From: Lytechinus pictus
Taxonomy: Eukaryota
DNA length: 64,000 bases
Assembly: GCF_037042905.1 (NCBI RefSeq)
Contig: NC_087251.1
Coordinates: forward strand, 41,046,001 to 41,110,000
Direction: 5' to 3'
Shown here: positions 1 through 64,000 of the stretch, piece after piece
How positions within the stretch are numbered: position 1 is the first letter of the stretch
How the letters are laid out: each line of letters opens with the position of its first letter
Position numbers and translations under genes: made by a program
The notes under the pieces: generated by a model
Database searches by the model: none
Told to the model about the DNA's origin: nothing
The model's input: the letters and a program-made list of their open reading frames with translations, nothing else

Positions 1-1102
1 CACGATTCTTGTCGAAATTTTCAACAAAATCGGATCGTTTTTTGATCATCGGCAATTATCATCCCTCCGGTTACGGATGATTAATACCTTCAATCCGAAT
101 CTTACAACCTCTTAAGTTCTTCTCAAACGTTGAGCTTGTATGGCCTAGTCCGTCATGGCACCTGTCGGTCGTTCTTGACGCTTGACTAACTCCCTCTGGG
201 ATCGGTATTCAGGGTATCTTTTGTCTGTCTATCAGCCGAGATCCCTCCTGTATCTGTTTATATATAACCATTTACAGTACTAAGCTTTGCATACTTATGC
301 ATCGCTCCCGGACCGTTGCCGGGATTGGCTTAGATTAGGTGTGACTTCTAACCCTCTTCTTTGTTTGCCATTCTTCAGACAATTCCCAACTCTGTGAAGT
401 TGGTTGTTTTGTCGCGCAAGCCGTTTGCGGCAGCTTCTCGAGACATCTTTCACGCTGGATTGTTGAAACGATCAAGTCAGTTGGTGATGATGTTCTCCTT
501 CAGACACTAGGCCGAGGGCCCATGATATTATAGTATCATTCTTCTTGGGCTCTTTCTATGGAATCGTCGTATACGACATCTTGAGGACCGCCTTTTTGGC
601 GCTCTTCTAATTCCTTGTTCTTAAGGACCTTTCTTCACATGAGGCCTTATTTGCCTCCTCTGTCCTTAAGGCAGCGGCCTTTCGTGTCTTCATCTCCCTA
701 TTTTTGTACGCACTTTCTTAGTCTAGACATGCCTCCCTTCACGTTGAATCCGTGTTGGTCTAGCAAATCAAATGAGTATATCCCAGTTATTGATGTAAAT
801 TATGAAAATACTTACGTTTATTTTCTTATTTACAAGATAAATGGATATACTCATTTGAACCCTCCCACCTACCCCTCGCCTTGCGTGGCAACATGTCTTG
901 CGTGCAGGCTCATGAGAGGAAATGGACGCCAAATTGCGCGATGATCTTGGGATAGTGCGTTCATAGGGAGATGTAGCGCGCGCGCAGGAAAATTGTGGAC
1001 TGTATATTCGGCGTGCTGGTTCATCGTAATGAACAAGCAAATCAAATGAGTATATCCAGTTATCTCGTAAATAAGAAAATAAACGTAAGTATTTTCATAT
1101 TT
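1..1102 (+). mobile_element. DIRS1-type retrotransposon, 3' portion (decayed tyrosine recombinase, ICR, right ITR); continues beyond window start
   Basis: Near-identical to 16546-17545. Degenerate YR C-terminus (SRWIVETIK...PRAHD...SSWAL...DILRTAF). ICR at ~761-860 is complementary both to the element's right end (~1036-1102) and to the left end seen at 11858. Ends in TTT. Confidence 0.88.
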
Positions 1103-1427
1103 CTTGACAATGTTATCATTAAGTTCATTGTATCTTACAAAGTTAGAAATGGTAAATAAAATAACAAGGATTTCTGAGGCCCAGTTCTGATAAATTATCT
1201 CTTAGGGTTTAAGGCTGCTCTGAACTAGTCACTGTTGCATCTGCACCCGACCACGCCATGGAACTTTCGTTCTGTTGCTGTGTACCCGTGAGGATGATGA
1301 GGGTGCTACTGTACATTTAAAGAGATATTTTCCCTCCTGTTTTAAATAATTCTGAATAATTGATAGTGCTACTTGTGGATCTGAAATGTCTTGCATACTT
1401 TTTAATAACGTTTATTAGGCATTTAAT

Positions 1428-1610
1428 CTTCATTTGCCACTCTCCACCCAGGTGTAGTAAATGGGTACCTGGCAGGAAGGAATTTCTTGAATGCTCGAGC
1501 GTCTGATCAGGGTAGCCGTGCTTAAGCCGGGGTAATAGTATGCAGCGCTTAGAAACATTTATATTAAGCGCTTTATACATGTTGCATATTATTAGCATTA
1601 TTATTAATAA
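1428..1610 (+). mobile_element. 5'-truncated tRNA-derived SINE
   Basis: Shares the core ccactctccacccaggtg...aaatgggtacctggcagg with the SINEs at 10860-11159 and 22195-22551; ends in an (att)n-like tail. Confidence 0.7.
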
Positions 1611-1637
1611 CATTTTTTCCTCTCTTGTATTAATCAG

Positions 1638-1829
1638 ATATTGCAGACAAGGTTCAATAGTTTCACTAAAGACATCCTGACCAACGAAGGTCGTATCAGA
1701 GCTATAGGTAACAAGGCAAACACCCTTATCAAGAGCGGTATTGATGAGGATGATACCGTAGCAACGAGATGCCAAGAGCTTGAGATCAGATGGGATGAAC
1801 TCAAGGAGGCTACTAATGCCAGAACACAG
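1638..1829 (+). CDS. SPTBN5: Beta-heavy spectrin-like, internal exon (spectrin repeat)
   Basis: ag|ATA...CAG|gtgag, 192 nt, phase 0-0. ILQTRFNSFTKDILTNEGRIRAIGNKANTLI...RWDELKEATNARTQ is a spectrin-repeat pattern. Upstream exons lie outside the window. Confidence 0.9.
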
Positions 1830-1881
1830 GTGAGAAGCAGATAAAATCCTGTGATGGATGTAAATATCTGTAAATCACAAA

Positions 1882-2148
1882 GGCCCGTATTCTTAAGTCA
1901 GGTTAAACTTAGACCATGGTCTAACTCTGTGCTAAAATTATGGGAAGCCAAAAGTCTCAATTTTTATTAAGTTGCATTTTTTTTTAATGTTTACTGTGCT
2001 CTTTTCTGATTCATCGATGGTGAAGATAATCATCTATTTATACTTCCTAGACAATACTGTAAGTGATTTGTGTAACAATTGGCTATCCATACTTGAACCA
2101 CAACTTTAAACCTGTGTTTAAGTTAAACCCGACTTCAGAATACGGGCC
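1882..2148. mobile_element. MITE with TIRs (Harbinger-like)
   Basis: Termini ggcccgtattcttaagtc / gacttcagaatacgggcc are inverted repeats. Confidence 0.7.
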
Positions 2149-2989
2149 AAAGAGATAAGCTACAAATCATATTTTAGTTATGATAATATTCCCCACTAGT
2201 AGACTGTATCATATTATCTTATGTCTCTGTCAAAATTTTCTCTCTTCTACAAAAATGAATCAATTTTTCATTTTATTTTGTTTTTAGTGAAGGTATACAT
2301 TCAATTCAAAGTATTGATTGACCCCTTGGGCATTGCAAGAAACTTGCGATCAATTGCAAGTCTATTTCCAGTCCCTAAATCATTCATATGTCCTGCAAGT
2401 AATTGTTAATTTGTGATTGATTGGTAATCTGCTCCTTGAAACAAGGAGTGTAATCTGATTTGCTACAGTTAAAATTGATCTATTAATTGTAAAATTGCAA
2501 CAGAATATTTGCAATTGATTGCAAATATTTTCTTGCAACAAGTAAAGCACTTAGCATTTAACTTGGTTAAGCTAGGTAAGGGGGCTACCTTAAGCAAAAT
2601 ACTTAGCCAAAAAAGACATTTGAATACCAAAAATGGATAAGTATTTTACTTAAGCAAAATACTAAGTAAAATTCTGGCCTAAGTGTTAAATTGAATACAA
2701 GGCTCAGGAATTAATTTTCAAAAGTTAATTTATATTAATGATTTTATTTACCAAGGGTAGCATCTTCGGCATTAATTCTGTAGTCCATCATTAAACGCAG
2801 TCAGGTTTGGTTTGCCCGCTGGGCTGGGTTCACCTCAGTGGAGAAAATGATAATCAGTCAGTTTTAATTGTTTTGAATTAATGTAGCTTACTGTCACCAG
2901 TTTTCAATTGTTTTTAAGAAAAGAGTTATGAAATGGAACAGATGTGTATGAAGATTCATTGAAGTATTTTGGTAATGACTTATCTGTAG

Positions 2990-3145
2990 GCTCTAGCTGA
3001 TGTGCGAGTAGTCCATGCCTTTGATCGAGACATTGCTGAGACCTTAGCATGGATACAAGAGAAAGATACAGCTATATCCAGTGAGGATTATGGTCATGAT
3101 CTACCCAGTGTTCAAGCTTTGGTCAGAAGACATTCAGGCTTTGAG
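2990..3145 (+). CDS. SPTBN5: Beta-heavy spectrin-like, internal exon
   Basis: ag|GCT...GAG|gtgaa, 156 nt, phase 0-0. ALADVRVVHAFDRDIAETLAWIQEKD...EDYGHDLPSVQALVRRHSGFE. Confidence 0.92.
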
Positions 3146-3259
3146 GTGAATATCACTACTTCTTTCTGCTTTTACAGTCAAACTTAGTGACCACTTGTAT
3201 AGAAGAACTACCTGTCTATAAAGTCAACAATTTTGATTTCTCTTGACTTGTATCCCCTG

Positions 3260-3475
3260 AGGGTTGTTTCACAAAGATTTAAGTATGACTTAAAGAGTCG
3301 CACTTAAATGCTGACGCGTATATGACATGGAACGTGCATTCTTATTGATCAATACGCAGTAGTGCGCGTCCTCTTGGCATGATGTGACCAATGCGACCAT
3401 GCCTTTTATAATGCATGCAACTAGGCACTTAAGTGCTACTCTAAGTCATACTTAAATCTTTGTGAAACACCCCCC
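3260..3475. mobile_element. Palindromic MITE
   Basis: gtttcacaaagatttaagtatgactta at the left end is the reverse complement of taagtcatacttaaatctttgtgaaac at the right end. Confidence 0.7.
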
Positions 3476-3796
3476 TTGCCTGGATTATAAGGACTTGGCT
3501 GTTAAGATTCCCTTCTCATAAACATGTTTTTTCATGTTTCCCTTGGACAGTGCTTAGACACTGGTTTACTGTTCATTGTTTCATTTTAAATATATTGTAG
3601 ATGTGTTCATCATATGTTGATTGATTGATCAAAAAAAAATTAACGACACTATCAACACATGCGTGTCATATAAGTGTCGGACAGTTAATCTGGAAAGGTT
3701 ACTATAATACAGTACAAATTACCCTAATGCAACTTTACAAAGGAACAGGATTATAAATTAGTAATTATCAGTAATAAATTAATACGTTAACTACTT

Positions 3797-3967
3797 CCCC
3801 GGGATAACTACCCTACTCTTTACGAAAAGTGGAGTAGGTTTTTTAACGTGCAAATGGTGTGACTATCCCTTACACGGGACCGACGGCTTAGAGTCTCCTC
3901 CGAAAGACTAGACAATTGGAATAAAATACCTTGCCCAAGGGTATACCTGTTGTGATTGGGATTCGAA
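3797..3967 (-). mobile_element. V-SINE-like segment (B-box remnant plus V-domain) in the LINE 3' UTR
   Basis: Minus strand reads ttcgaatccc...cccttgggcaagg...gtctttcggaggagactctaagccgtcggtcccg...cacttttcgtaaaagagtagggtagttatcccggg. This matches my recollection of the V-domain consensus. Confidence 0.65.
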
Positions 3968-3978
3968 AAATTTCCCAC

Positions 3979-6900
3979 CTAAAATCTAATAAAGAGATTG
4001 ATCTCCTTTAGGAAATTTACAATACATAATCGTGAAATATCTCTAAATAATTTCTTAAGGTCAGGAACATCATAAAAGTTAGTACGAATATGTGCAAAAT
4101 CAGCACATTCGATGAGGATGTGTTTAACTGTAAGTGTACGATTACATGATATGCATTGAGGTGGATTTTCTCCTGCAAATACATATGCATGTGTTAAGTG
4201 AGAATGTCCAATACGAGCACGGGTCAATACAATGTCTTCCCGTCGTTTTGCTAATGGAAGAGTATTTTGTGATTCAAGTCTTGGTTGGTGTTGATGGAGT
4301 TTATTATTAGGATTTAGATCCCATGATGTTTGCCATTTATTTCTAATATAAGTATTAACCTTTTGATTTTAGATCAGTGTAAGGTATCTGTATTTCTGTT
4401 ATATCCAGATCTAAAGCTTCTTTAGCTAACTTATCAGCTTTTTCATTACCTTGAATACCTGTATCAGGGTCGGAATTACACGGGGGCGACGGGCGAATTT
4501 GCCCCCATGACAGCCCAAATCGCCCCTAAAAATTCCCAAAACCCAATGCTTTGGGGCGACTATTTATTTCAGAATCGCCCCAATAAAATATCATCGACAA
4601 TGTAAAAAATACTTCACATAATAACGTTCTCCGGCGGCGGAGCAAGCGCATCTTTTATATCGCCCTTGCCAGCTTTAAGTTGAACGGTCGATGCAATATC
4701 CGAACCTTCCGTAACACCGGAAGCTTCGCGATTGTAAATGAACGCGCAATGCAATATGGGATGCGGAGTACGCATAGTCTTTAGCACGGGGTTTTTAGAA
4801 TTGTTGACGCACTTGCCGCATGGCTTATGTACACGTACGCGTGCACGATTAGACTGCACAGCTGGTAACGAGACCACGTGCATCGCACGGTATACTATGT
4901 GTACTAGGATGCACAGAATTGTATGCGATCAGCTGGTGATTGTGACAACGCTGATTATCGACATCGTCGAGTCGGAGTGCGAGATGGATAAGTTTCTAAT
5001 TCGAGTTCAACCTGGCTCTGCCAAACGGCCAGAGCCAGCAACGGAAGCCTCTCCAAATCGAGATACTGTTGAGAAGGATAAGCCAAAAAAGAAGCCAAAA
5101 AAGAAACAGTACTGTACAGAGACAATCGACAATAAAGTCTTGGGGCCTCGATTCGCTCGAAGCTGAAGGCGACTCTGGTGCACTAGCGTACCTACGGAGG
5201 GGGGCAGTCTGCCCCCCCTGACGAGTCACAACCCATGCACTTTTTTTTTTTTTTTTTTTTTGCTTGTCACATTTTTGGGCGGACGAATTTGCCCCCCTGT
5301 GAAAAATCCTAGGTACTCTATTGCTCTGGTGGGATCACTGTTGTTCATTGTAAGGCCTGTAGCCTACACTACAGTAATTACATTAAAAAATGTTCTGAGC
5401 TTTTAGGCATCACATTGAGTCTCGGAATGTCATAAGGTAATTGCTGATATGCGATAAAAAAGTAGCCCCATGAATTAGAAAATAGCCCCAAGATATTCAG
5501 TGGTAGCCCCAATGTAAAAAAAAAAGTAGCCCCTAAAAAAAAATAATTAATTCCTACCCTGACCTGTATGGCTTGGTATCCAAACAAATATTATTCGTTT
5601 ACCTAGTGTATTGATTTTATACAGAATTTCCAATAACTGAACAATATAAGGATGTTTATGATTTCTACTTTGTAATGCCGTTAAAGAAGACAAAGAATCT
5701 GTATAAATAACAAAAAGTCTACAGACACAGTTTTCTACAACACCTAAAGCCATTTTCAAAGCTAATAACTCAGCAGTATATATGGAAGAACTATCTGGCA
5801 ATCTAACTTGTTTTTGTATAGGACCACTTATACAAGCTGCACCTACTTTATTCTGGTGTTTTGATCCATCTGTATAGATTGCACGATAATTACTATATAT
5901 ATGTCTTATTTCTCCAAATTTATTTAGGAAAACTAAATCACTTGTAAAACCCTTTTTATATGTTCTTAGTGTAAAATCAATTACTGGTTCAGCAATCATC
6001 CATGGTGGAATATTAGATATCAAGGAAGGAGCTACGTTAGTAGCATCCAGTATATGTGTTAAAGCTTCTTTAGTACGTAAACCAAAAGTTTTGATGGCTG
6101 ATGGTTTACTAGTATAAAAATTAATATATCGTGGCGTGAATGTACAATCATATGTCGGATTATGAGAGTTATTTTTTAATTTTATCGCATAGTGTAAAGA
6201 GAGCTTTTCGTACCTTAGATGTAAGGGGGGTTCATTAGCCTCCACATAAAGACTCTCCATAGGAGATGTACGAAATGCTCCTAGACAAAGTCGAAGTCCT
6301 TGATTCTGTATGGGTTTCAATTTTTCAAGATATGACTTTCGAGCGGAACTATAAACTGCACTGCCATAATCAAGCTTAGATCTAACTAAAGATCTATATA
6401 AACGGAGAAGGACAATGCGATCAGCACCCCAATCCATTTTGGACACAACCTTCAAAAGATTTAAAGCTTTATGACACTTTTGTCTTACATAATCAATATG
6501 AGCTTTAAAATTGAGTTTATTATCAAAGATTTAGCTTAGGTATTTAGTTTGTTGAACTACAGGAATGATAGAGCCATTTATTATAATTTTAGGATCTGGA
6601 TGTACTGATCATTTAGTACAAAATGTACACAAACTGTCTTGGTTTTCGAAAAGCGGAAACCATTCTCATCTGCCCACCTTTCAATTCTATTTAGACAATT
6701 TTGTAATACTGTTTCAATGGTCGACATACTTCGTGACGAACAAGAAATACAAAAGTCGTCCACAAACAAGGACTTATCAAACCTAGGATTTACAACGTCA
6801 ACAATGCTATTGATCTTCAATAAGAACAAAGTAACAGAAAGTATGCTACCTTGAGGAACACCCATTTCCTGATTGTGTAATTCTGAAAAAGTTGACCCAA

Positions 6901-8770
6901 GGCGGACTCAAAACACACGATTCGAAAGAAAATTCGGAATGAAAATGGGCAACCTGCCCCTCAACCCAAGATTGAAAAGGTCTCTCATAATTCCATACTT
7001 CCAAGTAGTATCATAGGCCTTTTCAAGATAAAAAAAGACAGATACCACATGGTGACCTCGAATAATGCCATCACGAATGAAGGATTCAAGGCGAATAAGT
7101 TGATCAACAGTGCTTCGATTATGACGAAAACCACTTTGAAACTTTGAAATCAAACCACGCTTCTCCAAGAACCAAACTAATCGGGCATTAATCATTCTTT
7201 CCATGGTTTTACAAAGACAACTAGTCAAAGAAATGGGACGATAATTTGTAGGCTTAGATGTATCCTTACCAGGTTTCGGAATAGGAATAATGGTAGCTTC
7301 CCGCCACGAATCTGGGAAGTCACCTGTTCTCCAAATTGTGTTTAATATATCTAAGTACTAAAAGAGATGCTTCTGGTAAATGTTTTAAAAATTGATAATG
7401 AATGTCATCTGGACCAGTTGCAGTATCATGACATTTACCGAGTGAGTTTTTCAACTCAGAGATAGTAAATGGGATATTATAATCCTTTACATTATTTGAT
7501 AAAAATTGAGTTCCTGACTTTCTGCTTGATTTTTATAAATCTGAAATGTAGGAGAATAATGATTAGATGATGAGTTATGTTCAAATTCCTCTGCCAGTAA
7601 ATTAACAATATCTGTCCTTTCTGTACATTTTTCATCATCCGATTTAGTCAAATAAGATACAGAATTACTCAGATGTTTTCCACATATTTTCCTCACCATT
7701 TCCCACACTTTATTAATGGGAGTATGAATATTCAGTTTAGAAACATAATTTTTCCAAGATTGACGTTTATTTTTCTTGATAATATTGCGTGTGTTTGCTC
7801 TTGTTTCTCGATATTTTCGCAAATTGTTATTATTTGGGTATTTTTTAAATTTCCTTAAGGCCTTTTTACGACATTTAACAGCTTCTTTACATTCAGCATT
7901 AAACCAAGGATTATGTTTACGATGAGAAGAACCAGATTTTGGTATCGTATTGGTAGCTATATCAAGTAATGTATGAGAAAACAAAGCAAGAGTATCCTGT
8001 ATCCTGAAAATTATCATTATTAATATTTAATAAACACTGATTTGAGAAAGCATCCCAATTTGCTTTGTGAAGTTGCCATTTAGGAACTTTTTCCTCTGGC
8101 AAAGGTCTTACAATTTCAATAAGAATAGGGAAGTGATCGCTACCACATTGTACACTATGGACTTTCCATTGGAAATCCATAAAAATATTAGGTGAACAAA
8201 TAGATATATCGATAGCCGTCATGGAACCAGAGGCTGGATGAAGATATGTAGGAGAATCATCATTTAAAAGACATAAATCAAAATGTTCAAGCATTAGCTC
8301 AACAATATTACCTAATCTATTTGAGTTCTGACAGCCCCAAAGGGAACTGTGAGCATTAAAATCCCCTACTAACAAAAAAGGTACAGGAAGCTGGTTAACT
8401 AGTCTAACTAATTCAGCTTCTGAAAGCTCATGTCTAGGTGGAATATATATGGAACATATTGTAAAAGTGCAGTGGAGGGTTATTTTAGCTGCAACAGCTT
8501 GTAGATTAGTATGAAGTTCAAGAGCTTCACGTGGAACTCCTTTCTTAATCAATATTGATGAACCTCCAATAGGTCTACCATCTATCAAAGAAGTACTAGT
8601 TTTATTAAACATATCATAACCCCTAAATGAAATATTATCTGAATCTCTCAAAAATGTTTTTTGTAAACACATAACATATGGATTATGATTAATTAAAAGA
8701 CATTTTATTTCCTCATAATTAGGTTTTACTCCTCGACAGTTCCTTCGAACAACGGCTTTTTCCTTCCCAT
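3979..8770 (-). pseudogene. LINE ORF2 (AP endonuclease, reverse transcriptase, RNase H, CCHC), frameshifted and interrupted
   Basis: APE motifs GDFNAH and SDHFPI. RT motifs FFYLEKAYDTTW, GVPQGSILS, LFVDD. RNase H motifs YTDGS, AELLA, IYTDSLS, WIPSH. C-terminal CISCNRTLTVKHILIEC. Split over several ORFs. Confidence 0.92.
4465..5561 (+). mobile_element. Non-autonomous hAT-superfamily DNA transposon nested in the LINE RNase H domain
   Basis: TIRs cagggtcggaatta / taattcctaccctg. 8-bp TSD acctgtat (4457-4464, 5562-5569). Removing it restores WIPSHTGIQGNEKADKLAKEAL. Confidence 0.9.
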
Positions 8771-8780
8771 GATAATATAT

Positions 8781-10064
8781 TTACGTATTATCTAATTTTT
8801 GAACCAGTTTAATTTTAGAGGAGGGTTGATGAATTGGATAAATATCCATATCTTCATCTCTCTCAATTGATAACACATCATACTTATTTTTAGTTACTAC
8901 TGAGTCAGTTAACTTTGGTTTTGATACATTTATCTGAGGTTTACTTTTCACTTTAGTTGATGGTTTTTTAGTTTCTTGATTACTTGAAGTATTTCTAGTG
9001 GGAGGATCCCGTGAGAGACTTCGACTTCGGCGACCATCCTTAGTCTTAGTCTGCCCCTTCTTCTGTTGATCTTGTTTTTGAGTTTGAGACTTAGGTTTCT
9101 CTGTATTTGTTGCTTTATTATTTTCAAGAGTCACAGGGAAATCACCATTTAACCAAGTTATGTCAGTTTGGGTAGTGGCTGTAGTCTTAGGCTGTTGAGT
9201 TACTTTAGATTGTTGATTAGTTCCTCCAGTACTTTGTTTGGCCTTATCTGTGTATGAACAACTTTGAGTATGTTGTGTTTGATACAGCTTCCGTGCTTCA
9301 GGATAGGATAGGTTACCCAAAGCTTTCAGTTCTTGGATTCTTTTCTCCTCGATCCACTTTGGACATGACCGAGAATTAGCAGGATGACTGCCACCACAGT
9401 TGATACACTTTGATGGAACTTGGCAGGAAGAGCCAGTATGATCATCCTTGCCACAATTCTCACAACGCTCATTCAGTTGACAATTGCTTCTGAAATGGCC
9501 AAATTTTTGGCACTTGAAGCATCGAATGGGGTTTGGGATGTAAATATCCACCTTTACTTGCAAATAGCCAACCTTGATATATGGAGGAATGGTAGATCTG
9601 TTAAAGGTTAGAAACAAGGTATTAGTTGGTTTCTTAATTCCATTCTGATTGACTGTTACTCTATGGACATTGATTACTTGCTGATCAGCAAGTTCCTCAA
9701 GAATTTCATCATCGTCGCAGTCTCTAAGTTCAGGGCAGCGAACTACCCCTTTACACGAGTTTAAGGTCTTATGTGGTGAGACTTTAATAGGAATATTGAC
9801 AAGTTTGTCGGTCTTGAGCAAATTACTCGCCTGACCAGCTCTCTCGACTTCCACCAGAATATCACCTGATCTTAACCTTTTGATTGACTTCACAGGTCCA
9901 GCTAATGACTCGACACCTTTATTTACAGCAAATGGCGATAGTTTGAGTGGTTTATTTGGATCACTACCCTGAATGACCAGAAAACGTGGGAAGTTAACTG
10001 GCTCAATACCATCATTGGAATCACTTCTACTCCGCTTATTGGATTGTTTGTTGAAATTAGCCAT
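8781..10064 (-). CDS. LINE ORF1, gag-like nucleic-acid-binding protein (427 aa, intact)
   Basis: Open ORF with knuckles CFKCQKFGHFRSNC, CENCGKDDHTGSSC and CINCGGSHPANSRSC; N-terminal LSPFAVNKG...KRLRSGDILVEV is typical of I-group ORF1. Confidence 0.9.
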   Translation of the reverse strand: MANFNKQSNKRSRSDSNDGIEPVNFPRFLVIQGSDPNKPLKLSPFAVNKGVESLAGPVKSIKRLRSGDILVEVERAGQASNLLKTDKLVNIPIKVSPHKTLNSCKGVVRCPELRDCDDDEILEELADQQVINVHRVTVNQNGIKKPTNTLFLTFNRSTIPPYIKVGYLQVKVDIYIPNPIRCFKCQKFGHFRSNCQLNERCENCGKDDHTGSSCQVPSKCINCGGSHPANSRSCPKWIEEKRIQELKALGNLSYPEARKLYQTQHTQSCSYTDKAKQSTGGTNQQSKVTQQPKTTATTQTDITWLNGDFPVTLENNKATNTEKPKSQTQKQDQQKKGQTKTKDGRRSRSLSRDPPTRNTSSNQETKKPSTKVKSKPQINVSKPKLTDSVVTKNKYDVLSIERDEDMDIYPIHQPSSKIKLVQKLDNT

Positions 10065-10564
10065 ACTACTCTTTTTTTAATTCAGCACCATTGCTCCCCA
10101 CCCACCATCGGAGTCCAACAAGGGGACGTCATATATATATATATAAGGATAATCACTTATACTGACGCCAGAGATTTAGCAGTGCTATACTCCGAGCAAA
10201 CCAAAATCCACCCTGATTGACCTACTTAAGCAGTTGCCTTCTAAGATACTATACCAAAGTAAATTGAAAGTAGTGTCAAAAGAATCCAAGTTCAAACTAT
10301 CACATCGCTTGAGACCAAACAACACAAAACCCAAAAATACACATCAAGAGACAACAAGAAATAAACCAGTTAAAATAGCATCTTAGGGCTGAACACCACC
10401 AGCCGATTGATTTTAACCAGGCTTATAAAAACCTCCCGACTAGGAGAATCCAGGGCCAAAATGACGTGTTGTTTCAGGAGGACCGCAGTCACACCATCCA
10501 CTCAATCATCAGGATACCTTTCTCCCCCAACACGGGTCGCAGTCCACGGCAAACAGACTGTCTC

Positions 10565-10634
10565 TTTTAGTCGCCTCTTACGACATGCAGAGAATACAGC
10601 GGGCCTATTCTCTAATCCCCGAACCCACAGGGGA
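10565..10634 (-). ncRNA. Structured RNA motif at the LINE 5' terminus (three hairpins, possible loop-loop pairing)
   Basis: Stems UCCCC/GGGGA, AGAGAAUA/UAUUCUCU and GUCG/CGAC; loops GUGGGUU and GGCCCGC are complementary allowing G-U pairs. Confidence 0.55.
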
Positions 10635-10859
10635 TTCATCACATGTTGAAGAATATGAAGTAACTTTCAATTTTTTTTCAAGAAAATACCTCACTTTGTC
10701 TGTCAAAGGGACCTTTTGTGTGTGTGTTACAGAAGAATGTTACCAATATTATAAACCTGCCAAAGTCTTTGAGTGTCATCAAATAATGTACATAAAGCTC
10801 AAGGAGCTGTGATGAACTAGAATTTTGTAATTGATGGTGGAATGAAATGATGCAGAATA

Positions 10860-11159
10860 TAATGATAATAATAAAATAGTCAGTTCTTGTATACCGCATA
10901 ACACATTATGAATAAAGTCTCTATGCGCTTCCGAAGGACTTGGATATTATTACCCTGGATGTAGCTCAAGCAGCTTTTACGTGCTCGGCATTTCATGGAA
11001 TAAATTCCTGCCAGGTACCCATTCACCTCACCTGGGTTGAGTGCAGCACAATGTGGATTAATTTCTTGCTGAAGGAAACTACGCCATGGCTGGGATTTGA
11101 ACCCACAACCCACTGTTTCAAAGACCGGAGACTAATCCACTCGGCCACAACGCTCCACA
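10860..11159 (-). mobile_element. Full-length tRNA-derived SINE
   Basis: A box tggccgagtgg, B box ggttcaaatcc, conserved core cactcaacccaggtg...aatgggtacc, (att)n-like tail. Confidence 0.85.
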
Positions 11160-11388
11160 ATATAGAATTTACAACATCAAGCTATGCACTAATAAGCGCT
11201 GCTGAAGAAGCAGCTGCTACTCACCGTAGTTGCACTTTGTGTCCTCCAGAAAAAAAGTGCTTTATTAATCCAGATATTGTTTTATATATTAACTTTTTGA
11301 GTGGAAATTGAGCAGAGGACGTAAAGCAAGTAATGAAATTGACCTTCTTTCAAAATACCTCTTTGAATTTGATCTTGTTGATTTTCAG

Positions 11389-11606
11389 AGAGACCTTGTC
11401 GCTGTTGAAGAGAAGGTAGAATCCACCTCGGCTCAAGCAGCCCAGCTTGTTGAGGAATACACGGACGCTTATCAGCATATCAGTGAGGAGAATGATACTA
11501 TGGTGTCTGCATGGAATATGTTACTAGAGAGAGCTGCTTTGAGGAAAGATAGATTGATGCAAGCAGAACAACTTCAGCTTTACTTCAATGAATTCAGGGA
11601 ACTCAG
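11389..11606 (+). CDS. SPTBN5: Beta-heavy spectrin-like, internal exon
   Basis: ag|AGA...AG|gtaag, 218 nt, phase 0-2. RDLVAVEEKVE...SAWNMLLERAALRKDRLMQAEQLQLYFNEFREL. The QAEQLQ-YF motif resembles karst/beta-H repeats as I recall them. Confidence 0.92.
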
Positions 11607-11857
11607 GTAAGGACACTCCTCATTATTGTCTTATGACCGTGCTTTGATTTAGGGATTGGTTGTGAATCATTTAGATTAATTTGAGAGAAATTGTTTGGAA
11701 ATCTGTACGTTGTGTTGTGCTGAAATAAAACAAATTCCTCCCCCCCCCCTCCCAATATTGGAGACTCTTCACTTTGCTGGTTTGAGAAAATGTTGGCCAA
11801 AGAAAGTACTTCTTCACAAATGTAGTGAAACCTCTGTAGACAAGCAGAAAAGCATTA

Positions 11858-14800
11858 TTTACATCAATAACTGGGATATACTCATTTGATTTGCTAGTTC
11901 ATTACGATTAACTTGCACGCCGAATAAAAGTACACAATTTTTCCTGCGCGCGCGCAGCATCTCCCTACGCACGCACTATCCCAAGATCATCACGCAAATA
12001 GGCGTCCATTTCCTCTTACTTTCGCCTGCCGCCGTGATCAGACGTTAGCTAAGTACACTCCCACTTTACTTCTTAAAAGTGTCTGTTGTTTACATATTTA
12101 TCTATGTATTTACAGCATATTTCAATCATTTGCCTTTCGGCTTTAGATTGATTTCATTTATATCCTACTGCATGGAGCTTTCGTGTTATTATTCACGTTT
12201 TTCTTAAATAAACTTGTGAGTTCCGAACCGTCAGTTTCGTTTTCTCACAGACGGGTTGCTTCCGCTTCCCTTTCCCGTAGCTCCGCGCACTCCTCCTGCG
12301 TGCCACAGGCATTGATACGACGCTTCCTTTATAATCCTTTTTAATTCTTTATTATTCTTGACTTGCTCCTTTGCCTCGTCTTGAATTGAATTGATTTTAT
12401 TTCCTCTCCACAGCTTAGGCTATGAGACAGGTAGGAGCGTCGTCCTTGTTTGTTCTCAAACTTGTTTTCAACTTGTTCTTTTGTGAGTCGGTTGATTGTC
12501 TCAGTCAATCTTTTGTCCTTGTTTGATTAATTGATTGATTGATTAATTAATGAATTAATTAATTGTTTAATTAACCAATTGGTTAATTGTTTAATTATTA
12601 ATTAATTTTAATAATTATTTTTGTATTGAAATTTTTTTTTTAGACTTATTGTCTTTAAAAAAAATTTTCTCTTAAATTTTTTGGGAAGCCCCCCTGTTCT
12701 CTATTAGCGTCCTTTAAAAAAGTTTTCGCTAATGAGTTTTCGGCTTTCCAGTTTAAAGGAAGTAAGTTTTTACTTTTTCCTTTCAGATCAGCTCCTTTAC
12801 TTACTTTACTTATTTCTTTTGACCCTTGTCCAAAAAAAAAAAAAAAAAACCTTTTTTTTTTCTTAGCTGATCCTGCTCTTCGTCCTTGGACTTAGGACTT
12901 AGACGTTTCTGTTTTTAATTAATTCACGTCATGTATACGTGTAATTGAAAAAAAAAAAAAAAAAAAAAAAAACTTTAGTTTTTTTTTCTCACTTCAGCTT
13001 CTTAACTTTGTTTGATCTCATGTTTAAGAAGTCGGTCCTGTTCTTTCCGAAGTTATTAATTTTATTATTAATATTTTCTGAAAAGGATCTTGCTTGTCAC
13101 CTTTCTTGCCCACCCACCCCTCCGCCCCCTCTCTGTTTTCGACCCTCCTTTTGTTCTTTCAGGCTAAGAACTTACCAGGTAGATGAGCTCTTTTGACTCA
13201 TCTCCTGATGACTCGAAACCTGCCGCTGGGAGAAAACCAGACATGGTATTTTGTTCCTGTGATCAGCGGCGGTGAGTATGAGGGCAAGAGAGTGAGACCC
13301 TTTGCGATGGGCTCTAAAAAGGAGGGTGGAACCGTAGAGTTGCGTCCACGTGCCCAAGAGGGTGGAACCGTGGAACCGCGCCCACGTGCCGAGTGTTTTA
13401 GGGTGAAACTGTGGCGCAGCGGCCACGTGCCTGAAAGGTGATAGCCAAGGCTCCCTCGACGGGACCTGAACCTATTTTGGGGAGTGTTGTACTAGTATAG
13501 AAAACTTCACTCCTCCAGGGCTGCTTTACCCACCGGCTATCGGGTCCAACAAGTCCGGGTTAAGAGCATGGGACTCTTTTCCCGGCACAGACTAGGCTTG
13601 ATGCTTTGTCAGTCTCCTTCAGGGAGCATTAGCAAAGGGCTACCAGCCCCTAGTCGCTAGAGACACGTGCGCTCGACTCCGTCAATCTCACGATTATCTG
13701 ATTAGGGTGGAACCGTGGAATCACGTTCACGTGCCCTTAAAGGTGGAACCGTGGAATTAGCGTTCATGTGCCTAAACGGCTTGATCAGATTTGGGTGATT
13801 TTTCTCATGCGAGATATCACGTTCCCCCTGTCTCTTGTGCCCTATTCTGCCCCCCGGCGGGGGCCGCATAGAAGAGGAAGAAGAAGAAATTCTAGGTTGC
13901 TAACCCCGCTTCGCGGGCAGACCTTTTCTCTCTAATTCTTGTGCCGATGGCCAGGCCCTTTTCTTTGAAATTGCCGGCCCTTTCACCCGCACGGGTGTTT
14001 TCACGATATGCACAGGTGCTGCTGACGTATGGGTCTCACCCAGCAAGTCGGCAAGCCCCCGTATGTCGCTGGTTGGACGCTGCAGCCGCTTGGCTGCTTT
14101 CTGTCGGTCTTATTGCCGGTGTCGGGCATTGAGCGGATTGAGTTTCTCCCGCCAGCCCTCACTCCGGGAAGCTGTCGGTGAGTTCACCCGCATGGGTATC
14201 CCCCATTAATATGCAGGTACTCCCGAATTCGCCCTCTACGTCAAGCTTCACAGTTTGACCGGGCATCGCTTACGGCAACGGCTCTTTCAGCGGTAACTCT
14301 CTCCATTCTACCCCCTAGGCGGGCCTGTAGATTGGAGGTAAGAATTTCTAACATACCACATGCCTTCCTTCTCTCATGAGAACGTTTGGCTGTTTTTGAG
14401 AGGGCAACATATCACGCCCGTGGACCGTCCGCCCAGGCGACGGGACCGTCAGCTTTTGGCCTGAACCTCACTTTCTATACGAAAGTAAGGGTGCCCTGTC
14501 TTTACTTTTAACTCCTTCTCTTCCTTGTAAGGTTAGAGTCAGGGCTAGTACAGACACCCGACCTCCAGCGATCGCCGCTGTAGTGAGGGCGACTCCAATA
14601 TTAGCACCATCACTGCTCAGCGGTATGTCTCACTATCTCGTAGCTCTGCCGAGCTTATGAGCAGAAATATCGGATCTGAATGTCAAGGCGATTAATAGTT
14701 CTCCTATACTTAATAATCGCTATGCCTTCACCACCCGGTGCATTATGGTTATTTTGTCACCTGTTTGTCTCGTATTCGGACGGCTCGTGCGAGCCCTGCC

Positions 14801-17548
14801 CGAGCTGCCATCATCGGTCGCCCCCCCGGACCCCGCCGGCAGCACCCGCACCGAACGCCCGGAGGGAATCGGCTATTTATATGCCAGATACCCCTCCTGT
14901 TGACATTCACAACTTGTTCCCCGAGTCTTTCCCGGTCGGGTAAGCATCATCTCGGTGGAAAGAAACAGCCATATATCTCTTTAGATTGTCGGCTGTGTAC
15001 GTGCGTTCAGGCTTGTTTCAAGCCCCAGGTTTTTTCTGTCGGCATTTCTATGCCTACTTCCTGGGCGCACCCACCGTGCCGGGTCGGCGAGTTCACACCA
15101 AACTGTCCGCCACCAGGCCATCGGTCGAGCTCAAACAGTCTATCCGATAGACTGCCCTCTATGTGGGTCAAGCTTGCGGGCGTCTCCGCCGCTTCCTCGT
15201 GTGGAGTGGGCTACGGTCGATGCATTTACCGTGCCCGTGTGTCGAGTTGTCTTCTTTTTAGAAGCTTTTTCACTCGGCACACTTGAGTCGCCTCGCAGGC
15301 TGCTTTCATCCTCCTTCCATGCTATGTATGTGGCCATGGTCACTGCGTGACCGAGGATGATGTAATCGTGGTGGATATACATTTATGTATAAAATGTATG
15401 CGTGTGTGTATGTATACTTATGCCTGTCTAACCACGATCACCACGACCCGCTTTCTCTCGGGCCGACTGTGGATGAGTCCCTCCATGAAAGTGATTTACT
15501 TCACTGGAGTTCTTCTTTTTAGAAGCTTAGATTCTCATCCCCCGTTGCTTAGGGCGTCATTTTTGCCGCCCCCCGCAGCTTCTCGGAACTCCTTATCTTA
15601 CCGATATCGGACTGTTCCATGCTGTCGCAACGGGCACCGGCGGTGCTTGCCCTTGCAATCACCAGAGAAACCAGGCCTTGTGGCTGTTTTCGTAAACAAC
15701 CTTGATAGGACAGGGCCGTTGTTACCTCACTCAATTCCGTCGGGAACGTAACTGTTGAGGTATCATGTCTGGCGTTGTCTGTTGGTTCAGAACATCTTGA
15801 CCGACATCTCTTGATCATCGTTTACACGTAAGATCATGACAGAGACATTGTTCGCCAGCTCACTTCTGGCGTACGCTTGCTGCGACTAGGGATTGCTCCG
15901 CTCAGCGGACATCCATCGCAGCCTAGCCTTACGGGCCCTCTCGGCGATGGCGGCTTCAGCCAAACCACCGCCCACCTCTCCCGCCGCGGGCACTGCACCC
16001 TCGGGCGGGTGTTTTATTTAGTACGGGAGAAAGGGGATCCGGGGTCCTCTCTCGATCGCTCTGTCTATCACACTTATTATGTCGTGATGCGTGCCGCGTT
16101 TTTTCTCCGACACGCCCGTTTGAGCTGTTTTGACCAGACTGTTCTATTCTACATAGACAGCAGGTCCGTGGCATTTTCTTATTAACAGGATGGCACTCAG
16201 TCGCTTTTCTCGACACATTGACTGCCTTACGAGTGGTTTACTTCAACCTTACTCTCTGTCGTTCCATGTCCTTATCGGACCGCTGGAAACGTCCTGCCAC
16301 AGCTCTCTATCAGAATTCTGCAGATGTTCTGCCCTCACGCATTTGAGACAGATATCGAATTCTGGGCGCTTTCTCCCACGCGGGGGCTTCTGAGATATCT
16401 CGCATTCCTTACGTTTGCATGGTTGCGGCTTGGCTTAAATTATTAAGCCGGTGACTTGACCGTGGCTTTTTATTAGCTCCGCTGTCGCCTTCTCAGATTG
16501 ATTGATTGATCACTTACTGAACCGTACAAGTTTCAGTCTTCCGATCACGATTCTTGTCGAAATTTTCAACAAAATCGGATCGTTTTTTGATCATCGGCAA
16601 TTATCATCCCTCCGATTACGGATGATTAATACCTTCAATCCGAATCTTACAACCTCTTGAGTTCTTCTCAAACGTTGAGCTTGTATGGCTTAGTCGGTCA
16701 TGGCACCTGTCGGTCGTTCTTGACGCTTGACTAACTCCCTCTGGGGTCGGTATTCAGGGTATCTTTTGTCTGTCTATCAGTCGAGATCCCTCCTGTATCT
16801 GTTTATATATAACCATTTACAGTACAAAGCTTTGCATACTTCTGCATCGCTCCCGGACCGTTGCCGGGATTGGCTTAGATAAGGTGTGACTTCTAACCCT
16901 CGTCTTTGTTTGCCATTCTTCAGACAATTCCCAACTCTGTGCAGTTGGTTGTTTTGTCGCGCGAGCCGTTTGCGGCAGCTTCTCGAGACATCTTTTCACG
17001 CTGGATTGTTGAAACGATCAAGTCAGTTGGTGATGATGTTCTCCTTCTGACACTAGGCCGAGGGCCCATGATACTATAGTATCATTCTTCTTGGGCTCTT
17101 TCTATGGAATCGTCGTATACGACATCTTGAGGACCGCCTTTTTGGCGCTCTTCTAATTCCTTGTTCTTAAGGACCTTTCTTCACATGAGGCCTTATTTGC
17201 CTCCTCTGTCCTTAAGGCAGCGGCCTTTCGTGTCTTCATCTCCCTATTTTTGTACGCACTTTCTTAGTCTAGACATGCCTCCCTTCACGTTGAATCCGTG
17301 TTGGTCTAGCAAATCAAATGAGTATATCCCAGTTATTGATGTAAATTATGAAAATACTTACCATGATTTTTTTATTTACGAGATAACTGGATATACTCAT
17401 TTGAACCCTCCCACCGACCCCTCGCCTTGCGTGGCAACATGTCTTGCGTTCAGGCTCATGAGAGGAAATGGACACCTATTTGCGTGATGATCTTGGGATA
17501 GTGCATGCATAGGGAGATGCTGCGCGCACGCAGGAAAAATTGTGTATT
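11858..17548 (+). mobile_element. DIRS1-type retrotransposon, near full-length, non-coding (decayed RT/RNase H/YR), right ITR truncated
   Basis: Left ITR begins tttacatcaataactgggatatactcatttgatttgctag; 11930-12016 is the reverse complement of 17461-17546. ICR at ~17307-17404. Relic motifs: SPRVF (RT, ~14920), LQS...VAVFVNNLDRT (RNase H, ~15650), SRWIVETIK/PRAHD (YR, ~17000). Confidence 0.88.
13324..13772 (+). repeat. Five imperfect ~36-bp repeats in two clusters inside the DIRS element
   Basis: Unit gggtggaaccgtggaa...cacgtgcc at ~13324, 13360, 13401, 13704 and 13741. Confidence 0.7.
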
Positions 17549-17609
17549 TATAAGTTTCATCTGGTATAATTGTATTGTTCTACTTGAATTTGGAATAATT
17601 AGGCAAGGT

Positions 17610-17825
17610 GTGGTCCACAGATAGCTAATCAGGCCAAACCGTGCCCTAAATAGTCTGGCAGTGGGGACAGGGAATGCTTGCAGGTGGTGCAGGGTTGGTA
17701 GTCCTTGTCTTCCCAGCCTGTCTGTATTCTACAACCACTGCAGTTCTGTTGGCTTCGCATACTTTGCCACTCGTTGTGAACGGCTGTTCGCCATGCTCTT
17801 GGGCTGTTTACTTTATCTATCATTG
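17610..17825 (-). mobile_element. Degenerate RTE-clade LINE 3' fragment
   Basis: Minus strand gives PRAWRTAVH and, across a frameshift, PCPHCQ..FRARFGLISYLWT, resembling the RTE ORF C-terminal zinc-finger region. Confidence 0.6.
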
Positions 17826-17876
17826 TAGTAACTCACATATTAGAAATCTGTAATCCCATATCTCATTTCTTTCTAG

Positions 17877-18066
17877 TACATGGATCAATGAGATGAATGC
17901 CTTGCTTTCGTCAGACGAGACGCCCCATGATGTAAGCAGCGCCGAAGCTCTACTCAACAAACACTCTGAACATCAACTAGAAATATCCCTTCATGCTACC
18001 AACATTGCTCAGTTCATTGAAGCTGGTAACAAACTCATTGAGGATGATCACTTTTTAGCCAAGGAA
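17877..18066 (+). CDS. SPTBN5: Beta-heavy spectrin-like, internal exon
   Basis: ag|T ACA TGG...GAA|gtaag, 190 nt, phase 2-0, matching the previous exon. TWINEMNALLSSDETPHDVSSAEALLNKHSEH...GNKLIEDDHFLAKE. Confidence 0.92.
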
Positions 18067-18626
18067 GTAAGTTCATTAGTATATGATTAATTTTTACCTA
18101 TACAAGGCATTTTAGCAGATAGATAAATATGATATATTGCTCACTACTTTCAATCCAAGACCAACGGAGTAAACATTTGCCATGTTGCCCTCTCAAGGCT
18201 TTGCCTATAGGAATACTGTACAAAATAGAGGGCAATATTGGCCATATTGCTGCTAGTGCACTTGCGCAGTAAGAGCCAATTTTGATTGCTAATTTCAGTA
18301 TCTGAGAAATCTGGCTGAAACCAGTTTATGAACCAACACATTGTAGATAATGCACGATGCGGCCACAAAACCAAGCACAAGATTTCTGTGCGTAAGTGTA
18401 TGTGTGCGCCATGCATGATGCGCGACTGCACGGTAATAATTTATGTCATAATTGCTTAGCAAGGGTTACTTCGCTAAGTTTGTGAACACTCTGAAATCAG
18501 AAGGAGTGATAAGCAAACAGGCATATAAATTGTTCCAAATAAATTGCTTGAATTACATATTGTACAGCCTTAGGTAATTATGATAATATTATAAAAAAGA
18601 ATTCTAGAAAGAATTTATAACATTTT

Positions 18627-18878
18627 GTCTCACCAGCATAGCAGAGTGAGACTATAGGCGCCGCTTTTCCGATGGCGGCGGCAACAATAAATCTTAACCG
18701 AAGGTTAAGTTTTTGAAATGACAGCATAACTTAAAAAGTATATAAACCTAGTTCATGAAACTTGGCCATAAGGCAAATCAAGTATTACTGAACATCCTGC
18801 CTGAGTTTCATGCCACATGACCAAGGTCAAAGGTCATTTAGGGTCAATGAACTCTGGCCAAATTGGGGGTATCTGTTG
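18627..18878 (-). mobile_element. HINE (non-autonomous Helentron-like) element, hairpin end plus one repeat unit
   Basis: Reverse complement of the right end of the element at 51778-52722. Confidence 0.75.
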
Positions 18879-19058
18879 TATTATGTATATTTGTATATTT
18901 GAATGATATTAAGTTTATGAAATTTAACAATAGAATTGTCCTACTGGTCCGCATGGCCTGTAAAATTTGTGAATGTATATATTGATGGAAAATAATTATT
19001 TGTCTACATATGTTCATGGAAATTCTTCTTTTTTTGTCTTGGCTACAATTATCCCAAG

Positions 19059-19235
19059 GTTGAAACAAAAGTAGAACAACTGGACCAAGCCTGGATCAAT
19101 TTAAATGCTAAATGTGATGAGAGAAGAAAGAACTATGAGGCCAAACTAGATACATTCCTGTTACAGAGAGATCTAGAAGGAGCAGAATCTTGGCTCAATG
19201 ATAAAGATCCTATTCTTGAAGATCAGTCCTTCTTG
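19059..19235 (+). CDS. SPTBN5: Beta-heavy spectrin-like, internal exon (absent from the ORF track)
   Basis: ag|GTT...TTG|gtaag, 177 nt, phase 0-0. VETKVEQLDQAWINLNAKCDERRKNYEAKLDTFLLQRDLEGAESWLNDKDPILEDQSFL. Confidence 0.92.
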
Positions 19236-19642
19236 GTAAGTCCTAAACCATAAGTTAACTAGGAGCGGGGCAGGGTCATATTTTTAGCCCCCAATAGATT
19301 TCTTGGCGACGCTACCGCAAGAAATTTTTTGGCCGCACCACTCGCTGGCTTTTTATTTTCAAGTCTCTTGCATCTTTTTAGATCAAACTCGCAACAATCA
19401 AGGTACACGGTGCTGAAATAACGCAACATTTTCTTAGTGGATGTCAGACTAATAATTTCTTTAAAATGTGATTTTGTGTACAGAGTCAATGCAAATTGTG
19501 TTTTCAACCAATAACCATAAATGTATGAAGAGTTTTACTTTTGCTGGCTTAAATGGATTTATTTGATTCCATTTATGATTGCAAAAGGATCCCAGACAAA
19601 GTTCATTTAAAAAAATTATTAAAAAACAAATTTTTTTTTTTA

Positions 19643-20255
19643 GACATAAGGGTAATCAAGTATTACTGAACATCCTGCCCAAGTTACAGGTCACATGACC
19701 AAGGTCATAGGTCATTTAGGGTCAATGTAATTTGGGCATGTTAGGGGTATTTGTTGAATTTCCATCGTAACTTTAAAATTTTATGGAGCTAGTTCATAAA
19801 ACTTGGACATAAGAGTAATCAAGTATCGTTGAACATCCTGTGATAGTTTCAGGTTATATGACCATAATCAAAGGTCATTTAGGTTTAGAAAAAAAACTTA
19901 GATTATGTTGGGGGAACCAACACAAAATCTTAACCAAGGATAAATGTTTTAAATATCATGATTCTGAAAGTACATGGATCTGGTTCATGAAACTTGGACA
20001 TAAGAGTAACCAAGTATCAGTGAACATCCTGCATGAGTTTCAGGTCACATAAACAAGGTCAATGAACTTTTGCACAAGTCTTTGATCACACGATCAAGGT
20101 CAAATGTCATTTAGGGTAAGTGAACATAGTATTTTATCATCATATCAATGGTGTTTTTTTTGTGAATGATTATTCTATAGTCGTTTTCAAAGTCAGCAAT
20201 GCTGCTATATTGAATCGCGTAATGCAGGCGAGACTGCCAGAGGCGCTCCTCTTGT
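19643..20255 (-). mobile_element. HINE element, repeat units plus the opposite end
   Basis: Degenerate ~163-bp units ending atgcaggcgagactgccagaggcgctcctcttgt, the reverse complement of the start of 46766-48105. Confidence 0.75.
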
Positions 20256-20814
20256 TTCATAAATTTGCCTTCTTAAAAGCAAGATAAACCACAACAGTCT
20301 CTCTCTTTAAGGGAGACAGTGGTAACAGTGAAGAAAGAGAAGAGTTCAGAGATATAATAATCAAAAGAAGAAACCAAATAAGTGATTAATGTTGAGGATT
20401 TCTGCCCTCCAAGAAGGCAATGTTTCTTTTGGATATTGTCTGGAAAGATAAAATCTCTGTTGAAAGATTTTATGGCTGAGTAAATCTTAAGAGGGATTTA
20501 CAGAAACCCTAGAAAGTGTTCAATTGAAAGGAGATTAAGGAGTCCTTTGTTTATTGTGTTTGCACCTGCTTTATAAATACAGTCTCAAAGACTATAGTGT
20601 TGAAATCCATCAAAAGCCACCAAGGGTCCTTATTGTACCATTTGAAGGGCTATAACAGCCCATTGAATAGTACAATGGCACCAAATCTTCTGTAAAAACC
20701 AAATGAGTTTTTATTCAAGTGAATTCTCGTATTGCTTTACTTCCTATCTCGTATCAATCTAGTTGCTGTATGTAATGATACAAGGTGATTTGATTCTGAT
20801 TATTTCTTGTATAG

Positions 20815-20919
20815 GATGATTCTTGTGATATCGAAGAACTGTTGAAGAAACAGGAAGACTTTGAGAAGATGATCGAAGCGCAGGAGGAAAGGTTTGCTGC
20901 CCTCACAAGGCTGACAAAG
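20815..20919 (+). CDS. SPTBN5: Beta-heavy spectrin-like, exon ending the partial (tetramerisation) repeat
   Basis: ag|GAT...AAG|gtaat, 105 nt. IEELLKKQEDFEKMIEAQEERFAALTRLTK is the characteristic end of the last beta-spectrin repeat. Confidence 0.92.
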
Positions 20920-21013
20920 GTAATTGCGTTGGGTGTGGTCTTCGTGCTCGAGAAATTTCATTTTTACCTTCGTTTTCTTTGGTCACCTAAATTCATTAAA
21001 CTATCTTGAATAT

Positions 21014-21635
21014 GGGCAGTTCCATTAAATATGTATGTCCAACCCCCTGGCCCGAATTCACAAAGGTGGTTTTGAAAACCCACGGTTGAGTCCATGGTTT
21101 ATGCAGATTTCCTGTATAAATTACGCTTAATTTAGCGCGTATCTGGCACGTGTATAAAAAATGTCCAATTCTGATGCGCGCTTTTGTCACAGTGCGCCAA
21201 ATTGACGCCTGTTACCATGGTTAGATACGCTATTTTATTCATGAGTCCACTGTTTTTATTCATGAGTCCACTCTTCAAACAGTGGACTCATTAATAAAAT
21301 GGCGTATCTAACCATGGTAACAGGCGTCAATTTTGCGCACTGTGACAAAAGCGCGCATCAGAATTTGACATTTTTTATACACGCGCCAGATACGCGCTAA
21401 ATTAAGCGTAATTTATACAGGAAATCTGCATAAACCATGGACTCAACCGTGGGTTTTCAAAACCACCTTTGTGAATTCGGGCCCCTATGTGTGGACCTTC
21501 CAGAAATGGTTCTCTCTATTCTCTTGTTCATCAGAGATGTTGAAATTCTCGTAAAATATCATGGCCTGTGCAATTCATCAAGTAAAATAGGGGTCAAATG
21601 TCAAAAAGAGATTTGATTATTATATGGAATTGCCC
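21014..21635. mobile_element. gggcaattcca-family MITE carrying a nested foldback MITE
   Basis: Termini gggcagttcca / tggaattgccc. Uninterrupted relatives at 40841-41027 and 43565-43762. Confidence 0.7.
21049..21483. mobile_element. Near-perfect foldback MITE (~205-bp arms), Harbinger-like
   Basis: ggcccgaattcacaaaggtgg ... ccacctttgtgaattcgggcc with 3-bp TSD cct. An internally deleted copy at 62434-62668 has TSD aat. Confidence 0.85.
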
Positions 21636-21957
21636 TTATGTATGGTGAACTTTTAGCTGTGGCTTCTTTTCATACAATTCGCTAGCTAGATATGATTGAA
21701 ATGCTGGACACTTCTTTATATGGAGCATACAAAACCAAAATATTCAATGTGACAACTAGTGGATTTGCTGAATAAATTTTTTAGAATATCTGTATGCTAA
21801 AATATTGGCTTATGCCACTCCTTCTACGTACCTGATATGCAATCCGATTGCCCAAAGTCCATTTGTTTGATTAATTTATTAGTTTATTATATTATGTTCA
21901 GATGTATCACTTTGGGGTGTGATTTTTTATGCGTTTCTTTTAATCCTGAACATTTAG

Positions 21958-22122
21958 GCCGAGGCAAATCGCGATGGCGGTCACACAACCCTCGATGATG
22001 TCCTAAGAGAATTTGACAAGGTGGAGAAGATGGGAGCTCCCCCTAAAGGCAGAGGTCTTCTCAACAGTCAATTTACAATAGAGGAAGAAGATGAAGAGGT
22101 AGAGGAAGAAGAGAGAAAAAAT
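21958..22122 (+). CDS. SPTBN5: Beta-heavy spectrin-like, C-terminal region exon
   Basis: ag|GCC...AAT|gtgag, 165 nt, phase 0-0, open. AEANRDGGHTTLDDVLREFDKVEKMG...EEEDEEVEEEERKN. Confidence 0.8.
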
Positions 22123-22194
22123 GTGAGTTATTTCTTCATGTTTTTGTTAAATGGATATTTTATGTAAGACTTTTGACCAATGAGAGAGGCACAA

Positions 22195-22551
22195 TAATAA
22201 TAATAATAATAATATTCTGCTTTTATATAGCGCTTAATAAACACAGATCTTGCGCTTAACAGATATATTATTACCCTGTCATCAGATTCAATCAGTCATT
22301 TTGGCACAGAATGTAAGCAGTCATCCACTCCCTGGGGAGTATTCCAGTCAGATGCCCTTGGGGCGCACGCAGTACTGGACAAGCTAAAAATGACTTTCAC
22401 ATCCTACCGGGTACCCATTTAGCACCTGGGTCGAGAGTGGCAAAGTGTGGATTAACGCCTTGCCGAAGGACGCTAAACCGTGGTGGGATTCGAACACACG
22501 ACCCTCTGTTTACAGGGCGAGAGTCAGAACCACTCCACCATGGCTCTTCCA
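22195..22551 (-). mobile_element. Full-length tRNA-derived SINE
   Basis: A box tggtggagtgg, B box gttcgaatccc, core ccactctcgacccaggtgctaaatgggtacc, (att)n tail at 22195-22213. Confidence 0.85.
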
Positions 22552-23069
22552 GGAACATGGGAGCCTACATCATTTTATGTGCTGAATGTGCTACAAATTA
22601 ATACAAAATTTATTATCCGCCACTTTTGTGGCGGATCCCGGTGGGGTGCAAGGGATGCACATTCCCTCTATATTTTGAGAAATTAGTAATTGGACGAATA
22701 TATCAATAGATATATATCTCAGATTATTGTCCTCTGCACCCCCTCCCCTATTTTCAGATTTGTCCCCCTTTTTTTGCACATATTTCAAAATCATAGATCC
22801 GCCACTGAAAGACAATTTAGAACATGTTGATTTAACTAGGTTTGATAGCTGTAAATTAATTATATTCATATATTGAACTTAAAGCAAAATAAGACAAAAT
22901 TATACGAAGTAACAGCAAATTATCAGTACATGTATGTGTGAAATTAATTGCTTTACATGAAGGGTGGGAAAATCTGTATGGTTGGATCACCAAATACAAG
23001 TAAAACATTAAACTTAATAAAAAATTAGTTTTAGTTATTGACATATTTCTTGTTTCTTTTTCCTTCCAG

Positions 23070-23601
23070 GTTCTCCAAAATGAAAATATCAGTGACATGC
23101 TGGATGAAATGTCAGGCATTCAACAAGTTAATGCAAGCAAGCCTCAGTCTGTTGGCTCCAAATTTGATCAAACCGACTTGGTGTCATCGAAGCAAACCTC
23201 CAGTCAGGAAGCTGTTTCCTCATCTGTTACTAAGCAACCAATGCAACCTGCACCCAAGCCCTTCAGACCACCTCTAACCTCCACAAAGACTGGTGTGCGT
23301 GCTAGTAAGCGTGATGATGATGATGATGCAGAGAAGAGTGGTAATACAGGAAAGATGATACCAGATGGTGCTGCAAAGGAGGATGAAGAGGAAGATTTAG
23401 ATGAGGCCGCAGAGGCGTCACTCCGATCCAGGAGGAGGATGCTGATCCCGAGGATAAGCATCACCATGTTTGATGACGAGCTTCCGGAGAGCTTTGGTGC
23501 CCCCGATGAGGCTGATATGAAGAAGGATGAAGCAGACCAGATAGACGAGATTATAAGACAGAATTCTATCGAAGAGGAGGAGGAGGAGGGGGTCAATGAT
23601 G
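23070..23601 (+). CDS. SPTBN5: Beta-heavy spectrin-like, acidic low-complexity exon
   Basis: Polypyrimidine tract, ag|GTT...GAT G|gtaag, 532 nt, phase 0-1, open throughout (ORF 23097-23624). Confidence 0.82.
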
Positions 23602-24364
23602 GTAAGCTGTCATTCAGGAATTAATAGACGGTTTAATAACAAGAACGTGGAAGAAGCAAGCGAAGGAGGAGAGTTCATGTAGGAAGATTAAGTCTAGGAT
23701 ACACTGACTCATGTGAAGTGGATGGGGGGGGGGGGTAAGGGAGATTGCAGCAAGTGTGAGGTTAAACAGGGATTAAACCAGACAAGAAAAACATCCCCAA
23801 ACGTATGCCTGGATGATGATATTGTTAACAAAAATATTTATATTGCACACTGTTTGTTAATGGTGAGAGAAAGATAAATGCATTATTGCTTTTATTGCAA
23901 TGTGATGAAATTCAAAGAACAATGCTTCAGATAGAATTTCAATACATGGGTGGTAACCTAGGTGATATTATGAAAATGAAACCTGGATTTAACCCTAGTC
24001 GAAACTCGAATTTCAGACCACACCTGTAGAGAATGCCGGGTTTCATAATACTTCTTCTATATTCATGGCAAAAGTAATATACCAATTAATGGATTAAAAT
24101 TTATTACATTTTTGTATGTTCCTATTTTTCTCATTTCACAAGACAATTGATTCTTTGACAGCTTTGTGCTGCAGTAGTATAATAATTCTTACTTTGTGAA
24201 TGAGTTGACTATCAAAATACCTCCCATCATAAACAATCCTTAGTAAATAATTGATAGTTGACGAATCTTTATTTAATATGTAACTGGTCTTTAAATCTTG
24301 AATGAGTGCAAAATGTTCCAAATGTTATTAATTTTCTGTGATAAAAAAATATTTCAACTTTCAG

Positions 24365-24478
24365 ATGATCTCCTTGATGAAGACTATCCTCTTGATGATG
24401 ATGATTTAGCTTTCCAGGACAGCGATGATAGTGACCCTGTTGATGACCAAGAATTTGATGATGCTGATGATTTATTAC
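24365..24478 (+). CDS. SPTBN5: Beta-heavy spectrin-like, Asp-rich exon
   Basis: ag|AT GAT...TTA C|gtaag, 114 nt, phase 1-1. DDLLDEDYPLDDDDLAFQDSDDSDPVDDQEFDDADDLL. Confidence 0.78.
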
Positions 24479-25497
24479 GTAAGACAAATGTTATCTTATT
24501 CTTCCTTTGTTGTGAATCTTTTCATTAATGCCTTGTTCAGATAATGACAGGACAAAGCTTAGTAACCGTTTTATTTACAGTGTGGGACATGGTAAGCAAA
24601 ATAATCCTACATTTGCCTTCATAAGCTTTAAGTCTCAAATTTCTGTCGAAAGTTTTGGAGACAAACTCATGACATTTTGATCCAGAAGTCGTGTTTGTTG
24701 AATGATGTCATAGATTTTTCAAACATTAATTTTTGCTAATTGTTGAAAAAATGTAAGTTGACCACAGTACTTTTTCACATTGCAACAAAAGAAATGTTGC
24801 TGACTTTTTCGTTGTGACTTTCCTTAATGCGCATAACAATTTCTATTGTTATGCTCATTGACAAATTGACACCTTAGCGTCAATTTTGTGTTGAAATGTT
24901 GGAGTGGATAATTTATGTTGGTGGGAGAAAATTAAGCTCTTATATAAGGGATATTCGATCTTGACATCATGTTGCTTTCAATAAAATGAGAAAAATGATA
25001 GGTTTGATGGAAATCCCTCAATGAATAACAAAGTTATGACATTTAAAGTTGTGATTTTGTGACGTCACATGCAAGCAGCTGCTCGATATGCTATGTGTTA
25101 AATTCATTTTTTTTAAATTAATTTCAATGGTTCACGAAAACTTACTATATTTTTATCATAAAAGCAATTTTATGTTATTCTTAGTTGGATTTTCATCAAA
25201 CATTGTCATGAATTAATTTCTCACATTTTTTTTTTTTTGCTTTCATTGGCTTTGCTTTGTAGTGATGTGATAAATCATTGTCAGAACATGCGTCTGTCAT
25301 GCTTATATTTTCCTTAAAGAGAAATAACAAAAACTCTTTTAATGACACCTTTCACGTGTGCATTATGTTTAAACCAAGTGTGTATTATTCATACTCAGTA
25401 CATTCATTCATTCTTGCCTCATGATGCAGTAAATGTGAGCACATCATTTCATTTGCATTGTCAATTGCATTTCACAAAATTTCATTTCATACCATAG

Positions 25498-25541
25498 GTC
25501 ACCCTGACATATCACCATCTGTAGACTCATCTAGAAATCAA
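25498..25541 (+). CDS. SPTBN5: Beta-heavy spectrin-like, 44-nt micro-exon
   Basis: catag|GT CAC...CAA|gtaagt, phase 1-0. RHPDISPSVDSSRNQ. Required to join the phase-1 upstream exon to the phase-0 last coding exon. Confidence 0.7.
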
Positions 25542-26256
25542 GTAAGTTCAAACTCATAGATAGATCTTAACCTCACTTTCTTATTATTTGCTTTCTGTAA
25601 CTGACAGAGATGAAAATAAGTATTCACAGAATTTCTGTAATTACAAGCTTTTCTTTGGTTGAAAATGTGTACCGGTATATACCCCAGATGTAATATCACA
25701 AATTAAGTGAAGTCAAAATGCCCAAATACTTTTCAATTTTTCATTTTTTTTCATGGTTTAGCACTTGAAAACTCATTCATATAAGTTCAAAGATATTATT
25801 CCAATTAAATAAAAGTGACAGAGATAATTATACAAGTACAATTTGTAGCAGCCCTCCCAGTGATCCAGTTAGCGGCCAAGGAAGAGGAGAGCAAATTCAA
25901 TCATTGTAAAAAAGTATTATCTTTGGAGAACCAAATGTTATATTGCAGTTATAAAGAGAAGAATGCAGTTAGTATATATGTTTAAATTGTCATCCTATTA
26001 CTTCAGTTGGTGTGATATGGACATTTCAATGTCAGTTTCTCAACGTCAAGTATACAAGTAAAAAAAAATAATTGTTTTTTGTATTTTTAAAAATCTTCGT
26101 GCCGAAATTAATTAATTATAGTGGTTGTCTAATCATATACCTGAAGTAAACAAAGCCTGAGGATAAATGTGTGATATACCTGATTTACAAGAATGCCTTG
26201 ACCAGTAAATGCACAAGAACAGAATATTTGTACTTACTTATTGCTTTCCTCCCCAG

Positions 26257-26637
26257 CCTGAGACGGGGTCATCTGCTTCATCTAAAGAAACAATTAAGAC
26301 TTCCAGACATCCACTGGGACCAAGACCACAAACTCTGCCTCCCGCTCCCCCAAACTTCGATCCTCAAGGACAAAATTTGCCCCCTTCCAACAGAACGTCA
26401 CAGTCCTCTACAGGCATTCCCTCATCTACAAATGGAGCTTCAAGCCGTGCGAGTGGAGGTCAAAGGTCACCAAGGTCTTTCCAAGATATGACAACCCCGA
26501 AGCCAAGGGTTGGTAAAGTAACCGCTGAGCCCCCACCTCCAATACAGGTGGTTGATCTGAAAGGACGATCTCCTCCCTCCGGTGGAAGCAAAGAAAAAAC
26601 AATCTCTATCAGTAGCATCTTCAAAAAGAAAAAATAA
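26257..26637 (+). CDS. SPTBN5: Beta-heavy spectrin-like, last coding exon
   Basis: ccccag|CCT GAG...; Pro/Ser-rich; ends KEKTISISSIFKKKK-stop, similar in character to the basic FxKKK ends of beta-spectrins. Confidence 0.8.
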   Translation, partial: PETGSSASSKETIKTSRHPLGPRPQTLPPAPPNFDPQGQNLPPSNRTSQSSTGIPSSTNGASSRASGGQRSPRSFQDMTTPKPRVGKVTAEPPPPIQVVDLKGRSPPSGGSKEKTISISSIFKKKK

Positions 26638-26707
26638 ATCACTGTCACTTCTGGTAAGGTATGAAAATTATTAGTGACTTTCATCTTTCTTCATAGAGTA
26701 TCTCAAC

Positions 26708-27404
26708 CGATGGTTGACAAACAACAATACGGTGTCTTTAAAGGAGAGAAATGCAAACAAAAATATGTGAGTCGGAGAGTCTTCAATCATCGTTCTTCTC
26801 TCATGTACGATTAAGACGCATTTCAAGTGTTTTATGTAAATGAGATTGCAGAAAATAATTCTAGTTGAATTATCATTAAAAAAAAATATTCCTCTTTATG
26901 AAATGCTTCTTCCTGATTTTCATCAAGACTCCATGATATTTTGACTCATTCCATTGATGGTTGATAAACAACAATATGGTGTCTTTATAGAAGAGAAAAC
27001 CAAACGTTATTAATAGGCCTGTGTCATCACTTTTTGGTCCCCTAATTTCCTCGAAAGGTTGGGTCTAGTTTACCTGACCATTTGTATATTTGCCTTATAA
27101 TTTTCACAAAGCATTGGGTAAACTGGACCCGACTTTTCAGGAATTTATGGGACCTTTTTCTCGAATGGTCAGTTACGTGATTGGCTGACTGGACACGATA
27201 CTCCAAAGTGATTGCACAAGCCTATTGAAATGTGACTCAGAGTCTTCAATCATTAATAGGCTTCTGTTCAATATCATTAAAACTTATTTCAAATGTTTCA
27301 TGCTAATAGATTTGCAGGATAGAATGCCAAATAATATTTACATTCCATTTGAATTATAACAAAAAAGAATTCCAGATTCCTCCTTACAAAATATTTCTTC
27401 CTGA
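26708..27404 (+). repeat. Diverged ~250-bp tandem duplication; second copy interrupted by a MITE (~27013-27226)
   Basis: gatggttgacaaacaacaatacggtgtcttta (26709) vs gatggttgataaacaacaatatggtgtcttta (26956); homology resumes at agagtcttcaatcat after the MITE. Confidence 0.7.
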
Positions 27405-28600
27405 AATGTGCGTATGAATTTTCTTCATAACTCAAAACCAAGAGATACATTTACGGTTTGTGGCCTTGATATTTTGACACGTCTATTCCTTTTTTTTTTC
27501 TTATCAAGTTGTAAAGAATATGTACTTTCTTAAATATATCTGCCTTGCTACTAGCTCTTTCTGATTATATACTGAAATATATTCTACTACGATATTATGG
27601 TACTTATTGATTCTTGGTTGATGCTATTAATACTTGTATAATATATTGTTAGATATTGTAAGATTTGAATGAGATGATAAGTGCCATTGTATTAATGTCT
27701 TCGTTTGTAAATGTTGGTTTTCCTGAATCAATCAAACTATTTTTTTTTTAATTACACACTAAAAGCTGCACAGATTAAGCCCCTATATACCAAAGGTGAT
27801 TCTATCTACATGTAAGATTAGTTATTAACTCCAATATTTTCCAATTGAATGAATGTATAAATTTATTTTTGTTAATTTGATGTCATAATTTAATTTCGTA
27901 ACATTTGACATCATAATGGTATTCATTTCTAAAAAGAGAATATGGTTCATATGGCATGGGCTATAGACAAAATTCCTTTTTTCTTTCTTTTCAGTTTTAT
28001 TCCAGAGAATAAAAAAGGGACCTTTATTTCATACCAAATGATTTAAAGATCAGAACAAATCTTACTCTTCTACATACATATAGAATACATCTTCAAAACA
28101 TACATTTTTACATATTTTCTTTGTAATGTTGAGATATGCTGTTTAAAGATGACATTTTCACATAGTGAGTATTTGTACCTAAAATCTTTGCTTTTTGCAC
28201 TTGTCATCTTACTTCCTTTCATGTAATCCTAGACAATTAAAGTATAATAGTTGATTCAATTGGTTGATGCATTTTATTAATGAATTATGATAATCCCCAT
28301 TCCATATATTCCCCTGTACTTTTCCCATAATGTTTCCATTTCACTACTGATGTAAATATAATTCATTATGAGCGGTTTGCTTTTTTTTTTCTCAGGAAAT
28401 TGTAAATCAGAATTAATCAAATTAAATCATAGAACTGAAATAGTTAAATATTTGGTGCATATTTGATCATGTTAATATTTCAATCAATAATCTGTTTAGG
28501 CTTTTTGTCGTTTTTTTAATTGATAAGAAATTCAGTACTGTGTGTGATATTATTGTTTGACAATATTCTTCAGTGATTTATTATTTATAATGAAGGTACA

Positions 28601-28759
28601 CGCCCGAGTGGAGCCAGACAATAGCTCCCGACGCTATATAACCCGTGCGCAGCAGCGTCTTTGCTCATTGCCTGACGAAGTCTAGCAGCTTGCAGACGAA
28701 ACGTCGCTTTCACACTACGTTTGCTACATCGTGAGACAACTGGTTAATTTCTTCTACTC
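28601..28759 (+). mobile_element. Penelope-like element pseudo-LTR fragment (or retrozyme-like insertion)
   Basis: GC-richer 159-bp island flanked by direct repeat aaggtaca (28593-28600, 28760-28767); contains tatataa and a hammerhead core. Confidence 0.7.
28670..28707 (+). ncRNA. Minimal type-I hammerhead ribozyme motif
   Basis: CTGACGA (28672-28678), stem II gtct(a)gca-gct-tgcagac, GAAAC (28698-28702), GTC cleavage triplet ending 28705, palindromic ACGT in place of helix III. Helix I is only 2 bp. Confidence 0.7.
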
Positions 28760-31700
28760 AAGGTACATATACTAATGAAATCAGTTTGAGCTTTGATACA
28801 AATACTGCCATCCACTGACAAAAGGAAGTAAGTCCTTGGAATGAGTTTCTGAGTATATGACGAAAATGTGGGAATATAGAGAGTTACTTGCTTTTGAAAT
28901 GTCTATATTTCAGACATTGGAACTAAGTGACTCCAATTCCTTTAGCATCATGTTGAGCATACAGAAAATAATCTAACTTGTTAGTGGATGGCAGAATAGA
29001 AAAAAAAATGGCAGAAATAAAAAATATTCTTAATTGAGCCTAGAATCTGTGCTTCTAGATGAAACAGATTTGACAAGTACATGTATTTTGTCTTCAGGGT
29101 TTGTCATGTGATCAATAAAGGGAGACACAATCGAATGAAATTTTTATTGGTAATGTTAATGTAATAACTTTTCATATTCTAATACATGATATTGGAAACT
29201 TGTGTGACTTCTTGGGCTTGTTGAAGAAAGAGTTGCGATCAAACGCAACTCAAAAAATCTTGCGCAACTTGATTTTCAGCCAATAAAGCACTCGTATTCG
29301 GGAGTTGCGCTTGATATTTGATTTGCGTTTAAATTTTTTACCGCATTTCAAAGCCATGTTACATTGCTGAGGTAGTATACATAAATAGGCAAAAAAATTA
29401 AGATACCTTTTACATAAAAATTGATATAAATAAAGCTGATTAATACAAATTTGGTGTACTATGTAAATATCATCTTCTAGTTGCAATATATGTGTGTAGA
29501 TATCTGTAACTTACGACATATGTAGTATAAAGAGGTTTCATGTGCATCAACCATCTCTTTGTAATTGTGCAGTGAAAATAATTTGCCTGTGCTAGCTAAT
29601 ATATATGAATCATTTTTGTGTATCTGTATATATCGCAATCATCCGTAAAATTTGGTGTGTTTAATTTATGAAGGGAAAATCAAGGTAGCTCAAAGCATTT
29701 GTGTCACTGGAAAGTAATTCATTTACATATTAAAATCAAATTTCTTTTAACTCAGTTATGTATTCTAATTCAATCTCTGATGCACCGATGAGGTCAATGA
29801 AAACTTGTTTATTCTGATTTGTGTGCTTATAAGGCAGTTTGTTTGACATCACTTGATGCATGGTTTAATAGCAAGATAATGCATCATCTAGAAGTATTAA
29901 ACAGTACATAATATTGTTGGCATATTAAATAGATGCAATGTAGATTCTAGATAGTGTGCTAATTTAAAAAAAAAACTCTTCCTCATCTCATTTGTCGGTG
30001 ACAAAATTTGTTGTGAAATTCTATTTTGTATGTATGAGTACTTATCAATTGTTAAATTGCATATATAAATTAAATTTGTTAAACCAGTGGTCTTATATGT
30101 AATGTGTAAATTGATTCATCCTTTATCTACAGCATAAAAAATATATATATTAAAACATAGTTAGCCAGTGAAATCTTGTGTATTTGTGCAGAATCTAGAT
30201 TCGGCACAGAATAATAATCAAATTTCATGTTTGCTAGAAATTTGTCACGAAATAGATGATTTAGTATGACAATGTATATTGAATCATGTAGTGCTTTATT
30301 ATATTGTGGATGTGTAATTGTTACCAGTATTCCACTGGGCCTGGGCTATCTTACCTGGAATGTTTCTCTCCGATAAAATGTTTATATACCGGTATTAGCT
30401 GATTTTGGTATCAATTCATGAATTTAGCATAAATTTAATATTTAATATCATAATTTTATTTATAACATTTAATTCATAATTTTATCAAAAATTAAGATGC
30501 CTCTCGAGGAGTATTAAGCCAAATGAATTTAGAAATCTCGTTGGCTGGCAAATGTGCTTAATAGTCTGCTTGATGTATGTGCAAAATGATAAAATAGTGT
30601 CTTTGATGAGATGTATTAATTGTGCAGTATTTGGCGGCAACAATGTGATGTCACATTGGTTTATGGTAAGAATTCAGCTTAGATTTGGCATACTGAATAA
30701 ATAATGAATGCAATATAATTTAAGTAACATTTCTTAGCCTAGAGAATTAGTAAAAGTTTACTCAATCCTAGTATTGATGTGAATAGGGATAGTATACCTG
30801 TCTGCTATAGTGATATACCCAGTCAATCTATCATGTAGATTTTCCAATAGACTGATTATTTATCTTAAGTCAGCATATTTTATATTTACAAAGTTGCCGG
30901 TGCCAAGAGGAAACAAAATGGTCCAAATATGAAATCACCTTGAAAAGTTTGTCAAAGCTCTTCCGTCCAATAATTTATTGACATGAATTCAAGCTCTGTA
31001 AAGCCTTTGTTCTGTCTCTTTGATATATATCAAAGTAAGATTTGTTGCAAGAAAGTTGTGGGGTCACTAAGATTTTTTTCCCAACATTTTATGCCTAGAC
31101 ATGTAATAATTATATAAATGAAGCTTTATTGGTCTGGCAATTGCAGATATGTTGTTATTGCTCATATCCACCTTTATGAAATTAGTTTTTAAAAACGTTT
31201 TAAGGACAAACAGTCCTCAATTTCGCTGATGATTATCTACAATGCATACAATATTCCAATTATGCATACAAGGTATTACTACTAATAACAATTTTGAATA
31301 ATTCTAATTCTAACCAACAAATGTGCTGGTAAACACAGTGTAAACAAGCAGAAGTTTTGCTTGTCTACATTCTCTATTTTGTTAGAAAAAAAAAGGGAAA
31401 ATAAATGATCACTAAATATGGTACTTGATGATAAATTTAATGTATGATGCAATTTTGAATAAGTTTAGTAATGAACATGTCACTTTAAATGAGTACATAA
31501 AAAAACACTTCCAAGGTTAGAATAATACTGAGTAACTCAACTTCACAATCTACTTATATTATATAATCAAATTTAATACATTGCTATGGTATTCATGAAC
31601 AATATTCGTAAACGTGTGTGTTTTATTTATATAAATCATATGGCTTCAAACAAGTAAAACAATACTTACACTTGGTAATGTACATGTATATCGAGTCTGG

Positions 31701-34526
31701 CTGCATTTTCTTTTGCGTGTGTTTCTGTGGAATTTTGTGATTATTAGGTTTTTAAAGTGAAAGGTTCCTAAACATGTATTCCGGGAAGCGTTTCAGGAAA
31801 GGACTTGTCGGACAAAACATCCAACAAGTCCAGTTTTAACCAACAGTTACCATAGTAACGGTGGTTCATAACCAATCAGAATCAAGGAAAGTTGTCAGAT
31901 CTGACTTGTTGGACAAAAATGTTAATCAAATGCTCCACAAGGAAGCTCTTTTGAACCCTGCCAAACAAGGAATCAGTATGAGGTCGGGCGGTCGGTCCGT
32001 TGCAAATCTTGCGCTTCAAACTACTTCCTTTCTGTTTTTAATTAATTAACGTCATGTATACGTGTAATTGATTTTACAAAAAAAAAAAAAAAAAAAAAAA
32101 AATACAATAATTTCTTCTTGCCCACTACGTTTCTCTTTCTTTCTCCTTCTTTTTCTCCTCCCCCCCTTTTTTTTTTTTTTTTTGCCAGCCGATTGGGGGG
32201 GGGGGCACGTGCCCCCCCCCCCCGTAGTTACGCCACTGTCCTTCACGATTAAACAAGTGTGTTTAACATTAAGGCCTATGCAGTTTTCAGATCAACAAAA
32301 TTGACCTTGCGTTTCGCGCTGGAATTTATATGTTTAGGGATATAATATATTTAGGGATATAATATATTTATGGTGTTCATGAAATCAAACGATGCTGGTC
32401 AAAATATAGGCCTATTTATTCAATCAGCTAGTGCTTCCCGATCGCATTACTTTTCTAGTTAGCAGAAGTGTTTTTGTATTGGGGGGTAGGTTGAAACTGG
32501 ATAGTAAGCGCTTATAATTTTATGTTTTCAAAAAAGACTCAGTTAACAGAAAATTTTAAGCCTAAATGTTTTTCCTCTCTTCTTCTTTTATTCATTTTTC
32601 TTCAATTTATTAAGTTTCTTTTTTTTTTCTTACTCGGTCGTCTCCTTTCTTCACCTTCAACTTTCTCTTCTCCCCTTTTTGCCGCCATATGAGAGAGAGA
32701 GGGGGGGGGGGTTCACTTCTGGATTCTTCTGTAGAACAGTCAGGACATGAAATAAAACGGAATAAAATGGTGCGCTAGTTGCAGAGTTTCACTCCCACAA
32801 TAATTGCAACTCTGTTAAAGAATATTATTGGGTTTTTGTCTAGTTTTGGTAAATATAAAAATATTAATTTATCATATTTTTAACCCATAGTCATCAAAAC
32901 AGATAAGACAAAGTGTAATATCATGAACGCATTATGCATACGTGTGGAAGAATTTCAGGAGAAGGGAGTCGAGTGTGAAATAATGATATTCACTTGGTAT
33001 GGCTAATATGAAATTGAAAATAAACATTGGTTGAACTTAATTTGGTAGTCTTTGCATGGAATTTTATTGAAACGACATTGACATAGCCATTCACTATAAA
33101 ATCAGTTTAATAAAACGACGAGTGACTAACCCATAATAGGCCCATGGTAACGCACTGGGACGAAACTAGCGAACAATGGCGGGAAATTTGAATAGCTGAT
33201 GGGCTCGTGAGGGTGAATGTATTCCGCCGACAGGAATGCAAGTGGTACCGCCTTTGGTAACAACAATGGCGGTTTAAATGTCCGACCAAGGCGCCACACG
33301 ACAACATAATTTAAACTGTGGATATGTGTTCTCAAACTTGATACAAGACAGGTTTTCTTCTCCCGAAATTACTGCCGATGAGAGGAAAGACGGAATGTTC
33401 ACTTTGGTGAAAACCAGGTTAGTGAAATACGGTAATTTCCTGACAATTCTAACATTTTTTTCAGAACAAAAATCATTCAATTTCCTCACTTTAACCTACT
33501 AGTTGTTCGGCGACTCCACATTCCAACAAAGTTGGCGGAGAACAGCAAGTCTGCATACATGCTGACTCAACAACAGGCAAGAGTAAAAACTTTTGGAAGG
33601 TCTTGAAAATGGCTTTAAAAATGTGTTTGCAAATGGCCCTTTGCCAACACCAAAGTACCTTTATACCTTTATACCGCATCTACTGGAAAAATACAGTTGT
33701 ACCGATAAAATCGAAACATAAGGGCAGCCATAAGGGTATGAAATTTTGTGTTTGTCAAGATAAATGAAATGAGTGTGTCTTTACTATATGCAGTCTTTGG
33801 GAAAATCTTACAAGAATAACTTTTCACCAAAATATTTTGTTGCACATACAATCTCGTCAAAAGACAAAGGGAAATGACGGCCTCTGTCAGAAGATATTTC
33901 TCCTGATAGAAAGATGACAATAAAGTATACAGATGATAATTTTTCCAGTGAAAGTGTGTTTCTTATTATAAATGAAATCGTGCATTCATTATTAGAGGAA
34001 CATTGCTGATCAGGAGTCTGTAGTCCCAAGTTGTTTTACTGTAACTTTACCATTATTGTAACTATGGGAAACCGTGATTTTTATTGGTCCATTTACCACC
34101 ATGAAGAATTCACTGGCGTAAATCCCGGGGGGATATATCCCCCCACTTTTCGAGGAGGGGGGATGGCCTGTACAAACATCCCCCCCCCCCACTTTTTACG
34201 AAAGAAATGAAAAAAAAATCACAAGAGATAATTGTTTTATTGGTGAAAATTCTTCCTAAAATACCGCTTAACAAATGAAACAATATTATTGAATCATAAA
34301 ATGCAAATAAAGAACCAGTTCACCATTTCCAAACGAAATACGTATGTCCTTATTATAACATTAAAGAGAAACCCCCGTTTCTTCCAATTCATCAATGTTG
34401 GGGTCTTTGGGAAGGGAATAAGATGGAATGTTAAAAAAATTTGAATGTAATCTCTAATAAAACCATTAAACCATCGTGGGGTAAAAAAGATAATAATATT
34501 GGAGGGGTATTTGCCATATGGACATA

Positions 34527-35504
34527 CAGTGGCGTAATTACGGGGGCATGGGGGGCACATCCCCCCCCCCCCATCGGCTGACCAAAAAAAAAACGGGGAA
34601 AGGGGGTAAAGGAGAAAAGAGGGAGAAAGGAAGAGAAACGTAGTGGGAAAGAAGAAAATATTATTCATTACAATGTTATATTATAATTATGTTATGTTAC
34701 ATTACATAAGAAACATTTTTATCATAACTTTATGAAACATAATTTGCCCAGGGCCTACGTCTTCATTGTTCCTGGTGCTCGCATTGTCTGCTTAACGAGA
34801 TATATAATCATGTTGTACTAAAACATCCCGTTTTCAATTCAATATAAACCAAATATATTTCCTAGCACTTGAGTTATCATTGTTTTATGTAGTGACATAG
34901 GCCTATGCTTTTTTTTATCATGACTCAAAGAGTGATTGCCCCATGTTAAGGTCTTCGTATATATGAAAAATTTCCTGTCCGTGATTACGTTCGCATTAGT
35001 GGATTGGTAAGATATGTCTGCTCTTCATGAATTCCTAAAATCAGTCCTTAAAATGTCCCTTCTTCTGATCTGAATATCAAAAATTTTCAGCTCGCGCTTC
35101 GCGCTCGCATCATTTGGTTAATGAAATACGTATGGTGTTAGTTAATTCCTACCAAGAAACCTTAGAATGCTCCACTTCAGGTCTGAATTATCTACATTTT
35201 CAGCTCGCGCTTCGCGCTCGCATTGTTTAGCGAGACAGGTACCTATCATGATTACACAAATTTGATTATAATGTCCCTTTTTAGGTGTGAATATAAAAAA
35301 ATTCAGCTCGCGCTTCGCGCTCGCATTATTTGATCAGTGAGATACATATCCGTTTAATGACATTGTCCTTAAAATGTCTCTATTAGGTCAGTATAACTGG
35401 CATCTGAGCGCTCTTCGCGCACTCACTCAGTGATTCAAATATTTTGCTGGTGCCCCCCCCCCCCCCCAATGCCGTGACCCACGGTACGCCACTGTACGCC
35501 ACTG
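34527..35504. mobile_element. hAT-type MITE with internal ~105-113-bp repeats, nested in a related element (~34111-35617)
   Basis: TIR cagtggcgta / tacgccactg (doubled at right end); 8-bp TSD tggacata; motif ttcagctcgcgcttcgcgctcgcat repeated at ~35086, 35199 and 35302. A truncated relative ends at 32238. Confidence 0.85.
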
Positions 35505-36539
35505 TGGACATATCAATGACAATTCATTGCATATCTAAAAACGTGATTGCAAAAAAAAATGACAAAATATTTCAGTCATCCCCCCCCCCCACCCATCAAC
35601 ACGGATTTACGCCGATGAGATACATGTAGTTGCTCTCTTTAAAGTTATTAAAGGCTTGGTCGAGTAAGTTCACGTTGAGCTAATTGTGATTTAAATTATG
35701 AATGTAATAGTTATTTAGAGGCGTCGATCCTGATGGGGGAGGGATGGGGAGATTTTGAATTCTCCAATAATTTTGACAACTTAGAAATGGTTATTAAATG
35801 CAATGCAAATATACGTTTAAAAAGCATTGGAAAGCACTATACAAGCACTGTATATACCTGACATGAAAATACTCTCAAACATATAAACTGATCATTTGTG
35901 AAAATTCTGTTTTATCGCGCCTAAAATTGGGGACTTTTGGGGGCTTTTGCCCCTCCCAGTCCGAAAAATGGATCGACACCCCTAACCATATAATTGAGTC
36001 TATTTAACCTACAAAAGTAACATTTTCATGGTGCTATCGACTAGAAAGGATCATTTCATCCATTGTCGACGTAAGTATGGCATGAATAAATTATCATGAA
36101 ATATATAATCGACTACAAACGTAATGAAGTCAAAATTGTAAATGTGTTTTCATGTAGAAGATGAATTTGTGTGAAATTATTTTTTTGCTCCCAATATTAT
36201 ACCAATTAATCTCTGTGTACTTTAGTCAAACCTATACAAAAATATAGTAGCGGACGTAATGAGCCCCTAACCCCCACCCCAAAAAAATTGAGGGGGCCAT
36301 TTGGCAAAATTTCTGAAATGCGGCTAGTGAGCCAAAATTTCGAAATCTGATTTTATAGGTTTGGACATATTATTAAAAAAATAATATCATATTCCATCCT
36401 TTTTTTCATGTCCTCTTCTTTATTTTTTTCCCTTTTTTTTCTTTGTCATGATTTTTTTTTGGGGGGGTCTATAGCCCCTGTGACAAAACACGCTAGAAAC
36501 AAATATTATGTAGCTCAAAGTTCAATGCGATTTGTTCTC

Positions 36540-36802
36540 TACCTCTGCAATTTTAAACCCCCGCCATTTCCACCTTTAGTTGCCAATTTTACCCCGTCAT
36601 TAAAAAAAGAAACCTTTTTCATTTTTACCTCGATTGCCATTTTCACCCCTATATTTTAACCTCTGCCATTTTTCCTCTGCCCGTTTTACCCCTGCCACTA
36701 TATACCTCTGCCATTTTGCATCTGCTCTTTTTACGCCTGTCCTTTTCACCTCTGCCACTTTTACCTCTGTTATTTATAACCTCTGCCATTTTTACCTGGC
36801 AC
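36540..36802 (+). repeat. Degenerate ~15-bp minisatellite
   Basis: Repeated acctctgccattttt-like units. Confidence 0.7.
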
Positions 36803-39328
36803 CTATAATTTCACAAGTACATTAGAAAATGAAATTCCCTGCAGCATCATTGAAATAATGCTTCCATTTCTTTTTTTTTTTATATAAGTATTTTGACTCG
36901 TATAACCCTATATGCTTTAATCGACATTTAGAAATTCATCATTATGATGCCTCAGAACTGACAATCTGAATTACTGGATTTTTATTGATTTTATTCTTCC
37001 CCCTAAATATACCAGCAACTAACTGTATTTTGCCCATCATTGTTAAATCTCTTTGCTTCCACAAAATTATTTATTGAAGTTTTACTTAACATTTCACTGT
37101 AGTTTGAATTTTATTTTACTTCGATGTCTTATAGAAGATACTACACCTAATACTTTAACCAAAATCTACAAGGCATATTCCGCCTTTTTTTGTAATCAAT
37201 TTCTTTCTTCGTTATACGTACGTGAAATAAATTTTGTCTTCCTCCCTGAATATGTAAAATTCAATCCGCACCGTTGTCGTAACCTATTATGATTCATTGA
37301 ATAGCTTCACCATTGTCATTTAAATCTTCAAAAATTGAAATATTTGATCAATCATATTATGAGTCATCAACACTCTCAGTTGCATATAATCATGTTGTGC
37401 ATATAACTATTTTGAGAAAAATGAGAGTAATTTTAAAATGTGATTATTATTTTACGTCTGCAGTGATGACATCATCAGCGAGCGTATTTGTTTGATTTTC
37501 TCTTTTTATTCAGATCAACTGTTTGCTGGGGTGGACTTTTCCTTTGACAATAGCTCCAGATCTCATTCCTGAAGTGATATCTGCCACTTGTTATTGAGCT
37601 CAAGGGACAGTGACATGTAGATTTGCCCGAGCCAAGTAATCCTTGGCAGTAACAAAAGCTGCAATGTCAGGCAACTGAAGCATCGGCCAAGACGTAAACT
37701 CCTTCGATCCTGAGCTACAATAGGAAGTGGAACCGCCAATCATGCATACAGTCTGGTCAGCGAAGAACTTGAAAAGTTTTCATCAGGGGGTGATGGCGGC
37801 GTCAAGTGAATAGGAGAATATTGCTTGGAAGGCATCTGCATGTGGTATAATCTTACGGTGAGGTGAGGTCTGACGTCATCGTTGACTGGCCAATCAGATT
37901 TCCCACATGAGAAGACCCGGTTTTATGATCAGACAGTATTGGCTCTTGATCAAACAAACGAGGTATACCACTATCCGAATATTGTAGCATAATGGGGAGC
38001 GGAACCCAACATTTACTAAACCGAAATTCTGACAGTTGCATCTGCATCTGTCCAAAAGGAGTGCCTTTTTTATTTTAAAAACGAATTTTGAAGAAAAATA
38101 GTTTGCTGTCAAGGTGATTTTGTATATGTTGTATTAATAACTTTAGGGTATATTCTGATGAGAGCGTATAAACTCTTTATTGGAAAATATATTACTCTTC
38201 TTTTTTTTTACAGATTGTCCCCATGTATGTTGGTGTTGGTAGTTTTTCTGAGTTACAAACATCAGTTCGTTGTATAAGTTTTAGTATAAACAAAACGACA
38301 AAAATAAACGAAAAGTTTTTAAAAATCAGAAAAATTAAGAAAATGTAATTGTTTGCTATAGAATGTTCGATTTTGTCCATCTCGATTTTAATCGAAAATA
38401 GAATAGTAATATGATCATCTCTATCGTAGCATCAATTTGAGTGTGTTTAGAAAAGAAATTCTGTGATACGGATTACTTATGCAGCAGACAATGTCAGAAG
38501 TTTAGTTTGGTAAATATTTTGAGGTTGCTTCCAATATAATGTTCCAATATTCATATACTGGTATCTCATTCGTTTGACCAAAAGTCTTCCTTAGCTCCCT
38601 GACTATTACCAAGAGGAGTAGGATGTGGACGGTGGACTTTGATCGACAAATCTACCATACTGATACCATGGTTTGAAAGTTCACCCGATGCAGTCTCATC
38701 GTGATTAGGAGTAATGAAGGATCTAGTTGGTCTTCCGCCGGCCCGCTCGAGACCGACGACCTTTACGCTACATCACAGGAAAGTTCACGAGGACGTTAAA
38801 GGTCAAGTTAACCCCAACCCCCCAAAATGAATGAAAAGAGGATTATCAAACTAGCATAATGATGAAACTTAATAAGGAAAGTCACGACTTTTTAAAATTT
38901 TGCTTAATTTCATAAAACAGTATGCACAGCATGGTCAGTATAGTAGGCAAATGAGGGAAATGATGACATCGCATATTCACCATTTTGTATTTTATTTGAT
39001 GAAATATGAAATATCTGAATTTCTCTTCTTTATAATATGATACAATGCCTGATTCCTCTTTGAAAATGAGGGATTATCTTTGTTGCAACCTTTAACTTTA
39101 GATTGATTACTCCCTTGTCAAATCTGCAAAATTTGAAATATATCTTTTATTATAAAAAGTAAAAAATAGTGAGCAAGTGACATCACCGACTATTTTATAT
39201 TGTGCATAACTGTTCATTGAAAAATAAGCGAAAATTTAAAATGCTATTACTATCTTAATTTACATCCGAGTTCAATGAAAATTTTAGCATTATGCTCGTT
39301 TGATTTTTTTTCCTAATTGTTATTCATT

Positions 39329-39362
<34 letters not shown>

Positions 39363-42300
39363 GGGGGGGGGGGGGCTGTGCAGTAACGTAAATTTACATG
39401 CAGCCGCATATTCCCCCCCGAAAAAGGCCGTCATTCAAATGGGCGTTCATCTCAAGATAAACTGAAAGGAACGGCCCCCCCCCCAAAAAAAAAAAAAAAA
39501 CAATACTAATAAAATAAACAAATAACACCAACAACAAAGAAAAAACTGGGGGTCATGAAGGCATTTTGGGGTAATTCCCCCTTTTTTGTGGCAGTTTTAC
39601 CTTCCGACTCCACTGGGTCTACGCCTGGCATGTAGTCCATATAGTTGAAGGTGAATGCATCAAATCTAGTCTTTAGAAAGAATGACGCCCTGTGAATCAG
39701 TTAGCTTGTGTGAAAACAGAAAATCAAAGAAAGGAATCAACGACAGTCTGAGAAAATATGAACAAAATGGGCTAAAACAGATGTTTTAGGGTATATTTTC
39801 AGTGTGCGAAGGGGAGATTTGTACTATGACGTCACAAACCTTGGTTGCGTTGCCACTAACTGGAGGATTTCCATAAAAGAAGTGATTTCAACATTCAAAT
39901 ACGCATAGATTTCGTATTGTTTTGCCGATATTGTTCTCGAACTTTGATTGATCTTATTCTTTGATGTTTCTGTTTTCATGCGAGCTTTATACAAGTTTCA
40001 TTTTCCTTTAAAGGGCAATGTTTTGTACATCTCGGTCGCTTTGCTTTGATCCTTTGGTTCCTCTAAAAAATCGCATAATTTTGCATCCCTGTTAGTTTAA
40101 ACTGCGTTTTTATAGGCATAATCCTAGTTTACAGCATTCCTAAAAGTTAAACATTGAGTTCTAAAACAAGTTACGGCAATTATTTGAGCAGGCGCCGGAA
40201 ACGTAAGAAAACGGGTTTGACGATTAAAATTTGAAGTATCCCCTGATAAGCTACAAGTTGACCCCCCCCCCAAAAAAAAAAAACTTACAAAAAAACTATG
40301 CATAGAATTCGAGAAGTAAAACTATTTCATTTATCGATTGCTGGTATCTCCAACAAATTATGATAGGCCTATTTTCTGATGTGCACTTTGCTATTCGAAC
40401 GAATATAAGTTCCTGTGCAAGTGATATTTGGGCTAAATTCTTTTAATTCGTTGTTGTTGTTTTTTTTTGCTTTTTGCCTGGGGACCGTTTCATTAAGCCG
40501 TTTTTAAGTTACAAATGACTGGTGATCCTTTCTTGTGCTCATTGACATTTGGCTATCTAGCTGACTTTGCCACAGAAAACATGTTCCAGTCTTTCATAAA
40601 ATCGTGCGTAACTTACAAACAGCTTTATGAAACGACACCCAGGACGATTGATTAGTAAATGATCGTGTTACACCTTCTTTTGGCTACTTGTATTTATTCT
40701 CGTACCGATTTTATAAAAAAATGTCACTTTCTCTTTTATCTATCCCCATCTATACTTTCATATTTTTTGTAGTTTCATCTCTAAACTATGTAATATTTGG
40801 TTGTTGATTTTTCATCACTAAACTTTGTCATTTCTCATCAGGGCAATTCCATAAAATATGTGCGTCCGACCCCCTATATGTGGGACCTTCATGAAATTTT
40901 CTTGTTCTTTTGACAGTCTGTAATATTCTCAAAGGACCATGACTTAGTCAGTTTATGAAGTGATGTAAGACTTGACAAAAATGGGGATCGGGCGTACAAA
41001 AAGGTTGATCATTTTATGGAATTGCCCATCATATGTTCATTTTATACTTCTATATAGCTCATCATTTTCATTTAAATAGTATTCCTAACCCTCTGTCTCT
41101 CTACTTCCTCCTCTGTACTTGTCGCTGTTAATTTGTATTTATCAATTTAACCATTTCCTTCTCGGTAAATCTTTCCAACCCCTCTCGACCCATTACACTG
41201 CCCTCGCATTTCTGTACGTAAGATATCTTTCCTCTCAACTCCCTTGAATAATTACCAATCATTAATTTTCTATCGATCATTAACAATTCAAATTTTATTG
41301 TACTGCCTCCTCAAAATTGAAAAAAAAAACTCAATTTTTCACCCTCTTCACATTCAGGTTCATATATTGCATATCTCATCCCTTTTCTCATTCTTGACAG
41401 ATTTTGCATTTAAACTTCTGTTCATTTCACCTCCTCTCACTTAAATTCATTTTCAGCTATTCTTACCCTTTCGATCTTGGTCTATAATTCGATCACATCT
41501 AACTTAACCCACGGCTCTTTCATTAGCCCTTGTCAACTGATCTCATCACAATCCTATTCACCTTTTCTCTCCCTTCCTCCCTAACTCCTTTTTCTCCCCC
41601 CCCCCCCTCTCACCCACTTTTCCTCTCTTTCTTTCTTCCTTTGTTTCTCTTCTGTCTACCCATTTTTAACACACCTCTTTGAAAATGAGAGTGAACTTCA
41701 TGAAATTTATGTTCACATTGATAAACCTGATCTAATGATCACTTCAGCAACAGAACTGAACAAACTTCGGATTATCTTCAGACCCAAAACCTAATGATAA
41801 AAGTAAGAAACATTTCAAAACTTTGAAGAAAACTACCTTTTAGCACTGTCAATTTGAAATATTTATTCTTGCCTTAATTCCATACATATTTCTTAGGTAT
41901 AGTGTCTTTCAGTGGATTGATTATTATTATATAATACAAATCGATTGTGTGACAAAATATACAGCACATTGTCGGAAAATACTGTTTTAAATAAATCTTA
42001 TCATATTAAAAATATTTTCAAGAAAATTAAGTTCATTTTCATGAAGTTCACCTTTGTAAAAGAGAATAAGACGATCCCATTTTTTTTCTCAAATTTTGAT
42101 TATACCTGAAATGTTGCAATGTGCATTGTTATTAAGGCATTAACCAATGACTTAATATTTTACTCTACATGATTTTTCTTTTGAATTATGGAAAAAAAAT
42201 GTGGTTGACCAAGCTTACTTTCATTTGTGTAACAGATTAATACAGTATTTACTGTAATTATAAAGTATCATTTTTTGAAAGGAGGAAAAGTTTGCCAATA

Positions 42301-45300
42301 TCAATCCATTTTGCAACATTTTAGAATCTGGATGGGAGGAGTGTGTGTGTGTGTAAGGGGAGGGGGGTTGGCTAATTGAAGGTTATTTGGCTTGTACAGT
42401 GTGGATAAGGATAATCCAAATCATGAGGGTCAATGGAAAAAAAGAAAGGAAATCCTTTGGTTTATATTGATAGTGATTAAATAGGCCTTTTAGTGATCAT
42501 CAATGTTCGTCTGAAGACAAATAAGGATGAAAATTGCACCAGGAAAATATAGGCCTACTTAGGAATTTCCTTTGAAAAAATGGAAATCTACATTTAACAA
42601 TTTAAATATACATTAGCCTGCTAACTTTGGTTTACCTTCTGCACATTGTACAGTAACCATGACAACCTCAAAGCACAGGCTGGTATTCTGAAAATTGTGT
42701 TATCTTTTGAATTACATTTTCTGTGTTTACCAAAATAAATTTAAAAGTGGTATTTATGGTTACTTCATAACAAATGAACAATTCAAAGCAAAAAAAATAA
42801 ATAGAAAAAAATTACTATGTGAGCCAATGACATACTTGCTAGCAAAAGGGTTGATAAGATAACACAATTTTCAGAATACCGGCCTTAGGCCCTGTTGCAT
42901 GATAATTAATTCAAAATAATGATATGGATCCTTAGCAGATGATTGGCTCAAATCTATCACATGACCAGTTATATAAATTAGCTAACAGGAAAAATTGCTA
43001 ATAACTGGTCATGGTACCGAGACTAATTACATGGGGGCCCTGGACAATTTTGCCTAGAAAAGCTCAAAAGAGCCCATTCACTGCAATGGTAAAATGTATG
43101 CATCCAATATTGCAGATTTATGCAGTAGGTTGCGAGAAGTAGCCCCTAAAAATATATATATATATTTTTGCCTGTATTGAGACAAGGATGGCTTATCAAA
43201 TAAGGATCCACATCATTATTTTATGAAACAATACACATTTTGCCAAGGCGTTAGAATGACCCACATTTGTTACTTTTGAAATGGTCCAAACGCCCTCAGC
43301 TTTGCCTCAGGTGTGTTAGAACTCTTCCAAAGGTCCCTTGTGTGTGTATTTCTTACTAATGCCCTTGATGTGTATTGCTTGTATGCTATTAAAGTAATTT
43401 TGCCATCCAATGGTAGACCATGGAGTTCCATGGCATTTGCTCCGGCGACAATTGCTCTGATGGAAAATGTGCACATTATTACACTCTGAGATATTGAGAC
43501 CGGAGCAAATGTCGCAGGAGCAAATGTGGTGTCCCCAACCATGGACCCCCCCAAAAAAACAAATGGGCAATTCCATAAAATATGTACGTCCGACCCCCTA
43601 TATTTGTGACCTTCATGAAATTTTCTGTCTCTGATTTCTGGTTCTTGTGACAGTCTGTAATGCTGTCAAATAACCATGACTTGGTCAGTTTATGAAGTGA
43701 AGTAAAAACTTAAGAAAAATGAAAGGTAGGATGTAGGAAAAGCTTATTTTACAGAATTGCCCAAATCAGAAAATGGAAAGGGAGAAAGGTAAAAACTTTT
43801 CACCATAAACTGTTTCTGAAAAAAACAAAATTGGGGCTCATTAAACCACCAAGTGGATGGCAAAATTCCTTTAATAGTACATTTCATGCAATGGGGCCCA
43901 CCCTGGGGGGATTAAGGAACAAAGCCAAATTTCACATGGGAAGGGGGGGGGGTGTCGGGGTTCATAATAGATTAAGAGGGGGCAGGTAAGTGGATGATAT
44001 AGACAGTGGACAGAATAAGCATAACTGAAAAGCAATGAATTTTCATTTTCCAACAACTTTTATTAAAGATAAAAAAAAAAAATTGCCAATAAAAAAAATG
44101 ACCAGCAGTCCAGAAGATTCATTCAAGTATACAAGATACCATAGCAGCTAATGACCTCTTGATTCAATGGGGCAAACCCTACCCTCACAAAATGACAAGC
44201 AGCCTAGTCTGAGTCAGGGTCTCCTTGACAAAAATCACACAATATGTGACATCACTACCTCAAGATCTATTTTTCAGTGTACAGAGAAGGGCATTCGATA
44301 CTGCTGTGCATGGTATACAACTTGCCACAATGAGAGTGCTTTAATAATGATTTCAATGATCTTTTGTGTAGCCAAGAGTATGAAAGACAATGCATCAAAT
44401 TTTCAAGTGATTATTTCCTGGGGGCAACACTTTTTTTTAGGGGGAACATTCATTCATAAAAAGAAATTTCCTTTACCAACCCCATCCCCCTTCCTTGCCA
44501 TAAGAATCAATCTATTAATCTCCTTTGTAGTCTTTTCATTCACCCTTGAACAAAACCACCACCTTATTTCCTTTAATCTGCTCCCTTCCTTACAACCATC
44601 TCACCTTCCCCCTTCCCCTCCACTAATTGTGCTCTCTTCCCATACCTCCCTGTACTATCCATCCAGGGAAGCATTTCATGAAGAATTGTCAGTGATTTTC
44701 ACAAAAAAATCATGCTAAGTGCAAATTAGTGATTATCACTAACAAAACTTGTCATGATATGCTCCTGTATCTGCCCATTTTCAATCATTTCACATCCTTT
44801 CAACATTAACTATCCATGACTGACACTACAATGTTCTAATGTTCAAATTAATATTTTTTAGTATTATCACTAATCATTTTTCACATTTCATATTTTTATT
44901 AAACAATTTAATTTATATCATCTCATTAAAAAAACCTAGCCAATAGATTTATTTTCAAAGGGGAGCTTTTCTTTTCAAAAGAGCAAATGGAATATATTAT
45001 GATTTGCAAATAAATATATCCTTTTCTGTTCATGATGCAATCGCGGTTCTATGAATTTTCAGTGAACACTGCATTTTGATAAAAATAGCTAATTTATTCA
45101 TTCACCATCATACAAGAACCAAATGTTGGCTTGCATATCCATCACATAACCATGAACTCTGAGAGATCAGGCGAGGCACCGACAATGAAAGATAGATCTA
45201 ATGGGTTGGAACCTCAAAGTAGGCTTGTCCTGAGGGAGTACACTTCACATTCCACAATGGTTTATAATCCCCCATCAATCATTGCAATACAATGCATGAA

Positions 45301-45349
45301 CCCTAGTAGTGAAGCAAAATGTCAAATTTCAGAGACGGCAACCAATCAA

Positions 45350-45648
45350 ATTTAAAAAAATCTTTCCATGGATATAAGAAACCATTTCTTCAGCTTAATG
45401 GTCATCAAGAACCAATGACAACTCTCACAGACAGCATCCAATAAAATTGTCCAAACTTGTTCCAGACTGGATGGAGGAAACCACTTCTTTAGCCAAAGGG
45501 TCATGGAGCGTTGGAACAATCTACCAAATCATGCAATGTCAAATCTGACAGACAGCACCCAACAAAATTTCCCAAACTTATTCCACACTGGATATAGGAA
45601 ACCATTTCTTTAGCCAAAGGGACACTGTTGGAAAAATCTACCAATCAC
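45350..45648 (+). mobile_element. CR1/L2-type LINE 3' coding fragment, tandemly repeated about three times (~120-bp unit)
   Basis: Translates RLDGGNHFFSQRVMERWNNLP, matching the CR1 ORF2 C-terminal FFSQRV..WNxLP motif; second copy at 45548-45648. Confidence 0.7.
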
Positions 45649-45945
45649 TGCCCTACCATCAGACTGGAAGATGGATGAATGAACAGCCTAGCATCACTTC
45701 ATGTCAAGCTTCAGAACGTGGCTGAGAAACTCCTCTGACTTGATCAAAGGAACGATAAGCAAGAAGGAAATAATTTTATGATGGTCTGAAAATTATGCAT
45801 TGTATGATCATTGCAAAGAAGTGAAAGACTCACAAGTTCCCATGAAAGATTTTTAGATGTCACAAGATCGTAAACAAATTGAATCATTGAGTGGAGGACC
45901 TCCCAATATAACTGGCAATGGTAAGCAGGTACATGCATACCTTAA

Positions 45946-46411
45946 CCCTATATAGCCCGGGGGGGGGGGGGGGGGCTTTTTTTTAGCCTCCACAACATTT
46001 TTTGTGATATATTTGTAAAGATCAGGCCACAAATTGTCATGAAATTTTTCTCACGCAACTTTATAGACCAAATTTACAATGCAATGGTATGCAGTTACAA
46101 AGTTAGGCAACATTTTGTAAGCGCATGTCAGACCAAAATTGCTCAAAAATGTGATTTCATTTGACAAATCCAATGAAAATTCTGTATGTAGCCAAAATTC
46201 ATACATGCATCATTATTTTTACCTATAGATACTGATTACGAACTACTGAATTCATGTATTTATGATTGAAATAGTGACATCGACAACTTTCATTAAAAAA
46301 ACGAGAGATAGTATCCAAATCAAAAACTAAGATCAGGGGTGGGGGGGGGGGGTAAGAATGCCCCCCCCCCCCCCGTCTATGTAATTTCAAATTAGCCTGG
46401 GCTATATAGGG
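45946..46411. mobile_element. piggyBac-like MITE
   Basis: ttaa|ccctatatagccc ... gggctatataggg|ttaa, with TTAA TSD and CCC termini. Relatives at ~19255-19640, ~51411-53051, ~53820-54390 and ~62781-63050. Confidence 0.85.
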
Positions 46412-46765
46412 TTAAACACGGGAACGTCCCCTCACTTTAATGGATACCTGAACATGATGAAGTTTCCTCTGCACAGGAAATCTATTCAAAATTAATTCCA
46501 AAGAAAGAGCGTTTCCTCCCCGACACAGAATATGAATGGTGACAAAGAATCTGCCTTATTAGAATTCACACAAATGCGTTGTAGTTTAATAACTAGAATT
46601 ACTAAGCCAGAAAATGTATCAGATGTATGTAGCTTCTCTTTTAGTGACAAGATTGACTCTGACTCTGTAATACCAAGACTTCACATTGCCTTTCATGTCA
46701 TCAGAGTCAAATAAATCTGGAAAATCCAACAAACACAGGAAAATATCAAATGGCTGTAAAAGACA

Positions 46766-48105
46766 ACAAGTGGAACGCCTCTGGCAGTCTCGCCTGCATT
46801 ACGCAATTTAATATAGCAGCAGTGCTAACTTTGTAAACTACTATAAAATAATCATTCACAAAAACATCATTCATATAATGACATAATACCACGTTCATTG
46901 ACCATAAATGGCATTTGAACGGAGACTTAAGACTGTCAACTACACCCATGTCCACATTTCATTCACTCTATCCATAAACTTTCAAAGTTATGATGGCAAT
47001 TCAACAATTACCCCAACATGGCCTAAGTTTATTGACCTTAACTGACCTTTGACTTGGTTTTGTGACCTGAAACTCACAGGGGATGTTCAGTGATGCTTGA
47101 TTACTCTTATATCCCAAGTTTTATGAACTAGATCCATAAACTTCAGTTAGGATGGTAATTCAACAAATACCCCCAACACGGCCAAAGTTCATTGACCTTT
47201 AATGACCTTTGACCATGGTCATGTGACCTGAAACTCGTACAGGATGTTGAGTGATACTTGATTACTCTTATGTCCAAGTTTTATGAACTAGATCCATAAA
47301 CATTCAGAGTTAGGATGGTAATTTAACATATACCCCCAACACGGCCAAAGTTCATTGACCTTAAATGACCATTGACCATGGTCATGTGACCAGAAACTCG
47401 CACAGGATATTCAGTGGTACTTGATTAACCTAATGTCCAAGTTTCATGAACTAAATCCATAAATTTTCAAAGTTATGATAGTAATTCAACAAATACCCCC
47501 AACTTGGCCAAAGTTCATTGACCCTAAATGACCTTTGACCTTGGTCATGTGACCTAAAACTCAGGCAGGATGTTTACTAATACTTGATTAACCTTATGTC
47601 CAAGTTTCATGGACTAGATCCATAAATTTTCAAAGTTATGATAGTAATTCAACAAATACCCCCAACTTGACCAAAGTTCATTGACCCTAAATGACCTTTG
47701 ACCTTGGTCACGTGACCTGAAACTCGAGCAGGATGTTCACTTATACTTGATTAACCTTATGTCCAAGTTTCATGAACTAGGTCCATATACTTTCTAAGTT
47801 ATGATGTCGTTTAAAAAACTTAACCTTCGGTTAAGATTTTGAAAATAATTTTCCCAACATGGTCTAAGTCCATTGACCCTAAATGACCTTTGACCTTGGT
47901 CATGTGACCTGAAACTCAGGCAGGATGTTCAGTAATACTTGATTAACCTTATGTCCAAGTTTCATGAACTAGGTCCATATACTTTCTAAGTTATGATGTC
48001 ATTTCAAAAACTTAACCTTAGGTTAAGATTTGATGTTGACGCCGCCGCCGCCGCCGCCGTCGGAAAAGCGGCGCCTATAGTCTCGCTCTGCTATGCAGGC
48101 GAGAC
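46766..48105 (+). mobile_element. HINE (non-autonomous Helentron/DINE-1-like) element with about six internal ~163-bp tandem repeats
   Basis: Sub-terminal inverted repeats gtctcgcctgcat / atgcaggcgagac; terminal hairpin gtctcgctctgc-tat-gcaggcgagac; A-rich flanks with no TSD; unit starts near 47001, 47161, 47324, 47487, 47650 and 47850. Confidence 0.8.
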
Positions 48106-49731
48106 AAAAATGACTAACTGGAACTAGATCCACTGAGAATTCCTGTAATGCCACCCCAAAGAGGCCAACCCTCTCACAAGATATCAGCATTTGTGAGTCA
48201 CAGAAGTGTGTGACTTGCACGAGGTTTTGAAGAGCTCTGGATATCATGCGTAGGCTGAAAGTAACACCTTTCCTTGTGGTCAGACAGTACTTGAAGATTA
48301 TCGCAACATTACCAGATTCCAAACACCAAATATAAAGATGTCACATGCGACTGAAACAAATTTCCGGAAGTCAGCAGCACTCTCTTCGAACATACTTCGC
48401 CAGTTCCTCTCTCTTCACTTTGTGAAGAACAAATGGTTACCTGCATCGATTTAGAGTGAAAGCCAGTTTTTGATCGATCTTGATCAATGCCACTAAGCTC
48501 CAAAGCCATATTGGCTAAACTGCTCCATCAATAATTCAAATATCAACATGGGTCAACTTGAAACACTACACTGGCAAGGCTCTAGAAATCAAAATTTGAC
48601 ATTGCAATTTTGAAACAAGATTCCAGACTTACATATATTGCTCTGATTGAAGAAGCATTTTTTTTTTACACATTGTGGAAAAATCATTGAAGTGCACAAC
48701 CCTCATAAAAATGGGTGGAAAAGTTTATATCCGAAGTTGAAGATTTGGGCAGACAAACCTACATTGAGAATCTACCTTATCATCACATATCTTAACATTC
48801 GTGCAGTCCACATTATCTCTTCACATTCTGTGAATACACGATGGATACGCACTCGGCACAAACATGGGGTTTATGTACGTACATGGTGAAATGACCGCGA
48901 TAAAGTTTGATATATTAATTCAAATCAGTCTGGCCAAAAAAAGAACACGTACAGAAAAGGAGAATATATATATTGCAAAATAATTCACATTGCTCTGCAA
49001 TAAAAAAAAAAAAGATCAATGTCTGTATATATAAATTTCTAATAAAAATTGTTTATCTTCTTAGCACATTATTAAATCAGTCATGGCAGATATCATGTTG
49101 CAACAATGTGAAACAAAGATAAAGTTCGAGCAACATCTAGAACAAATAGTACTGGGAGGTATATAAAGAAAGACTATAATCAATGGTTTGATCCGGCACA
49201 GCCAACAAAAGGATACAGAAATGGGAAGAAATACCAGTTAAGGTGATGTGGGGAAAATTGCCGCCAAATATTTTCACAAAGGTTATTGCCCTGATGCCCT
49301 CAGTACATAATTACTGGAAAATTGATTGCATTGTCTCACATACTTTCGGCTACACAAAATATCATTGAAATCATGATTAAAACACTTACATTGTGGTAAG
49401 TTGTATACCATGCACAACTGTGTCCAGTGCCCTTCTCTGCACACTGAAGAATATATCTCTTGGTAGTGATGTCACTAATTGTGTGATTTTGGCAGGAAGA
49501 TCCCAGCTCAAACTAGACAGGAAGCCATGTTTGCAAGGTTTAGGGCCTACCACCATCAATCAAGGTCAACTGCTATGGTCCTGCAACTTGAATGAATCTT
49601 CCGGGCTGCTGGTCTTACAATTTATTTTTTCAAAAAAGAAAAATAAACTTCATGAATACAAAACAAGTATTGTATATAGCACAGACAATTGTACACTGTA
49701 GGACAGGTCCAAGCTATCTGACATTGATGTA

Positions 49732-50112
49732 AAGGTCACCGCACACCTTTTGATTGGTCTGCGAACCAATTAAGGAGTAAAACGTTTTGAACATAGAGAC
49801 ATGTGACATCTTCCTGTGTAAAATTCTAAATCATCCAATGAATACTCATTGAAATCTGTGACTATGCAAGCATCATCATTTGAATAAAAGTGAAATGTCA
49901 TAGCAATCATACAATTTCCTACAATTTAAAACCAATTTGGCCTTCACAAAAAAAAAATAAAGGCTTGAAATCAAATAAAATTATTTAGTATTCTCAGTTA
50001 ATTTAAGCCTCGAATGAAAAGATATTTGTCAATCACATTACAGAAAATTAGCATAATGTAATTTGCTCCAAAATCAGATTGTGGACCACTCGAAAGGTGT
50101 GCGGAGGCCTTA
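49732..50112. mobile_element. MITE with imperfect TIRs
   Basis: aaggtcaccgcacaccttttgattggtc / gaccactcgaaaggtgtgcggaggcctt. Confidence 0.6.
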
Positions 50113-50912
50113 AGAGACAAATTAAAGAAGTGTTTCACAAAAAATCAAATGTGATTAAATAGCTACTTGCGTGTGGAAAATAACAGATCAATATATTGAT
50201 TGAATCACTCTCAAAGGACGTGCTCTAATGCAAATGAATTGATCAGACTGTATATCAAAGATCATGAGCATGTTAATGCTTTCGCCATGACTTTGGTCAG
50301 AGATTTTTTTTTTGTGAACACTTCCCAGAATTGTTTTGCTAGTTTAATATACTTAAGAAAGAGAAACTAAAATATCCAAAAATATGAGAGCACTTTCTAA
50401 CCCAGTAACACTGAGTGCACCTATCTACCATGGTTTTTCATCTAAACCTGGGTTGAGTGCGGCAAAATGAGGGTAAACATCTTGCTGAAGGAAAACACAG
50501 ATTGAAAGACTAGAGTTGATCTCTCAAACAGTTCTTGAATTATCGCGAGAACAAGTTATTTCAATATTGTTTTGTGAAAAATAAGTGAAACTTAAAAATA
50601 TAACTTCCTTATTTTACATCCGTTTTTGAAAAATCTTTCAATGTTATGCTTGGTAGATATTTTTCTATTGATTAAAATCAACATATTTCTGGGGTGGACT
50701 TGACCTTTAAAGGGTGGCTGCAAATTTCATAATAGAATAAAAACAAATGGCACCTCATTGCAAAGAGGCTAACCAATAACACCATTTTCATTTTTAGTGG
50801 TTCAGTATTAAACAAATAATCATCCATCAAACTTGAGTTTTGGAACTTTTTGTGAGGGGTTTATTTTGCTACTTTTTAATGATGATTAATCTGATATTTT
50901 GTCTATAACATT

Positions 50913-51130
50913 TGGCGTCCCACAAATAACTATACAAGGTCCTTTGTTTATTATTTATGCTAATGACATCATTCATTCTTCTGAAATATATTTTATCACG
51001 TATGCAGATATTAATGCTAGAAATTAACAGATATAAATTGAATATGGTAATAACAAACTTTGATTGTTGCTGATAGGCCTAAACAAATAGGTTAAAGATT
51101 AATAACACAAAATACATCATATTCTGAGCA
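50913..51130 (+). mobile_element. Ancient CR1/L2-type reverse transcriptase fragment
   Basis: Translates GVPQITIQGPLFIIYANDIIHSSEIYFITYAD, a decayed GVPQGSxLGPxLFxxYxND...YADD. Confidence 0.7.
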
Positions 51131-51777
51131 TAGAAAAACCTTTATCTCGAAATTAACACCTTACAAAATATTCTAAATTTTTAGGGTGTAATTAATGTAT
51201 GATGAAAATAAATATTAATGAAATTAATGGGAAAATAGGTATAATAGTAATGTGCACGAAAGGGGGGGGGGAGAATAATTCTACGACAAGTAGATCCAGG
51301 GTAAAAAACCAGAGATAAAACACAATAGACAAAAACTCTGGAAAACCTTCGGATCCACTTTTGCAGAATTGTCAACACATAAATAAATAAATACTTCATC
51401 AAGAAAAACTTTCCTAACTAGGCCGGGGTGGGGGGGGGGGAAGGGGGGCTTGAAGGGCCTGCTTGACGCTCATGCAATATTTTTTTAACATGAAAAACTC
51501 TCACCATGTTGTTTTGTGACTTTCTTCGCATATTTTAAGACCAAATTTGTAGCATCCAGGAATGCAGTTCCGAAGATATGCATAATTTGTACAAGCATGT
51601 CGGACCAAAAATTGCTCTAAAACGTGATTTTGTGTACAATTTTAGTGCAAATTGTGTTTTCAGCCAAATATTGATAAATGAGTATATTTACTCTCATTGA
51701 TTCAAATTAATTGATCACCAACAAATTTCATCTAAAATACAATGAAAAGCAAAGGTAAAATAAAAGAAATACATTAA

Positions 51778-52722
51778 ACAAGTGGAATGCCTCTGGCCGT
51801 CTCACCTGCATCACACGATTCAATATAGCAGCAGTGCTGATTTTGAAAACTACTATAACTCGCACAAGATGTTCAGTGATACTTGGTTACTCTTATTTCC
51901 ACGTTTTATGAACTAGACCAATACACTTATAGAGATATGATGGCAATTCAACAAATACCCCCAACGTGGCCAAAGTTCTTTGACCTTACATGACCTTTGA
52001 CCTGATCATGTGACCTGAAACTCGCACAGGATGTTCAGTGATACTTGATTACTATTATGTCCAAGTTTTATGAACTAGACCAACACACTTTCAAATTTAT
52101 AGCTGTAATTCAACAAATACCCCAATTTGGCCAAAGTTCATTGACCCTAAATGACCTTTGACCTTGATCATGTGACCTGAAACTTGCACAGGATGTTCAG
52201 TAATACTTGATTACTATTATGTCCAAGTTTCATGAATCAGATCCATAAACATTCAAAGTTATGATGGTAATTCAACAGATACCCCCAATTCGGCCAAAGT
52301 TCATTGACCCTAAATGACCTTTGACCTTGGTCATGTGATGTGAAACTCACGCAGGATGTTCAGTGATACTTGATTAACCTTATGTATAAGTTTCATGAAC
52401 TAGGTCCATATATTTTCTAAGTTATGATGACATTTCAAAAACTTAACCTTAGGTTAAGATTTTGATGTTGATTCCCCCAACATGGTCTAAGTTCATTGAC
52501 CCTAAATGACCTTTGACCTTGGTCATGTGACATGAAACTCAGGCAGGATGTTCAGTAATACTTGATTAACCTTATGGCCAAGTTTCATGAACTAGGTCCA
52601 TACACTTTCTAAGTTATGCTGTCATTTCAAAAACTTAACCTCAGGTTAAGATTTGGTGTTGACGCCGCCGTGGCCGTCGGAAAAGCGGCGCCTATAGTCT
52701 CACTCTGCTATGCAGGTGAGAC
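51778..52722 (+). mobile_element. HINE element with about four internal ~162-bp repeats, nested in a piggyBac-like MITE (~51411-53051)
   Basis: Same ends as 46766-48105 but variant subTIRs gtctcacctgcat / atgcaggtgagac; host MITE sequence resumes after 52727 and ends ccccggccaagttagaattaa. Confidence 0.8.
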
Positions 52723-53416
52723 AAAAATTGCAGAAACAATCCAATACATAAGAAATTGATCTGGTATCAACTTTTTTTTCAAGAGCATTTGCGGAGAACA
52801 ACACAGAGTTTCTACACCAAAACTTAGGTCATTTGTAGCTTTACTTTTGGGAGCAAAAAGGTATGATTTTTCATACCACTTGTGCATGAATTAACATAGT
52901 TAATAGCAATTTTCATAAAATAAACATCATACAATTTTGTAGATTAGGTCCAAGGCAACGTGCATGCCAATTATCAGGTTGACGACTAAAATTTCAGGGA
53001 AGCCTTTCACCCATATGATCTCCCAATATGCCCCGGCCAAGTTAGAATTAATTCTAAGCCAAACACTTGAAAAATCATTTCCAACCTTATGAACAAATTA
53101 CTTTTTACTCCTATAACCATGCCCTACATAATGAAACAACAGATAATTCAGATACAATGAAATTTCAGCAAAAAAGATAATAGCTTGGACCTGCTGCTTC
53201 GGGCTACACAAAAGTTATAAAACACATTAAAAAAATGATGGGTTCATGAGGAAAAATAAATAAAGAATCCCATATTTGGTGATAAAGAGTTTTGGATATA
53301 TTAACATAAAGTTTAAAGTGATGATTTGTTCAATTAATATGATCTACATGATCACACAAAGACCAATAACTTTTCAAACCAGACACTCCCTGTAGAAAAT
53401 GATTCTAAGATTGGTG

Positions 53417-53516
53417 TTATGTCCTCGTCTCAGATAGACTGTCTCTCTTATTTATGCTTGGAAGATGGTAGACACCAGATAGGGGTTGTATCCATGACGC
53501 ACATTGAGTGTCATGA
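53417..53516 (-). pseudogene. STXBP4: STXBP4 (Synip)-like terminal coding exon (second half of WW domain)
   Basis: Polypyrimidine tract, ctacag|T CAT GAC...TAA. HDTQCASWIQPLSGVYHLPSINKRDSLSETRT-stop resembles STXBP4 HVTQTTSWIHPV (recalled). I found no exon for the first half of the WW domain. Confidence 0.62.
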
Positions 53517-55196
53517 CTGTAGGTGTAAAGTGAAAGAAAAAAATATTATTCTAACAACAGTCCTTCTCTAAGAAATATCTGCATTGGGGAAAATACACTT
53601 ATATTTATTATGATTATACAGAAACATTTTCAACAAATTTCAACAGGTTTTACATCATTATATGTACGATATATATCAACAAAAACACTTCCAAAAATTC
53701 AGATGCTTATAAATTCAGTACTTTAAATTGGATATCTTTTGGAAAAGAAATTTGAATATTGCCATTTAAGGCACAATGTTCATTTTCACATGTATATTTG
53801 CAACTACTGCGACCGTATTGCCACACAAAAATTTTGACCAGGTTTTTTTACTGTCATGTCTTGCCCATCTTTTGAGACCAAATTTGTGAGGGCCAGGTAC
53901 ATGGTTCCAAAATTACCTAACATTTTGTAAATGCATGTCAGACCCAAATTGCTAAAAAAAAAAAAAGAATGTTTCTGTAAACAAAGTCAATTCAAATGGA
54001 ATTTTCTCATCTTATAGAGATATGACTATTTTTGCTTTCATCAGCTAAAACTCAATTGATTTTAGCATAATTATGCTTTAAAAAGGTTCTGCAATGAATC
54101 TGGCCCTAAGAAAATAGACAAAAGATTTTTTTTAAGGAGAAATACATAAATTTACAAAAGCAAACAAATATATAATAATTGATATTCACACTGATTTTTT
54201 TTCCAGCACATTTGTAATGAATGCTAAAAAAACTATTTACACCAAAAATTAGCATTCCATGAGTTTTATTTATTGAGTTAGAGTAAAAAGTATGATTCAC
54301 ACATTCATTGGCTTAATTCATATGAAATTCATATCAGCAGCCAAGGTCACAAGGGGGGGGGGGAGAGAACAGAGCCTGGTTTGGGTTTAAAACCGAAAGG
54401 AGTCATAACTGAAATCATGTACGTGTATCATCTGAAATTACATCACGTAATCAGTATATTGTTGATTCTGAATTTATGCCATAAATATATCATATTGAAT
54501 TATTTAATGAAATATGTGGAGAAGGTGGTAAAGAAAAAGACAAAGCTTTGTGATTGATACAAATTGAAATCAAATATGGAACATAGGTAAGATTTTATCA
54601 TCAAGAGAATGCATGATATTGAATTTGAACTGAAACGAGAACACATATTGGTCTACCTGTAATCAATCCAGAATTCTTACCAATTTCTACTACACAGATT
54701 TTATGACAGCTCACTATACATGTAGATGTATATAATCAATAGTTAGAATCAATCATATGGTCAATTGCTATGCTTTGAGTTAAAGGGCCCAGATGTCATA
54801 TGAAGGCTATGCTTTGACAATCTAGATGATGAATAATGGATTGGGTAATTTCGGCGTAGATCTTTTAGAGTTGATGTTACCCCGATTTTTAAACAAGCAC
54901 AGCACAAAACTTGAAGAGCAGATATTGAACTTTTGTGACATGTGATTTTCTTTTTGAAGTTCAGACACCATCCATCAAATGATTTTGGGGTATCCCCTTC
55001 TTGAGAAATTTTTTTCTAATCATGTACGAATGACTAATTGTCCAATTTAAATCAGATGAAAGAGTTGAAGCTGAACTTTACGATGATCAGTCATTTATCT
55101 GAAACTGAATACAAAGGATAAAGCATAAATAATTCTGGGTTTCATTATTTTCTGAGAAACACTGTAGATAATAATTGTGAATCCTGCACAACTTAC

Positions 55197-55375
55197 CAAT
55201 GGTTGTGGTGGCATATTGCAGCGCATTTTCTGGACCACTGACCCCAGTTTGTCGAGTTCATCCTCCAGCATGCACCAACATCTACCTCCACATACAGCAC
55301 TTCCCGTTGGGCCACTTCTGCTAGTAGAACCCTCGATTCCAGGGCTTTGCTCTCATGAATAGCACTCTATACCCT
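55197..55375 (-). pseudogene. STXBP4: STXBP4-like coiled-coil exon, disabled copy A
   Basis: acag|...|gtaagt retained. RV*SAIHESKALESRVLLAEVAQRE, then a frameshifting deletion, then MLEDELDKLGSVV. Confidence 0.72.
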
Positions 55376-55752
55376 CTGTATACAGCTAAACATAAATTTA
55401 AGATGAGACTTAGTACTTTGTTCTGAAGTGGAATGGCTCTAACAATGTCACCTGCTTTACACAAATCAATATACATAGGGGCAATTCCATAGGTTGGTGG
55501 ACATGAGCTTAAAAATTCAAATTCAATATATAGCCCATCTGAACTGTACATTTTACATGTATTTGCCTTACTTATACTTATTGCTGGTTCTTTAATTGAT
55601 GTTGAGGGCTTGAGGCAAGAAATGGAATGCATTTGTTTCACATTTTTTTATTTACACAGCCCAAGCCAGATCTCGTACAGTTTAGTGAATACATTACCGA
55701 TATACTGACCAATAAGTAAAAGAGAGGAGGAAACTTATTCAGAATGTTACCT

Positions 55753-56154
55753 TTAAAGATAAATTCCAGTTTTGGTAACGATCTAAAAATGACTTTTTAC
55801 AGAATCTAATATAATGACCACCCAAGTGTCTGTTTGTATGAATAAAAAATATGTGCCAAAGGATTCTGGAAGAAATTGTGTAATTGCTGAGAAATAAGCA
55901 AAATAAGCACGGATTCGGTCACTTCCGTCGGGTCTTTATTCCAGCAATAATAATACACTGTCCCACGTGTGCCTATCTGTGTTGGTGATCTTCAGTGTGA
56001 ACATTTTTCAGCGTAGATTTCAGGATTTCACAAAGTTCAGTTTATGTAACTGTACCAGATCTAGATCCTCGATGATATACTGCCAATTAAGCCTTGTTTT
56101 ACAGACTTTCTCATGAAATCAGTGTTTACTGCAACTACTGGAATTTCTCTTTAA
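55753..56154. mobile_element. TTAA-flanked MITE (Kolobok-like)
   Basis: ttaaagataaattccagt ... actggaatttctctttaa. Confidence 0.65.
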
Positions 56155-56812
56155 CATAAACTGGTGTCTGAAATCCTACTCATATTATTACAGAAACAGA
56201 AACATGAATCTTACACACATTATTGAATTTTTAGTGACATTTATGTTGTTGACCATACATGGACAAAATGTAACGTGAGTAACCGTAACGTGAGTAACCA
56301 CTTTATCTGCACCCCTAGTAAACACCATGTGTTCTTTATTTTTTGAATTATATACAAAGTTTGTATCCCTAATATACTTCTTTGAAATGGATATAATCAA
56401 CTTTCATAAAAGCCTTATATGTAGACACTTTTCACTTATGTCGACTTTTCATTTTATGCATGTCCAAATCATGTAACGTGAGTAACCGACACATTTCAAA
56501 GATTTGCCAGGAGCATAATAAAATTTCCCAAGTTTTGTTTTTATACAAAGGATAGTCAGACTGCGTACTGTGTTGTGATAAAGAGATATTTAGTTCCTAT
56601 CAATAATAATGGAGTTACAGCTCCAAGTATGAGTCAAGGTGTCTCCAAATGTAACGTGGGTAACCGTGGAATAGCCCATAGGATGGATGACATTGTGACA
56701 TTGAAACATCAAATATTTTCTTCTTTACATTACCTGTTGATTATACAATGTAATAATCAAAGGCCACGGAGGGACAATGTTTCTGGGATGCACTGTATAC
56801 TGCACAACTTAC

Positions 56813-56999
56813 CACTGGTTCAAGTGGCATATTGCTGGGTATTTTCTTGACCTTGACCGAGTTTGTTGAGTTCATCCTACAGCATGACAATAAATTCTTC
56901 CTAATCGAGCTCCATATTCCTTGCTTCCAATTGGGCCACTTCTGTCAGATGAACCCTTGATTCCAGGGATCTGTTCTCGTGAATGGCACTAAATGCCAT
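56813..56999 (-). pseudogene. STXBP4: STXBP4-like coiled-coil exon, disabled copy B
   Basis: MAFSAIHENRSLESRVHLTEVAQLEARNMELD*EEFIVML*DELNKL versus STXBP4 ETRALRSRIHLAEAAQRQAHGMEMDYEEVIRLLEAEI (recalled). Splice sites intact. Confidence 0.78.
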
Positions 57000-57736
57000 C
57001 TGTAGAGAGAAATATGTATTAAGATAAAATTTGATTCTCGGTTCTGAAGTAAAATTGCTCTGATAGTCTCGCCTCTATTACACAAATCAATATCTACACG
57101 ATTTAAGGACTCTGTGACATTGAAATACCAATATTTTCTGTTTTCCATTTTGAAAATTATTAAGGAAAACAAGTCCTGTTCTCATTAACAATGTTCATCT
57201 TTCCACGATTCATTCAACAAATGGACTGCCAACTATAACTATCACATGATTACCGGTAACAAAGAATTATGCTGTGCTGATCACCAACAAAACAGAGCAC
57301 TGAGAAAGTCGGACGACTACCATGTCAACATCTGCTAAATTCACTGAAATTCAGCATGATCTTAATCTGTTGCCCTCTGGAACCAGACAGTTCCTGTACA
57401 ATAACAGATCCAGAGGAAAGAAAACAAAACTTTATTATTCCTCAATCATTTTCTTTGATTGAAGTATCATATCAAAGAGCAGATAATAAACTGTTTGAGA
57501 CATATGATTTTTATTTGGAAGTTGAGACACCGTCTGCCAAATGATTTGGGGTATCCCTTCTTCAGATTTTTATTTTTACTAACTCATATATGAATGACTA
57601 ATTGCCAAAGTTACATCAAATGGGAGATAAGACACCTAGTTATTAATTTATGATAAAGCATTCAATATAATGTTCGGTTTTCGTTTTTTTTTCTGGGGTG
57701 CACTGTGAATACAATTATAAATACTGCACAACTTAC

Positions 57737-57925
57737 CACTGGTTCTGGTGGCATATTGCAGGGCATTCTCTTGACCACTGACCCGAGTTTGTCGAGTTCA
57801 TCATCAAGCATGACAACAAATTCTTCCTAATCTTACTCCATATTCCCTGCTTCCAGTTGGGCTGCTTCTGCCAGATGAACCCTTGATTCCAGGGCTTTAC
57901 TCTTGTGGAGAGCACTCTGTGCTTG
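57737..57925 (-). pseudogene. STXBP4: STXBP4-like coiled-coil exon, disabled copy C
   Basis: 189 nt, phase 0-0. QAQSALHKSKALESRVHLAEAAQLEAGNME*D*EEFVVMLDDELDKLGSVVKRMPCNMPPEPV, with two in-frame stops. Confidence 0.78.
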
Positions 57926-58249
57926 CTGTAGAGAGAAATATAAATCAGAGATAAATTGAAGATAAATTGAAGTTTTCAGTTCTGAAGTGGAATAGAGTAC
58001 CAAAGTGTGATGTCATCAATTTTCACTTTTTGCATAACAGTGTTTTTGATACCATATTTTGGTAGAGCATGATGACGAACCCCCACAACCCAAATTTGGT
58101 GGGAATTGGTCCATGGGGCTCCAAGATATGATCTCATGAATACATAATTAGCCCCATTGAAGTCAATGTATTATTGGTCTCAATGTTCTCGCCAGGTTCA
58201 CTCTGACGCTTGGCGGCGCGCGGTAGCTATCGAAAATATCAATATCGAC

Positions 58250-61010
58250 GAGCTTAGATTGCTGCTAAATGCACCACATTTTATATCTATTCAATGCTTC
58301 TCCGGCCACACAGCCGTAACGGTTGCGCGAATTGCGATTGAAGCAGAAAGGCAATTACTGATAACTTAAAAAGGTCAACTTGTCTTGGGAAATGATTTGA
58401 AGTCAATCTCATTTTATACTTACAGTTTTTAGATTTATTCACATCGATAAATTAACTCCATGCTTTCCAATGTTTAGATCGCTACATCCTTAGAAAGTGC
58501 GATTAATTTTGTGAATGCGTGTTGTTTCTTATGTCAATGACCGACTACATCTACGGACCACATGCGTAGCCCTTTGAGCTTGCGCCGCGTCACGTCCTTA
58601 CTAAATCCAAAGATTGTTCCGACTTTATACCTCGGTCACATTTGTTCTACGGCGGCGTACGGTGAGTCGAAAACAGCCGTTTTTAAAATTTTTGTACCAG
58701 CTGAATATAGGTGGTTTGAATAAAATTGAATAAAACGGCTGTTTTCGACTCGCCGTACGGCCGCCGTAGAGCAAATGTGACTGACGTATTTGGAAGCCTC
58801 GGAAGTTTTCTTCCGAGGCTTCCAAAATAATAGGCATCGGTATTCATGAGACCGGTCCCCAACTTATATAATTTGCATGGTTTTTTGTTTTGTTTATTCG
58901 ATACTCACTGAAACTATAACTCTCATAAGACTTCTGTTGATGATGTTTATACTAATAATATCCAATCAAGATTCTTTTATCACTGTCAATTATTGCTGTG
59001 TTCATTTGTATTGTTCGTTACTCACCTATAAAATAATAAATGTGCTCATCACGAGCGTGAGAAATATTTTTAGTCATTCATAATACTTTAATATTACGAT
59101 TTTGTTGTTTTTAATTGCGATCTAGAATGTTTTGAAAGTATAAGTTAATTGACAGGAAAGCAGATTTCTATTTTTAAATAATACATTATGTAGGCCTACA
59201 AATACAGCGTGTGTGAAAGAGGAAGAGGGGTGGGGTTGTAGGATGGTCGAAGGGAGAGAGCGATAGGGGAGGGGTCGTGGTGTGGACAATGACAAGGGGA
59301 TGTTGAGATCGTGTGTGTGGGATTGGTGAAGAAGTCAATATTCGAAGCGAATACATTTTTATAGACGTGTATATACTTCTACTGATGATGACGGCTGAAT
59401 AATCTTCTTTTTTTTTTAATGTATGTATATTTTGGTGAATTTAAATTTTAGAAATATTTTCTTGCACCATGAGTGGGAAGATCGAGGTACGTGATTCAAT
59501 AAATTGCATCACAATATCACTATAGGTTTAGTTGTAAATTTACAGAAATTCACGAACAGTTTATTAAAAATGAAAAAAGAGAAAGATCTTCTTAATTTTA
59601 TAGCCCCCATCCAGCGTAAACAACATGAAGAATATTTGAGGTCACGAAATCAGCTGATTCGCACTCAAACAACAGGTTAACAGGTCACACACGTGCGACA
59701 CATTCCAAGGGCGGGAATTCGGGAAACCCGTTTTCACTGAAGCACAATGATTGGCTCAACCAAGAAAGTGAATACTAATTAGATCACGTGCCATCGGCTT
59801 TGGGGCGTCTCGTTCACATTCCAACTCACTTCATAAATATCATCCACTCGCAGTATAATCAGGCTAACGACATTGTAAAGATAACTCCATATTAAAAGCA
59901 CAATTCCGATATAAAACATAAAGACATATGTGAACTTGAAAAATTCATCCAACGATATTCAAATTATACTAGCATCTCATGTGGGCGTGAACAAACGAAA
60001 TACATATCCTCTAAAACGTTCACACATATCAACTTCAATAATTCGTACTTGAAATAAATATCTGTGAATGAATTGCCAATTCCACTTTGTTAAATGTGTA
60101 CTTCTATCGAAATCTATTGAAAACGGACCCCTCCCGACCCGTGGTGGATTTTCCAATCGCCATAAAGATTATGCAGCCACAATCACAGTAGACACATCCA
60201 TAAATTAAAATTAATTTCATTCGCTACGAACATTGACTTCTTTTCGCCAATCCCCTACCCACAAAGTCACAAACATCCCATCATTTTCATCTACATTGCC
60301 CACGACCACCCCCCAGTATTCTCTCTTTCTCCTTTACACAAATTAATTTCAAATATTTTATTTTAAATCGTAGTTGTTCAACAAGTTCATAAAGCATTCA
60401 CTGTGATGACTAAAACATTTCTCAGGCCCGTGACAGGTGCGCTCATTATTTAATTGGCAGGCAAAGAGTAATAAAACTATACAAATGAAAATACACTGTA
60501 CGTATACTATAACTCACATTAAAAAATGAGTCGTAATGATAAAAAATGTGAATTAATAAAGATTATTATTATTATGAAAATTATAACAGATTCAATGAAT
60601 ATATAAAAAAAAAATTCAAATTTAATCAGTTTTGGATCCCATCTAATTTTGGAAGACTCGGATCCCCGGATCAAGGATTTTGATGTCATGTGCGATTTGT
60701 ATTCTGAATGTGGCCGTTGCGAGCGCAAGTGCAGTGGCACAGAACTTGGTAGACATGCCATCGCCAAATTATTCAACACTTTCAAAAGATCGATGTAGAG
60801 ATCAAGACTTTGGAAATTATGGAGTAAAATCGGAATTTAAATGTGAATAAATCATTTTGCTGTAAGTAAATGAGTTGGACATTATATCAATCCATTCCTT
60901 TGGCTTTGTCATTATTAACGTGATCTTGGAATAATTTTCTCAATTCGCTCTACGGCAGTGTCATCAGAAAAGCATTCAATGAATTCATGTAGTCGATGTA
61001 GCTAAGTGGG
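58250..61010. repeat. Old inverted duplication (arms ~58250-59560 and ~60040-61010)
   Basis: Several colinear reverse-complement blocks, e.g. acttacag..gatttattcacat (58418) vs atgtgaataaatc..ctgtaagt (60841), and gaagtcaatattcgaagcgaat (59331) vs attcgctacgaacattgacttc (60219). Confidence 0.75.
58627..58788. mobile_element. Small palindromic MITE inserted in the left arm of the inverted duplication
   Basis: gtcacatttgttctacggcggcgtacggtgagtcgaaaacagccgtttt and its reverse complement; absent from the right arm. Confidence 0.8.
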
Positions 61011-61863
61011 ACGAGATGAAATTAAATTTCCTACAAAAGAGCAGTTTTGTTAATTAATGTATTTTATTTCAGACTTGTATCAAAATTTATGCTGGGAGCC
61101 CTTTAAATGGCTCAAGATGGAATCCACCCTTTGACATTTTTTGGCAACATAATTGGTGCTGACTTGTTCATTTACTTTTTCTAAGTATTGGGCTATGAAA
61201 TTATGTAACATTTTGTAAGGCTCTCATTTGCTTAATATTGCATTTGTTTTTAAGAGACAATTCCATTCCAACAAGCAGTTGATTTGAATAAGAATGACAA
61301 ATAACCATATAACAATAAAATGTCATCAAAATCGTATCTAACTTCTGACATTCTAAAGTTTTGCTAAATTCTAAAGAGCAGTTATATGTCCTGGTTGGTG
61401 TGCAAACGATGTGACTGATGTCCTTACCCACTCTTTATACATGTACAGTGTATATGTATTTTCTACTGAGCATGTCAATTAGCCTTTTGCAAATTCTGTA
61501 ATCTATGTTTTTCCATCATTTGCCACTTCAGTTTCCCTTTAGATTGTTGCCCGTTCACAACTGCTTATTTATATATGTAATTTGCATTCTAAAAAAAAAA
61601 TGAACAATAAAATGTTTTTGTTTTTGACAAGCATAAGCACAATGAACCATTTTATTTTGTGTCTGGATATTGGATTCTTGGTTTGATGACTGTTTGAGAC
61701 CTTCTGGAATTATTCACATTAACCACATTTATATTGAGTTTTCGTCTTCATGGTATCAAACAATCTAATCTTGAGTGTGTTACTTCTTTTCATTTCCCCA
61801 GAAAGCAAGCAAGGAGCAAAGAAATTCAGGTAAATTCAAATTATGTTCATCAATGGTTTGTTA

Positions 61864-62403
61864 TTAAAGGGAAATGAAACCTTTGGAACAAGTAGGCTTG
61901 TGTCAAAACAGACAAATCAAAGAATAAAAACAAAGAAAAAGTTATGAGCATTTCAATATTGCAATAACTAATGCTATGGAGATCCTCCCATTGGCAATGC
62001 GACAAGGATGTGTGATGTCACATGTGAACAACTTTCCTTTTGATAAACTGTAAAATATTCTCAAAATGTCTCTTTTTGCTTGTTATCCATGATGTATTCT
62101 TTAAAAATCTGTATTACATGCCCTCCTATAGAAAGAACATATGATCTACTGATAGATGTGATAAAAGAGGCAATTTAAGTGAAATATACTAAAGCAATGG
62201 GGAGAGTTGTTCACAAGTGACATCACACATCCTTGTCGTATTGCCAATGGGAGGATCTCCATAGCATTAGTGATTGCAATATTCAAATGCTCATAACTTT
62301 TTCATTATTAGTCCGATTTTTCTCAAACTTTTGTTGATCTGTTTCTTTGATTTTTCTGTTTTCACACAAGCTATCTTGTTCCAAAGGTTTAATTTCCCTT
62401 TAA
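61864..62403. mobile_element. TTAA-flanked long-TIR MITE (Kolobok-like)
   Basis: ttaaagggaaatgaaacctttggaacaag ... cttgttccaaaggtttaatttccctttaa with ~170-bp arms. Older relatives at ~39645-40011, ~38796-39310 and ~50560-50710. Confidence 0.8.
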
Positions 62404-62433
62404 TGTGATATTTATATTTTAATGAGACATAAT

Positions 62434-62668
62434 GGCCCAAATTCACAAAGGTGGTTTTTAAAACCCTCGAACCCATGGTTTATGCTGCCTTCCTGTATAA
62501 ATTATGCTTAATTTAGCGCGTATTGGGTGCATGTATAAAAATGCCCAATGCTGACACGCGCTTTTGTCACAGTGCGCCAAATTCATGCATGTTCCACGGT
62601 TAGATACGTGAGTCCATTGTTTGAAGAGTGGACTCATTGATAAAAAGCGTAGATAATTAATTCGGGCC
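62434..62668. mobile_element. Internally deleted copy of the 21049-21483 foldback MITE
   Basis: Same left arm, right terminus aattcgggcc, TSD aat. Confidence 0.8.
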
Positions 62669-64000
62669 AATGGGACATAATAGACACCATAAAGGGTCTG
62701 GGGGCACGATGGTCCCTCAATGTTTTGTGCTTTTATTTTGTGCAAATAGATTCTGCATACTTATTTTTACTGTAGTCTTAACCCTATCTAGGCCGGGGTA
62801 TTTTGGGAGTTCATATGGCTGGGGGGGGGGGGCCCTCCCAGGCGCCCCCTTGAGATCTCGGCCGCCGACGGCGCGATCGCGCCGAAAATTGGCATGCGGG
62901 TTGCCTGGGACATAATCTACAAAATTGTATAGTAATTTATTTCATGCAAATCACTATTAAGTGGTTATGCTAATTTATGCGTTATTAGTATGCGAAATCA
63001 TACTTTTTCCTCTAACTCCCTAAATAAAGCTCCAAATGTACTAATTTTTGGTTCTTAACAAGGGCAGTTTATAATCACTCACGTCGCGTGTGGGTTCGTA
63101 ATCACTCGCGTTTTGTATTTTTGGCGATTTTTTTTTATTTCGGTGCGATTTTTTTTTAACGGTGTCTTCAATGGGACAGACATGCAGGGAAAATAAAATG
63201 AAATTGAAATTCGAGTTTCGTTTTAAGCCGGCAATTAAGTGCCTTAAAATAAAATGTACTTGACTACTGTTTTAACATAACAAACAAGCAAATCAGCCAT
63301 GTGGCTCAACTAACTTAGAATAGATCCGGACTTCTACTGTGTCTTATACGAGGACTCCGAGTCGGAACTTGCCATATCTGCCACATCGATATTACATCGT
63401 ATCATTCCCATATGCGGACATGCCTGCATGCAATGGCCCCAAGGCGGCCGGACCCGGCCGCGGTCGGACACGACGTGCATCGGTAGCATGGAGCAAGCTA
63501 ACGTGAGTCGAGCTGAGTTAGATCCCACGTTATATATGAGGCGCCGATTGTACCAATATTATATAGAACAATTATTTGTTATATAATCATTATTCATTAA
63601 ATAATAACTATTATTTATATATAATTTACATTCTATTTGTAAATAATAAGATTATTCGAATAAGCGAAGAAGATAGTTTGCGAGAGAAGACAGGTCTTCT
63701 CAGAAAACCAATTATTGGCAAGCCATACACGGCCCGCGAAAACAAAGCGCGCCCCTACGATTCCGCGGGAATTCTCCAAGGGCACGCCCCCAGCAACAGG
63801 TCTGTGATTGGCTTGGCATGTCATGGATGGCGCCGTTACACAGCGCCCTCGGTGACAGCCAGGCAACGGCAACGGGGGCACAGCCTCTACGCTAAAAAGA
63901 ACCAATGAAATGCATTGAAAGAATTCAGGGACGTGCGCAATACGCGACAGATTTGGAAGCACATGTTCATTCTCAACTAAGCTCTGGGGGATGCAAGACG

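What the first reader, a model, noticed from the sequence alone, without database searches (positions are those of the whole stretch)
10565..10634. Compact kissing-loop RNA structure at the exact 5' end of the LINE: candidate ribozyme or cis-element
Seen: the first 70 nt, UCCCCUGUGGGUUCGGGGAUUAGAGAAUAGGCCCGCUGUAUUCUCUGCAUGUCGUAAGAGGCGACUAA, form three hairpins. Loop 1 (GUGGGUU) can pair with loop 2 (GGCCCGC), and the motif abuts the TSD. Established: several non-LTR clades define their 5' ends with self-cleaving ribozymes (HDV-like, twister). I could not fit this motif to the HDV, hammerhead, twister or pistol consensus by eye. I recall the GTCGTAAGAGGCGACTAA segment at 5' ends of other non-LTR elements, unverified. 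Inference: a structured RNA for 5' processing, promoter or translation function, possibly of an uncharacterised class.
Basis: partly seen in the sequence, partly recalled or inferred. Interest (0 to 1): 0.7.

Follow-up and report, generated by a model that had tools for sequence, protein, structure and literature searches.

The report
Pseudoknot shared by retrotransposons and viruses
A short sequence predicted to fold into a small knotted RNA forms the very start of this jumping gene and of several other animal retroelement families and also sits in the untranslated tail of several unrelated RNA viruses, and in both places it likely acts as a roadblock against the enzymes that chew RNA from its front end, though that has not been tested.

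Summary
The motif (minus strand, 10634-10561) is the exact 5' end of a decayed I-group LINE, abutting a 15-bp TSD. The conserved fold is P1 hairpin, AGAAUA linker, 7-bp PK1, P2, invariant hairpin P3, UAA, and a probable second pseudoknot. The DNA segment was described in 2016 as the 'LINE-promoter' head of Nimb/RTE LINEs and mollusc SINEs, with no structure in the parts I read. New here: the same architecture lies sense-strand in the 3' UTR of six unrelated RNA-virus contigs (tandem in two) and between genes of a 212-kb DNA virus. A DNA promoter cannot explain that. No Rfam 15 match; no known ribozyme or xrRNA class fits. Best reading: a new class of exoribonuclease-blocking (xrRNA-like) RNA that fixes retroelement 5' ends (0.5); main rival: new self-cleaving ribozyme (0.25). 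Neither is tested; one in vitro assay pair separates them.

The parts
10561..10634 (-). Whole conserved 5'-terminal RNA motif (P1, PK1, P2, P3, UAA, PK2); equals the 'LP head' of Matetovici et al. 2016
   Evidence: (one copy in the window)
10616..10634 (-). P1 hairpin: 10634-10630 with 10620-10616, 9-nt loop starting UG
   Evidence: -7.4 kcal/mol; 81.7% cells paired, where 8- and 9-nt loops are partly out of register
10622..10628 (-). PK1 5' strand (in the P1 loop)
   Evidence: 7 of 7 pairs with changes on both sides, 91.4% paired
10606..10611 (-). Conserved single-stranded linker AGAAUA directly before the PK1 3' strand; the part of the linker 5' of it varies from 1 to 121 nt among relatives
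10599..10605 (-). PK1 3' strand
10586..10598 (-). P2 hairpin (4 bp); its loop holds the PK2 5' strand (10593-10589)
   Evidence: 3 of 4 pairs with changes on both sides, 91.3% paired
10570..10584 (-). P3 hairpin, sequence-invariant stem, 7-nt loop with three variants seen
   Evidence: no covariation; conservation partly imposed by the search patterns
10561..10569 (-). Conserved UAA and PK2 3' strand (10565-10561)
   Evidence: own 4.72 vs permuted 3.86; 1 of 20000; absent in 2 of 7 viral copies
10635..10649 (-). 5' copy of the target-site duplication
3606..3620 (-). 3' copy of the target-site duplication, after a (TCAA)n tail
10430..10559 (-). Second conserved, probably structured 5'-UTR domain of the LINE (separate module)
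   Evidence: 3 sequences only
8781..10064 (-). ORF1, gag-like with three CCHC knuckles (by eye; no Pfam call)
3979..8780 (-). ORF2, broken into pieces: AP endonuclease, reverse transcriptase, RNase H; interrupted by a 1.1-kb insertion

Best explanation
The first 74 bases of this LINE are a conserved module, predicted to fold into a compact pseudoknotted RNA, that likely blocks 5'-to-3' exoribonucleases (Xrn1/Xrn2 type) at its front edge. Shown: the module is the exact 5' end of this LINE and of two SINE families analysed, its PK1 and P2 pairs covary, and it lies in the 3' UTR of six unrelated RNA viruses. Inferred: in retroelements a read-through or uncapped transcript would be trimmed back to the knot and protected there, so that full-length copies start one base before P1 whatever the flank; in viruses the same stop would leave a 70-190-nt subgenomic RNA, as flaviviral and plant-virus xrRNAs do. 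Inferred: P1, the AGAAUA linker and PK1 would form the ring around the 5' strand, with P2, P3 and PK2 bracing it. An internal-promoter role of the DNA in LINEs is not excluded but cannot be the shared function.
For: Position in viruses: sense strand, 25-119 nt (anchor of the only or first listed copy; 221 nt for the second copy of L229) after the last long ORF and 59-165 nt before the contig end in 7 of 7 RNA-virus contigs (6 distinct viruses), next to A21 capsid, noda-type capsid, S-domain coat, RdRP_3 and RdRP_4 genes (L165 resembles Kitrinoviricota RdRp clusters). Tandem copies in 2 of 6 viruses (L165, second copy cut by the contig end; L229); tandem 3'-UTR arrays are typical of xrRNAs (PMC8374639, passages). 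Topology: hairpin loop pairing with a downstream strand behind a conserved AG-containing linker parallels class 3 xrRNA, whose conserved AGY lies just 5' of the PK strand (PMC11702639). Covariation: (viral PK1 41 of 42 pairs; only the true pairing among 720 permutations reaches it). Sharp 5' boundary one base before the C-run: 17 of 22 and 18 of 20 copies share that base, the next one upstream is random, TSDs abut. Non-coding SINEs keep PK1 complementarity even across 54-121-nt linkers, so the function does not need an ORF. Ribozymes reported in linear RNA viruses lie in UTRs preceding ORFs or in pairs 186-399 nt apart in the parts read (PMC13725137), not at this position.
Against: No nuclease assay, no RNA 5'-end data (no RNA raw reads listed). 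Every characterised 5'-terminal RNA fold of non-LTR elements that I know of is a ribozyme (HDV-like, twister; PMC3774820 and PMC8501958 seen as listings; otherwise recalled). About 25 near-invariant bases, most of them 50-70 nt from the 5' end, look more like a catalytic or binding core than a ring. A linker that tolerates up to 121 nt is hard to square with a tight 15-16-nt ring unless AGAAUA docking closes it. Inserted copies keep no variable 5' overhang of flank bases, which an exonuclease stop might be expected to leave. Class-defining xrRNA features are missing (membership table). L229's downstream copy has no clear P1.
Confidence: 0.5

Rival explanations
1. A new class of self-cleaving ribozyme that cuts just 5' of P1, releasing the retroelement RNA from read-through transcripts; in viruses a slow version would release a 3' fragment.
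For: Base rate among non-LTR 5' folds (listings; recalled); double-pseudoknot compactness; many invariant bases; sharp boundary with a free upstream base; tolerance of a long linker, as in HDV-like J1/2 (recalled); ribozymes are shared between retroelements and linear RNA viruses (PMC13725137).
Against: In 6 of 6 RNA viruses it lies after the last ORF, where a cut removes the 3' end needed for replication. No core of a known class. The first base of the element differs between families (U, A, G).
Confidence: 0.25
2. A protein-binding or translation element (cap-independent enhancer, or a handle for the element's RT/ORF1 or the viral polymerase).
For: Invariant hairpin P3 without covariation suggests base-specific recognition; 3'-UTR enhancers are common in tombus-like viruses (established knowledge); in the DNA virus it lies about 200 nt before an ORF behind an AT-rich stretch; a second structured domain follows in LINEs.
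Against: Kept with covariation in ORF-less SINEs, which need no translation; no single polymerase is common to LINEs, four kinds of RNA virus and a DNA virus; does not explain the exact 5'-terminal position.
Confidence: 0.15
3. An internal DNA promoter ('LP', as proposed in PMC4758252), with RNA pairing incidental.
For: Exact 5' position; can replace tRNA heads of SINEs (PMC4758252 section 10); I-group LINEs use internal promoters (recalled); L1Tc's 77-bp end is both promoter and ribozyme.
Against: Compensatory changes in 11 of 18 pairs and presence in RNA viruses without a DNA stage. The authors give no experiment for it.
Confidence: 0.07
4. The viral copies are assembly chimeras with host SINEs, and the fold is a retroelement-only feature.
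For: Such chimeras exist: the soil and symbiont MAG hits are animal repeats in bacterial bins.
Confidence: 0.03

Closest known systems
'LP' (LINE-promoter) head of Nimb-17_LMi, I-3_DR, RTE-9_CPB and mollusc LP/MESC SINEs (Matetovici et al. 2016, PMC4758252)
   Same: Same sequence domain: the supplement's Chlamys and Pan_3 heads carry the C-run, linker, P3 hairpin and UAA, about 70 bp, 5'-terminal, shared across clades. By eye the Chlamys head also forms P1, a 7-bp PK1 and a 5-bp PK2.
   Different: Described as a putative promoter; no fold, covariation or viral occurrence in the sections, passages and supplement parts I read (figure 3 itself is not held).
Class 3 xrRNA (Tombusviridae, Solemoviridae, ST9a; PMC11702639, PMC6299227)
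   Same: 3'-UTR position; apical loop pairs with a downstream strand; conserved AG-containing stretch just before that strand; optional hairpin after the PK.
   Different: No stacked P1/P2 with J1/2 bulge, no L2B hairpin in the loop; here a single 4-5-bp stem, 8-9-nt loop, two further hairpins and a second PK; found at retroelement 5' ends.
Class 1/2 flaviviral xrRNA (PMC8374639)
   Same: Two pseudoknots, 70-80 nt, start of the 3' UTR, tandem copies.
   Different: No three-way junction, no 5'-end pk/base triple; no Rfam match.
Coremin xrRNA-C (PMC10520033)
   Same: Short 5' hairpin, A-rich spacer, downstream hairpin, strong sequence conservation, scattered over unrelated virus families.
   Different: Loop is 8-9 nt and forms a covarying 7-bp PK; no YGAD loop or coremin spacer.
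HDV-like and twister ribozymes at non-LTR 5' ends (R2, L1Tc/ingi, RTE, Schistosoma)
   Same: Exact 5'-terminal position, double pseudoknot, shared between clades, variable linker.
   Different: Order of strands differs (no P3-L3/P1.1 nest, no twister T1/T2 core); no Rfam hit at E<=10.

Membership tests
LP head (Matetovici 2016) | About 70-bp 5'-terminal sequence shared with Nimb-17/LP SINE heads | tested here: met
   Compared by eye and term search with supplement figures S2 and S7; Repbase sequences themselves not available
I-group LINE, Nimb clade | Gag-like CCHC ORF1; ORF2 with AP endonuclease, RT, RNase H; tandem-repeat tail; TSD | tested here: met
I-group LINE, Nimb clade | RT phylogeny places it in Nimb | not tested
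   No reference RT set on hand; Nimb is inferred from architecture and the head
xrRNA (functional class) | Protein-free stalling of Xrn1 at a defined site | not testable with these tools
   needs in vitro assay
xrRNA (functional class) | Ring of about 15-16 nt encircling the 5' strand | not testable with these tools
   no RNA 3D tool; H-type PK1 is compatible, long linkers are a difficulty
xrRNA (functional class) | Located in viral 3' UTR, often tandem | tested here: met
Class 3 xrRNA | Stacked P1/P2 with J1/2 bulge and L2B hairpin in the apical loop | tested here: not met
   alignment A2 against PMC11702639; descriptor scan
Class 1/2 xrRNA | Three-way junction with 5'-end pseudoknot and base triple | tested here: not met
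   covarying structure has no three-way junction; no Rfam match
Coremin xrRNA-C | 4-bp hairpin with YGAD-type loop and conserved spacer | tested here: not met
   definition from PMC10520033
HDV-like ribozyme | Nested P1-P2-P3-P1.1-P4 order with L3 and catalytic C in J4/2 | tested here: not met
   strand order; Rfam; L3 pattern is recalled
Hammerhead, twister, pistol, hatchet, twister sister, hairpin ribozymes | Class consensus core | tested here: not met
   Rfam 15 at E<=10, <=1 and <=2 on 1, 7 and 10 sources; recalled short descriptors gave only a loose hairpin-type pattern that any AGAA..GUC stretch meets
Self-cleaving ribozyme (functional class) | Site-specific self-cleavage | not testable with these tools
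   needs in vitro assay

The most novel reading that the evidence does not exclude
A new class of exoribonuclease-resistant (or self-cleaving) RNA that has moved as a module between animal LINEs/SINEs of different clades, at least four kinds of RNA virus and a large DNA virus; it would be the first xrRNA acting in cellular genomes, used by retrotransposons to mature their own 5' ends out of host read-through RNA.
Probability: 0.45. Interest if true: 0.92.

Novelty: new variant of a known kind. Interest (0 to 1): 0.82.

Why it matters
A 2021 review (PMC8374639, section 9) states that xrRNAs had been characterised only in viruses and poses cellular ones as an open search; this gives a 75-nt, directly testable candidate present in thousands of animal repeat copies. 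It offers an RNA-level explanation for the unexplained 70-bp head shared by Nimb and RTE LINEs and promoter-less SINEs. If it cleaves instead, it is a new ribozyme class. Either way it is an uncatalogued structured RNA with strong covariation that links retroelement 5' ends with RNA-virus 3' UTRs.

Tried and rejected
Single-sequence folding: not beyond shuffles for the 70 nt. Rfam: only chance-level hits, none a ribozyme or xrRNA over the motif (a GIR1 hit at E 1.2 lies elsewhere in L229). Own genome: not held, so no copy count. Expression: no RNA holder listed; one search used contigs only. Phage collection: no match covering over 28%. Bacterial occurrence rejected: 7 hits in prokaryote genomes are animal repeats in bins: L359 has a TSD, an (ACC)n tail and GT-repeats before the bacterial gene, 0 of 32 family relatives carry it, one 9-Mb MAG holds 10 decayed copies, L363 is a LINE with ORF1 38% identical to the window's; whether L363 is host DNA or a true insertion was not settled. 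Loose viral patterns gave mostly chance hits; one search had a mistyped pattern and returned nothing. No further viral copy in 78 loci scanned with model R1 (next best E 0.008). My first idea that some SINE families lack P1 was wrong: they carry it behind a long linker. Possible extra bases between TSD and P1 vanished once TSD mismatches were allowed. PDB search of the L165 ORF: none. The sigma-70 scan is not relevant to an animal LINE. Earlier scan findings: none on this motif.

Full report
1. The observation. The quoted letters are the minus strand from 10634 downward. They open a 7-kb LINE (10634 to about 3621): 570-nt 5' UTR, ORF1 10064-8781 with three CCHC knuckles by eye, and a broken ORF2 with AP endonuclease, reverse transcriptase and RNase H, a (TCAA)n tail and a 15-bp TSD with one mismatch that abuts base 10634. 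Residues 1-270 of ORF1 are 95% identical to a sea-urchin protein. Contigs of 4 of 4 public runs stop matching at 10633-10635, three with another flank shown, so the boundary is the family's own. The three hairpins are the predicted fold but no more stable than shuffles (z -1.16). Rfam 15 gives nothing meaningful. No whole genome is held; the window has one copy.

2. Relatives. A scan of viral contigs with the 15-base 3' hairpin alone gave 31 loci. In 5 of 31 the hairpin is preceded by AGAAUA and a U and followed by UAA; the other 26 have neither AGAAUA nor UAA. None of this was asked for. Eight viral scans in all gave 8 structured contigs: six distinct RNA viruses (L165, L171 with its twin L023, L202, L209, L224, L229) and one 212-kb DNA virus (L223). 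The remaining hits were screened by descriptor scripts or model R1 (30 and 78 sources) and look like chance; not every locus was scanned with R1. One metagenome scan found about 3100 stretches, of which 119 (3 of 64 parts) were returned; they fall into 22 clusters, mostly short TSD-flanked animal repeats from a few hosts, so copies are not independent; one (L267) heads a LINE with a related ORF1. Seven hits in prokaryote genomes are animal repeats in bins.

3. The fold. In alignment A2 (20 rows that I chose as intact: 6 viral, 14 others; left out were L229, L267, L240, L330, L361, L358, L334, L286 and the long-linker families) the structure P1 + PK1 + P2 + P3 has 91.6% of cells paired against 72.2% shuffled, 11 of 18 pairs with changes on both sides, and 31-48% when slid. 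PK1: 7 of 7 pairs; P2: 3 of 4; P3: invariant, so uninformative, and demanded by most patterns. With less selection (25 representatives, P1 found without the partner in 23, and wrongly placed in several) PK1 averages 5.35 of 7 against 3.63 crosswise, 0 of 20000 permutations. The six viral rows alone pair 41 of 42 PK1 positions, reached by 1 of 720 permutations. Among 115 metagenome loci with enough flank, 63 have a P1-like hairpin and 50 of these pair 5 or more of 7, against 0 of 5 on the opposite strand; the linker before AGAAUA runs from 2 to 121 nt. A second pseudoknot between the P2 loop and the bases after UAA is probable: 4.72 against 3.86, 1 of 20000 over 25 rows; 72 of 20000 in 7 viruses, absent in L171 and L202. 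These shuffles ignore relatedness; the viral rows are 31-53% identical to the window outside the anchors. Independent support for the invariant part: with the loop left free structured hits showed only three close loop variants; with the outer stem free no other stem appeared among structured hits.

4. Position. In two SINE families the element starts one base before the C-run (17 of 22 and 18 of 20 copies share that base; the next is random) and TSDs abut. In all RNA-virus contigs the motif is sense, after the last long ORF and 59-165 nt from the contig end, beside unrelated capsid and polymerase genes, in tandem in L165 and L229. In L223 it is intergenic, behind an AT-rich stretch and about 200 nt before an ORF.

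5. Mechanism. What is common to an ORF-less SINE head, a LINE head and the tail of a linear RNA virus must act as RNA and does not need translation. Two known devices fix a 5' end: self-cleavage and an exonuclease block. A cut in a viral 3' UTR removes the replication end, whereas an exonuclease block there is the standard way to make subgenomic RNA. I therefore put an xrRNA-like block first (0.5), a new ribozyme second (0.25), a binding or translation element third (0.15), a promoter alone 0.07 and chimeric viral contigs 0.03. Shown: sequence, boundary, covariation, distribution. Inferred: tertiary ring, nuclease stop, read-through origin of the RNA, direction of transfer.

6. What is known. 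PMC4758252 (section 10, passages, supplement file 4 parts 1 and 3 of 5 plus a term search) describes this head in Nimb-17_LMi, I-3_DR, RTE-9_CPB and mollusc SINEs as a putative promoter, untested. xrRNA definitions come from PMC11702639 (parts 1-2 of 6), PMC8374639 (part 1 of 5, passages, section 9), PMC10520033 (part 1 of 6), PMC6299227 and PMC12397905 (passages only); viral ribozymes from PMC13725137 (parts 1 and 3 of 7, passages); PMC3774820 and PMC8501958 were seen as listings only; RTE ribozymes and internal promoters of I-group LINEs are recalled. The motif fails the defining features of xrRNA classes 1-3, coremin and the known ribozyme classes. That it is not in print rests on ten searches of an open-licence library: the exact 15-mer (none), Nimb with ribozyme, xrRNA with retrotransposon, new xrRNA class (34), Nimb/RTE/SINE structure, Xrn1-resistant tombus-like, ribozymes in linear viruses, LP SINE names, non-LTR with exoribonuclease, HDV-like RTE. 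Subscription papers, Repbase notes, figures and unread supplements could hold an earlier description.

7. Verdict. Real and conserved; the DNA segment is known, its fold and its presence in viruses were not found described. Filed as a new variant of a known kind (a new structural class of 5'-end-defining RNA), interest 0.82.

Noticed in passing
window 10430-10559 (-); L363 2047-2215; L267 2800-2960: Second conserved 5'-UTR domain: hairpin with an invariant 8-base loop and a long irregular stem, 11 of 33 pairs compensatory in three LINEs; the loop could pair with a conserved stretch 150-170 nt downstream in all three. In L267 it lies about 280 nt from the 5' motif, so it is a separate module, possibly for translation.
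   Followed up: partly
window 4465-5561: 1.1-kb insertion in the RNase H region of ORF2 with 13-bp terminal inverted repeats and an 8-bp TSD, hAT-like non-autonomous element.
   Followed up: no
L223 1984-2050: The motif in a 212-kb DNA virus contig, intergenic, in a neighbourhood with an NAD-dependent DNA ligase gene, directly after a GCGCGCGC stretch and AT-rich repeats.
   Followed up: partly
L363 (scaffold of a bivalve gill symbiont genome): An apparently full 5' half of a related LINE (motif, UTR, ORF1) inside a 537-kb bacterial scaffold; probably host DNA in the assembly.
   Followed up: partly
L359 1-560; L364; L362: Animal SINE sequence fused to ends of soil-MAG contigs; L359 holds a 170-nt SINE made almost only of this motif plus a tail, with the longest PK2 helices seen (7-8 bp in L359 and L364).
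   Followed up: partly
L250 1371-1519: Two head-to-tail copies of the motif in an animal repeat.
   Followed up: no
L263: A SINE in which the motif is followed directly by a tRNA-like head with A- and B-box-like stretches (by eye).
   Followed up: no
window 10990-11160: SINE-like tRNA-derived repeat on the minus strand just upstream of the LINE, in an intron before an exon at about 11390-11607 (by eye).
   Followed up: no
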